Positions 1 through 64,000 of a stretch of 64,000 nucleotides of DNA are shown one piece after another. A program made the position numbers and the translations under genes. The stretch covers positions 151,051,050 to 151,115,049 of the forward strand of contig NC_052151.1 of assembly GCF_902713615.1 (NCBI RefSeq), given 5' to 3'. The stretch is from Scyliorhinus canicula. Lineage: Eukaryota. Position 1 is the first letter of the stretch. The number at the start of each line of letters is the position of its first letter. The notes below the pieces were generated by a model. It ran no database searches. It was not told the origin of the DNA and worked only from the letters and a program-made list of their open reading frames with translations.

Positions 1-530
1 TTTCTCAATCGTTTTTCTTTCAAGCCGTAAATCTCCCTGGTTAGGCAGAGATGCTATCAGTCCTTTGGATCACCTAGGTCCTAAATCCAGCATTGCATTT
101 CCAACAAATTGGGGCCGAAAATATCTTTAAGCTGAAGGGTAAATGTAAAAGTCTAACTGCGCACCAGGAAAAGTGATCTGCTCCAGCAAGATCTGGCCCA
201 ACATTTTATGGCCAAGTCAACCACAACATATCTAAAGCCTAAATTTAAAAATTTTTACAGAACTACCAGGAGAGACAAAAGGCTGATTGATCTGCTCCAG
301 TTGAAGTACTAGAGAAAAAAAACATCCTGACAAGCAAATCCATCATAATTTAAATACAAGAAAGTTGAATAATGACTTCCATACATTATAATTTAGTAAT
401 TTTCCTTCTCTTCTAAGAGTTCACTAACATTTTAGTGCCCCAGAAATATGATGCAAAATTTACTGACGTTATTTTTTGTTTTGTATACCTTCTTTATTAC
501 AATCTTCATGAAGAAGAAAAAGTAACTCAC

Positions 531-620
531 TATTATAAGGATATCAGGTCTGACACTGGGAATCTCCGCTGCCATCAAGTGTCTATCCTCTTGTCGTGAA
601 AAATCTCCAGTGTACAAAAT
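531..620 (-). CDS. CPSF3: CPSF3 (CPSF73 endonuclease) coding exon 6; gene continues beyond left edge
   Basis: Translates [30 protein letters not shown]; CAG acceptor, GTGAGT donor; 90 nt, phase 0/0, in frame with exon 5. Confidence 0.97.
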
Positions 621-789
621 CTGCACGGAAGCAATTAGTGATTTGTTAAAAATATCGACAGTTAGAGTTTTGTAGACATTGAAATAATAAAAACATTTCT
701 GTCCAGGTATTTAAAAAATATATATTTTTATTAGGGTATTTGCTAATTTTTATAATAATAACAATAACGGTGACATAAACATGGTACAA

Positions 790-1530
790 TAAACATTTCC
801 ACCCCATCACAATCTTCACACACCTCAACCATAAAACAACAATCCGGCCCTCTCCCCCCCCCCCCGCCCTTTGGAATTCTGCTGCTGCTGACATTTTAAT
901 TTTCCCTGAGAATTCGATAAATGGCTGTCACCTCTGGGCGAACCCAACATTTGACCTTCTTAAGGCAAACTTTATTTTCTCGAGATTGAGAAACCCAGCC
1001 ATGTCACTAACCCTGGTCTCTACGCTCGGGGGCTTTGAGTCCCTCCACATTAATAAGATCCATCTCCGGGCTACCAGGGAGGCAAAGGCCAAGACATCGG
1101 CCTCTTTCGCCCCCTGAACTCCCGGCTCTTCCAACACTCCAAAGATTGCAACTTCTGGACTCGGCACCACCCGTGTTTTAAGTATCGTGGACATTGCCTC
1201 AGCAAAACCCTGCCAAAACCCTCTAAGCTTTGGGTATGCCCAAAACATGTGGACATGATTTGCTGGGCTTCCCACGCACATCACACACCTGTCCTCTACC
1301 CCAAAAAACTTGCTCATCCGGACCACAACATGTGTGTCCGGTGGACTACCTTGAATTGTATCAGGCTAAGCCTGGCACACAATGAGGATGTATTAACCCT
1401 GCCTAGGGCATCCACCCACAGACCCGTCTCTATCGCTCCTCCTAGCTCGTCTTCCCACGTGCCCTTAAGTTCCTCCACCGGAATTTCCTCCGATTCCAAA
1501 AGTTCCTGGTAAATATCTGATATTTCTGGC
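790..1530 (-). mobile_element. L1-clade LINE, 3' fragment of ORF2 and 3'UTR
   Basis: ORFs 928-1326 and 1314-1556 carry the zf-RVT/CCHC region (QFKVVHRTH, C..C...H.FW, ARRWILL.W). Confidence 0.85.
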
Positions 1531-1944
1531 CAGGTATAATGAGCCAAATCTATCATACATTAAAAATAATAGGTGGGTCACAACATTCTATTTTATGATG
1601 CACTAAAAAACTTCCATGTCAATCTGGCCCATAGGAAAATCCTAATATAAAAACATCCACATCAATATGTAGCATCAGTTTCACCTACAGCAGTGTTCAG
1701 ATGTTTTTCACATCAAGCATTTGCTGATATTGGTAATACCATAATCACCTATTCCAAAATTAGCCATACGCCCCACACAGAGGAACTATTTCAACACCCA
1801 CTACCTCTTGAGTCTAATTATAATTAAACACTCCTACCCCACTCACTAATCCAATTAGCCAGAAGACAGCACTTGATCTTGACAATACATGTGCAAAGCC
1901 ACAGAAAATCCACTATCATAATACAAAAATGCATTATAAATGAC

Positions 1945-3300
1945 TGAGAATTGAGAATGTTACACCCTTGTTCAAAAAGGGGGTAGTTTGGCCAGTTTGA
2001 CTTTATTGGTAGGGAAACCTCTGGAAACTATAGTTTGGAACAAAACCAAGAGTCACTTAGACAGGTGCCGGATAACTGAGGAAAGCCAGTATGGATTCAT
2101 TAAGGGAAAATTATGTTTAACTAACTTGCAGGAGTTTTGGAGGTGGGAACAGAGAAGGTTGATAAGGGCAATGTTGTTGATGTGGTGTATATGGATTTTC
2201 AAAAGGCGTTTGATACAGTGCCACACAACAGACTTGTGAACAAAATTCTAGCTCATGGAATAAGAGAAAGTAGGCACTTGGATAGGAAATTGGCCGAGTG
2301 ACAGGAAATGGAGAGTAGTGATAAATAGTGTTATTTTTCAGATTGGAGAAAGGTTTATAGTGGAGTTCCCCAAGGGTAAGTGTCGGGACTGTTGCGCTTC
2401 CTGTTATTTATCAATGTGTTGTGCAACGCGTGATTTCAAAATTTGTGGATGATACGAAGATTGGAAGTCCCGTCAACTGTGATGAGGATAGGCTTGAACT
2501 TTAAAAGAATACAGACATATTGGTGGATTGGGCAGACAAGTGGCAGATGAAGTTCAATGCAGGTAAGTGTGAGGTGATTCATTTTGGCAGGAAGAATGTA
2601 GAGAGACAATATAAATTAAAGGGAGAATGTCTTAACAAAGGAACCTCAGTGTATAATTACATAAGTAATTGAAGATGGCAGGGCATGTTGAGAGAACAGT
2701 TAATAATGGATATGGTATCCTTGGTTTTATTCAGTACAAGAGTAAGGTGGTCATGTTGAACTTGTGTTAGATACTAGTTAGGCCTCATCTGCAATAGTGT
2801 GTCTGGGCGCCATACTTGAGGAAGGATGTGAAGGCATTGGAGAGAGCACAGAGGAGAATCACATGAATGATTCCGGGCATAAATAACTCTAGCTTTGAGG
2901 ATAGATCGGAGGTGTTAGATCTGCTTTCCTTCGAGAAAAGAAGGCTGAGAGGAGGTCTGATAGAGCTAGTCAAGTTCCTGAGGGGGTTGGACAGGGTAAA
3001 TAGTGAGAAACTGTTCCCAAGCAAGAGAGCATCAAGAACTAGAGGGTATAGTTTCAAAATAATAGGCAAAAGGAGAAATGATGAGGAAATATTTTTGACC
3101 CAGAAAGTGGTTGGAGTCTGGAACAAACTTTCAGATTCGATTGAGGTATTCAAAAAGGAACTTAATTGCTACCTGAAAAAAATAATGTGTAAGGTTATAG
3201 AAATAAGGCAGTAGAGTGGGATTAGGTAGAACACTCTTTCAGTGAGCCAGTAAAGACTCGATGGGTTGAATGGTGTCCTTCTGCACTGTAAAGATTCTGT
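1945..3300 (+). mobile_element. Degraded 5'-truncated CR1 LINE
   Basis: Frameshifted RT motifs (SQYGFIKGK, YMDFQKAFD, EKRRLRGGLIE) and a CR1-type 3' end. Confidence 0.85.
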
Positions 3301-3347
3301 GACGTTCTGACAACAGGGTGACAACAGAAATGCTCGGCCATCATTTA

Positions 3348-3719
<372 letters not shown>

Positions 3720-4303
3720 TTACTTTGCTGTACCGTGCTCCCAGGAAATTCCAGATTAGAGAGCTAATTTGTGCAGCAGCTGCTTGCGTTATACAGTCAT
3801 CCAGCAGCAAAACTGGAAAATGCACTTGTGGAGACCAGTCGAGGATGGAACTGGGCTGGGGTTTCATGCCTCTGACGTTCAAAATCTTTCCAACAGTCAT
3901 TAGCAGTGCTCTACAGAAACTCATTCAGTCAAATCAAGAGCTTAATACACACCTCAATACGTGCCAATGTGTCAAATTAAAAGATCAGACTTTTACAGAT
4001 TTGGCATTCAAATTCAAAAATACCCCCTTTTCTGTAAAGTGCTAAAAGGCAGGGTGCACTGGAAGACAAGGGTGGAGTAATTAATCTCAGCTCAACTGGA
4101 CAAGGAAGAAGTAAGGAGGTTGTTTGTGTACATTTAAGCTGTCAATTTTCAGGAAGATTTTGCAACGCTGTGATGTAAGGAAGTCACCCTTATTCAGCAA
4201 CAGCAGCTGAAGAATCAATTCGGCAGAGGGGAAGTTTGGGTACAGCATGATTAATTTAGTACTAAGAAAAACATCAAATATGAAATACACAGACTTCCAC
4301 TCA

Positions 4304-4522
<219 letters not shown>

Positions 4523-5419
4523 CTACACATATATTTACTTATATCACTCGCATCACTAATATTTCTGAAATTTTTTTCTGACCCTTTTAGGTGATCAAAA
4601 GTAAACCAAGCAATCACTGGCTTATACTATATGGTATCGATCCCTTGCATCTATGTGATATGTGATCTATGTCCCCTGCCAGAAACAGGTCCATCTCGGT
4701 CTTAAAGGAATACAGTGAATCAGCTTTCACCACACAAGCCAATAACCTGTGCATAGGCCTATTAGCCATTGGGAAAATAAAAACTACCCAACAACCAATC
4801 TAGTCCTCCCTTATGGAATTTGTAGTGTGCCTCCTGGTTAGGTCCAACCTATCCAGTTGAAATAATTTATCTCTGTAAATACAATCTAGTCTCACCATCA
4901 TCACCTTATAAACCTCAATCAAGTTGTTGCCAATGATCACATCTCTTGAGTGTACAGCACTAGCTCATTAAGCCTGTCAGGATAGCTAAGAATCATAGGT
5001 ACACTTCCAGGTGGAAGGGATTATTAGCAAAAGTCAGAATTCTCAGAAATGGAAATAAAGTTGTAGAATGGTTCAGTATTTGGTTAGAAGGTAGTGACAT
5101 GGAGTAAAGATAAAGGAAATGTTCTCTAACTGGCAAGCCAGGGATCATCACATATATCAAAGATTTAGATTGAAAAATACAGGACTGTTACAACTGAATC
5201 CCAACAAAACTTAAACTCGTTCTCACAAACTGTGAGGTTCAGTAACCTGCTCAACAAATTGATTATGTACAATATTTGCATCTGAGTCAATGCTATTCCA
5301 AGAGCATCTCGTGATGGTGAATAGTGATTGGATCAGGAAAAGTAAAACCTTTGCTGCAATTCTCTTTTTGAAGGCATTTTGTAATTTCTAAGCTTTGAGA
5401 AAGGAAGCAATTTCACTTA

Positions 5420-5575
<156 letters not shown>

Positions 5576-6024
5576 TTAATGTGTAATCAGATAGACATCT
5601 AACACAACCCGTAACATTATATAAATAAATCTCCTTAATTGGACCATACTGCCACCATTTCAAACTTGTATTTAGTTGTTTATTCAAATTTATAGAGGTG
5701 CCATTCCACTGGCTAGAGTCTAAATAAAACAGGGGGTCATTTTGATGTATTCATCAGCAGCCAAACTTATTTTGCTCCAGCCCGCTATCAACTTATGCTA
5801 AGTGAGACTAGTACAAAAGTCAACTTTTTCAAACAACATGCATCATATCAACAGATGTGCTGTAGAGTAGGCTTGCCAGAATTTTCTTGCATAGGTTTTT
5901 TTTACAAATCTCGGCACAAACTGTCCAAGTAAAATATGAAATAATTGTTTAATTTCTGCCAGCTGATCAACTTTGACAACCCATAACTGATCCTGAAGCA
6001 AACTGTATACTTTTGCTGTTATCA

Positions 6025-6120
<96 letters not shown>

Positions 6121-6219
6121 TCAAAAACTATGAAAAGCAACACTTTCTACTGTATAAATTTAAAGAACTATAAATAAAAAACATTTTCCAATGACATTAT
6201 AGGTCACTGGGTGAAAACG

Positions 6220-6600
6220 GAAGCTTGAATTTTGCCATCACTGCCACAGTGGTTTGTTCTAAAGAGAAAGTGCTGCTGCAGATGACTCCAATGTTAAAGG
6301 CAACACGGGTGATGGATTGTGTCCTATCTGCAGTCTCCTCAAAGCAAGACTCTCAAGGTCTCAGCTGTACATTGACAGGGAAGTGGCAAGCTGATAAGGT
6401 TCCCGAGGTGGTATTGGAACTTGAGATGGGTTTGGAGAGAGGGGGTGAGTGGATAGGAGAACTGAGTGTGTGGGGTGGGAGGTGAGGGAAAGAGACTGTG
6501 GCTGGGTGACTCTGTTGGTTGGAGACTTAGTGGGGTGAGGAACATCTGGGTGGACTGAGGAAGACGATGGCTGAGGAGTTGCCTCGATGGTCGCGAGTGG
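6220..6600 (-). mobile_element. Degraded Penelope-like retroelement fragment
   Basis: Resembles PLE ORF N-terminal sequence common in sharks; no intact frame. Confidence 0.4.
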
Positions 6601-6685
6601 GAATTTCCTCAATGGGGGGGGGGGGGGGTCTCGCTGGGGGCTCCATCGTGGGGCGGTGGAGCGGGGTGGGGGTTTCTGGTGTCTT

Positions 6686-6845
6686 GGAGGGGGCTGGTCT
6701 GGGGGTGGAGAGGGGCCTGGTCTGGGGGTGGAGAGGGGCCTGGTCTGGGGGTGGGGAGGGGGCTGGTCTGGGGGTGGGGAGGGGCCTGGTCTGGGGGCTG
6801 GTGTGGGGGTGGGGGCTGGTCTGGTCTCGGGGGGGGGGGGGGGGT
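6686..6845 (+). repeat. 23-bp G-rich minisatellite (GGTCTGGGGGTGGRGAGGGGSCT, 4 copies plus partial) with poly-G runs, in CPSF3 intron 1
   Basis: Units start at 6696, 6719, 6742, 6765 and 6788; poly-G at ~6614-6628 and ~6829-6844. Confidence 0.9.
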
Positions 6846-6849
6846 ATTT

Positions 6850-7130
6850 GGAGTCGAGGTTTCTCGCGCCTGACCCGCCTCCCCCGGTCTGTGGCGGCCG
6901 CAGCTTCGTATTCCGATGTGCCGGGTGTGGGGAAAGGCCACGGGCGGGGAACTCACAGCGGGCGGATCAGTAGCTGGTCGCTCTCCTCGGCCGGGACGAA
7001 AACCTCCGCTTTCCGTTTGGCCGCCATGTCTGGCTCAGCAGCGGGGACACTTCCGGTCCCACCACCAAATGTGTCCGGCTGGAAACCGCCTCACTGGGCG
7101 GGGCCTGGGGGAGCAGAGAAAGTGAAACAC
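6850..7130. promoter_or_regulatory. CpG-rich bidirectional promoter shared by CPSF3 and ITGB1BP1
   Basis: CpG-dense; ETS/GABP site CACTTCCGGT at ~7048-7057; GC box GGGCGGGGCC at ~7096-7105; YY1-like ATGGCGGC over the CPSF3 start; the two genes diverge from here. Confidence 0.75.
6957..7027 (-). CDS. CPSF3: CPSF3 coding exon 1 (ATG at 7027-7025)
   Basis: MAAKRKAEVFVPAEESDQLLIRP(L); GTGAGT donor at 6956; strong Kozak context gacATGG; phases consistent through exon 6. Confidence 0.96.
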
Positions 7131-7194
7131 TGGAAGCTGCAAGACAGCAAATATTGAGCAGGATGATTTCAGCATTTCTGTAAGAGCCTATCAG
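7110..7194 (+). other. ITGB1BP1: Putative non-coding exon 1 of ITGB1BP1 (5' end approximate)
   Basis: CAG|GTAATT donor at 7194/7195 just downstream of the promoter; the start-codon exon has its own acceptor at 22446-22447, so an upstream UTR exon is required. Confidence 0.55.
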
Positions 7195-8389
7195 GTAATT
7201 TTCTTTTTGAAAGGTTTTACATATAGTTTAATGTTCTGTCAACGTTATTACAGATCTGGTATCGAGAGAATGTGTGAGGAAGTGAGGGGTTGCAGAGAGT
7301 GGTTGGTCTGAATGTGAAAACAAATGAAAATCGCTTATTGTCACAAGTAGGCTTCAAATGGAGTTACTGTGAAAAGCTCCTAGCCGCCACATTCCAGCGA
7401 CTGTTCGGGGAGGCTGGTACGCGATGTATGTGTTGCTGGGCCTGTCTTGTGCTCCTGTTAATCAATCGGCTGTAAATCAATGTTTTACTCAGAAACTGTG
7501 TTCCACCTAATCCTTTCAATCCTGATCGTTCACCATTGAAATATCCTTCAGCTAAAAGTAATTTGTACCAGTTGGGCCGGCTGTACTTAAAAGTTGTGAT
7601 AGTCACCAGGACTGGTCAGATACAACCAAGGATACTGTGAGCAGTGAGAATGTCAATTTTGAAACTGTACCATGTACACCCAAGTCGTCAATCTAAATGA
7701 AGAAAAGCAATATTCCTAATAATCAACTCATGGGAATGCCACTGCATAACTTCCATAAGACAAAAAAGTGACTGTTTACCACTAACCTCTGTTTCCTGCC
7801 ACTCGGTCAACTTCAAATCCATGCTGCTACTGTCATTTTTAGAGAGACACTGGCTATAATTTTCCAATCCTCTGTAGAATCAGGGTGCCAGATGGCTGGA
7901 TAAATTTTAAAAAGGGTGTAAAGAAATGCCTAGCAACTGCAGGCCAATCAGTTTAACTTTGGTGGTGTGGAAACTTCTAGAAATTATAATTTGAGACAAA
8001 ATAAATAGTTAGTTGACAATATACCAAGAACAGTACAGCACAGGAACAGGCCCTTAGGCCCTCCATGCCTGCGCCGATCACGTGCCCAATCTAGTCCAAT
8101 CGCCTGTATCCTTCTATACCCCGTCTGTTCATGTGCCTATCCAGATAAATCTTAAAGGTTGCTAACGTATTTGCCTCAAACACCTCACTTGGCAGTGCAT
8201 TCCAGGCCACTACCACCCTCTGTGTAAAAAAACGTTCCCCGCACATCTCCACTGAATCTTTCCCCCCCCCCCCTCACCTTGAACTTGTGCCCCCATGTAG
8301 AACATAGAACATAGAACGATACAGCGCAGTACAGGCCCTTCGGCCCTCGATGTTGCACCGACATGGAAAAAATCTAAAGGCCATCTAAC

Positions 8390-11293
8390 CTACACTATGC
8401 CCTTATCATCCATATGCTTATCCAATAAATTTTTAAATGCCCTCAATGTTGGCATGTTCACTACTGTTGCAGGTAGGGCATTCCACGACCTCACCACTCT
8501 TTGCGTAAAAAACCCACCTCTGACCTCTGTCCTATATCTATTACCCCTCAATTTAAGGCTATGTCCCCTCGTGCTAGCCACCTCCATCCGCGGGAGAAGG
8601 CTCTCGCTGTCCACCCTATCTAACCCTCTGATCATTTTGTATGCCTCTATTAAGTCACCTCTTAACCTTCTTCTCTCTAACGAAAACAACCTCAAGTCCA
8701 TCAGCCTTTCCTCATAAGATTTTCCCTCCATAACAGGCAACATCCTGGTAAATCTCCTCTGCACCCGTTCCAAAGCTTCCACGTCCTTCCTATAATGAGG
8801 CGACCAGAACTGTACGCAATACTCCAAATGCGGCCGTACTAGAGTTTTGTACAACTGCAACATGACCTCATGGCTCCGGAACTCAATCCCTCTACCAATA
8901 AAGGCCAACACACCATAGGCCTTCTTCACAACCCTATCAACCTGGGTGGCAACTTTCAGGGATCTATGTACATGGACACCGAGATCCCTCTGCTCATCCA
9001 CACTACCAAGAATTTTACCATTAGCCAAATATTCCGCATTTCTGTTATTCTTTCCAAAGTGAATCACCTCACACTTCTCCACATTAAACTCCATTTGCCA
9101 CCTCTCAGCCCAGCTCTGCAGCCTATCTATGTCCCTCTGTAACCTGCAACATCCTTCCGCACTGTCTACAACTCCACCGACTTTAGTGTCGTCTGCAAAT
9201 TTACTCACCCATCCTTCTGCGCCCTCCTCTAGGTCATTTATAAAAATGACAAACAGCAACGGCCCCAGAACAGATCCTTGTGGTACGCCACTCGTAACTG
9301 AACTCCATTCTGAACATTTCCCATCAACTACCACTCTCTGTCTTCTTTCAACTAGCCAATTTCTGATCCACATCTCTAAATCACCCTCAATCCCCAGCCT
9401 CCGTATTTTCTGCAATAGACGACCGTGGGGAACCTTATCAAACGCTTTACTGAAATCCATATACACCACATCAACTGCTCTACCCTCGTCTACCTGTTCA
9501 GTCACCTTCTCAAAGAACTCGATAAGGTTTGTGAGGCATGACCTACCCTTCACAAAACCATGCTGACTGTCCCTAATCATATTATTCCTATCTAGATGAT
9601 TATAAATCGTATCTTTTATAATCCTCTCCAAGACTTTACCCACCACAGACGTTAGGCTCACCGGCCTATAGTTACCGGGGTTATCTCTACTCCCCTTCTT
9701 GAACAAAGGGACCACATTTGCTATCCTCCAGTCCTCTGGCACTATTCCTGTAGCCAATGATGACCTAAAAATCAAAGCCAAAGGCTCAGCAATCTCTTCC
9801 CTGGCTTCCCAGAGAATCCTAGGATAAATCCCATCCGGCCCCGGGGACTTATCTATTTTCACCTTGTCCAGAATTGCCAACACTTCTTCCCTACGCACCT
9901 CAATGCCATCTATTCTAATAGCCTGGGTCTCAGCATTCTCCTCCACAATATTATCTTTTTCTTGAGTGAATACTGACGAAAAGTATTCATTTAGTATCTC
10001 GCTTATCTCCTCAGCCTCCACACACAACTTCCCACCACTGTCCTTGACTGGCCCTACTCTTACCCTAGTCATTCTTTTATTCCTGACATACCTATAGAAA
10101 GCTTTTGGGTTTTCCTTGATCCTACCTGCCAAAGACTTCTCATGTCCCCTCCTTGCTCGTCTCAGCTCTCTCTTTAGATCCTTCCTCGCTTCCTTGTAAA
10201 TATCAAGCGCCCCAACTGAAACTTCATGCCTCATCTTTACATAGGCCTCCTTCTTCCTCTTAACAAGAGATTCCACTTCTTTGGTAAACCACGGTTCCCT
10301 CGCTCGACCCCTTCCTCCCTGCCTGACTGGTACGTACTTATCAAGAACATGCAATAGCTGTTCCTTGAACAAACTCCACATATCCAGTGTGCCCAACCCT
10401 TGCAGCCTACTTCTCCAACCAACACATCCTAAGTCATGTCTAATGGCATCATAATTGCCCTTCCCCCAGCTATAACTCTTGCCCTGCGGGGTATACTTAT
10501 CCCTTTCCATCACTAACGTAAAGGTCACCGAATTGTGGTCACTGTTTCCAAAGTGCTCACCTACCTCCAGATCTAACACCTGGCCTGGTTCATTACCCAA
10601 AACCAAATCCAATGTGGCCTCGCCTCTTGTTGGCCTGTCAACATATTGTGTCAGGAAACCCTCCTGCACACATTGTACAAAGAATGACCCATCTAATGTA
10701 CTCGAACTATATCTTTTCCAGTCAATATTTGGAAAGTTAAAGTCTCCCATAACAACTACCCTGTTACTTTCGCTCTTTTCCAGAATCATCTTCGCCATCC
10801 TTTCCTCTACATCCATAGAACTATTAGGGGGCCTATAGAAAACTCCCAACAGGGTGACCTCTCCTTTCCTGTTTCTAACCTCAGCCCATACTACCTCAGA
10901 AGAAGAGTCCCCATCTAGCATCCTTTCCGCCACCGTAATACTGTCTTTGACTAGCAGCGCCACACCTCCCCCTCTTTTGCCCCCTTCTCTGAACTTACTA
11001 AAACACCTAAACCCCGGAACCTGCAACAACCATTCCTGTCCCTGCTCTATCCATGTCTCTGAAATGGCCACAACATCGAAGTCCCAGGTACCAACCCATG
11101 CTGCCAGTTCCCCTACCTTATTTCGTATACTCCTGGCATTGAAGTAGACACACTTCAAACCACCTACCTGAACACTGGCACCCTCCTGCGAAGTCAAATC
11201 TGTGCTCCTGACCTCTATACTCTCAATCTCCCGTACCCTAAAACTACAATCCAGGTTCCCATGCCCCTGCTGAATTAGTTTAAACCCCCCCAA
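8390..11293 (-). CDS. CR1 ORF2: APE endonuclease plus reverse transcriptase, uninterrupted (~967 aa)
   Basis: YFNARS, SETW, GDFN and SDH endonuclease motifs; [24 protein letters not shown] and FADD RT motifs; no stops; no Met before ~residue 125. Confidence 0.95.
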   Translation of the reverse strand: MGGFKLIQQGHGNLDCSFRVREIESIEVRSTDLTSQEGASVQVGGLKCVYFNARSIRNKVGELAAWVGTWDFDVVAISETWIEQGQEWLLQVPGFRCFSKFREGGKRGGGVALLVKDSITVAERMLDGDSSSEVVWAEVRNRKGEVTLLGVFYRPPNSSMDVEERMAKMILEKSESNRVVVMGDFNFPNIDWKRYSSSTLDGSFFVQCVQEGFLTQYVDRPTRGEATLDLVLGNEPGQVLDLEVGEHFGNSDHNSVTFTLVMERDKYTPQGKSYSWGKGNYDAIRHDLGCVGWRSRLQGLGTLDMWSLFKEQLLHVLDKYVPVRQGGRGRAREPWFTKEVESLVKRKKEAYVKMRHEVSVGALDIYKEARKDLKRELRRARRGHEKSLAGRIKENPKAFYRYVRNKRMTRVRVGPVKDSGGKLCVEAEEISEILNEYFSSVFTQEKDNIVEENAETQAIRIDGIEVRREEVLAILDKVKIDKSPGPDGIYPRILWEAREEIAEPLALIFRSSLATGIVPEDWRIANVVPLFKKGSRDNPGNYRPVSLTSVVGKVLERIIKDTIYNHLDRNNMIRDSQHGFVKGRSCLTNLIEFFEKVTEQVDEGRAVDVVYMDFSKAFDKVPHGRLLQKIRRLGIEGDLEMWIRNWLVERRQRVVVDGKCSEWSSVTSGVPQGSVLGPLLFVIFINDLEEGAEGWVSKFADDTKVGGVVDSAEGCCRLQRDIDRLQSWAERWQMEFNVEKCEVIHFGKNNRNAEYLANGKILGSVDEQRDLGVHVHRSLKVATQVDRVVKKAYGVLAFIGRGIEFRSHEVMLQLYKTLVRPHLEYCVQFWSPHYRKDVEALERVQRRFTRMLPVMEGKSYEERLMDLRLFSLERRRLRGDLIEAYKMIRGLDRVDSESLLPRMEVASTRGHSLKLRGNRYRTEVRGGFFTQRVVRSWNALPATVVNMPTLRAFKNLLDKHMDDKGIV

Positions 11294-11677
11294 AGAGCAC
11301 TAACAAATCTCCCCCCCAGGATATTGGTGCCCCTCAGGTTCAGATGTAGACCATCCTGTCTATAGAGGTCCCACCTTCCCCAGAAAGAGCCCCAGTTATC
11401 CAGAAATCTGAATCCCTCCCGCCTGCACCATCCCTGTAGCCACGTGTTTAATTGCTCTCTCTCCCTATTCCTCATCTCACTATCACGTGGCACGGGCAAC
11501 AACCCAGAGATAACAACTCTGTTTGTTCTCCCTCTGAGCTTCCATCCTAGCTCCCTAAAGGCCTGCCTGACATCCTTGTCCCCTTTCCTACCTATGTCGT
11601 TAGTGCCAATGTGGACTACGACTTGGGGCTGCTCCCCCTCCCCCTTAAGGACCCGGAAAACACGATCCGAGACATCA
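11275..11677 (-). CDS. CR1 ORF1 C-terminal SGNH esterase domain (5'-truncated)
   Basis: VVVHIGTNDIG and DGLHLN motifs; ends WGGLN*; upstream sequence belongs to the older element. Confidence 0.88.
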
Positions 11678-11849
11678 ATGTAATTGTCATTTCCACCCAT
11701 AGAAAAAGCCTCCAACTGTTCACCCTATCTATACCCCTAATAATTTTATAAACTTCTGTTGGTTGCCCCTCAGCCTCCGTCTCTCTAGGGAGAATAATCC
11801 CAATTTATTAAATCCCTCCTCATAGCTAATACCCTCAATACCAGGCAAT

Positions 11850-12186
11850 TATAGAAATTACAGTGCAGAAGGAGGCCATTCGGCCCATCGAGTCTGCACC
11901 GGCTCTTGGAAAGAGCACCCTACCCAAGGTCAACACCTCCATACTATCCCCATAACCCAGTATCCCCACCCAACACTAAGGGCAATTTTGGACATTAAGG
12001 GAAATTTATCATGGCCAATCCACCTAACCTGCACATCTTTGGACTGTGGGAGGAAACCGGAGCACCGACGCACACACACGGGGAGGATGAGCAGACTCCG
12101 CACAGTCAGTGACCCAAGCCGGAATCGAACCTGGGACCCTGGAGCCGTGAAGCAATTGTGCTATCCACAATGCTACCGTGCTGCCC
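11850..12186 (-). mobile_element. tRNA-derived SINE (HE1/V-SINE-like) with CR1-type tail
   Basis: Head GGGCAGCACGGTAGCA, B-box GGTTCGATTCC, conserved V-like core, CR1-like 3' end. Confidence 0.85.
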
Positions 12187-12593
12187 ATCCTGGTAACATC
12201 CTGGTAAACCTTTTCTGTGCTCTCCAAAGCCTCCATGTCCTTCTGGTTGTGCAGTGACCAGAACTGGACACAGTATTCCAAATGTTTCCCAAACAATGTA
12301 CTATATAATTATTTTTTTAAAAATTGTAACAATTTTTGAGCTTTTATGCTCGATATCCCGTCCTATGAAGGCAAGCATGTCATCTGCTTTCTTTGCCACC
12401 ATTTCCACCTGTGCTGCCACTTTGAAGGATCTGTGGACCTGCATGCCCAGATTTCTCTGTGTGCCTGTGCCCCAGATGGTTCTGCAATTACTTTGTAGCT
12501 CCCACCTTAATTAGACCTACCAAAATGTATCACCTCGCATTTGTTTGGGTTAAATTCTATCTGCCATTTCTCTGCCCAATTTTGCAGCCAATT

Positions 12594-12942
12594 GGACAGC
12601 ACGGTAGCATTGTGGATAGCACAATTGCTTCACAGCTCCACGGTCCCAGGTTCGATTCCAGCTTGGGCCACTGTCTGTGCGGAGTCTGCACATCCTCCCC
12701 GTGTGTGCGTGGGTTTCCTCCGGGTGCTTTGGTTTCCTCCCACAGTCCAAAGATGTGCAGGTTAGATGGATTGGCCATGATAAATTGCCCTTGGTGTCCA
12801 AAATTGCCCTTAGTGTTGGGTGGGGTTGCTGGGTTATGGGGATAGGGTGCAGGTGTTGACCTTGGGTAGGGTGCTCTTTCCAAGAGCCGGTGCAGACTCG
12901 ATGGTCCAAATGGCCTCCTTCTGCACTGTAACTTCTATGATC
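12594..12942 (+). mobile_element. tRNA-derived SINE, same family, inverted relative to 11850-12186
   Basis: Near reverse complement of 11850-12186. Confidence 0.85.
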
Positions 12943-13333
12943 TACATCCTGTTGTATTCACTGACAATCTTCATCACTTTCCGCAACACCTGCAATCTTA
13001 GTATAATCTACAAATTTGCTAATCAGACCTGCTACGTTTTCTTCCAAGTCATTTATATATATTACAAAGAACAGAGGTCCCAGTACTGATCCCTGTGGTA
13101 CACCACTAGTTACAGACCTCCATTCGGAAAAACACCCTTCCACTGATACCCTCTGTCTTCTATGGCTAAGCCATTTCTGGATCCATCCAGCTAGTTCACC
13201 CCTGACCCCATGTGATACAGATTAATTGAGGATGGATTTGGGAGAGGAATTTTCCAGATTCTTTCCCCTATTGGGTTTGGATTTTTTTCTCCTCTTTGGG
13301 CGATTACCTCGTTTGTGGGAAGAGTGTGTAGAG

Positions 13334-14954
13334 CAGTGCTTCTCAAACTATCTGATGTGGCGGACCGGCAGTTTTTTTTTCAATGTGCCAGGGACCGGTG
13401 AGCGAAACAAGCCAATCCAGCTGGGGGTTCGGTGGGGGGGGGGATGTGAACCCCCAGAAATTTTTTTGAGATATGTCTTATTGCAGGGGCATTTTGAGAC
13501 TATCTGTACTAAACATGACGACATGATGTCTTATTCATTCTAAGGCCAGTCATCATTGACGTAACAAGTCTTCCCAGTGTGCCAGGGACTGGTACCATTT
13601 TGTGCCATATAATTAATTGTTTACAATCCTACAAAATATTATTTGAACATTCGTAGTAATATTCATTTATACCGGAAAAATATAATGGATATATAATAAA
13701 AGTAAGTTGACATATGTATTTATTTTATATTGATTTTGTAAACAAGTAATTCAATATTACAATATAAGTTTAAAAAATATTAACAAATCAAACTAGCAAA
13801 GCCTTCTGACACAAATATAAACATGTGTATATATAAGTAATAAAATGAAAAATTATAATGAATAAAGTAGGTTAAAAAATTATATATTTTAGTTATTTTA
13901 ACCTCAATGAATAAATACGTTAAAATAAAAATTTGAAAAGAATAGGTAACATTAAATTGAAGACATAACCTTGAAAATATGTCGTAATACTAAAATATGA
14001 AATTGATGATTATTTTATTAACACAATAATAGGCATGTCAAAACCTTAACCTTTACTAATGTGAATGGGAAATGCAGTGGGAATGCTTTTATTGAGAAAT
14101 ATTTATTTATGTATTTGTTTTAATTAATTTTATGTGGAGAAATACAATTGATACTAATACAAATACATCATACAATAATTATATTAAAAACAGTGAATTT
14201 ATAAAAACATTTAAAAAGACTTAGTTAAAAGTTTCACCATTAATTATTCATTTGACCAGGGTTTAATGTAATGATCATTAAATAGCTTGGAACGAATTGA
14301 ATCGACCAAGCCATCTGGTCAATTTTACTTCTGCCTCCCAGTCCCCCGTCTGAAAACAATAAAAACCGGGACAAACTGGACCTCTGTTTGGCCGCCGCTC
14401 AACGTGGCAATTGATGACGGAAAGGAGAAAAATGTTTTATCTCGACCACAGTGGTTTCCGTTTTGTTGTTGTTCGAATTTACACAGGAATAGATAATGTG
14501 AACCGGCCTTTAAGATTATTAGTACTTTCAGATCAGTGGGTTGGGACGGGGTCCCAAATGACAAACACGCAGATATCCGTATGATGCTCTCAGTTCCACT
14601 TCTTGATGGTAACTAACTGACTGACCTGCTGCTCCACACGTGTAAATCAGGGTTGTCAAGGTCACACGTCACATCATCATGATGGTGTTGCCATACCGTT
14701 TCATCCGTTTTTTCAGTTCACTGTTTTGCTGTTCATTATATCGCATTCGTTAGTTGTATAGCAATGACTTTTAACTGGAGTGAGTAAATGAAAAATGTAG
14801 CCATAATAAATATAAAACTAAAATGAAAATATTAAAAAAAAACCCGAGTCAGATATCCCGGCAGTCTCCCGTGGCGTTGAATATCACTACTGTCTCTTTC
14901 TTTTCTGGAAACACTCCACGTTCCGGTACGCGTACCACACTTTGAGAAGCACTG
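13334..14954. mobile_element. Non-autonomous hAT (Charlie-like) DNA transposon
   Basis: Perfect 14-bp TIRs CAGTGCTTCTCAAA at 13334-13347 and 14941-14954; perfect 8-bp TSD GTGTAGAG at 13326-13333 and 14955-14962; no transposase ORF. Confidence 0.92.
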
Positions 14955-15426
14955 GTGTAGAGGGTGGTGCGGACAGTGGTGGTATTGAAGGGGGTTGGTG
15001 TTGAGGAGGTTGTCTAGTAACAATAATCAATAATCTTTATTTGTGTCACAAGTAGGCTTACATTAACACTGCAATAAAGTTACTGTGAAATTCACCCAGT
15101 TGCCACACTCTGGCACTGGTCTTTTGCTGGCTGCCACCTTTGTGTCTTGAGTCCCCAAGTTCAGAGAATGAATTCTCGAGAAGATGGAAACTGGGTGAGG
15201 ATGGCATCGTGTATGGCCATTATGTCCCTGTAATCCAATAGTTTATTGGTACAATATTAACTCTCTAGCTTTACAATTAAGCATGGCAGCCTCAGTGAGG
15301 TATCAAAGGGTGCTAGGATCTCTGGAACAGTACCTCAGCTCCTTGGGAGATTTAAAAAGGAAATTTTTTAAAATGGATTAGTCCATTAAAAAACTGTGGT
15401 ACGAGTGAGAAGAATCCTGTATAACT

Positions 15427-15657
15427 TAAAAAAAAAAAAATTTAGAGTACCCAATTCATTTTTTTCTAATTAAGGGGCAATTTTTGCGTGTTCAATCCAC
15501 CTACCTTGCACATCTTTGGGTTGTGGGGGCGAAACCCACGCAGACACGGGGAGAATGTGCAAACTCCACACGGACAGTGACCCAGAGCCGGGATTGAACC
15601 TGGGACCTCGGCGCCGTGAGGCAACAGGGCTAACCCACTGCGCCATCGTGCTGCCCT
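15427..15657 (-). mobile_element. Short tRNA-SINE with T-rich tail
   Basis: 16-bp TSD AGAATCCTGTATAACT at 15411-15426 and 15658-15673; A/B boxes. Confidence 0.9.
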
Positions 15658-16169
15658 AGAATCCTGTATAACTGGCAGACTGAGAGGAAATCCAGACAGA
15701 GTAGGACAACATTTCATGACATTACAATACCCAACTGCAGAGCATGTTTTGCACGTAATATTGGGCAAATCCTGGGTGTGAAATTTTCAATTACAGCCTT
15801 GTAATTGAGTTGACTCGCGTCGAAAACAAAGTCGCTGCACCATCAAATAGGCAGCTGGCAACAGCAAGACGGGAATATAATTGCCTATTGCTTTGTTTCT
15901 TTTATTTTTCTCTTTCCCTCTTCATAGACAGCTTGGCTGTAGGATTTACATATGTTTCTCTTTAGTTTTTCCTCCATTATTTTGCTCTCCAGCAAAAGTA
16001 AACAAAATAAATCTTGTAAACAGCCCATACAAGTTTGAGATTGCAGTTTTAAAGTAGAAGAATGATTACTGTGATCTCTTACTGAATGCAAGATCATTGT
16101 TAAGCTTATGGTTGGTGAGTGACCACCTGAAAACTTGGAAGTGTGACAACAATCAGAATCTTCTTTGAC

Positions 16170-16510
16170 ATGACACCTTTAGCATAGTCAAATGTAAATT
16201 TGACACCAAGACACCTAAGGAGGCATTAGGACAGATCGTCAAGGAGGTAGGTTTCAAAGAGCACCTTGAAGGAGGAGAGAGATGTAGAGGGGCAGAAAGG
16301 GTCAGAGAGTGAATTCTTGATCCTGAGGCCCAGGCAGCTGAAGGCAAGGCCATTAGTGCTGGAGTCAGTAAAATCAGGGATGTGCCAGAGGCCAGAACTG
16401 CAGGAATGCAGAGATTTCAGAGGACTGCAGGACTGGAACAATTTCCAGAAGAAGAAAGAGTCAGGGTCATTAAATTCTTTGAAAACAAGAATGAGAATTT
16501 TAAATTTCTG
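16170..16510 (-). mobile_element. L2-like LINE 3' fragment
   Basis: Reads FKILILVFK...GLAFSCLG...FKVLFETYLLD, typical of the L2 ORF2 C-terminus. Confidence 0.6.
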
Positions 16511-16519
16511 CCAGACCAC

Positions 16520-16810
16520 ATCGGAGGCTCCCCTGGGGTCAGCCCCCCCACCTCCGGCCGCCACTCAACCCTTCCACGCCGAGGTCCCGCTGGCCCAGGG
16601 CAGGTTAGAACGGCGCTGGTGGGACTCGGCTCATTTCTTACAGCCGTTCGGCCCATCCTGGCTGGGGAATCGGCGGGCCGGCAGCGTAGAGTGGCCCGCT
16701 ACCGCCGCCGATTCTTCGCTTTGCGGAGAATTGCGTGCCGGCGCCGGGGTGGCGTGGCCCGTTCACGAGGATTCTCCGGCCTGGCCCAGGGCTGGGAGAA
16801 TCCCGCCCCA
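16520..16810. repeat. GC/CpG-rich MITE-like repeat with GGAGAATCCCGCC-type end; related copies at ~24380-24625, 28975-29020, 32323-32505, 46090-46400, 57690-58230 and 62400-63020
   Basis: Shared GGGATTCTCC/GGAGAATCCC terminal motifs and GC-rich interiors. Confidence 0.55.
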
Positions 16811-17117
16811 GGTTTCTGCTCCTGCCACATTACTGTGCTATGGAGAGGAGGGGGTCAGTTCAAGCAGCATTGTTTTCCTATTACAGCCTGTCCAGAAATA
16901 GAAGGAATTTCAATTATATTTTTTTATAATAAGCGGTGCGGCAGTTTCCCACCCCTAAGTTTTTAAGTGAACCAATTTACTAATAGTCCCACAGCAAACT
17001 TGAGTTACGATTAATGCAGCAGGTTAGTTTGTTGTAGGCATTAAAAACCTTTGAAAAGTAAGAGCTGCTAAATATGCTCATCAGTGGCAACACGTCCCAG
17101 CAGACCCAGAGAAGATT

Positions 17118-19560
17118 GCATCACAGCGAAGTGGGAGACAGATCCTCCCTCAACCAAGAGAATGCACTCAGTCTCACCAAGTTGATAAACAGGGAGTGAA
17201 TGCCCTCTAGCCTGCTTTCTTCAACAGCAACAAGCTCCTGCCTTCTCAAACGGCCAAATCTCCAAGGAGAGCAAACTCTCCCAAAAAGTTATTTCATCAC
17301 CTGGGAAGGCACCCCAGTCTCCAAAGGGAAGATGCTCAAAGAAGAACCTTTGTCTTAACCAATTTCTTCAAAGGCTTGTCAAAACCTAATAATAGTGAGG
17401 AAACAAAAGATTTAAAGATAAGGAGATGGATGACAAACCACTGAAAAGTTATAAAGCCCAGAAGAGCAGTCCCAAGTTACGGGAGTAACACGGGCCCTCT
17501 CCATGTCTGAGAGAAAAGACACGGGCCCTGAAGAATCGAGCAGGAAAAGTGCTACGCCACTCATCCTGTTTGAGGAGGTCGATGTAATATTTGATGACAA
17601 TGCTGGTTTTCTAAATGCAATTAAGACCTTCATGGCAGCCGCGAAGCAGCCGGTTATACTCGCCACCACTGATCTCAACTTCAGCTTAACGTTTGAGTGC
17701 TGCTTCGAAGAAATCTGCTTCAAAGTGCCATCTTTGGCAAATGTTGCCACCTACCTTCAGCTCTTTTGCCTAATTAAGAACCGCAACGGCCCCAGAACAG
17801 ATCCTTGTGGTACGCCACTCGTAACTGAACTCCATTCTGAACATTTCCCATCAACCACCACTCTCTGTCTTCTTTCAACTAGCCAATTTCTGATCCACAT
17901 CTCTAAATCACCCTCAATCCCCAGCCTCCGTATTTTCTGCAATAGCCGACCGTGGGGAACCTTATCAAACGCTTTACTGAAATAAAGGTGTGTAGGTTCG
18001 GTTGATCTTAGATTAGGATAAATGTTTGGCACAACATTGTGGGCCGAAAAGCCTGTGCTGTGCTGTACTGTTCTATGTTCTATTGAGCCTCTCATAGCTA
18101 ACATCCTCCGGACCAGGCAACATCCTGGTAAACCTCCTCTGCACCCTCTCCAAAGCCTCCACATCCTTCTGGTAGACTGGTGACCAGAATTGTGCACAGT
18201 ATTCCAAGGGCAGCCGTTCCAAGGTTCTATACAACTGTAGCATGACTTGCCAGTTTTTACACTCTAATACGTGTGGCATACGACAGAGCATCCTGCACTT
18301 GCAGTTCTGGGTGAGAAGTGGAGGTGGTTACCATGTGGATAAGCCCCTCCCCCCGCTGAAGAAATAAGCATGATTCCAAGCCCAGCTCAAGAAGAATTAG
18401 TCGGAAACGCTCTTGCTACTGAAGACGGAGAGGCTCCATTGTGAAGACACAGGATGTTCCCAACTGCAACACAGGATGCACAGAGAACCTGCTTGGCTTA
18501 AAACACATCACTGGCTCTTCAAGTGATCTCTTTTCCATGTTCAAGCAGGAGGTCATTTCGCTGGAGCAGTGGAGAAGGCGAGTGCATATTCTCCTGGAGT
18601 TCCAGAGGAGAAGCTGGACTTCATATTCCATAATTTGGAGATTCTTCTGCCTCTGCCAGTCCAAGATGCTCCTGACCCAAAGGGCCCTGAAAATCTGACT
18701 GCAGAGGATGCTGAGCTTCCTGTCTGCAGTTCTGCACATACAGCTGCAACACTGCCTCAGGGCAGCAACACATCTGTCAATGGCTGCCTTGTCAAAATCA
18801 CCCGCAGTGAAAACGTCACAGAAAAGCCGTCTTGTTCGATGACAGCGACTTGTTTGACTCAGCTGATTGAGAGCCATACCTTTGTGATTTAACCAAAGAA
18901 AACTACCTCACCTTGTGTTGTTGGAAAAGTAGCAGGAAGCCAAGCTAGCAGAGATGGTCCCTCTGGGAACAAAACTCATTCCTCCAAAGAAGCCAAGGAC
19001 ACTAGCAGAACAAAATTGTTGTGAGTCGGTATCTTTGTGTATCGGATCGCTAGCCGAGTTCATTCTTGGACTGCTGCGGTTGAGAGAGAGGGAAGCGGAG
19101 ATTAAAAATGGCATCTTGGCCGAGGGCAGAGCTGAGTCGGCAGATTGGTGTTCCTCACACAGCTTTGGGGAGATGAGACAACTGTGGAAGCCTTGAGCTG
19201 GAAGAAGTGTCGGTCACAGATTCAGCAAATCTGTTACCAAGTGCAAGGAACCAGAGAAGGACCAATGGAGGAACTCTCCCTTCAGGTTCCAAATCGACAA
19301 AAACAGAAATGCTGTGTTCACTCAGTTTTCCCATCTTCACACGAGCACTGCATCTAAAAGAATAGAGGTGCTGAAGTCTGTGTTCTCTGGCAAGGCATTT
19401 GCAAATGTGTGTAACAGATGAGCAAGTGCTGCAGAATATCTGCCAGCTCTCTGCATTATCTGTAGGACAGAGAAACTGAAAGAACAAAACTAAAACGCAG
19501 GTTTCTGCATTATTTGGATAGTGCACATTTGGAGCTGCCTAAACACATTCTGGAAGTCCC
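17118..19560 (+). pseudogene. ATAD5: Intronless, N-terminally truncated ATAD5 (ELG1) retrocopy, interrupted by a CR1 patchwork at ~17783-18265
   Basis: Translates SQRSGRQIL..TQSHQVDKQGVN, SRKSATPLILFEEVDVIFDDNAGFLNAIKTFM, CGIRQSILHLQFWVRSGGG, GCTENLLGLK, IFHNLEILLPLPV and FLHYLDSAHLELPKHILE with no introns; in-frame TAG at 17208-17210 and frameshifts. Confidence 0.9.
17783..18265. mobile_element. Composite CR1 insertion (minus / plus / minus fragments)
   Basis: 17783-17983 minus RT fragment; 17984-18082 plus 3' end with TGTTCTATGTTCTAT tail; 18083-18265 minus ORF2 3' fragment. Confidence 0.85.
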
Positions 19561-20542
19561 AACCTCACTATTGGCTGGGCCAGCCCAGTGAACCCATAAT
19601 CTATGCTCCCGCTTTCCAAGGAGCAAGAGGGGGGGAGAAGAACAGCATGACTGTGTGGAGATCTTGAAAGAAAAGAGGAACTGAGCCTGGCAACAGAGAA
19701 ACCATTGCACAACCCAGACCTGATCCTGTTTACAGATGGCTCCTCCTTTGTTGATAATGGCATCCGAAAAGCAGACAGAGCCGTCACAAGCCTACACGAG
19801 ATTGTAGCAAAGGGTTGTCTGCCCTCAGCGACGTCAGCCCAACAGGCTGAGTTGATATTGTCAGAACCTACCAAATACTGTCAGTTCTGCTTCCCTACTG
19901 GCATCGGCACTTGGGGTGACCCACCAGAAGGAGGACATGACATTGTCTCCAGAGTTTGGGTCTACGTGAAGAAAATACAAAAATAAACTTTGGGAGCTAA
20001 GTGCGAAGGTCCTTTCCAGGTGCTATTGACCACCCAAACATCTGTCAAGGTGCAAGGGAAGAAGATCTGGATACACGCCTCTCATGTGAAACAATCACAC
20101 TGGGATTAAAACTTTTATCTGCTAAACGGACAATTATTATTTGCCAATATGTTCAACCTCTTTGTTATATCGGCTGCTAGTATTTTAAGTGTTTGCATTC
20201 CTTTGACTAGCCATGCCTTGCACAGACATGTTCACAGGGAGCTACATGTCAACACCTTCCTTTACATGTCCTCAGTCTCTATCCTCCGTCCCATGAAGCT
20301 GGGCTACTGGATGGCTGGGTTTTTTGGGAACCTCATTAGTTCAAGGCTTGATCTTATTCTTTATTATCATTCTAAATCTGTATTGTGTTTTTCTGCTTGT
20401 TAAGTGTTGCTGTAAACAAATAACTGAAACCCCTGCTGAGATTATACCCCTGCAATGCTCTCACCATCTTTCCCTACACCACAAACACACTTCCTATTTT
20501 TAAAATGCAGGCTTATTAAGGCTCACCTATCACAAGGGGGAC
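19550..20542 (+). mobile_element. Class I (gamma/epsilon-like) ERV internal remnants: RT tether/RNase H, integrase C-terminus, possible env fragment, PPT
   Basis: PNLTI...HDCVE...PLHNPDLILFTDGSSFV...TSAQQAEL; GPFQVLLTTQTSVKVQGKKIWIHASHVK; PPT AAGGGGGA at 20534-20541. Confidence 0.85.
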
Positions 20543-20786
20543 TGTAGAGGGCAAAGTAACCTAATCAACTATGAAGCTAATTAACTACTAAAACTAAGCT
20601 AATCAACTATGTGTGCGTCACACACGTAAATGTCGTCAAATATGCGTGTGCTGATCTAAATAAGTTTGTACATTAGTGTCTGCGGGCTCATTTACCTGAA
20701 GATGTAAGAACTGCGTACCTCAATAAAGGATTTCTAAAAACTACCACACGGACTCCGACTTTTTGTGAAAAAGATATGTTCTATCA
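20543..20786 (+). mobile_element. 3' LTR of the ERV
   Basis: Starts TGTAGA right after the PPT, ends TCTATCA; internal AATAAA at ~20722. Confidence 0.75.
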
Positions 20787-21031
20787 GTGAAGTAGGCACG
20801 CAGATATTACAATGATATAAATTTATCCAGTAGAGTTGGGTTAGATGGTGGTGGTCCAACTTGGACAGTGCTTGCATCTTTGTGGCCTGCCAATTGGATT
20901 TTAAAAGAGCAGACTGGCTGCGTAGCTCAGAAAGGTAATGTTAAACTGCTCAAAACGCCAGAGCCTTGGGTCATGTGACCTTCCTTCTCCATAGTGACTT
21001 AAACAGGGATGTTTATCCAGTGTCTGGATTT

Positions 21032-21257
21032 TTAAAAATAAATTTAGAGTACCCAATTATTATTTGTTTTCCAATTAAGGGGCAATTTAGCGTGGCCAAT
21101 CCACCTACCCTGCACATCTTTGGGTTGTGGGGTTGAAACCCACGCAGACACGGGGAGAATGTGCAAACTCCACACGACCAGTGACCCAGGGCCGGGATTC
21201 GAACCCGGGCCCTCAGCGCCGATGTCTCAGTGCTAACCACTGCGCCACGTGCCGCCC
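21032..21257 (-). mobile_element. Short tRNA-SINE
   Basis: 16-bp TSD TCCAGTGTCTGGATTT at 21016-21031 and 21258-21273. Confidence 0.9.
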
Positions 21258-21711
21258 TCCAGTGTCTGGATTTGGTTGTTTCCAAGACTGATATGTCTCC
21301 GCCATTATGGGTTGAAAGGGGTGGCATTTGTCATTGAGGGTCCATGTTTGGGAAACCATTATGTCAGCAGACCGATGGCTTATCAAATGCAAATGGAATT
21401 CCTGTAGCTCTTTTTGAAATTGGTCTGTACAGTCCCAGGTTGTCTATTAGATGTTCCTTAGACATAATGAGGTGTGACATTCCTGAAACTGAGAAGATAA
21501 TTCTTTTGTTCTGGAGACTGCTGAGGATAATTTCCAGACAGAACCATCTTAACTGTCTTTGTTCTGCAGAAAAGTCCAGTTTAAAAATAAGAAATCATAA
21601 CGAGGATAAAGTTTGAAACTATATACAGGGTTGAGTTTCTGCTCCACATCGGAGGAACCCAACAAATTAAACGGCTATTACCAAAGTTGTTTTCAAATAT
21701 CTATCTCCATG

Positions 21712-22040
21712 GCCGCGCCAGTTCCTATATCTGTAATTTCCGCGGCCTCATAACTCTCCGAGATAGCTTCACTCTCATCGCTGATTTTAATTGCTCTGAC
21801 AATGGTGGCCGTGCCTTCAACTGCTGAGGCCCGATGCTCTGGAATTCGCTCCCTCAATCTCTCCACCTCTACACCTACCTCTACTTTTGCTACCTAAAGA
21901 TAATCCTTAAAACCTACCTCTTGAACCAAGCTTTTGGTCATTTGGCCTAATACCTCCTTATATTGCTCTGTGTCATACTTTGTTTTACAGTAATGTTTTA
22001 TTACATTAAAGGTGCTATATGAAAATAATGTGCTGTTCAA
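21712..22040 (+). mobile_element. L2-like LINE 3' fragment
   Basis: GGTGGCCGTGCCTTCA..CTCTGGAATTC..CCTTAAAACCTACCTC..AAAGGTGCTATAT, typical of an L2 3' end. Confidence 0.65.
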
Positions 22041-22478
22041 TCTCCATTGTGATGCACTATAAGGCCTGTATCGAGGGAGTTCTTAGTTTGAGGTGGTATG
22101 AAAACATGTGATGTATACTAGTTAGCTACCTACCTTTCCTGCAGTTTGTGAACATTATATGGAGAGTTCAATACAATTTCATGTGGGATTTATATTTGCG
22201 TATCATTTGTATAACGGAGATCGAGTAGTTTATCTTCCCGCACTTCCTTCTACTCCTCCGAGGTCTCACTTCCAGAGGTATCAGCTTTATACATGTTGAT
22301 GAAAATTTGGTTGGATATCATCAGAAAACATCCAAATTATTTTCTTTTTAAAAAAAAGTATTTTTATTCAAGTTTTTGTCCAAATGATTTTCATCTGAGG
22401 TAAATAATGTTCAATGCATGTTTTATGACTTTTTCTTTGTTTCGCAGGTTTATCTGCTTTTAAAAACAATGGTGAGAT

Positions 22479-22550
22479 ATGTTTCGGAAAGGAAAGAAAC
22501 GCCACAGCAGTAGCAGTTCTCAAGGCAGCGAAGTCAGCACAAAAAGCAAG
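22479..22550 (+). CDS. ITGB1BP1: ITGB1BP1 (ICAP1) first coding exon (exon starts at 22448)
   Basis: MFRKGKKRHSSSSSQGSEVSTKSK, near-identical to the human ICAP1 N-terminus with its NLS; AAG|GTAGGT donor. Confidence 0.97.
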
Positions 22551-23344
22551 GTAGGTTTTCATTACCATGGGTATACTCCGTCCACTGACATCCAGACTCG
22601 AAACGTTAGCTCCGTTCTCTCTCCACAGATGCTGTCAGTCCTGCTGATTTTTCAACATTTTCAATTTTGTTTCCGATTCCAGCATCCTCAGTAATTTGCT
22701 TTTACTCACAGGCTTTGACTGATGTTATCAAAGAGGTAAAAGCAGAGAATATTGTTTTAATTTGTAGGTTGCTATTACATAATTAAAGAAGGTACTGAAA
22801 TTATAAGCTTTGATGATGTGTTTCACATTTCATAAGATGGACTGCTTTATTTCTTTGTTCTGCAGAAAAGTCCAGTTTAAAAATAAGAAATCATAACGAG
22901 GATAAAGTTTGAAACTATATACAGGGTTGAGTTTCTGCTCCACATCGGAGGAACCCAACAAATTAAACGGCTATTACCAAAGTTGTTTTCAAATATGTAT
23001 CTCCATGTTTTCAGTACGCACACACATAGAGAAATGCTGTGGAAGCTATCTGCTCAAACTTTTGTGAAACATTGACTCACATCTCTCTACCGTGTCTCTC
23101 CCTGTGGTTCAAGGTTACTACCAGTGAATTAATAACCTTTACAAGTTACCCTAGGCAATCATTTAACACCAAATGTTTGTGGCGTTCCTTGTTTACATCT
23201 AACTTATGAATTGTAACTGGGCTGTAATCTTTTCACTGCCTTATTAATACCTGTTGAGTATGTAGCTTTTTCACTCGTTACCAATTTGTGATTCATCAAC
23301 CTTGTTAAAACATTCTCAAACTTTCACCAAACCTGCTAAGTAAT

Positions 23345-23735
23345 TTTTTTTCCAAAAAATATACTTTATTCATAAAATCTCTAATAAATATTACAGAACA
23401 TTTTGAATTGTCGTGACTGTACATTTCCATCAAAGTTACATATTCACTTGGCTTTCTTACATTCAATTGGGATGACATTCCACACATTTCCCTGTTTACT
23501 TTACAATTCTTTCGTTACATCGTCATGTTTCTTTCAATCCCATTATACATTGGAGTGCTAATGACCAGACCAAGGGGTTTTACATTGTTACCAGCCCCTC
23601 AGTGTACACTTGTTGGAAGACCTTACACAGTAGTCTTTCCCCATTGCGCCTTGGCGGCAGCTGCCCCAGGCTTGAGTGCGTCCCTCAGCACATAGTCCTG
23701 GACCTTGGAATGTGCCAGTCTGCAACACTCGGTAA
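23345..23735 (-). mobile_element. Tx1/L1-type LINE 3' end
   Basis: AATAAA plus A-rich tail on minus; 11-bp TSD TGCTAAGTAAT at 23334-23344 and 23736-23746. Confidence 0.75.
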
Positions 23736-26434
23736 TGCTAAGTAATGCTCTCTTCTCAAGTTGGTTCCTTTTGAAATTGAGTTTACTGGACCTCCTGTAT
23801 GTATTGTTATCTCAGTGCTTTTGTGGGTAGATCCACTGGCTGACATAGGGTTGTGCCACACAAGAAAACCTCTGTATTGAATTAGCTGAGATCAGCTGGA
23901 GTGCTATAATTAATCTTTGCACTGCAAGGGAAATGAAAAACAATCAGTTTAGATTATACACCATCTAGTGCTCCTTGTTCCAATCCAAAAAGCTAGTCAG
24001 TGAATGAGAGAACTGGAGCCAGTCTTTACGCACTTTTATTTACAAAATTACACGTTACAAGCAAGCTGTTTCTAACCCAAATATGTTTATTTATGAGATG
24101 CAAGAGAATGCCCAGCAGCTACATTCAATTAAACACAACTAATATACAATTAACAATCCTTGCATGTGTGTGGGTTCCAGGTGAGGACAGGCTTGATTTG
24201 TGGCTGTGATGCCTTTATGGTTGACTAGCCTAACTGCAATTAACTTTAGATTTGGGTACTACAGGACACGGATGGAAATGTTTCTCTACTGGAGCCCGTG
24301 CCTTTATAATTGGGGGAATTAGGACTGAAGGGAGTGGTAGGGGTGGCCAGGCTGTGGGGTGGGGGTGGGCGGGTGTGCAGTCCAGCAAATGTGGCGCCAT
24401 GAATTCTGGCACGACTGGTGCAGCTGGTCAGCCCTGCGCATGCGGCCTGGGACCCGCCGATTCTCTGACTGTTTTCCCGCGCGATCCGAGGGTGTTTCAT
24501 GCGGCGCGATGCTAACCCCTCACCGGAATTGGTGAGGGGTTCATGCTGATTTTCCCGTCGTGAATCACTTGCGGATCCACCGTTGGTGCCGGCACCTAGC
24601 TCAGGAACGGAGAATTCCACCCCGTTTCCCTGAAACAATATACAGAGAACAGTGTGTTTGATTTGCCTTTGTTTGAAGTTTACCAAATTTCAAGTTTAAC
24701 TTGGGCACAGGAATAGTACGAAGCACAATAATTTTAGTTCACTTCCACTCATTAAAGTAGCAATGTTTTATTCCCGCTGCAGTTTCAGAAGCTAGGAGTT
24801 TATTCCAAGTTTTAAACCTAAAATGCATGGTGGAGAAATTGGTCCCTTTTATGTTTAAACTCTTTTTTTTCAGTGTGCTAATCTGTAACTATAATGTCAT
24901 GCAAATTTATTCCCAACAGACTGGGTGATCAAATGTTATTAAACATCTGTGCCGAGATTACTTACTTGTGGTAATTGGTAATGGTCCATTGTTTTAAATT
25001 TAGCAGGGGAAAGAAAAGACTTACCCCCAACAAGAAATTTGGGCAAGAACAAGCCAAATTGGTTTGTTGTATCTCTGTGGCAGTACCTCTGTTCAGACAG
25101 TTGATCAATTATCAACTTTGATGCAGCAAGAGAATTCTCAAACTTCACATATTCATTCACATTTCAGTTTTGGTCCCTCTTGTTGTCGAAGTCCAGTGTT
25201 CCTGCTGACTGGGCAGGTCACTGAACCCTGGTTAAAAAATAAGTCACCAGTTAAAATACTCTGGGCAGATATCAGCCTCTAACTTTGCTTTAATTTCTGT
25301 TGTTCTGAGGAGGGCATTACAAAGTTTTATGTATTAGGAGTAATTAAAGCATATCAAAACTGAAACAGCATCATATGCACTGGGAAACCCTCTCAGAATT
25401 CTGCAGATAAGTATTTGCATGGCAATTGTCCAGAAGCTCTAACTTCCCCCTAAACAATTGTGCTGCGCTAAAACCATCCAAAAAGTGATTTAGATCGCTA
25501 ACTTTGGATGGTCAGGGCTATACTAATAATTACTCCAAAAAGGCTTTGAAGAATTAAAATCTCTTCTAACTCTGGGTAACGCCAGCCACCCACGGACTCC
25601 ACTCTCATCCCTGTGCTGACCCAACCTGGCCTGTCATTTTCAATCGGACCTTTAAACTTACCTGGTTTGCAGCAGCTGGTGCAGCAAAGAAATGGGGCTT
25701 GGCCGCCTTCACTCCAACTCATTTAGACTTTGACACTGGGCCTCAGAGATGGCTGTGCTACCTGGATCTCTCCTGGGTCAGAAGGTCGAGCAAGACAGGC
25801 ATGGAGGAAATTTAGCACAGGGAAGTGGGCATGGAGTGGCAATCTAATGCTGGTTGCCAATCTGAGATCTTAGCAGTGCAGTCTGGTAGCTCAGAAAATG
25901 AGCAAAGGATAACTGAAGGATTAACTTTTCAATCAATAAAATTTAGTAAACATTTGCTCTCCTACATTTTAAATTCACAGCATTGTCTTGCCACAACTGG
26001 AGTTAGTTGTGCAATTTTCAACTATTCCTCTTGTCAGTGTTTTTCTATTGAGGTTTTTGAGGCATGGGTTAATAGCTGATGCTCATTTGTGTTCTTGGCC
26101 TTTAAAAAACAGAAGGTTGGCATTTTCTGTCTGCTGTTGAAACTGGTACGTCAATTCACCAAATATTCATTTAGAGTTTTGAAAATAATCTAACTGTAAT
26201 GCAAGTGCCAGCTGACTTATTTAAAAGTGGGATAAAAAGTGTTTCATTGGGACAATCTTTATACTTATCACCCATGTCCTCCTAAATGTCCTGCATAGAC
26301 ACTGTTGTGAACAAAAAGGGTAACCTTTAAGATGCTTGTGTGTAAGTGCAAAGCACTACTCTGACAGTAAATGTAGTAGTTGTGAATTAATCGGTTTAAA
26401 ACTCTTAATGCATTTGTGTTCTTTCTTTTCCCAG

Positions 26435-26513
26435 TCAGTCGATTCCAGTTTGGGTGGTCTTTCGCGATCTAGTACAGTGGCTAGTCTTGATACAGACTCC
26501 ACAAGGAGTTCAG
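26435..26513 (+). CDS. ITGB1BP1: ITGB1BP1 coding exon 2
   Basis: [26 protein letters not shown](G); polypyrimidine tract plus CAG, GTATTG donor; 79 nt. Confidence 0.97.
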
Positions 26514-26604
26514 GTATTGTACTACAGAATTCTTAAATATTTTATCCTATAAATATGGTTCAGATGTATTATAAAGTCTAATATTGAAAGCTCCCTTACA
26601 TTCT

Positions 26605-26797
26605 GGGGCTGGTTTAGCACAGGGCTAAAGAGCTGGCTTTTCAAGCAGACCAAGGCAGGCCAGCAGCACGGTTCAATTCCCGTACCAGCCTCCCTGAACA
26701 GGCGCCGGAATGTGGCGACTAGGGGCGTTTCACAGTAACTTCATTTTGAAGCCTACTTGTGACAATAAGCGATTTTCATTTCATTTCATTTCATTTC
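26605..26797 (+). mobile_element. tRNA-derived SINE with (TTTCA)n tail; relatives at ~7310-7420 (-), 29812-30010 (+) and 36640-36945 (+)
   Basis: GGGGCTGGTTTAGC head, GGTTCAATTCCC B-box, shared CACAGTAACTTCATT..GCCTACTTGTGACAAT 3' part. Confidence 0.75.
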
Positions 26798-27589
26798 TCA
26801 GACCTTAGCTGCTAATATGTTATTTTTTTCAATAGTAGTCAAATAGCAGTGGCAGATAGTATCCCATAATTGTGCTGCAACTATTGTATTTTTGACTTTT
26901 ACAAAACGTCATTGCTACAGGAATATGTTGATACAAAAATACTATAATTTAAATTGTTCCAAAGCGCTTGTGAATTCTCAGAATTAATCCTACTCTGATG
27001 ATACAATAAAAATAAATGAATGCACCAAATGATCTATCTGTAAGTCATACAGGAGTGTTAGATTCCACATCCTATTCTAGATATGTACTAAAGCAATCTT
27101 GTTGGGAATGGCAGAGGGAGTACAGTTGCTGCTACAATTGATCACAGTAACATAAATAGATCCACGAGGAATATGGAAGACCAAAAATCTGAATATAGAA
27201 GGAAGACTAATTGTGTCAACACCTGGGTGAAGTGGGAAGACTGAGTAGACTCTCTTAGATGTTTAAATCCTTTTTAATGTTAAAAGGCCCCCTCCCTCAC
27301 ACCCTTAAATTTTCTCCACCCCTCCCCCCCCAACCGGTGATTTCACTGATGGTCACTCAGAAGCTGCTTTATCCCAAGTTTTTGTCATTGTCACTGTTGA
27401 GCCTCCAATCTCATTGTTTCCAAAGAAATGGCCATACCGACCTGTTTCTTGTGTATACCTTCAATTAGAACCAAGCCAAAGGCCATCCAACTCCTCCAAG
27501 GAAGCATTTAGAACTGCTATTTATGACCAACAATTTATGACCGAATTCTCTAGTAGGCCCCCCTATCACATTCTCCCAGTTCCTTTGCC

Positions 27590-28530
27590 TCGGTCGCATC
27601 TGTTTCGATTATGCCATTTTCCAAAACGGTGCTGCTTAATTAAAGTCCAAAAGATGTGCAGGTTAGGTGGATTGGCCATGATATATTGCCCTTAGTGTCC
27701 AAAATTGCCCTTAGTGTTGGGTGGGGTTACTGGGTTATGGGGATAGGGTGGAGGTGTTGACCTTGGGTAGGGTGCTCTTTCCAAGAGCTGGTGCAGACTC
27801 GATGGGCCGAATGACCTCCTTCTGCACTGTAAATTCAATGATAATCTATGATAATTGTGGTTTCCCACCCACTGTGGTCGACGGGGCTCTCAACCTTATC
27901 TGACCCATCTCCCGCACCTCTGCCCTCACCTCTTCCCCTCCCTTCCAGAAGCAGATAGGTTCTCCTGTCCTCACTTTTCACCCCACCAGCCTCCACATTC
28001 AAATAATCATTCTCTTCCCAGTATGTTGCCACCATCAAACACATCTTTCACTCACTCCCCCTGTCAGTGTTTCGTAGGGACCGTTCCCTCCGGAATGCCC
28101 TGGTCCACTCCACCATCACCCCCAACAACTCACCCTCTTGCCACAGCACCTTCCCATGCAATCGCAGAAGGTGTAACACCTGCCTATTTCCCTCCTCCCT
28201 GCTCACCGTCCAAGGGCCTAATCACTCTTTTCAGGTGAGGCAGCGCTTCATGTGCACCTCCTTCAATCTGGTCTATTGCATTTGCTGCTCCCAATGCAGT
28301 CTACTGTACACCGAGAGACTAAACGCAGACTTTGTAGAACACCTTTGGTCTGTCCGTAAGCAGGACCCAGACCTTTCTGTCGCTTGTCATTTCAACTCAG
28401 CATTCTGCTCTCAGGTCCACATTTCCGTCCTTCACCTGCTGCAATGTTCCAGTGAAGCCCAGTGCAAACTGGAGGAACAGCACCTCATATCGACTAAGCA
28501 TATTACAGCCTTCCGGACTTAACATTCATA
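27590..28530 (+). mobile_element. Penelope-like element 3' ORF (GIY-YIG endonuclease), degraded and interrupted by a SINE tail at ~27645-27850
   Basis: ORF 28067-28522: C...RCNTC...FMCTSFNLVYCICCSQC.LLY...EH......VACHFN, the PLE GIY-YIG signature. Confidence 0.85.
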
Positions 28531-29599
28531 GAATCCCTACAGTGCGATAAGGGGCCATTCAGCCCATTGAGTCTGCACTGACCCTCTGAAAGATCACTCT
28601 AGCCAACACACTTCCCTGCCCTATCCCAATAACCCTTTAACCTACACATCCCTGGACACTAAAAGCAATTTGGCATGGCCATTCCATCAACCCTGCAAAT
28701 TTTTGGACTGTGGGAGGAAACCGGATCACCCGGAGGAAACCCACGCAGACACAGGGCGAATGTGTAAAATCCCCACAGACAGTCACCCAAGGCAGGAATT
28801 GAACCCAGGTCCCTGGTGCTAACTACTGTGCCGCCATACATTGAGTTCAACAACTTCAGGCTGTGAACCCTCTCCTCCATCATCACTCATTTTTATTTCT
28901 ATCAAATTATTTTCATTTCTTCCATCGATTTGTTTTCCCCACACCATTGTGCATAATGCCCCAAGCAAATAACTATGGCCGGGATTCTCCCGGCATTCTC
29001 CCCTACCCGGCGGGGCCCTATATTTTTAAAATGAGTATGCATTTTGTTTCGCAAAAGAAATTGTGTACCTTTTGCTAAATCACTTTATTGATGTAAAAAA
29101 AGCTCTGGATTTCCTGATACTTGGGTACTACTTAATATAACCAGAGTGATCCTGTTCTACACAGAGCTTACATTTGATCACCACTAGAATAGTACTACCA
29201 CTGACCTCCGTACGGCAAAACTAAGAAGGAAAAACATCAGCTAGGGTCTCCACGGTGGTCTCTGAAGTCTTTTCCCACAAATATACTGCTCAACTTGCAT
29301 GAAAAATGCCCACTCGGCAAACTACCAAAAACAACCAGTGGCCTGTAAAATATACCCCAGTGTAAGTTGAAAGAACAGGGAAGAAAATTGGCGATGGGAT
29401 GGTTGGTGGAAGTTGAGGATAAATTGGATGCTTTTCATTTTCCATAAATCACAATTTGAATAAAACATACATCAGTGGAAACAGAAAAACCTGGGGCTAA
29501 TTTTCTGGAATGGTTAAAGCAAAAGAAGTTGTTTTTGCTGATTACTGCCGAGTAATTATTTGGCCAAAGACAAATTGTGTTTTTCTACTTTTGTTACAG

Positions 29600-29736
29600 G
29601 ACAGAGTAACAGTAACTTTGACACATGTACTGAATTCCGAGTGAAGTATTTAGGTGCTATTGAAAACTTAAAAGCCAGTTTATTTGAATGTCTTCAAGGA
29701 CCACAAGATTTGATTAATTATATTGATTTGTCACAG
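29600..29736 (+). CDS. ITGB1BP1: ITGB1BP1 coding exon 3 (start of PTB domain)
   Basis: [45 protein letters not shown]; CAG acceptor, GTAAGA donor; 137 nt. Confidence 0.96.
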
Positions 29737-30632
29737 GTAAGATAATGGAATTTAAAAGAATGCTTGTTAATTTATCTGTCATGAACAAACTTTTCCTTTG
29801 CATACATAATCGGGGGCTGGTTTAGCTCAGTGAGCTAGATAGCTGGTTTATGATGCAAGGCCAGCAGTGTGGGTTCAGTTCCCGTACCAGCTGAGAATTC
29901 TGCATTCTCCCTCAGTGTACCCGAACAGGCGCCAGAATGTGGCGACGAGGGGCTTTTCACAGTAACGTTATTGCAGTGTTAATGTAAGCCTGCTTGTGAC
30001 AATAATAAAGGTTTTATATTGAATAACCTTCAGGAATTTAAGAACATAAAAAATAGGAGCAGGAGCTGACCACACAGCCCATTGAACCTGCTCTATCATA
30101 CATTACCATCATGGCTGTTCACCACCTGTCAAAGAAGCAAATTCTGTGTAGTGACCTGTCAAATTGACATCCCATGTTTTCATGGGACACTGGCACAGGT
30201 ACTCGACTGGTGGTCCAGCGGAAAGGGTTTACAGGGAAGCAGTAAAGGTTTTAAATTTTTAATATAGAGTAGGGAAGAATTTACAAGAAATTAAACAAGT
30301 CTAGATGTAACCAAAACAACAAGGAGAGCATAGCAGAGTTGGCTTCTGTAAACTAAAGGGAAGACATAAATATAGCCCGGGACTAAATAGAATTATAGAA
30401 CCAGAGTATAAAAAGCAAAAAATGAAAGTGAGAGGAACTGTTATTAAAAGAGGGTTAAGCAGGGGCAGCACAGAGACACACTGGTTAGCACTGCAGCCTC
30501 ACGGCACTGATCCAGGCTCTGGATCCCTGTCCGTGAGGGGTTTTCACATTTTCCCCGTGTTTGCGTGGGTTTCGCCCCCACAACCCAAAAAGATATGCAG
30601 GGTAGGTGGATTGGCCACGCTAAATTGCCCCT

Positions 30633-31115
30633 TGTAGAAGGGACTTTAGTTGGCGGATTAGTTGCCTTAATACCCTGTATTAATTTTAACCAGCTGCTTG
30701 ACTATATTTCATGGAAATAGGCACTTGGCAAAGCATGATGGATATTTAGCCTGATTTCAGTCAAGAAGTTCTGTATCAAACAGTCAGAAGGTCATACAAT
30801 GCAAACAAGCGTACAGCTGCACATTGTTTTGCTGACAGCATACAATTATTATTTTTCTTAGGCAAGGTACCCAAGGCTTGTTATTAAAATCTAACTTTTG
30901 ATAGCCTGCTCGGTTTTCTGTCTTTTGATAATCTAAGGAATGCCTTCTGTCCTGGATATTGCCTACTGTATCATATTTATTGCCTGCCTTTACCTCTGAA
31001 AAGGAGGGACAATTGGAATGACTGTGGTCTCTCCAACCACCACACACCCAACTTTGTGTTTAATTAAAGGATCTTTGGCAAAAACGCGAAGTGCTGACTT
31101 ATAATTTCTTTGACA
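30633..31115 (+). mobile_element. Solo LTR inserted into a SINE
   Basis: TG...CA termini; 4-bp TSD CCCT at 30629-30632 and 31116-31119; ATTAAA near the 3' end; the SINE at 30461-30632 resumes at 31116-31160. Confidence 0.8.
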
Positions 31116-31199
31116 CCCTTAATTGGAAAAAGATAATTGGGTATTCTAAATTTATTTTAAAGAAGGGGGTTAAGCAATGCACACAGTGTCCTTAATAAA

Positions 31200-32720
31200 A
31201 CAGCGGAATGGGAGACAATTGTATTGCACGGGATGAGAGACAATTGTATTGCGAGAAACAGTTCCGGTAGGGATTACTGAGATATTGCTGCAAGAAAATC
31301 AGAACTGTCAATTAAACGTTACAAGGTACAACATTTGAGTGAAAAGGGGAGGTGGAGCAGCTTTGCTCATTAGAGATAATATAATGGCAGTAGATTAGTG
31401 ACACAGTCCTCAGTAAGACAAATAGAATCAATGTGGATAGAGATAATAAAGGATGAATCACAATAATGGGTGTCGTCTGAAGACTACCTAATAATGGTAG
31501 GGAGGTAGAAGAAGAGCTATACAAACAAATCAGTAAAAAGAGTAATGACCTTGGAGGATTTCAACTACCCTGGAGTTATGATGTGGAGATGCCGGCGTTG
31601 GACTGAGTGAGCACAGTAAGAAGTCTTACAACACCAGATTAAAGTCCACCAGGTTTGTTTCAAACACTAGCTTTCGGAGCACTGCTCCTTCCTTCACCTG
31701 AGGAAGGAGCAGTGCTCCGAAAGCTAGTGTTTGAAACAAACCTGTTGGACTTTAACCTGGTGTTGTAAGACCTCTTACCCTGGAGTTAGTCAGCAGAGGT
31801 AGGTAAAAGGGCTAAGGAAATGGAATTTCTAAAAGTGTCATTTATAACCCATAATCTAAGAAGCCGAACAAGAGAATAAACAATAGTCAACCAAAGCAAA
31901 TAAGTAGGACAGCGTCTAGACAATATTGACCATAATATATTCATCAAGATAACTCAATGGGACATAAAATTGACAAAATTCAAAGTAATAGATTGTAGAG
32001 AGGCTAATTTTAAGGGGCTAAGACTAGAACTTGGGAAAACATAGTAAGGAACAATATTGCCAAACCATGGTGTGGAACAGCATGGGAAACATTTTACAGT
32101 GTTCAACATTGCCCAGGAATAATATATTCTGATAAAAATCAAGAACAAACTGAACACTAATGAGAGACCATGGATTAATAAAAACTTGGGGGAAAAATTG
32201 AGAATATGGAAAGAGGGAGATAGAATATGTCTTGGGAACTGTAGACCAGTCAGCTGAACATTAATAATAGGAAAGTTAATTGAATCCTTACCAAAGGAGA
32301 AAATCTAAAAACTAAAAATACAGGGCTGGATTCTCCTCTTCCCCAGCCACATGTTTCTCGGCAGCATGCCATTCACTGCGGGATTCTCTACTCCCGACGC
32401 TTGTCGAGTTTCTTTTCCATTGATGCCACCCACGCCTCTGGGAAATCTGTGGGCTGGGGTACGCTGCTGGTGGGCCCAGAGAATCATCATAGTTGGCGAA
32501 TTCCGGTAATGTTGAATTGTCAGCGTAGATTTAAAGGGAAATGCTTTTGATTACCAACCTTATTGAATTATTTGAAGAGGCAAGAGAGATGGTTGGCCAG
32601 TCTAATGCAGATGTAATTTATCTGGATTTCCAAAATGCCTTTGATAAGGTGCCATATAATAGATGAATGAATAAGGCCAGAGATGTAGTCATGGGACAAG
32701 CAACAGAATAGATGCAAAAC
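31200..32720 (+). mobile_element. Old, degraded CR1 ORF2 region (host of the palindromic PLE insertion)
   Basis: Remnant GGGAL, DFNYP, NYRPVS and YLDFQNAFDKVP motifs with many indels. Confidence 0.6.
31579..31775. mobile_element. Palindromic Penelope-type terminal-repeat element with hammerhead-like core
   Basis: 78-bp inverted arms (31616-31693 / 31701-31778); 13-bp TSD TACCCTGGAGTTA; CTGAGGA-stem-GAAA core. Confidence 0.8.
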
Positions 32721-33319
32721 AAAAAAACACCAAGATGGACTAAAGTATAATAAGTATCCCTAATTTTTAAGGTCGTTTTGCTTTTGGTCGATGGCTGCTT
32801 TTCAGCTCTTAGCAGACTTTTTCTTTTTCTGCCTGCTGAACCTGGAGCTTATACCCTCCAACTTGGGTGTTTTAACTTCAAACCCAAAGATCTTCTGGAA
32901 AATCCCCACAGACAACCTCTCAGAATTCCAATCAAGGCTCCACCGTGAATTACTCGACTCTATGGTAAGAGGTTAGCTGAGATGTTCATTCAATTTTTGG
33001 ATTAACTATTAATTTTATAATCAAACCTTTTGACTATGGGACCCATCTGAATAATTAAAGATTCTAATGAAGTCAGAACAGTTTTCTTCAGACTGCAGTT
33101 CCTCAGCTAAATAAAGGCCACTTTTTTATGGCTTTCACCCTCTGAACGCTCACCTCGCACGTCCCTTTGATCGTCCATTGTTTGAGGTGTTCTGGGAATT
33201 TCTGAAGCCCTTTTAATTACCTTCTCTTTACAATTTCAATCTTCCAATATTTTGCTTCCATATGTTTTAGTTTGGAAAAATGGCAGGTTCTTCTGCAGTG
33301 CTTGTTCTTTCTGTTGTAG

Positions 33320-33412
33320 CAATATGGAAAACTACCTTTTACACCATCAGAAGAGGAGAGTATTTTATATGTCTCCAAATATGGCATCAAAGTTGCATCT
33401 GCTGATCAATTT
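33320..33412 (+). CDS. ITGB1BP1: ITGB1BP1 coding exon 4
   Basis: [31 protein letters not shown]; TAG acceptor, GTGAGT donor; 93 nt. Confidence 0.96.
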
Positions 33413-33712
33413 GTGAGTATATTAATCTTTCCTGTTTCCTTCTAATGTTATAATGGTGAGAAACCTTAAAAGATGCCGGAAATAAACAGATGCTCATTTC
33501 AAACAGTAATCACTTAGTATCAGGGTGCATGATCATGATTTCCCCTGACAATTCCTATGACTTTCTAATAACTGAGTAATGGGATGCAATTGTATTTTGC
33601 GAGAAAGCAATTATGGTAGAGATTACGGAGACATGGCTATAGGAAATCAGGACTGTCAATTAAACATTGCAAGGTATAAAATTGGAGTATTGCTGAAAAA
33701 GGATTTTTTTTT

Positions 33713-34068
33713 TGTCAAAGCTTTTCATCTTGAACTCATCAAGACAATTCGCAAGACCAAATGTAAAAAGGAAGAGTGCTGATTAGTTGGCAAGTGGACT
33801 CTGATTGGAGAATTCACCAGTTGATAGTAACGGGAGCTTAACTGCCAAGCATTGTTTGAAATTCAAATCAGTTACCTTCACTATGGTCAAGGCATTGCCC
33901 TAAGGAATGAACCAGTGAATGGCTGTCACTTATTTTGTTAGCTGAAACAGGCACAATGTGTGTACATATTTTTATTGTATGGAAAATACAGGTCCCTGTG
34001 TATTAACCTGGCTTCCAGTACAGGCAAATGCACCACACTGTGAGCTAACAGACTATGTTAAATTGGCT
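33713..34068 (-). mobile_element. Penelope-type terminal fragment with degenerate minimal hammerhead; related copy at 58505-58538
   Basis: Minus strand reads TGTC-TTGATGA-GTTCAAGAT-GAAA-AGCT-TT-GACA. Confidence 0.55.
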
Positions 34069-34080
34069 GTCAGCATAATT

Positions 34081-34295
34081 AAAAAAAAAAAATTTAGAGT
34101 ACCCAATTATTTTTTCCAATTAAAGGGCAATTTGGTGTGGCCAATCCACCTAACCTGCACATCTTTGGGGTGTGGGGGTGAAACCCACGCAGACACGGGG
34201 AGAATGTGCAAACTCCACACAGACAGTGACCCAGAGCTGGAATTGAACCTGGGTCCTCAGGCAGCAATGCTAACCACTGTGCCACCTTCCTGCCC
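34081..34295 (-). mobile_element. Short tRNA-SINE
   Basis: TSD GTCAGCATAATT at 34069-34080 and 34296-34307. Confidence 0.85.
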
Positions 34296-36959
34296 GTCAG
34301 CATAATTCTTACTAGGGTGAGGACTATTTAGCAAATGTTGTCCAATTGCATCTCATGTTGGCTATCTACAAGTGTACAGGACTCCTTTATAATCCATAAT
34401 GTAAGAAACACAACATGGGAATATTTACTACTTGTACTATTTGGGGCAAACCAAATCAAACTTGCCCTTGCACCAGTTTTGCCCGTTGACTGCAATTTTG
34501 CATTGAATTGTCGATTTGCGTGATGGAATAAATAAATATTTAATATATCCTGTGACTAAGTATTATTGTGATTAACTGGAGGAAAACACTTCACATCATC
34601 ATCTGCTAATCAATGTCAACAGATAAAAGACAATAGATGCCGACATCACAGTGCATACTTTACAATATTCTTGTTTAGATAAAAAAGAGGCAGAGTTTTT
34701 GGCTGACCATGGCATACCATGACCCAGCTACCAACAACCTGGCTGGGGTTGCGGGGATAGGGTAGGGGAGTGGGCTGAGAAAGGATGCTCTTTCAGAGTG
34801 TTGGTGCGCACTTGATGGCCAAATGGCCTCCTTCTGCACTGTAGTGATTCTATGATCGCTGTATTTTTAAGCAAGGAAAAAGGAACACCAGGGAGATAGA
34901 GATTCCAAGGTCATGGATGTAGTACTGGAAGTCTGAATGGTGGGGTGGACAGGACGAGAGATACCATGGTTCTGTGGGTGCCAGGGGACCTTCAAAAATA
35001 GCACTCAGAATAGCTCTGAGTAGGTAGCCAGGGAGGTCAGTTCCCAGCTGACTCCCAAGGACCTAGCAGCAATGCCATAACAAATTTAATGACCTCATGT
35101 GTGATTTCATCTTCCCAAGAAATAACCAGCCATTGCATCTCCAGCTTCTCATGTTGCTCAATGCAAAACAACCCATCAACCCACAGTCCAAAGATGTGCG
35201 GGTTAGGTGGATTGGCTATGCTAAATTGCCCGTAGTGTCCTAAAAAGTAAGGTTAAGGGGGGAGTTGTTGGGTTACGGGTATAGGGTGGATGCGTGGGTT
35301 TGAGTGGGGTGATCATTGCTCGGCACAACATCGAGGGCCGAAGGGCCTGTTCTGTGCTGTACTGTTCTATGTTCTATAATCACTCAACACCAGCCCATTG
35401 CTTTCAGGACTCAGTTAATATCTAGATACCACACCTCATTTTCACATAAATACAATGCTGCGATCCTCAAATCCAGTTATCATTACCTCCAGCCATTCGG
35501 TGATAGCTGGCAAATCATTGAAAAACATGTTACACAATCACTGAGACTCTGTCCTCTTGCAGGACAAGGTGGCACACAAAAGAAAGAAGTGGAGCAGAGC
35601 CACTGGGGAAGTTTGCCTACATCTCCTGAGCCCGATGGTTTGTCAGATGCCTATGGCAGCATTGAAAACATTCAGGATGACAGTCTGTCTGTTGCAGTCT
35701 TATGCCCCTTTCCAACTCCCACCTCACCCTGCTACCTGACATGATGAGCAATGTGCTGATGGTGTTACCAGGGATCTCTTGCTTTCCAACCCATCCCTCT
35801 CCACCTCCTTCATCCAACCTCCCTCTTTTGACTTTCTGCTTTCAAAAATGCAAGAAATGGTGTCTGTCCAGCTCAGCCGCCCCTGGACATGGTGCAGCAA
35901 CAGCATTTATGAAGGCGTCCCCTAACACTTGCAGCCATCTCCTCCGATACTGCCATTGCATGTACCTTGAAGGCCAGTATAGATTTAGGAGCAGGAGATA
36001 ATGAGTTACTGGGGAGAAGTAACATCTGGTTCACTAATGTCCGTGTGGAAGGAAATCTGCCATCCTTACCTGGTCTAGCCTACATGTGACTCCAGACCCA
36101 CTAAATGTAGTTGACTCTTAACTGCTCCTCAAGGGCAATTAGGGATGGCAATAAATGTTGGCACAGCCTGCAACGCCCATATCCCATGAACACATTTTTT
36201 AAAAAGCCAGACCAGATGTTTTGTGTACTAGCTGATCAGGAGAGGTTGCAGATGGGTTCTACAGGGGATCGGATGAAGACTTTGATGGGACAACAAACAA
36301 GAAGATGTGGAAGATAAGGCATGAACTTATTGAAATGACCTATGTGGAACAAATTTGGAAAATAGGCGTCACATTATCAACCAGAGATATGTGATGTCAT
36401 GATAGGATCCGTTCAGTTGCTTTTGTGCTTGTAGGGATGCCTGTGAAAATATCCTTCTTAAGATGGTATGCTGCGGACGTTCGGTGGTGGCCATGAAGTG
36501 AAGTTCGCACATAAGGTGCCTCCTGCCCTATGGGTGCTGTGCAGGTGACAAAATTATATAGTAGAAGAGTTATAATTCCTCCTTTGGTGGATTCCTCCTT
36601 TGGTGTGGGATATCGGGGCGGCACAGTGGGATTAAGGGACGGCTCTGTAGCACAGTGGTCAGCACTGTTGCTTCACAGCGCCAGGGTCCCAGGTTCAATT
36701 CCCAGCTTGGGTCACTGTCTGTGCGGAGTCTGCACGTTTCCCTGTGTCTGCGTGGGTTTCCTCCGAGTGCTCTGGTTTCCTCCCACAAGTCCTGAAAGAC
36801 GTGCTGTTAGGGAATTTGGACATTCTGAATTCTCCCTCTGTGTACCCGAACAAGCGCCAGAATGTGGCGACTAGGGGATTTTCACAGTAACTTCATTGCA
36901 GTGTTAATGTAAGCCTACTTGTGACAATGAAGATTATTATTATATCTAAAGATTACCAA

Positions 36960-39900
36960 ACGAGGAGTGTGTGAAGTAAAGGGCTCTCATCGGACTCCGA
37001 GGACAGGGGAAAACATAGCGGATGAATCTCTGTCGTCGTTGCCCGCTCGGTAGTGGACTGAGAAGTTTGTGGAGTTTTTGATGGGGGAATTTTGAAGTCA
37101 GAGATCTGCGGTCACTGACAGTCCTGCAAATGTGACTAAGTCAATTCGAACAGTTCTGGAAAGGGTGGATCACCGGTTGGAGGCGCAGATTTCGTCAATC
37201 CAGAAGGTGGAATGACAGTCACGGATCATGAAGATCAGATTGCCTCCTTGAGGCAGAGGTGATGATGTTGGCAGAGGGGCAAAAAAGTATGAAGGCCAAA
37301 ATCGATGGCCTGGAGAATCGCTCCAGACGACAGAATTTGAGGATTGTCGGGCTGCCCAAGAGCACTGAAGGTGCGAAGGCCACAGAGTATGTGGCAAAGA
37401 TGTTCGGGCAGCTGGTGGGGAAGGGGGTCTTTGCACACCCCCCAAAGTGGATTGCGCCCATCGGTCCTCGAGGAAGAAGCCCTAATCTGGGGAACTGTCA
37501 CGGGTGATCATAGTCCAACTCCACAGGTACAAGGAAAAGATCCTGAGGTGGGCGAAGGAAACATGAGAATGCAGATGGGAAGGTCACACCGTTGGAATTT
37601 ACCACGACTAGGGAGCGGAACAGGTGAAAAGGCAAGCGGGCTTTAATAAGGCCAAGGCGGCTCTTTAGAAGAGCAAATGGAAATTCAGAATGGTGTACCC
37701 GGCTCACCTGTGGGTCACGTATGGGAACAGAGACCATTATTTCGACATGCTGGGGGGGGCGAACAATTTCTCCAGGAGCATGGACAGGGGGACATTTGGA
37801 TGTAATGGGTGGTTTCACCTGCGAGGTGAAATTTTGGATTTGTGTATTTTCTTCCAATTCTCGAAAGTGCATAATGAACAACACCCATGAATTGTAGAAT
37901 CCCTCCATCCTTCCCCTCTGTTCAAATTTGACCTTCTCAAGAATTCCAGCAGGTCCCCCCGCCACGTCAGGGCACAGGGTGGAGATGTTACTCTCCAATC
38001 CTAACAGGATCCACCTTCGAGCAATAATTGAGGTGAAGGCTACAATATCTGCCACCGTGCCCGTTTCCAATCCCGGCTGATCCGGCACCCCGAATATGGC
38101 CTCCCGAGGGCCCAGGTCCACTTTCACGCACACCACTTCAGGGATTACCCTAAAAACCTCCTTCCAGTAATCCTCCAGCTTTGGACATGTGAATGTGATT
38201 TGCCCCCCCGCAATGTTCACACACATCTTCTACCCCCTCAAAGAGCCGGCTCATCCTCACCCTTGTAAGGTGCACTCTATACACCACCTTCAACTGTATG
38301 AGCCCCAACCTCGCACACGAGGTGGAGGCATTCACCCTCTGGAGCACCTGACAACAGAACCCCTTCTCCATACCCTTTCCCAACACTTCCTCTCACTTTG
38401 CCTCGATCCCTTTCAGCGGCACCTCCTTCTCTTCCAAAATAGCCTCGTAAACCGCCGATGCTACCCCCTTCTCCAGTCCCCCTGTCGTCAGCACCTCCTC
38501 CAGCAATGTGGAAGCAGAGAAGCGAGGTGGGAGAAAGGCTTGGCTGGTTATTTGGCGGGGTGGGGGTTATTTTCATTGTTTGTTGGGGGAATGAGCCTAA
38601 GGTGGTTGCGTTTCTTTGTTTGGTGTGGAGGAGGGATGGGAAATTGGTTGGTGTTCGGGGGGCGGAGCAGGGGGCGTTGGAGCCGGGAAGGAGTGGGATT
38701 AGGAGTGGGTTGCTGACGGTGAAGATGTGAAGGCCAGAGTACGTGGCAAAGATGCTTGGGCAGCTTGTGGGGGAGGGGGTGTTTGCACATCTTCCCAAAG
38801 TGGATGGAGGTGGGGATGGCTGGTTGGGTGGGCCTGGAATCTGGGAGAGGCAGGGCCCCGTTGGACTTGCTAATTGGTAGTGTTTGGATGATTGGGGGGT
38901 GGTGCCTATCGGGAGTTTTTGCACCTGGAAAAAATTAAGTATGACTAAAGCACGGTTGGATCCCGTTCGCTGGGCGGGGCCGGTTAACAAGACTGACAGG
39001 GGGCGTGGGGGGAGGGTGGTGGGGGTGGGGCTGGGGGTGGTGGTGAGAGACCCCCCCACGTTTGAATAGTAACGTGGAATGTGCGTGGGTTGTGTGAACC
39101 GGTGAATCAGGCGAGCGTCTTCTCGCATTTGAAGAGCTGGGGAGCCGATGTGCTGTTGCAGGAGGCCCACTTGAGGGTGAAGGATCAGGTGAAGCTTTGG
39201 AAGGGCTGCGTGAGTCAGGTGTTCCACTCAGACTTCGCTAGCAGGTCCCGGGGGTAGTGATCCTGGTGAGTAAGAGAATGAGAAGATGGAGAAGGTGGTG
39301 GTGGATCAGGGGGCAGGTACTTTATAGTAACGGTGCTTTGGAGGGGAAGTTGGTGGTGCTGGTCAGCCCCGAATTGGGATGCTGTTGGGTTTATGAAGAG
39401 GATGGTGGCTGCCATACCAAATTTGGATACGCTTCAGTTCATTTTGGGTGGCGTCTTAAATACTGTGTTGCATTTTAAGGTGGAATGGTCTAAGCTGTGC
39501 TTGCGGATGGGATGTATGCGGAGGATTCCACTCCGGAATCTCTGGTGAGTAGAAAGGAATTGCAGGTTTGACCTTGTGTGTACAGGGAAAGCGGTACAGC
39601 AGGTGAGAGAGGCAAAGGGGTAGATTATGAGTATGAGAATGCCATCTCCGCCAGCAGCGCAAGAGATTGTTTGGGTCAGGGATGGGGCAAGGGTGCTGGT
39701 GGTGGTGCTGGAGCAGGTGAGCAAAGCATTTGAGGAGGTTTATAAAAGGTTGTATAGGTCGGAGCCCATGACAGATGATCGGATACGAAAGATTTCTTGG
39801 GTGGGGGTTGGTGTGTCCTAGAGTAGGAAAGGAGGAGGGGGCAGGGCTGGGCTGGAGGAGCCAGTGGGGAGTGAGGAGGCTCGAGCGGCGATAGGGAAGA

Positions 39901-42560
39901 TGCAAACGGGTAAAGCCCAAGGGCCGGATGGGTTCCCGATGGAGTTTTAAAAAATGTTTTTAGATCGGCTGGTGCCACTGTTGGTGGAGATGTTTCAGTA
40001 TGTTGTGGCTAAGGAGGCACTCCCGGAGATGATGGGACAGGCATCCATTTTACTGGTGAAAAAAAGGATAAGGACCTGGTAGAGTGTGGATCATATAGGC
40101 CTGCTAAATGTGGATGTCAAGATTCTTTCCAAGGTGTTGATGCTTAGGTTGGAAGAGTGCTTCCCGCAGGTGATTGAGGACGATTAAACGGGACTTGTAA
40201 AGGGTAGGCAGTTGTTTGCAGCATTTGTTGAACGTGCTCTTGGTGCTCTCGCTGTCAGAAGGTAGGGAGCCAGAGATGGTGGTACAGCTGGACTCAAAGA
40301 AGGCATTTGAGCATGTAGAGTGGAGTTAGTTATTTGGGGTGTTGGAGAGGTTTGGTATTGTGCCTGAGTTTATGGCATGGGTTAAATTGTCATTTAGGCA
40401 TTGGCACAGTGGCTAGTACAGCTGCCTCATGACGCTGAGGACCCAGGTTTGATCTCGGCTCTGGGTCACTGTCCATGTGGAGTCTGCACATGTCTGGGTG
40501 GGTCTCACCCCCACAACCCAAAAATATGTGCAGTGTAGGTGATTGGCCACGCTAAATTGGCCCTTAATTTAAAAAAAAAATTGGGTATTCTAAATATATA
40601 TTTTTTAATTGTTACTTAGGGGACTGAAGGCAAGTAGACGAATGAATGAGGTGAATTTGGGGTATTTTTAGTTACATAGGGGAACGAGGCATGGTTGTCC
40701 CTTATCCCCCCTCCTGTTTGTGCTGGTGATAGAGCCCTTGGCAATTGCGTTGAGGTGCTCAGATACGTAGAGTGGGTTAGTTGCCCGGGGGGGGGGGGGG
40801 GGGGGGGGGGGGAAGCATGGGATGTCTTTGTATGCCAATGATTTGTTGTTGTACATATCCAACCCGGGTTCCATGGTGGGGATATAACAGGGCTGCTCAG
40901 GAGATTCGGGCCTTTTTCAGGTTATAAGCTGAATCTAGAAAAGAGTGAGTGCTTTTTTGGTGTCTTCGTTGGGGACGGGAGGTGGCTTGGGGGTTGCCGT
41001 TTTGGCTGGTGACTACCCACTTTAGGTACTTGGTGTGCAGGTGGCTCGAGACTGGGCCCAGCTTCGTAAATTGAATTTCACAGGCCTTGTGGGTAGGGTC
41101 AAGACGGATTTGTTGAAATGGGACATCCTCCCCCTGTCATTGGCAGGCGGTAAACATGAATATCTTGCCAGAGTTTTTATTTTTATTTCAGTGCTTACCG
41201 GTATTTTTGCTGAAAGCTTTTTTTTATGGGGGTAGAACGGTAGATTTTGACGTGTCTCTGGGCCGGTAAGGAGCAAGGATTCAGAAGACGGTGCTTCAGA
41301 GGGCAGCAGTCAGGGGTCTGGCCCTTCTAAACCTTTTGGATTATAATTGGGCGGTGGACAGCGAACACAGAAGATGAGGATGTGGGTGAGGATGGAAGCA
41401 GGCTCTAGTGGGGGGGGGGGGGGGGGGTTGTTGCGGGCACTGGTAACACTGCCACTTCTGTTTGCCCCAGATAAATAATTGGAGAGTTTGGTAGTGGTGG
41501 CCACGTTAAAGATGTGGAGGCAATTTCGGCAGCACTTTAGGTTAGGGGCGGAGTCGAAGCTGATACCAATCTGAGGGAATCACGGGATTGAGCCGGCAAG
41601 GCTGGATGATAGATTTCGGCGATGGGAGGTGGAGGGGGGGTTGATGGAAATGAAGGACTTATTTCTCGAAGGGCGGTTTGTGAGTTTGGAGTCGTCGATG
41701 GAGAAGTTTGGGAGTCCGCAGAAGGCTTTTAGATATATGTAGGTGCGGGATTTTGCGACAGTTTTGCCGACTTTTGTGGTGGCTGCATCCTCCTCTGTTG
41801 GAGGGCGTGTGGTCAGTGATGGGGCTGGAGGGGGGTTGGTCATCTCGGCGATCTATGGGAGGATTTGGCATCGTTGGCGGAGGTTAAAGCTAAGTGGGAT
41901 GAGGAGCTGGGGATGGCATTGTGGTGTGAGGTGTTGTGGAGGGTGAAGGCCTCAACCTGGTGTGTGAGGCTAGGGTTGATACAGGTAAAGGTGGTACACA
42001 GAGCACACTGAAGAAGTCAAGGATGAACCGGTTGTTTGAGGGGGTGCAGGACTTATGAACTGTGTGGGAGCGGCCTGTCCAAGCATGTACATCTGTTCTG
42101 GTCCTGCCCGACGTTGGGAGAAATTTAGGAGGTTGTTTTTCAGCACTATGCCAACAATCCTGCATGTGGATTTGGAGCCCAGTCTCCTGGCGGCCTTATT
42201 TTGGGTGTCGGACTTGCTGGGGCTGCAGATGGGAATGGGAGTTGAAGTTTTACCCTTCACCTCGCTGATTGCTCGCATGCGAGTCATGTTGGCGTGGAGG
42301 TCAGCCACTCTGGCCCATGCCTCAGTATGGCTGGGGAACTTGATGGGAGTTCCTATACTTGAGGAAGGTTAAGTTCATTTTGAGAGGGGGGGGGGGGGGA
42401 AAGAGAGAGGGGTTCCACAAGAGATAGGGTCTGTTTATATTACACTTTAGAATTGGTTACAGTCAGCTGCTAGGGGGTGGGGTTTGTTGTGAGTTACTGG
42501 GGATGTTTTGTTGTTTTACTTTGTGGTGTTGTATATTTAAAATGATTAAAATATTTTTAA
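36960..42560 (+). mobile_element. Large degraded L1-clade element(s): ORF1 (36960-37800), inverted ORF2 3' fragment (~37848-38522), ORF2 to 3'UTR (~39050-42560), SINE at ~40400-40610
   Basis: LENRSRRQNLRIVGLP ORF1 motif; remnant [24 protein letters not shown] and YANDLLL motifs; many stops and frameshifts. Confidence 0.85.
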
Positions 42561-42758
42561 AAATAGATTTATGCCATTAAGGGATCGGAGGAGAGGTTCA
42601 ATTCGAGGTGGAGGCTGTTTATCACCTTCAAGAATTGGTAGTCGTCAGCAAGCGGGGGCGGGGGAGAGGTTTGCATAAAGGAGGGACATATTTGTGGGAA
42701 TATGTAATAGACTGAGTGTTTGTTGTAACATAAAAAATGTCTTGAATAAAAATATTTT

Positions 42759-42924
42759 CCAACAGGTTTGTTTCAAGCACTAGCTTTTGGAGCACTGCTC
42801 CTTCCTCAGGTGAATGAGCTGTGCTCCGAAAGCTAGTGTTTGAAACAAACCTGTTGGGACTTTAACCTGGTGTTGGAAGACTTCTTCCTGTGCTCACCCA
42901 GTCCAACGCTGGCATCTCCACATC
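42759..42924. mobile_element. Second palindromic Penelope-type element, same family as 31579-31775, opposite orientation
   Basis: Shared GCTCCGAAAGCTAGTGTTTGAAACAAACCTG arm and GGCATCTCCACATC end. Confidence 0.8.
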
Positions 42925-43427
42925 AAAATTATTTTCAAGATAGAAATGGTGTGCTGTATCTGCTGTGCCCGAGGTGGTTCATGGCACTGTGCGGAACCTG
43001 AGTGTGATCGCCTTCAATATCATATCTGAATTTCACACCTATATTCTGGATTCGAGCTAAGCCAGGAAGAACGTTAAGCTAATCATCTATGGAAGCGTTT
43101 TCCACAGGCAATATATAAAACGTAAATTCGGCTTCTTAAACTGAAAATAGATGATTGGAAAGGCTATAATGATATATGGCAGTAAGATATTTAAAATAAT
43201 ATTTCTGCTATAACTTTTTAAAAAATGGCAAGAGCTGGTTTCATGGGCCAAATTATTTACATCCATTCCTGTTCTTCATGAACATTCTGCTTTGAAAGTC
43301 AGGTCACAGGTTTAGTTTGAAAGAAAACATCTTATCCCAGTTGTTTTGATATAGAATTCCCATTTTATCTTATCCAAACACATGTAAAGCAATAAATTCT
43401 ATTAACATTTTTTCTTCTTTTTGGCAG

Positions 43428-43577
43428 GACATTTTGCACAGACATCCATTGTACTTGATAGTGCGAATGATCGGTTATGACGATGGCTTGGGAATGGGAA
43501 AAAGCCTCCTTGCTCTCAAAACCACCAATGAAAATCAGAATGAATATAGTATCTGTGTGTATCAATGTAATAGCCTG
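43428..43577 (+). CDS. ITGB1BP1: ITGB1BP1 coding exon 5 (50-aa in-frame exon, equivalent to the one missing in ICAP1-beta)
   Basis: [50 protein letters not shown]; CAG acceptor, GTGAGA donor; 150 nt. Confidence 0.96.
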
Positions 43578-43954
43578 GTGAGAAATGTTTTTTCTCTTTT
43601 GTTTATCATTTGACCTTTAATCTCTTAAAAAATGTAGGTGGTTGGCATTTCAACCAGATCAATGCAGGAAACACAAGTTGCATCTGCTACTTCCTTATTA
43701 GTGATATTGTAAATGCATATATACACACATTGGACAGGTGACCAAAATGTGCAATTTGAATGAAGGAAACTAACCAAAACTAATTGTATGTGACTTTGGT
43801 GAATAATCCTACCTGATATGTGTGTCACATGTAGCTGAAGAACATCAGAAGGGTAACTGTTGGATCCTTGGAGGACTTGAGGTAATGGGTTTGGGGCAGG
43901 AAATGAAGACGTTGGAGATGTTACAGCTATGCTTGACTAGGAAAGAATGGAACA

Positions 43955-44262
43955 CAGGGAGCGTCATAATGGTTAGCACAGCTCCAGGGTCCCAGGTTCG
44001 ATTCCCGGCTGGGTCACTGTCTGTGCGGAGTCTGTACATTCTCCCCGTGTGTGCATGGGTTTCCTCCCAGTGCTCCAGTTTCCACCCACAGTCCAAAGAT
44101 GTGTGGGTTAGGTGGATTGCCCCTTCATGTCAAAAACATGTTAAGTGGGGGTTACTGGGATAGGGTAGATACGTCAGCTTCAGTAGTGGCTCTTTGTAAG
44201 GGCCGGTGCAGACTCAATGGGCCGAATGGTCTCCTCCTGCACTGTAAATTCTATGATTCTAT
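43955..44262 (+). mobile_element. tRNA-SINE (HE1-like); another copy at ~46505-46842
   Basis: B-box GGTTCGATTCCC, V-like core, TTCTATGA tail. Confidence 0.8.
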
Positions 44263-45185
44263 GGTATGGTTAACTGTATTAAAGGCTTCAAAATAGGTTG
44301 AGGGAAGGAATAGTGCACTCATCATAGAATATTTATTTGACTTTGATTCAGGACATTTCAGTGCTACAGCAGAGGAATTTGGGTGTCTGTGTACAAGAAA
44401 CAATTAGCATGGAGGTAGTAAGTAATTGGGCAATTACTGCAAGAGGGGTTGGAGTATAAGAATAACAAAGTTATGCTGCAGTTGTACAGGGTTTTGAGAC
44501 CACATCTGAAGTACTGCCCACAATTTTGGACCAAATTCTCAAGAAATGCAAGTGGAAAAAAGGTTCATTAGATTTCCTGGGATGAGGGGCTATCCTAATC
44601 TCTGGAGTTCAGAAGAATGAGGGGTGATCTCATTGAAACACAAGACTGAGAGCTTCAGAGGATAAAGACTCTCCTAGCTGGAGAGTCAAGTACTAAGGCA
44701 TAAGTCCCAGGATTATGGAATTGTCATTTAGGACAGTGGTGAAGAAAAAGCTTTTACAATCAGGATTGTGAATCTTGTGGATGCTCAGTCATTGAGAATA
44801 TTCAAGGTCAACAGATTTTAACTCCAGCAAATCAATGTTCGTGGAGATTGAGCAGGAAAATGCAATTATGCTCATGTTGATCCTATTGCTTATGTTACTT
44901 GTCAGCATCAAAGCAATGGCCAGAATGACTGAGGCATTTTGAGCACTGATACTCTAATTCCATTGCTAATTTAGGATCACATTCTCATAGCATTATTTTG
45001 AAATTGATTGTGGCTGGCCTAATATTTGGCTGAACCTATGAAGCTCATTAAACATGTTAGAAATATTCACATATTTAATCAATTTATGTCTTGTGTAATC
45101 TAAAAAAGAAATTAGGCATTAACAAATAAAATTACATTCATAAATAGTCATCGTGATTGAGTAATCCAATCCTTTTCTGTTTCAG

Positions 45186-45257
45186 GAACAAGCTCAAACA
45201 ATCTGCAAAGTTCTGTCCACTGCATTTGATTCAGCACTTTCCTCAGAGAAATCCTAA
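45186..45257 (+). CDS. ITGB1BP1: ITGB1BP1 last coding exon (stop TAA at 45255-45257)
   Basis: EQAQTICKVLSTAFDSALSSEKS*; the six exons sum to 603 nt = 200 aa plus stop, the same length as human ICAP1-alpha. Confidence 0.96.
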   Translation, partial: EQAQTICKVLSTAFDSALSSEKS

Positions 45258-45575
45258 AATGACTAGTCTAAAGAATAAGTTTGGTAACTCATGATGTAGT
45301 TGCTTTGGTTATATATCTATGTTTGACTGCTTTCAACTACTATTGCTACCTTAGATCTGTGAACTAACATAAATTCTGAGATTTGAAGTTGCCAATATTT
45401 CAATTACTTTCATTAAAATGAGAAATATTGGTCTGTTTGTTGTATTATGCAAGTCTCCAATTTCACAGCAGTCTTTTAATGGGTTACATTACTATTTCAA
45501 TTGCAGAATGATTTAACTGTCAATTATTCTCATGGTTCCTTGAAGTAGACTGAAGTTTACTGCAGGCTTAAAGAA

Positions 45576-45923
45576 AATAAAAGTTTAGAAAATGCAAATA
45601 ATCACTGAAATGTAATAAATTTGTAGGAATCATGAAGCATTGCTTTGTGTAGTAATATTTCTTGGTCGGTGTTGGACCAATATTTTTGGTCGGTGTTGGA
45701 CCAATAATGAATAAGTTAGGTAATTTTATACTACATTGTATAATGATCAATCTATGTATGTACCTTGGCACTAATGTCTTTTTAAGCTAGATATATTTTA
45801 CAAATATTGTATAGGTCAATACTGGTTTCTAAAGTAAACAGCATTGCATTTCTTGCCTTTTCAAATTAAGTAAAAAAATAAGCAACATTGTAGCAGTTTA
45901 TATTGTAAGTTGTTACAAATAAA
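45576..45923 (+). terminator. Candidate ITGB1BP1 polyadenylation signals
   Basis: AATAAA at 45576, 45614 and 45918 downstream of the stop codon; which one is used cannot be told from sequence. Confidence 0.45.
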
Positions 45924-47062
45924 AGAAATATAGACATGTAAATTGCTCTACTTCCTATTAATATCGATCAGTCATAGAGGTGACAAAATGCTTTCTGTAG
46001 CCGATCAAACGAATAACATAGTCTTTTGAATGATGGATAAAGGAGCTGTCCTTTGATTAAATGAAAGGTTATTTACATAATTACCCTAAAGGTGGAGACC
46101 TCGCCAAGGTGCCGTTTAGTACTGGCCCACATTTGTAACGGCACCTGGGGGATTCTCCCAGGCCATTGGAGCCCGTGTGGTCGGTGACAGAGCAGGGTGG
46201 CACACTGGATCTCCATCTGGTACCACAACACTGCCTGGGTGCCAGGTATCGGGCCCAGGGGGCCTTATCAGGTGGAGAAGTGAGGGGAATTCCTGGAGGT
46301 CTCCCAGAGATAGGGCTGGTGAGAGGGCGGGGGGAGAAAGAGGAGAGGAGAGATCAGGGCATCTTTCCCAAATAGCACCCCAATCGGTGAGGAGCCTCCT
46401 TGCTGGCGAGCCACTTGCCAGCAGAAAGTGTGGCTTCTGCAGACAGAATCTCCTGGGCCAAAATAAATGGAAAAGTGCCATTGAAGAGCAAGATGTTTCT
46501 TGGTGCTGCAGCACGGTGGCATAGTGGTTAGTACTGCTGTCTCACAGCTCCAAAGACCCAGGTTCAATTCCTGCCTCGGGTGACTGTGTGGAGTTTGTAC
46601 TGCCGCGTCGACTCTGCATGGGTTTCCTCCGGGTACTCCCGTTTCTTCCCACAGTCCAAAACTGTCCAGTTTAGGTAGATTGGCCATGATAAATTGCCCT
46701 TAGTGTCCAACTGTTAGGTTGGGTTACCTAGTTACAGGGATAGGGTGGAAGTGTGGGCTTAAGTAGTGTGCTGTTTCAAGGGCCGGTTTAGACTTGATGG
46801 GCCAAATGGTATCCTTCTGCACTGTAAATTATATGATTCTATAAACGCACCCAAAACCAGAATTTCTATAATTTTTACAATATTGTGAAAATCAAGTAAC
46901 ATTCAAATTTGAGTTATATGTTGAATAATGAAGTGATCTCATGTAGCATAGACAGTAATCCAGCAGCTACTGTAATTTCAGAGCAGCTCATGTCTTTCAT
47001 CTCCCAAATGTACTCAACAAACAAAAGACTCGTACAAGCTAATATTCCCAGCCTGGAAACTA

Positions 47063-47167
47063 TTTATTGATTCAGGTGAAAATTTAACACATGAAATAAA
47101 TTCTACTGATTTAAAACTGCAGATATAAAGCTTTGTAGAAGAATTTAAATGTAGATGGTACTTTATT
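47063..47167 (-). terminator. Candidate ASAP2 polyadenylation signals (3'UTR ~2.1 kb, about 47040-49221)
   Basis: TTTATT on plus at 47063-47068 and 47162-47167; repeat-free AT-rich sequence from here up to the ASAP2 stop. Confidence 0.45.
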
Positions 47168-49221
47168 ATTAGAGTGAATATTTTTGTAGAACAAGATTGA
47201 CAATAACATGCTGGTAGTGATCATCTGCTGGGATTCTACGTAAGTGCATAGTTCTGTTTCCTGTTTTCCTCATCTGGGTCAAGTCAAGAAAACCAATCCC
47301 GTTTCAAATTGCGGTATATTTAAAAAAAAGGTTTATATCTTCATCCCCAAGTATTTTAGTCTGGATTTCGTTTAGTGCTAAAATTGCACTTTGGTCCCAT
47401 CTGCTTAATCAGAAGAGCTGAACAGAGGAATTTACCATGGGCAATTAAGGAGAGAACTATGCATGGATCTCTCAAATTTAGACTTTAATAACATCGAATT
47501 GAATTGTACCAAATCTACTGATTAACAAAATTGTTAATAATTATAGCAGCTTTATGTTGATGTAATAGATGGATGGACATTTAAATAGATGTATTTCGGA
47601 ACTTCAGATTTTGTACAGTATTTCATCAGGTGCTCACTATTCCTTCACCAATAGTGAATTCATTTGGCCTCATCTTCAAAATCTGTACAAAACACCTGCA
47701 CTGCTGAAGCAGGCAATGCTTTAATAACAGTTTATGACATTTTGGGATTAACTCCAATGTTAAACTGGGATGTACAATACATTACACATGCTCTAATTAT
47801 CAAATCAATGCAATGAAATCAGAAGTATTATAGGATTTAACATTTACAATATATATATAAATATATACAGTTGCTCTGCAACAAACAGCTTGTGATCCAT
47901 TTTACACTATGTTTCAAACAGATTTTTTTCAGCTCCAAGTACCACTCAATGACGACAGTAGATGGCACCAGTTATCCTGTCTAGAGATTTTTATGGTCCT
48001 TTTAATCATTCATAGAGAGCAATAATTCTGAATGATGTCAACATCTTCAGTATTAATTCACATTGCATACAAGAATTCTGTTTTTTGACAATAATTACAG
48101 CCAAATCTAGTTAAAACTGAGAGGATACAACTTTTAAATTTACTGCAAACCCAAAAGATTTTTCAAATTTTAATTCCTATGCATTGGAAGCCAGGCTGAC
48201 ACTTTAAAAAAAACTTGACCACTTATGTAACAAATCTAAAACTTTAAAAGAATAGTTTTATAATGCAGGCCAATAAAATCATTGCAAAAAAATGAGATGA
48301 AAGTTTACTACAAATGATTTGCACTGTGTATTATTTTTAATTTATTTTTCTTAACAATTGTTTAAAGTTCTGTTTTTAAGTAATAAAAAGAATCAACAAT
48401 TCTATGCAGAACTTTTAAAAATAAAGTCTGCAACAAATTTTGAATACTTTTGCAAACCGATTTAGCTGTTTAAACACTATTTTGGTTAAACAGTTTAATG
48501 CAACAAAACACTAAGACTGTACAAAATGCAAAGAGGGCCCCGAATAACCATATCTGAATTTCTGAGATAAACTTTCCCTCTTCTGAAGAACAACCATTGG
48601 GGATATTAATGCTGTTCATTAGCTGCCTTTTGAAAATGTTCATAATTACTAGGGACCTGTGTTCATGAATGAAGTTAGGGAAATTTAATTTGTAATGGAA
48701 ATGACAGCATTTAAATAAAAGTCAATGTGGAAACAGTGGTACTCTTAGATTCGTAGTAGTATTTTAAGGCTTTAAGTTATGAAATTCACCCAAACAGCAT
48801 GCTTACTAAATTCATTACCTGATTTATGGAATCTATATCATAGTTTTGATCAGTATGAGTGTTCTCCAGCTTTGCTCCACTGTTAATGCTACATACTTGC
48901 AATGGATTTTGATTTTCAGCATGTTTTTACAATTAGTGAGTGACACAAGATAAGTCATTATTCATGAACAATTAACATTCTTTCTATTCCCAAGAACCTA
49001 CATGCACCATAACAAATTGACAGAAATGAAATGTCCACAATTTAGAATGAATCTCCAGTTGTACTGAAAGTGCAAATAGTTTATCAAGAATACATATTTA
49101 AGAACTAGTTACTTATAACATCTTCCAGCTAAGAAGTGATTTGTCTATTGAGTCAAACATAGATATTTTCCTCGTCATCTGATGGTATGGATGGTAATTT
49201 CCTCAACTTCTTTAAGCAAGC

Positions 49222-49296
49222 TCAGTCGGCAATGAAGTGCACAAATGTCACAGGGAATACACCCCTTCGCTTTGGGTCTCCTTCAATGTGGCCAAT
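49222..49296 (-). CDS. ASAP2: ASAP2 last coding exon (SH3 C-terminus)
   Basis: IGHIEGDPKRRGVFPVTFVHFIAD*; the FVHFIAD ending matches ASAP2; TAG acceptor; synteny with ITGB1BP1. Confidence 0.95.
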   Translation of the reverse strand: MGHIEGDPKRRGVFPVTFVHFIAD

Positions 49297-50937
49297 CTAC
49301 AGAAAAACAAATAATTCAGTGTATTCAGAGAGTGTGGTTTTAGTAACAGCAAAGGGGAGTCAGTTGATTAATAAAGATAAACTTATTTATTAACACACTA
49401 GTATGTACACAAGGGACCCGGTTGAAAGTCACCGGTCCTTTCACATTGTCGACTGTTACATTCTGCCAACCTTATATACAATGTAACCCCACCCCGTAGT
49501 TAGCAGGGGAGTTCAGAGTCCTCGAGCAGATGGAGAATATTAACAAACTTGTCCCGTGTGGGTTACTAGAGATAATGCTCAAGATAATGTTTAAAAATTT
49601 ATCCTTTCATGGGATGTGGCCATTGCTAATCTTTGTTGCCCACCCTTAGTTGCCCTTCAAATTAATAGCTTGCGAGGCCATTTTGGAGGGACGTTAACGA
49701 CACTGGAATGACATGTAGCTTTCAATTTCAGATCCTAATTGAATTTAAATCTACCAGCTACCCATGGTGTGATTGGCACCCGTGTCCCCAGAGCCTGGCC
49801 CTTTGGGTTACTAGTCCAGTGACATTATCACTATGCTGCCGTCTTCCCCCAAATAATAAGTCTGTGTTTTTATTAAACAATCATTGTATTTTCACCTGGA
49901 TTATCTCTACTGTTAAACTAATATCAAGCACTATATTTCCACATTTAAAATCTAATAAAGGTATTAGTAATGTCATTGAAAATGAGTCACACAAATTATA
50001 GTAATTTTCTTGAAATCTGTTAAGAAAGATACATGTACAAACTTGTTTGGAGGAGCATTATTCAATGTTTATTTCATATCCAGACTGCAAATGCCCTCCA
50101 AATTCTTGGCATAAATTTCTCACCAAGTATATACAAGTAGATAAATTCTCTGCAAGTATTTACAGATGCCCAATGGCATTGCAGTACGTAGTCATACAAT
50201 ATAGAGATTATAAAGTATTAAACTATTAAGAGACCATAACTAATTTCTTCTCTTCAGTTCCTTAATTTCCTCAACAAGAAAATATACAGCACTCCTCAAT
50301 CAGCTGGTATTATCCACCGCTTCAGAAAGCATGCCTTCAGAATTCCATCCAATCATATATCATCCAATTTAGTGGAGTTCAAACATAGTTGAGACTCATC
50401 TCTGCTCCCCCACGTCTGAGGTGTTTGAACATTTATGGTTTAGTCAGATCTGGCTAGACCACAAAGCATTATCAGGTCCTGCTTTCCTTTACCAAAGTTG
50501 CTCACTATTCCAAGATCACCCTGGACTGCAAAAATAATTATGGATTCTTTTCTGCACCACAAACCATCTTCTTAACTCCTCTCTCCTGCCTCCTCCATCC
50601 TCACCTCTAACAAGTACAAGTGGTTTCTGGACTACTTTGTCATTACAATCGAGGCCATCCGTGCTGCTATTTCCTTCCCTGTTAGGCCAAAGACAGTGCC
50701 CCTCCACTTGCATTTCTTTCTCTAATTTTTTTAAATCCCACTTGATGCCCCTGCTAAGCTAATTTTGTTTATGAGACCCATCTCTTGCTCCCTTAATCTC
50801 AATTCCAAATTACTGACCCCTCCCCCCTCCCAATTTCCCTTTTTGGCCCCCCACGTAAATTGGGAAAACTCTAATCAGGTTTTGATGATAAATTAGACTC
50901 CTGAAGTGCAAGTGAGACCGGCATTTTATTTTGCAAT

Positions 50938-52818
50938 TACCCTGTAGATCATGGCATATAAGTCGATCTTTGAAGGTTTCATAAATCCGTCGAAAATAAA
51001 AACAAGAGATTGACTTATACGGGGTATAAAGCATGAACTGTTGGTGTAGACAATCAGCATTTTGAAATGTGACACAAAAAACACCGCTAATTCATATCAA
51101 ATTAATGTGACATGTCTTATTGAATGAATCAATTGTACAAAGCTATCTTTAACCATTTGAGCGTTTAAAACCGCCTCTTTGCGGGGGCTCCATATCATGT
51201 CCTGCCCCCTGGTGTTGTGGCACCCCCAATGATGCAGAATCCTGCCCTGAATGACCTCAATGGCCTCCTGATCCCACCCACCCACCCTCGCCTCACACAA
51301 TGCAAAGCACAGGAACCCAAATTCCCAGCCCAGACTTCTCACACTCAGCCCGGCTGCCTGGCTGGCCTCTGGTTCTTGTAGAGTCTCCCCGCTCCCGCTA
51401 GCCACTGCTGCCAAGACAACGCTGGGGCTTGCCTGGCTTTCTTTGCACCTCCCGATTATGCTCTGTTCGCCTCTCGGCTCTCACTTGCGTGGTCGTGCCT
51501 TGACCCTCAACCGTCAACAATTGCGTGTGCTCCTAGCTGGATAATTAGCTGCTGGCTATCCGGCCAGGCTACTGCTCTCTCTCTCGCCGCCCAGTCCAAC
51601 CCCCTCAATCTCAGCCCTGCCTGGCTGGCCTCCGGCTCTGGTCAAGTTGCCTCTCTGGCATCTTGCGGCTCCCCGATTCCGAGACGTGATGTTGGCGTTT
51701 GCCTGGTCTTCTTTGCACCTCCCGATTGCTGCTCGGCTCTCACTCGGGTGGCCGGGCCTCGAGCATAGACGACCACATATGCTCCTGGTTGGATACCGCT
51801 GCTGGCTATCTGGCCTGGCCTCTGCTCTCTCCCTCAGCGCCTGGTCCAGTTGCTGCCTAGTCCAGCCCCCTCACTCTCACCCCTGCCTGGATCGCCTCTG
51901 GTCAAGTCCTCCCGCTGACCGCTGCTCCCAAATTCTCCGGGGCACGATGGCGGAGCTTGCCTGGTCTTCTTCACACCTCCCGATACTGCTCTACTCACCT
52001 CTCGGCTGTCGCTCGATTAGCCGGGCCTTGACGACTCCATGTGTTCCTGGCTGGCTGCTGCTGGCTATCTGGCCTGATGACCTCTGTCCTTTTTGTTTGC
52101 TTGTCCACCTTTCTTCAGCCCTGGCCTGGAGATAGAGAGTTGTTCCTCTGCTCCCCTTGACGACCGTTGGCCAGCTCCTCTCCTCGCTGAAGGCTTTGCA
52201 GCAGATACGGACTTATACAGTCACCTCACAATCTGGGGCTCCCCCGTTGGCCGGGGCCCTGCATTGTAGCACTGTGTATTTCATTGTAAGTCCACCTCTA
52301 CATGTACTAACCTTCAGGAGAAGGGAAGTGAAATATGCATTCTGGAGTGAAAAACTGGCGACAAAAGAGTTACACATAGAGTGTCTCTAATCAGAGTATT
52401 TGGAAACAGGAGATGTCCAAAACTGGACATTTTTATAAACTGCCATGCATCAAATTTAATTCTTCTTAGATGACTATGGTAACTTACTGGCTTGTTCGGT
52501 TAGGTGCTGCATTGGTGATCTGATAGTTAGCAACTCCATGCACTGGTCTTTCTCCATGCTCAAAGCAACCCTTGGTCAACCTGACCTAACTCAGACCGAT
52601 CTACATAGAATTGCCCAACCCGAAAACCGGCAATATACATATTCCTACCTGGATCCGATCCAGAGGTTGCAATTTTTGAGACTGCATCTGTGCAGAATTC
52701 CGTAGCTTAAGAGGGGGTCGACTTTTACACTGAGTACATGTAAACGCATGTTTTTAAGCGCAAAGAAAATGGGCTTGTCTTATACACTGGGCTGAATTAT
52801 ACAGCACAATCTCTGGTA
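50938..52818. mobile_element. Degenerate Tc1/mariner (Tc2/pogo-like) non-autonomous element with internal ~260-270-bp tandem repeats
   Basis: TA-flanked imperfect TIRs (TACC.TGTAGATC..TATAAGTCGA / ..AATCTCTGGTA); repeated GACTTATAC-like subterminal motifs; repeat anchors at 51429, 51699 and 51957. Confidence 0.55.
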
Positions 52819-52937
52819 TCTCACCATTATGGTATTTTGAAGGGTAGAAGACAAAGAACTGTCTGTGTCAGAAAGTGATTTTATGATTCTTTAACATAAT
52901 CTTGACAATGTTATCAATATCTTGCACACCAACTTAC

Positions 52938-53060
52938 CCACCATTCTGGATCTTCCTCACCATCAACAATAATAATCTCACCCTCTGAGAAAGTGAGCTC
53001 ATCGGGGTTATCTGCACTACAGTTATAAATTGCTTTCACGCGTCTTGGTTTTGATTTCAA
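52938..53060 (-). CDS. ASAP2: ASAP2 penultimate exon (SH3 domain)
   Basis: LKSKPRRVKAIYNCSADNPDELTFSEGEIIIVDGEEDPEWW; TAG acceptor, GTAAGT donor; 123 nt. Confidence 0.95.
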
Positions 53061-53993
53061 CTAAAATAACAGAAAACAAAGAATCACAGAATGAAGCAGG
53101 CCACAAATATAAATAAAATTATGAATGTTCCAGACTGAATTGAATAAATGACTGCCTAAAGAAAATTACACATCTTTAAGATTGGACATTCTTAAAGCAA
53201 ACATTTATGTCTGTACACATGTCAAATAATTGTGATTATATGACTCGAGAATGCACAATGATACAAATTTCAAAAATGGTGGATATTTCAAATGTTTATG
53301 AGAGTTTGCCACACAAGCATGTAACATATACAATAAGCAATCTATCGGCTCTGCATTGACGGACTGAATGAAATCACTCACTCCACTTATCAGTTTTAAT
53401 CTAGCCTGACTGTATCAGTCAATTGCATCATCTTCTGTGACATGGCTTAGATGTATCATTTTTCTCTGGAGAATAATGCGGGTTGATTTAATTTACACTT
53501 GTAAGGGTGGTTTCTTCCATGACGATATAAAGCTCCACTTAAAAGAACACTCTCAATTGAGATTTCCCTCTCCTAATAAATATCCCGTTGCACACTAACC
53601 CTAATCTATTCTTTCAATTGTCAGTGATGGTTTTCAGCAAGATTTCAAGTAGCATATGTTTAACACTAAAAATCTTGATTACAGTCGCTATGGGCTGAAC
53701 ACAAGTAAAGCAAAGTTTTTTAAAAATGAGATAGAAGACAAAATTGACATGTATGTGTGAATGTTAAGTAAGTTTCTTAAACAAAATAGTGAGTGCTGTT
53801 TTATAAGCCATTCCATTTTCTCTGACAGGTAAGTGTAGTGTTAAGTCTACTCTAATTAATTTGATACTGCAGTTAAAAAGGTAATTAATTATGCTTTTAA
53901 AAATGCAAGTTTGACTCTAAAGAAACCAAAGATCTTTGAAATTTTAAAGAATGAAGCAAATAGATTTTTAGTGGTTGTTCAATATGCCCATAC

Positions 53994-54100
53994 CATTTGA
54001 GACTTTCGTGGCATTGGTGCAGGAGCTTTGTTGAGATTGGCAGAATTAGGCGCATGCCCTGGTTTTTTTGGTGCGGCATCAGGCCCCTGGAAAGCATCTC
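53994..54100 (-). CDS. ASAP2: ASAP2 exon (proline-rich linker)
   Basis: (G)DAFQGPDAAPKKPGHAPNSANLNKAPAPMPRKSQM; conserved PAPMPRKSQ; TAG acceptor, GTATGG donor; phase 1/0. Confidence 0.9.
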
Positions 54101-54779
54101 CTATTAGTGTGAACAAATATCAACGTTCAGTGAAATGTTAAACAATAATTTAAATAACTTTGAAACAACACCTTTCACAATCTCAGGGTACCAAAGTGTT
54201 TCACATTTATGTTTGCAGTGTAGTACATATCATAATGTAGGACAACGTGGCAGTCTGCACACAGAAAAGATCCCACAAACAGAAATCAGTACTAGATTAT
54301 CTATTTTTCAGGTGTTGGTTGAGGATAAATATTGACCACAACATTGGAAGAACTTCCATGTTCTTCACTGAATAATGCTAGAGGATCTTTTATGTCAATT
54401 TGAGACAATAGTTTAACGTCGTACCTGAATTACAATGCTTCACGGTGGTGCACTCCCTCAGTACTGCATTGAAGTATCAACCTAGTTATTTGTTCCAAGT
54501 CTGTGGCTTAGGATTTAAACCCATGATGCAACTCAGAAGTAAGAGTGCTACACAAAGCTATATACATGGATTTGCAGGGCATGGATTCAATTAGGGTGAA
54601 ATGTCTATATTAAATTAGGTTGAAAGTATGGTTGAAATGCCTGCCAACTTTCCCACCGGGTCTCATATACAGAACATAAGCATGCACTTGACATGGTTCC
54701 ATATGCGTCACCAACCAAGCATAACCCATCACCTTTAAGGAATATGGTGATAAAATTGGAGGGTATAGAAACTTTGAAC

Positions 54780-56220
54780 TTCACAGAATAATACAGTGCA
54801 GAAGAGGCCCTTCAGCCCATCAGGTCTGCATCGATGCAGGAAAACACTTGACCTGGCTATCTAATCCCATTTGCCAGCACTTGGCCCATAGCCAAGTTAT
54901 GTTATGACGTGTCAAGTGCTCATCCAGGTACATTTTAATGAATGTAAGGCAACCCACTCTACCATCCTCCCAGGTCGTGCATTCCAGACCGTTGCCATCC
55001 TCTGGTTTTTCCTCAAATCCCTCTAAACCTCCTGCCATTCACCTTGAATTTGTGTTTCCTCGTAACTGACCCTTCAACTAAGGGGAATAGTTGCTCCCTA
55101 TCCACCCTGTCATGCCTCTCATAATCTTGTACACCTCGATCAGCTCATCTCGCAATCTTTTCTGATCCAGCAAAAAGAATCCAAGCCTATTCAACCTCTC
55201 TTCATAACTTAAATGTTCCATCCCAGGCAACTTCCTAGTAAATCGCCCCTGCACCCCCTCCAGTGCAATCACATCCTCCCTATAATGTGGTGAACTGAAT
55301 TGCACACAGTACTCCAGCTGTGGCCTCACCAAAGTTCTATGCAACTCCAACATGACCTCCCTGCTTTTGTAATCTATGCCTCAATTGATAACGGCAAGTA
55401 TCCCATATGCCTTTTTCACCACCCTATTAACCTGCCCTTCCACCTTCAGGGATCTATGGACAAACATGCCACGGTCACCTTGTTCCTCAAACTCCGCAGT
55501 GTCAGGTCATTCATTAAATCCTTCTCACATTACTCCCTCCAAAAGTGTAACACCTCACATTTTTCAGGGTTAAATTCCATCTGCCACTTACTTTTTTGCC
55601 TATTTGACCATCCCATCTGTATCTTCCTGTAACCTGAGCCACTCAACTTCACTGTTAACCACCCGCACAATCTTTGAGTCATCAGCAAACGTACTGATCC
55701 TACCCCTCCACATTGTCATTTATATAAACGACATAGATGACAAACAATAGGGGGCCCACCACAGATCTCTGTGGTACTCCGCTGGACAGTGGCTTCCAGT
55801 CACTAAAGCAGCCATCTATCATCACCCTGTGTTTCCTACATCCTGTATCAAGTTATCCTGTATCCCATATGCATCTGCCTTCTTTATACAAGTCTCCCAT
55901 GTGGGATCTTGTCAAAAGCTTTGCTGAAATCCATCTAAACTACATCAACATCACTACCCTCATTTACACACCTGGTCACATGCCTAAAAAAAGTCAATCA
56001 ATTCTGTTAGGCATGACCTCCCTCTGACAAAGCCATGTTGACTATTCCTAATCAAACTTTGCCTTTCTTAGTAGATATAGATTCTCCTTCAGAATTTTAT
56101 CCAATAGTTTCCCTACCACTGACGTGAGACTCACTGGTCTGTATTACCCTTTCTTAAATAGTGGCACCACATTAGCTGTTCTCCAGTCCTCTGCCACCTC
56201 CCAGAGTCCAGAGAGGAATT
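54780..56220 (-). mobile_element. Degraded CR1 LINE in ASAP2 intron
   Basis: RPQLEYCVQF..RFTRKLPGM..RLRDELIEVYKIMRG; CR1 3' end near 54785. Confidence 0.85.
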
Positions 56221-56383
56221 TAAAAAATATTTTTAAAAATAACTGTTACAAGATACAGTAAAGCAACAAGCATTCCAACTCATATCAACAGATTAGTGGT
56301 GCTATTTTTTTTCAACTTGTAGAAAATTCTAAATAAATTTATGAAAATGTGGAAATACTTGCACTCATGAGGTAGACTAATTT

Positions 56384-57020
56384 TCTTTTATATAAATTTA
56401 GATTATCCAATTACTTTTTCCAATTAAGGGGGCAATTTAGCGTGGCCAATCCGCCTACTCTGCACATTTTTGGTTGTGGGGGCCACTGACCTCGGGTGTT
56501 GGTGTGCAAAGGCAGCAGCACATACTTTGATCGGCGGTTCAATAAACTAATAAGTTAGTCTGATCATTGAATTACTCTGTTTGTTGTGTTGTGATGCGGG
56601 CTCATGTTATGAGGGGGGAAAATTAAGTGTAAGCTGAACAGTGCAATGTCAAATCAACTATCCTAGAAACACAGTCAATATGCTGTGGCAAAGGTTCCCA
56701 AACAGAAGTGGGGGGATGGTGGAGATGGATGGTATTGCACCCAATATGGGTGTCAGGCCAGGGGAAGGGAATGGGGAATGGTGGTGAGGGGGACATGCAA
56801 CATTAAAAAAAAAAAATTAGACTACCCAATTTCCGATTAAGGGGAAATTTAGCGCGGTCAATCCACCTACCCAGCACATTTTTGGGTTGTGGGGACGAAA
56901 CCCACGCAAATACAGGGAGAATGTGCAAACTCCACACGGACAGTGACCCAGAGCCGGGATTGAACCTGGGACCTCAGCGCCATGAGGCAGCTGTGCTAAC
57001 CACTAGGCCACCGTGCTGCC
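56384..57020 (-). mobile_element. Composite of SINE, unique sequence and SINE 3' fragment inside a single TSD
   Basis: 16-bp TSD TGAGGTAGACTAATTT at 56368-56383 and 57021-57036. Confidence 0.75.
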
Positions 57021-57246
57021 TGAGGTAGACTAATTTACAGCTTCCTTGTTCATGCGCTAATCAGTCAGACATAAAAAATGAATAAAAATGATACAAAGAG
57101 ACTTTGAGATGCCCTAAACAAAAGGAGTTTAAATAACTGAAAGACAGAAAATTTTAACCATGTATTTTACTTTCACTAGTTAGATTTCAATTATGGAATT
57201 CTCCATCAGCAATGTTGAGTTTCTGATTAAAGAATTGTTCATTCAC

Positions 57247-57314
57247 CTGACTGCATTGATTGTACAGATCCAGGTACTGTAGATGTTCTTTTAACTGCAG
57301 ATGTTCGATCCGAA
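57247..57314 (-). CDS. ASAP2: ASAP2 short linker exon
   Basis: (S)SDRTSAVKRTSTVPGSVQSMQS(G); CAG acceptor, GTGAAT donor; phase 2/1 exactly bridges the neighbouring exons. Confidence 0.8.
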
Positions 57315-58684
57315 CTGTGAACAGATGACAGAAGATGTTCTAAAATTAGCATTAAAATGTATTCCACAGTGATACATTAGTTAGTTCCTGTAATTCTTTA
57401 GGGTCAATTTTCCCCACCCACTTTACTTCAAACAGCTGTGTTCAAGTGGAGGAATTAGGGACCTTATACCAGCAAAATGGCTGGACATTGTTTTCCCCCA
57501 AATTCTTAGAATCAGAAAGGGAGAAATTGTTATTTATAGATTATATGTTATGACTGAGAATAACAAAATTCACTATAACTGAGAACTCTAAAATATAATT
57601 TCTTTTCTGTCTGTAATTTCCAATTTTAGCTCCCATATACTCTCCAGTCCGAATTACCATGGACTTTTGATCCAAATGAGAAAAAAAAAATTGGGGTCGG
57701 CGCCGATCCGGCGATTCCCCGGGACCCGAGAATCGGCGTTTTCACGAATTACTCTGTGCAGCTGGGGTGCCATTGCCAGAGGCCCGCCCACGATTATCCG
57801 CTCCCAGCCGGCCGAGTTCCCAATGGCGTGGTTCTAACCACCTATTGCCGCTCGAGAACTGCGCATGGCAGCTGCGGACTCAGTCCGCGGCCGCCCTGGT
57901 GGACGGCCGGGGGTCATCGTGCGGTCCAATGCAAGGGCATGCGGCCGATCGGGGGGGGTCCTACACTTCGGAGCTGCCTCCACCATCCGAGTCCGCCATG
58001 GCGCTTGGTGCGGCAGCTGGAGGTCGCTGCGAAGCGCATGCGCCGACTTGAAACTGGATGTGCGGGGGGCCGTATCCGTAGCTAAAGCTGCGTGAATTAC
58101 TCCAGGTCCCTGCCAGCCCCCTGAAGGTAAGTGAATCGGTTTATCTTGTTTTAAGGAAACTCCGGAGTGCAATGCCAGCGTTTTTACGCCGGCATGGGGA
58201 CTCCAGCCCATTAAGAAAATTCAGTCCAAATCAAGAATGGAACAATGAAAAAATTCACATGGAGGTCATGAGATAATTATAGATGAGGAAAACTATTTGT
58301 TTATTGGAGCCGATCCATCTAGAAAAATCTTACACCCTTTCATGCAACTCTAAAACATTACCAACAGTTTGGCCACGACAATTCAGCTATCGTGTCAAAA
58401 CAAACTTCGTACCATTCACCATATTTTAGTTATAAATGTACACTGTTAATATTGAAGCTAAATAAAGATTACAGTACTTGAATATTACTGAAAAAAAGAC
58501 ATGCTGCCGAAGTTTTTTGTCTTGCACTCAGCAGGACAAATGTAAAAAAATACGTTTGATGAGTACAAAATGAAAAGCTTTGGCAACATGTTTCTCTTTT
58601 CATAACATTCAAGGTCTGTACTACCAAGTGACTGTACTCTTGGAAAAATTATACTCACAAGCTACAGATAATGAAAATCTTTAC

Positions 58685-58877
58685 CTGGCTGTTGATTTCT
58701 GCTGTGAAATGCGAAGTGGTGGCTGTGGAGGCAGTGGTGGTGGCAGCGGTTTTTTATTCTGAGCAGCTTGCTGCGGAGAACCTTGCTGCTGCGGTTGGGC
58801 TTGTGGTTGTTTTACCTGCAGACTCATTGCTTCAATAACGCTGCTCGTCTTTGCTACTGGAGTTGGTGGTGAAGGGT
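58685..58877 (-). CDS. ASAP2: ASAP2 proline-rich exon; upstream exons not identified in this window
   Basis: PSPPTPVAKTSSVIEAMS...PPPLPPQPPLRISQQKSTA resembles ASAP2 PVAKTPSVMEALS...PPPLPPQPPSR; TTTTAG acceptor, AG|GTAA donor. Confidence 0.88.
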
Positions 58878-58999
58878 CTAAAAGATAAGGCAGCGGCAAA
58901 ATAAGGTCTTTTGGAATATTCTGCATCTCCCAACTATTATTTTCCATTGGCTAAAGATAGACTCCCAGGCTCCCGCCACATGGAAGACTGAGGATTGTA

Positions 59000-61900
59000 A
59001 ATCAGACACCAAAATAACTGTAATCTGTAAAATTGCATTCTGTTTGCTTGTATCCAATCTTTGTGTGTGGATGCATGAATGAGACAGAGTATGTGAAACG
59101 TTGGGTTTAATTTGGGGTAAATGTGAGAATAAATAACCTTCTTTATTTTAAGCTCATCAAGCTTGCAGCTGTATTATTTTATAGGAATGTACATTACAAG
59201 GATAAAACATACTTCCTTCCATAAAAACATAATGATTATGGATAGTAACCAAATACTTAACAGAATTGGGTGCTGCTGCCATAATTTAAATCCATGGGAG
59301 CAAATCTGACTTTAAAAGATATTTGGAAGAGAAAATAAATGGTCATAGCCAATATTGTTGAAACCAAAACAAAGGAATTAAAGCAGTAAGCTTTATGAAT
59401 ACTAACAATAAAAATAAAGATAGCTGGCATTGATGTTAAGTATTAATGCAACAGGAGGAATTAACTTGGGCTAAATTAACATACTTAACCATAGAACAGT
59501 TAACAGACATTGCTTAGCAGGTAAAAATTAATATATGGCATACAAATCAGAAGCCCAAGGTATTAAATATGCTGGCTGAATATCATGGCCGCGTTTCAGA
59601 TACAGAACAGGTAGAGGATCTGGAACCCGAAACAAACCAGGTTACCATAGCAGAAATTCACCATGGAAGAGCAGCGACTAGCGTGAGAATTCCAGGAAAA
59701 GAGAAAGAACACAAGCAGGTGGCAATTCTAAGAGGGAGGGGTGAAGGAGAGCTTTCCAGCTAGGGAAACTGGAGAAATAATTACAGGTATGAAAAGAAGA
59801 TAAGAAACTAAGACAGATTGTAACAGCCTGGGAGAACTTAACTTTATCTAGTTGAAGGGCGGGGGACACACTGGTATTTCAAATAACCCTAGCTCTGAAA
59901 CAAGTTGTAATTTCTTTTTTTTTTAAATTTAGATTACCCAATTATTTTTTCCAATTAAGGGGCAATTTAGCGTGGCCAATCCACCTACTCTGCACATTTT
60001 TGGGTACCTCATTTTTCGAACCTGGGACCTCAGCGCCGTGAAGTTGTAATTTCTTAAAGTATTCACGACGAGTGCCGAGTTTGAAATGGGGACAGGGAAA
60101 TCTTCAGCCTTCGAGAAGCTGATAGATCAATTGAAGTGGCCTGGGAAGTCAGGACAAGTCTCCTGATGCAAAGTCAATTAAAGGGGAAAGCCTGCATGAT
60201 CTATTCCCTGTTACTGCTGACAGTCTGCCAATTATGAACGAAGGCTACAGTTGTAAGTGTCAATGAATTCAGACTGGAGATGTATCACCAACAATTCTGA
60301 AACTTGAGTAAAAAATCCATAGAAACCTTCCATGAATTAGCTACCATTTGACTGGTTGGTGTGAGCTCCAAAAATCTGACCTCACCTACAAGTTGTTAAG
60401 AGAAATCCTACTGCTGGAGTTCAAAATTTGCCTTCCATACAACTTTAAAACTTACCAGAGGAACAAAGGGTTTCAAAACTCAGAAAAGCAGCTATTACGG
60501 CTGATAACTACAAACTAACCTATAAACTTCTAACCCAAAACAAATTTGGATCTGTTAACCGGCTAGGGAGAGATAAGTTAGAGGAAGTGGGATCAGAAAT
60601 AGACTCAAAAGGAAAGGAGAGTAGAGAAGACAAGGTAGAGCGATCCTCAACTTTTAATCAGAGCGGCATTGAAGGGAGACCAGCCAGGCCCCTCCTTGTG
60701 TGTTTCCAAAGTGGAAAGACCAGACACAGCAAAGAAAGCTTGTTCCCCAAAAGACCAACCAGGGGAGCTACAGACAGAATCATATAAGTAGCCTTGAAGG
60801 GACCGAGCCTAGACACAAATGTAGCAGCAGACCTGTCAAGGTTTCCGGCACAAAGGGAAAAATGATTCTTTTGGCATCACAAACTTGGAGAAAAAAAACA
60901 TTTTTAGAGATACGGGGGGGGGGGGGGGGGTCTTCAAACACTGATATGGCGACGGTTGCCGAGATGTCACCCAAATGCAAAACACAGTTAGGGTTTGAAG
61001 GTTCCACTATTAAAAATAAACTTACAACATCAGTTAGTCATCAGCGTTGTGACGTTCGGAGTTGTTCCAAGAATACACATATTTGGGGGGGGGAGAGGAT
61101 GTAGATTTATTGCGAGGAAATGACAGTGGAATGCTCATCTGGGAGAGCTGAAAAAGTCCCCAAGATTCTACAGGAAGGCAATAGGGCAAATAAGGATCAA
61201 GGAAACAGGAAAACCAGAAGCCTGCAGAGGCTAGGTCAGAGGCTATTAAGGTAAAGGGGGTCAAAGTGAAATCGTAGGAACTGAAGATGACAAAATCAGG
61301 CAAGTAGAATCTGTAGAGGCCGAGGCAAGGTTAGGCCAAGGGTCTGCTTATCAGACAACTAATTGAAGGATTTAATTAGGGACAGAGAAAGTTCACAGAC
61401 CAGCAGACAGCAAATGAGGGAGAAATGTCAGAGGGAAGTGCAGTGGAAGCTAGCCAGACTAGGATCCCAGAAGGCATGAGGCAGACTGGGGACAAACCCA
61501 TCTCCAAGTTAAAGCGAAATCCACTGTAGAATGAACAACATTTGTGAAAGGCACAAAGAAGGTACAAGTGCAGTTAAAGGGGCATTGGCCACCAAATAAC
61601 CACAGGACCCGGTTCAAACCCTAAATCCACCTAAACCCAACAGTTCAGCTTCCAAATCCACTGACGACAAGGTACAATGGGAAAAGTCACACACCTCGAA
61701 GAGATTTTTTGAAAAAATATACCACACACCATCATCCCAGAAGCAAGAATCATCAATCAATCAGAATTTAAGTTGTCAAACCTAAAGTTTGTGGAATCGA
61801 GCATTAAAGGGTTCAGAACTTGCAAGGCAACAAGTAACATAACGATTTACATACGGCATGCTTTGAAGCAGAAACCTGACTGCTCCCCGGCAGCCAGCGT

Positions 61901-62350
61901 CAACTTGCACTAACTGCAAAAGGGATTGAGAAACACATGTCGATTGTTGTTAGTCCCCGAAACCTTCAGATATTAATGAACCCTACCAGGTAATATATAA
62001 TTTTGTATTTTAAGAAAAAGGAGATGACCATTATGAAGTGTAGAAGTATTAGATTACAAAATGTGTGCAGAATGTAGGTGTATTTTCTCCTGCTTCAGAG
62101 AAAGCATGTAAAAAAAAGGTAATCAAAATTCAACGTTGTTTACTTGTGGTCGGAGCCTCATCATTCCCAGCACCAGCAAAATTATTCTCAACTTCAAACT
62201 AATTTTAGGTCTTTAAAAACTGGAAAAAAGTTTGGAAAAATGCCCACCCAAGGTTAGCTGACTACTTCTGCCCATTAAAACCAGTCCCCATCTCAAGAGG
62301 GAATCAAAGAATATTCCAATCTGATGTAAGTCAATACCCTCCCTGAAATC
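59000..62350 (+). mobile_element. Degraded Gypsy (Gmr1-like, SCAN-like gag) LTR retrotransposon remnant; boundaries approximate
   Basis: Around 60130-60500, remnant W...QSQLKGKA..YSLL..NYE and LREILLLEF gag-like motifs; LTR-like AATAAA segment near 59130; SINE fragment at ~59917-60040 with TSD AAGTTGTAATTTCTT. Confidence 0.5.
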
Positions 62351-63049
62351 AATCAAAAAAGTATCAGACTTGAATGGTTCATTCTAAAATAACGACATTG
62401 AGCGAAATTCTCGGTTTGTTCTCCCGCTGGAGATGAGTTGCACCTGATTTGCCCTTCTGCTGGTGGGTGCGCAAATGAGGAAGCAATTCCCAATCCTTCG
62501 TCATGCAAATTTATGCATAGCAAGGACTGCAAGGAATTCCCTAGGGAATCCTGCTCTAGGGCCACCAATTTAGCAGGCGGCCCGATAACGAGGTCCAAAA
62601 GCTGGCCACCTACTGCCCTCTCTCTCTTCCCCCCCCCCCCCCCCCCCCCCCCCACCCCCCCCCCCCTCCAAACAGCTGTGCAATTCAGCCCCCCACCCTG
62701 ACTTCTATATCCCCACTAGAGACCCCTAATAAAGGGACCCAGACCCAGAGAGCCCCCTATATAAAGGGACCCAGAGAGACCACTCCCTCCTACAGACCCC
62801 CCCCCCCCCCCCCCCCCCCCCCCTTGCCCCAGAAGAGAGATGGAAGGAATTACCGCAATGTTTATAAACATCAAGTTATCATTGACAGATCCTGGACCAC
62901 CAAAATGAAAAGTACTTTCCAATCATCTCCACGCTCGAGTGACTTTGAAGTGGTCAGTTGGAAATTGCCAGCACGTAACTCTGTTTGAAGTGGTCCTAAA
63001 CCTGCCAATGAAAGCGTTTCCGATGACGGCAGGCGGGAGGCAGCCGCAC

Positions 63050-64000
63050 ACTGGAGGGCTCCCGCTCGGGAATAGAAATTTTGTGGTTTTAACGCCCGGT
63101 CCCAGGGGCAATGGAGGCTGAAAAAGCTGTAAGAAGGCATAGGGAGGAGAAATGTCCAAGCATGGGAAAAAAACAGGCGTGAAAAAGAGGGTTAATGAAA
63201 GTCCGCCAGTGAGTGGAAAAGTCAGCGCAGGAACTGTAAGGAAAGCGGAGGCTGGAGCACCAGGGCAGGCCACATCGCTCACAGCAGAACAAATGACCAA
63301 AGTGATGGTTATGGAACTTGGTAAAACAGTTCATAAAGCACATGGAAGCGATGAAGAAGGAGATGGGGGCGGTATTGAAAGTGCCGGTGGAGGAGGCGAT
63401 TGCCCCGGTGTGGGCGGTGGTGTCAAGCGCAGCGACAGAGGTACAGGAGCAAGGTGAGACACTGAAGGAAGTGGAAGAGGTATTATCGAAGCACAGTGAT
63501 CAACTCACCTCGATGGGGAAGGAGTTGCGGAAGGTGACAGAGACCAACAAGGGTCTGCGAGCCAAAATGGAAGATCTGGAAAACAGATCCAGGTGGCAGA
63601 ATCTGAGGATCGTGGGTCTGCCCGAAGGGGTGGAAGGCCCGAAGCTGACGGAGTACTCTGCCACGATATTGGCGGAACTATTGGGGGAGGGGGACGATCC
63701 CTCCCGATATGAACTGGATTGGGCTCATTGGTCATGGAGGCCTATAGCAAAGGCGAGTGAGCCACCAAGAGTAGTAACTGTGTGTTTCCATAGGTACATG
63801 GTGAAGGAGAAGGTCCTGTGCTGGGCAAAGCAGAAGCTGGTGGTGCAGTGGGCTGGAGCTGGTATACGCATATACCAGGACTTTACGGTGGTGCTGGCGA
63901 GGAGGCGGGCTGCCTTCAGCCGGGTGAAGAAGGCACTGTGCATCAGCAAGGTGCAGTGTGGCATAGTATATCCAGCTAAATTGAGGGGGACCTACAAATC
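63050..64000 (+). mobile_element. L1-clade LINE 5' end and ORF1 (frameshifted), continuing past right edge
   Basis: ATG at 63152; coiled-coil region, then EDLENRSRWQNLRIVGLPEGVEG and IRIYQDFT motifs. Confidence 0.85.

What the first reader, a model, noticed from the sequence alone, without database searches (positions are those of the whole stretch)
17118..20786. Host ATAD5 cDNA captured by an endogenous retrovirus (v-onc-style transduction)
Seen: an intronless ~1.9 kb of ATAD5 coding sequence runs from just after Walker A, through Walker B (LFEEVD), into the C-terminal region. It stops about 7 codons before the ATAD5 stop and has no 3'UTR, poly(A) or evident L1-type TSD. It runs directly into retroviral pol tether/RNase H (PNLTI..HDC..PL.NPDL.LFTDGSS..TSAQ.AEL), the integrase C-terminus, a possible env remnant, a PPT and a TG..CA LTR, all on the same strand. 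At ~19548-19570 the junction ATTCTGGAAGTCCCAACCTCACTATT reads both as ATAD5 'HILE' and as pol 'ILExPNLTI'. Known: acute transforming retroviruses acquire spliced host mRNA by template switching at short homologies during reverse transcription, and ATAD5 is the PCNA-unloading RFC-like subunit. Inference: this is a defective class-I ERV carrying ATAD5 in place of gag/RT. A truncated RFC2-5-binding fragment could once have acted as a dominant negative; this copy is now dead (stops, frameshifts, CR1 insertion). No 5' LTR is visible.
Basis: partly seen in the sequence, partly recalled or inferred. Interest (0 to 1): 0.9.

Follow-up and report, generated by a model that had tools for sequence, protein, structure and literature searches.

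The report
Shark ATAD5 retrocopy fused to ERV remnant
A dead, intron-free copy of the last third of the shark DNA-replication gene ATAD5 is joined base-to-base to the tail end of a gammaretrovirus-like endogenous retrovirus. A retroviral reverse transcriptase probably made the copy, which is a known process not yet described in sharks, and nothing shows that the hybrid ever spread as a virus.

Summary
Window 17118-19555 (+) is a processed, 5'- and 3'-truncated copy of ATAD5 mRNA. It starts just after Walker A, includes Walker B, and ends 7 codons before the stop. It crosses 8 exon-exon joins and has no poly(A) or 3'UTR. It is 81% identical to catshark (Scyliorhinus) ATAD5 and is badly decayed: 16 frameshifts, 3 stops, one LINE-derived insertion and small deletions.

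At 19555/19558 it abuts a class-I ERV pol remnant on the same strand, with at most 3 nt unassigned. The remnant holds the RT-RNase H connection, the N-terminal half of RNase H and the integrase C-terminal domain. A short post-pol stretch, a polypurine tract and a 244-bp TG...CA LTR-like unit follow (to 20786).

No 5' LTR, gag, protease or RT lies anywhere in the 64 kb, and there is no second copy. The "env remnant" and the LTR limits are unverified.

Best reading: one ERV-mediated retroposition, in which reverse transcriptase switched template from viral RNA to ATAD5 mRNA. The product is now a truncated fossil. This matches LTR-mediated retroposition (Tan et al. 2016). A replicating, v-onc-style ATAD5-transducing virus is neither supported nor excluded, because no shark genome DNA was searchable here. 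Interest is moderate to low.

The parts
17118..19555 (+). Processed (intronless) ATAD5 fragment, a pseudogene. It corresponds to S. torazame ATAD5 residues 1201-1911 of 1918: after Walker A, through Walker B, to 7 codons before the stop. It is broken by 16 frameshifts, 3 in-frame stops, one LINE-derived insertion of about 0.5 kb on the opposite strand, and small deletions totalling about 44 residues.
   Evidence: LINE reverse-transcriptase hit (Pfam RVT_1)
19555..19558 (+). ATAD5 | pol junction. The last matched ATAD5 base is 19555 and the first matched pol codon is at 19555-19558. The two reading frames differ.
19556..20109 (+). Remnant of a class-I (gamma/epsilon-like) ERV pol gene: the RT-RNase H connection, the N-terminal half of RNase H and the integrase C-terminal domain. 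It is broken by one large internal deletion (the rest of RNase H and most of integrase), about 2 frameshifts and 2 in-frame stops. Everything upstream of the connection is absent.
20110..20533 (+). Post-pol stretch, possibly the two ends of env. It contains a hydrophobic N-terminal peptide and a membrane-anchor-like hydrophobic segment in different frames. If it is env, nearly all of env is missing. No protein family matched.
   Evidence: (translations)
20534..20542 (+). Polypurine tract immediately 5' of the LTR-like unit.
   Evidence: read directly from the sequence
20543..20786 (+). Putative 3' LTR of 244 bp. It runs TG...CA, has a 21-nt near-repeat pair in the U3-like part, and has AATAAA about 60 nt before the end. 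It is a single copy, so its limits are unverified.
   Evidence: (family D2)

Best explanation
This is a fossil of one ERV-mediated (LTR-element-mediated) retroposition event.

Proposed sequence of events (inferred unless marked otherwise):
1. In the germ line of a catshark-lineage ancestor, a particle of a gamma/epsilon-like endogenous retrovirus held viral RNA and a spliced ATAD5 mRNA.
2. Minus-strand DNA synthesis copied the 3' end of the viral RNA: the LTR region, polypurine tract, post-pol region and part of pol.
3. In the RT-RNase H connection of pol, the enzyme switched template onto ATAD5 mRNA, 7 codons before its stop.
4. It then copied the mRNA towards its 5' end, as far as just after Walker A.
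5. The cDNA then entered the genome in one of two ways. Either it returned to viral RNA and integrated as a defective provirus whose 5' part was later lost, or it was an incomplete cDNA taken up at a chromosome break.
6. The locus then decayed neutrally.

Shown: the spliced, doubly truncated ATAD5 copy; the sharp same-strand junction with pol; the absence of poly(A); the old age.

Inferred: the template switch itself, the time order, and the fate of the 5' half.
For: - Intronless and colinear across 8 intron positions.
- 3'-truncated inside the last coding exon, with no 3'UTR or poly(A), no flanking direct repeats, and no ATAD5 tail after the LTR.
- The pol match begins within 0-3 nt of the end of the ATAD5 match, on the same strand.
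- The ERV identity of the downstream part is solid.
- Frameshift density is similar in both parts: 16 in about 1.95 kb against about 2 in 0.55 kb. This is compatible with one age.
- These are the features listed for LTR-mediated retroposition: partial mRNA copy, 3' truncation, no poly(A) or TSD, and internal element ORFs replaced. That process accounts for about half of the young retrocopies in zebrafish and chicken (Tan et al. 2016, PMC5131818).
Against: - No ERV sequence is recognisable 5' of the ATAD5 fragment. There is no second LTR in the 17 kb upstream or anywhere in the 64 kb.
- Microhomology at the junction cannot be measured without the parental ATAD5 and ERV DNA.
- The ERV part itself has large internal deletions. 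This shows that deletions did shape the locus, or its template.
- Only one locus was seen.
Confidence: 0.6

Rival explanations
1. Independent events brought together by deletion. A LINE-made ATAD5 processed pseudogene and an ERV provirus inserted next to or into each other. One or more genomic deletions then removed the ATAD5 3' end with its poly(A), together with the ERV 5' LTR through RT.
For: - The ERV part shows large internal deletions, and the locus is old and heavily decayed.
- An apparently intact LINE ORF2 with endonuclease and RT domains lies 6 kb away, so LINE machinery exists in this genome.
- No 5' ERV flank is present.
Against: - It needs at least three events with a chance same-strand arrangement.
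- One deletion end must fall in the last 21 nt of the ATAD5 coding sequence.
- No poly(A), no target-site duplication and no ATAD5 remainder lies downstream of the LTR.
- The 5' flank shows no ERV either, so the variant 'retrocopy inserted into a provirus' needs yet another deletion.
Confidence: 0.22
2. A replication-defective, ATAD5-transducing retrovirus or ERV lineage was propagated with a helper (v-onc style, or like the crocodilian ERVs that carry captured host mRNAs). This locus is one truncated copy of it.
For: - The architecture of the 3' half fits: host cDNA, then pol remnant, then polypurine tract and LTR.
- Multi-copy ERV lineages carrying captured KIT-ligand or nectin3 mRNA are documented in crocodilians (Chong et al. 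2014, PMC4299795).
- The clear ATAD5 match starts within about 2-6 codons of a conserved exon start. Capture through splicing would predict this. Such a near-coincidence has roughly a 1 in 8 chance by my estimate.
Against: - No 5' LTR, primer-binding site, leader or gag is present.
- Only a single copy is visible.
- The captured sequence shows no sign of having been kept open, and it is out of frame with pol.
- The searchable collections hold no shark DNA, so the absence of other copies there says nothing either way.
Confidence: 0.1
3. Assembly artefact: two unrelated reads or contigs were joined at the junction.
For: None specific. The source assembly and its read support could not be examined.
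Against: - There are no N runs in the window.
- The two parts have the same orientation and a similar degree of decay.
- The junction lies in unique, non-repetitive sequence.
Confidence: 0.03

Closest known systems
LTR-mediated retroposition (Tan et al. 2016, Genome Res, PMC5131818), including the human HERV-K/FAM8A1 processed pseudogene cited there
   Same: A partial, spliced host mRNA copy is fused directly to internal sequence of an LTR element. It is 3'-truncated, has no poly(A) and no L1-type target-site duplication, and sits where element ORFs would be.
   Different: Here only the 3' side carries element sequence. The 5' element flank and 5' LTR are missing, and the microsimilarity could not be measured. 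The host is a cartilaginous fish and the element a gamma/epsilon-like ERV, a combination not covered in that study.
Crocodilian ERV lineages with captured host mRNAs: CrocERV29/KIT-ligand and CrocERV31/nectin3 (Chong et al. 2014, PMC4299795)
   Same: A vertebrate ERV carries an intronless host gene copy.
   Different: Those are multi-copy lineages with both LTRs. They carry whole host ORFs that are still open and under purifying selection. This locus is a single, truncated, decayed copy with a partial ORF.
Acutely transforming (v-onc) retroviruses (textbook knowledge, not tested here)
   Same: The 3' host-virus junction is of the kind formed by non-homologous template switching during reverse transcription.
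   Different: No evidence exists for packaging or replication signals, expression, a growth-promoting cargo, or horizontal or helper-dependent spread.
LINE-made (L1-type) processed pseudogenes
   Same: An intronless, 5'-truncated copy of an mRNA.
   Different: It lacks the 3' end of the mRNA, the poly(A) tail and target-site duplications.

Membership tests
LTR/ERV-mediated retrocopy (Tan et al. 2016) | Intronless copy of a spliced host mRNA | tested here: met
   The copy is colinear over 8 intron positions of the elephant-shark gene.
LTR/ERV-mediated retrocopy (Tan et al. 2016) | Partial mRNA with no poly(A) and no L1-type target-site duplication | tested here: met
   The copy ends 7 codons before the stop. 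There is no A-run and no flanking direct repeat.
LTR/ERV-mediated retrocopy (Tan et al. 2016) | LTR-element sequence abuts the retrocopy on the 3' side, on the same strand | tested here: met
   The pol match starts 0-3 nt after the ATAD5 match ends.
LTR/ERV-mediated retrocopy (Tan et al. 2016) | LTR-element sequence, and a second LTR, on the 5' side | tested here: not met
   The window holds no LTR copy, no retroviral protein match and no Pfam hit upstream. A non-coding leader could not be recognised without a family reference, and later loss is possible.
LTR/ERV-mediated retrocopy (Tan et al. 2016) | Microsimilarity shared by mRNA and element at the switch point | not testable with these tools
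   This needs the ATAD5 last exon and an ERV family copy from the source species. DNA of the S. canicula, S. torazame and Heterodontus assemblies was not retrievable.
Host-gene-transducing retrovirus / ERV lineage | Host insert lies between two LTRs with a primer-binding site and leader | tested here: not met
   Only one LTR-like unit is present, and Rfam gave no hit.
Host-gene-transducing retrovirus / ERV lineage | Several non-orthologous copies share the same junction | not testable with these tools
   The window holds one copy. The junction 24-mer is absent from the viral and metagenome collections, but these contain no shark genomes.
Host-gene-transducing retrovirus / ERV lineage | Captured ORF is open, or in frame with a viral ORF | tested here: not met
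   The ATAD5 part has 16 frameshifts and 3 stops, and ATAD5 and pol are in different frames at the junction.
L1-type processed pseudogene | Complete 3' end with poly(A) tail and target-site duplication | tested here: not met
Class I (gamma/epsilon-like) endogenous retrovirus | pol domains most similar to those of gammaretroviruses | tested here: met
   RNase H matches XMRV/MLV at E=9e-8. Pfam MLVIN_C matches at E=1.8e-8, above its cut-off.
Class I (gamma/epsilon-like) endogenous retrovirus | Complete provirus plan: LTR-gag-pro-pol-env-LTR | tested here: not met
   Only part of pol, a post-pol stretch, the polypurine tract and one LTR-like unit are present.
ATAD5/Elg1 (source of the host part) | Sequence similarity over the AAA+ Walker B region and the C-terminal region | tested here: met
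   Human ATAD5 matches at E=8.7e-35. Over 653 residues the copy is 81% identical to Scyliorhinus ATAD5. The Walker A segment is not recognisably present.

The most novel reading that the evidence does not exclude
The locus is one surviving copy of a defective gamma-like retrovirus lineage of sharks. That lineage had captured the C-terminal, RFC-binding part of the PCNA unloader ATAD5, a DNA-replication factor rather than a growth-signalling gene, and spread with a helper before it decayed.
Probability: 0.08. Interest if true: 0.7.

Novelty: new member of a known kind. Interest (0 to 1): 0.35.

Why it matters
Retrocopies are scarce in vertebrates that lack active L1-type elements, and it is debated which enzymes make them. 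A retrocopy welded to ERV pol in a cartilaginous fish would extend retrovirus/LTR-mediated retroposition to the oldest jawed-vertebrate lineage. It would also give a dated example, on the catshark stem, of an ERV reverse transcriptase copying a host mRNA. The locus has no sign of present function. Its value is as a mechanistic fossil and as a marker for comparative shark genomics.

Tried and rejected
1. Extending the ATAD5 match upstream of 17118 through Walker A. A colinear K-x-AA-x-YA-x-Q resemblance can be seen by eye, but unconstrained protein and DNA alignments are no better than shuffles. It was left open.
2. Looking for a 5' LTR or other ERV pieces with sensitive blastn and with all fetched pol-like proteins. 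Nothing was found.
3. Looking for the missing ATAD5 tail downstream of the LTR. Nothing was found. One 6-of-8 match 17 kb away has no ATAD5 context and is chance.
4. Confirming env with Pfam. No retroviral family matched.
5. A PDB search of a 29-residue piece of the RT-RNase H connection gave no hit because the piece is too short. Ray, turtle and unnamed (Logan-assembly) pol-like proteins settled the question instead.
6. Fetching the parental or related DNA. The S. torazame ATAD5 protein is not on record, and the S. canicula, S. torazame and Heterodontus assemblies are 'too large', so no DNA was returned.
7. An exact search for the junction in the viral and metagenome collections gave zero hits. 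This is uninformative.
8. Rfam on 15000-22500 gave nothing.
9. Dual coding or a dominant-negative product was rejected as unsupported. The copy is riddled with frameshifts and is out of frame with pol.
Full report
**What is there**

The + strand from 17118 to 19555 is ATAD5-derived. A 93-residue piece around Walker B (it reads LILFEEVDVIFDD) matches human ATAD5 in the PDB (8uii_A, residues 1284-1374) at E=8.7e-35, and yeast Elg1 weakly. A search of 1.84 billion representative proteins returned vertebrate ATAD5s. The best was the skate Rhinoraja longicauda, at 80% identity on that piece. tblastn of 18 ATAD5 orthologues places all of them colinearly on 17118-19555. Every alignment stops exactly 7 residues before the protein's C-terminus. 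The copy shares the 'KHILE' ending, which among the 19 orthologues compared occurs only in the two Scyliorhinus species.

**The copy is processed**

The elephant-shark ATAD5 gene (locus L001) has 8 introns, of 235 to about 1,900 nt, inside the matched span. The S. canicula gene covers 67.6 kb. I ran a frameshift-aware protein-to-DNA alignment on the two sides of a nested repeat separately. It accounts for 653 residues in about 1.95 kb, so no space remains for introns. The fragment is 81% identical to both Scyliorhinus proteins, 78% to Mustelus and 77% to Cetorhinus.

The fragment is dead. It carries 16 frameshifts, 3 in-frame stops, one LINE-derived insertion of about 0.5 kb on the opposite strand (Pfam RVT_1), and small deletions worth about 44 residues.

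The clear match begins just after Walker A, within about 2-6 codons of a conserved exon start. Homology further upstream could not be shown. There is no 3'UTR, no poly(A) and no flanking direct repeat. The missing last 7 codons are not found downstream.

**Age and origin of the copy**

The copy keeps 389 of the 451 residues that are invariant in five sharks. At sites that changed on the Scyliorhinus stem it has the derived state at 15 and the ancestral state at 13. It has none of the 13 states specific to S. canicula or to S. torazame. The template mRNA therefore came from a lineage about halfway along the catshark stem. By my rough conversion, the copy has since taken about 6% nucleotide change. 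It is an old insertion.

**The retroviral part**

From 19556 the same strand reads as pol of a class-I ERV.
- The N-terminal half of RNase H matches XMRV and MLV RNase H structures (E=9e-8).
- A 39-residue piece matches Pfam MLVIN_C above its curated cut-off (E=1.8e-8).
- Annotated 'ribonuclease H-like' proteins of Heterodontus, Scyliorhinus and Pristiophorus are 60-82% identical and cover the RT-RNase H connection.

The family is therefore present in several shark orders. The pol remnant (19556-20109) lacks everything upstream of the connection. It has one large internal deletion (the rest of RNase H and most of integrase), about 2 frameshifts and 2 stops.

The 424 nt after pol contain a hydrophobic N-terminal peptide and a membrane-anchor-like segment. 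This could be the two ends of env, but no family search supports it.

A polypurine tract (20534-20542) directly precedes a 244-bp unit that starts TG and ends CA. The unit has a 21-nt near-repeat pair and an AATAAA about 60 nt from its end. It is LTR-like, but it is the only copy in the window, so its limits are unconfirmed.

**The junction**

The ATAD5 match ends at 19555. Four pol-like proteins were compared: Rhinoraja P0281, Leucoraja P0286, a protein from a Logan read assembly (P0308, organism not given) and a turtle protein (P0312). All have 13-84 further N-terminal residues, yet all lose their match at 19555-19561. The P0286 match to 19555-19602 was reached by only 1 of 2000 shuffles, and that of P0281 by 90 of 2000. 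The junction is therefore sharp, with at most about 3 nt unassigned. The two genes are in different frames there. The length of any microhomology is not measurable without the parental DNA.

**What is missing**

No second LTR, gag, protease, RT, further RNase H or integrase, or further ATAD5 sequence occurs anywhere in the 64 kb. The 1.4 kb upstream of the fragment has no Pfam or Rfam hit.

**Interpretation**

A LINE-made pseudogene starts at the poly(A) tail, so it cannot be 3'-truncated without a later deletion. Direct same-strand fusion of a 3'-truncated, spliced mRNA copy to internal ERV sequence is the signature of LTR-mediated retroposition. That signature comprises partial copies, 3' truncation, no poly(A) or target-site duplication, element ORFs replaced, and switches at microsimilarity. 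The process makes about half of the young retrocopies in zebrafish and chicken, and HERV-K/FAM8A1 is the human case (Tan et al. 2016).

I therefore favour a single reverse-transcription event with a template switch from ERV RNA to ATAD5 mRNA (confidence 0.6). The missing 5' half has two possible explanations: later deletion of a defective provirus, or uptake of an incomplete cDNA at a chromosome break. The data do not choose between them.

The main rival is two independent insertions followed by deletions (0.22). It needs more events and a chance orientation, but it fits the deletion-rich state of the ERV part.

It could not be tested. Shark assemblies were not retrievable, and the DNA collections that can be scanned hold no shark genomes.

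**Verdict**

This is a new, incomplete example of a known kind of event, of moderate to low interest unless further copies turn up.

1. While reasoning, I began to recall from memory short stretches of human ATAD5, of a murine gammaretrovirus pol linker and of a generic env anchor pattern. I also wrote out hypothetical back-translated codons for the parent gene.
2. HSP tables printed by my scripts show piece bounds that approximate some break positions.

Alignments across frameshifts were reduced to scores, counts and outer bounds.

Noticed in passing
window 8390-11293 (-): An uninterrupted 967-codon LINE ORF2 with endonuclease (Exo_endo_phos) and reverse-transcriptase (RVT_1) domains, so an apparently young non-LTR retrotransposon. 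A 205-bp stretch of it (9252-9456) is 98.5% identical to part of the repeat nested in the ATAD5 fragment. That nested repeat consists of two non-colinear RT fragments of very different divergence. At least six further decayed relatives are in the window.
   Followed up: partly
window 21032-21257, 15432-15657 and several more (e.g. 34084-34295, 56807-57020): A SINE family of about 225 bp with many copies in the window, 77-87% alike. The copy just downstream of the LTR-like unit is bracketed by a perfect 16-nt target-site duplication at 21016-21031 and 21258-21273. The copy at 15432 follows an A-run and is also bracketed by a repeat ('agaatcctgtataact').
   Followed up: partly
window 16239-16382 (+) and 21776-21924 (-): An inverted pair about 150 bp long and 68% identical lies on either side of the whole ATAD5-ERV locus (E=1e-6). 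It is probably two copies of a dispersed repeat, but no check was made for a link to the locus.
   Followed up: no
window 16500-16850: A G+C-rich block just upstream of the ATAD5 fragment has long spurious ORFs on both strands and no Pfam hit. Its nature is unknown.
   Followed up: partly
window 6686-6833: A G-rich minisatellite with a 23-nt unit in about 5 copies. Strong strand-asymmetric G/C skew blocks occur at 8-12 kb (the LINE) and at 38-42 kb (unexplained; long ORFs there have no Pfam hit).
   Followed up: no
proteins P0265-P0271 (Heterodontus, Scyliorhinus, Pristiophorus); P0280, P0283 (frogs): Several shark genomes carry annotated 'ribonuclease H-like' genes of 145-194 residues from the same ERV family. 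Four of the seven start at the same 'MLPLP' methionine in the RT-RNase H connection; the other three start at a methionine further downstream. Two frog proteins of about 220 residues combine RNase_H with MLVIN_C and so lack most of integrase, much like the remnant here. Whether any of these is more than a decayed ERV piece was not examined.
   Followed up: no
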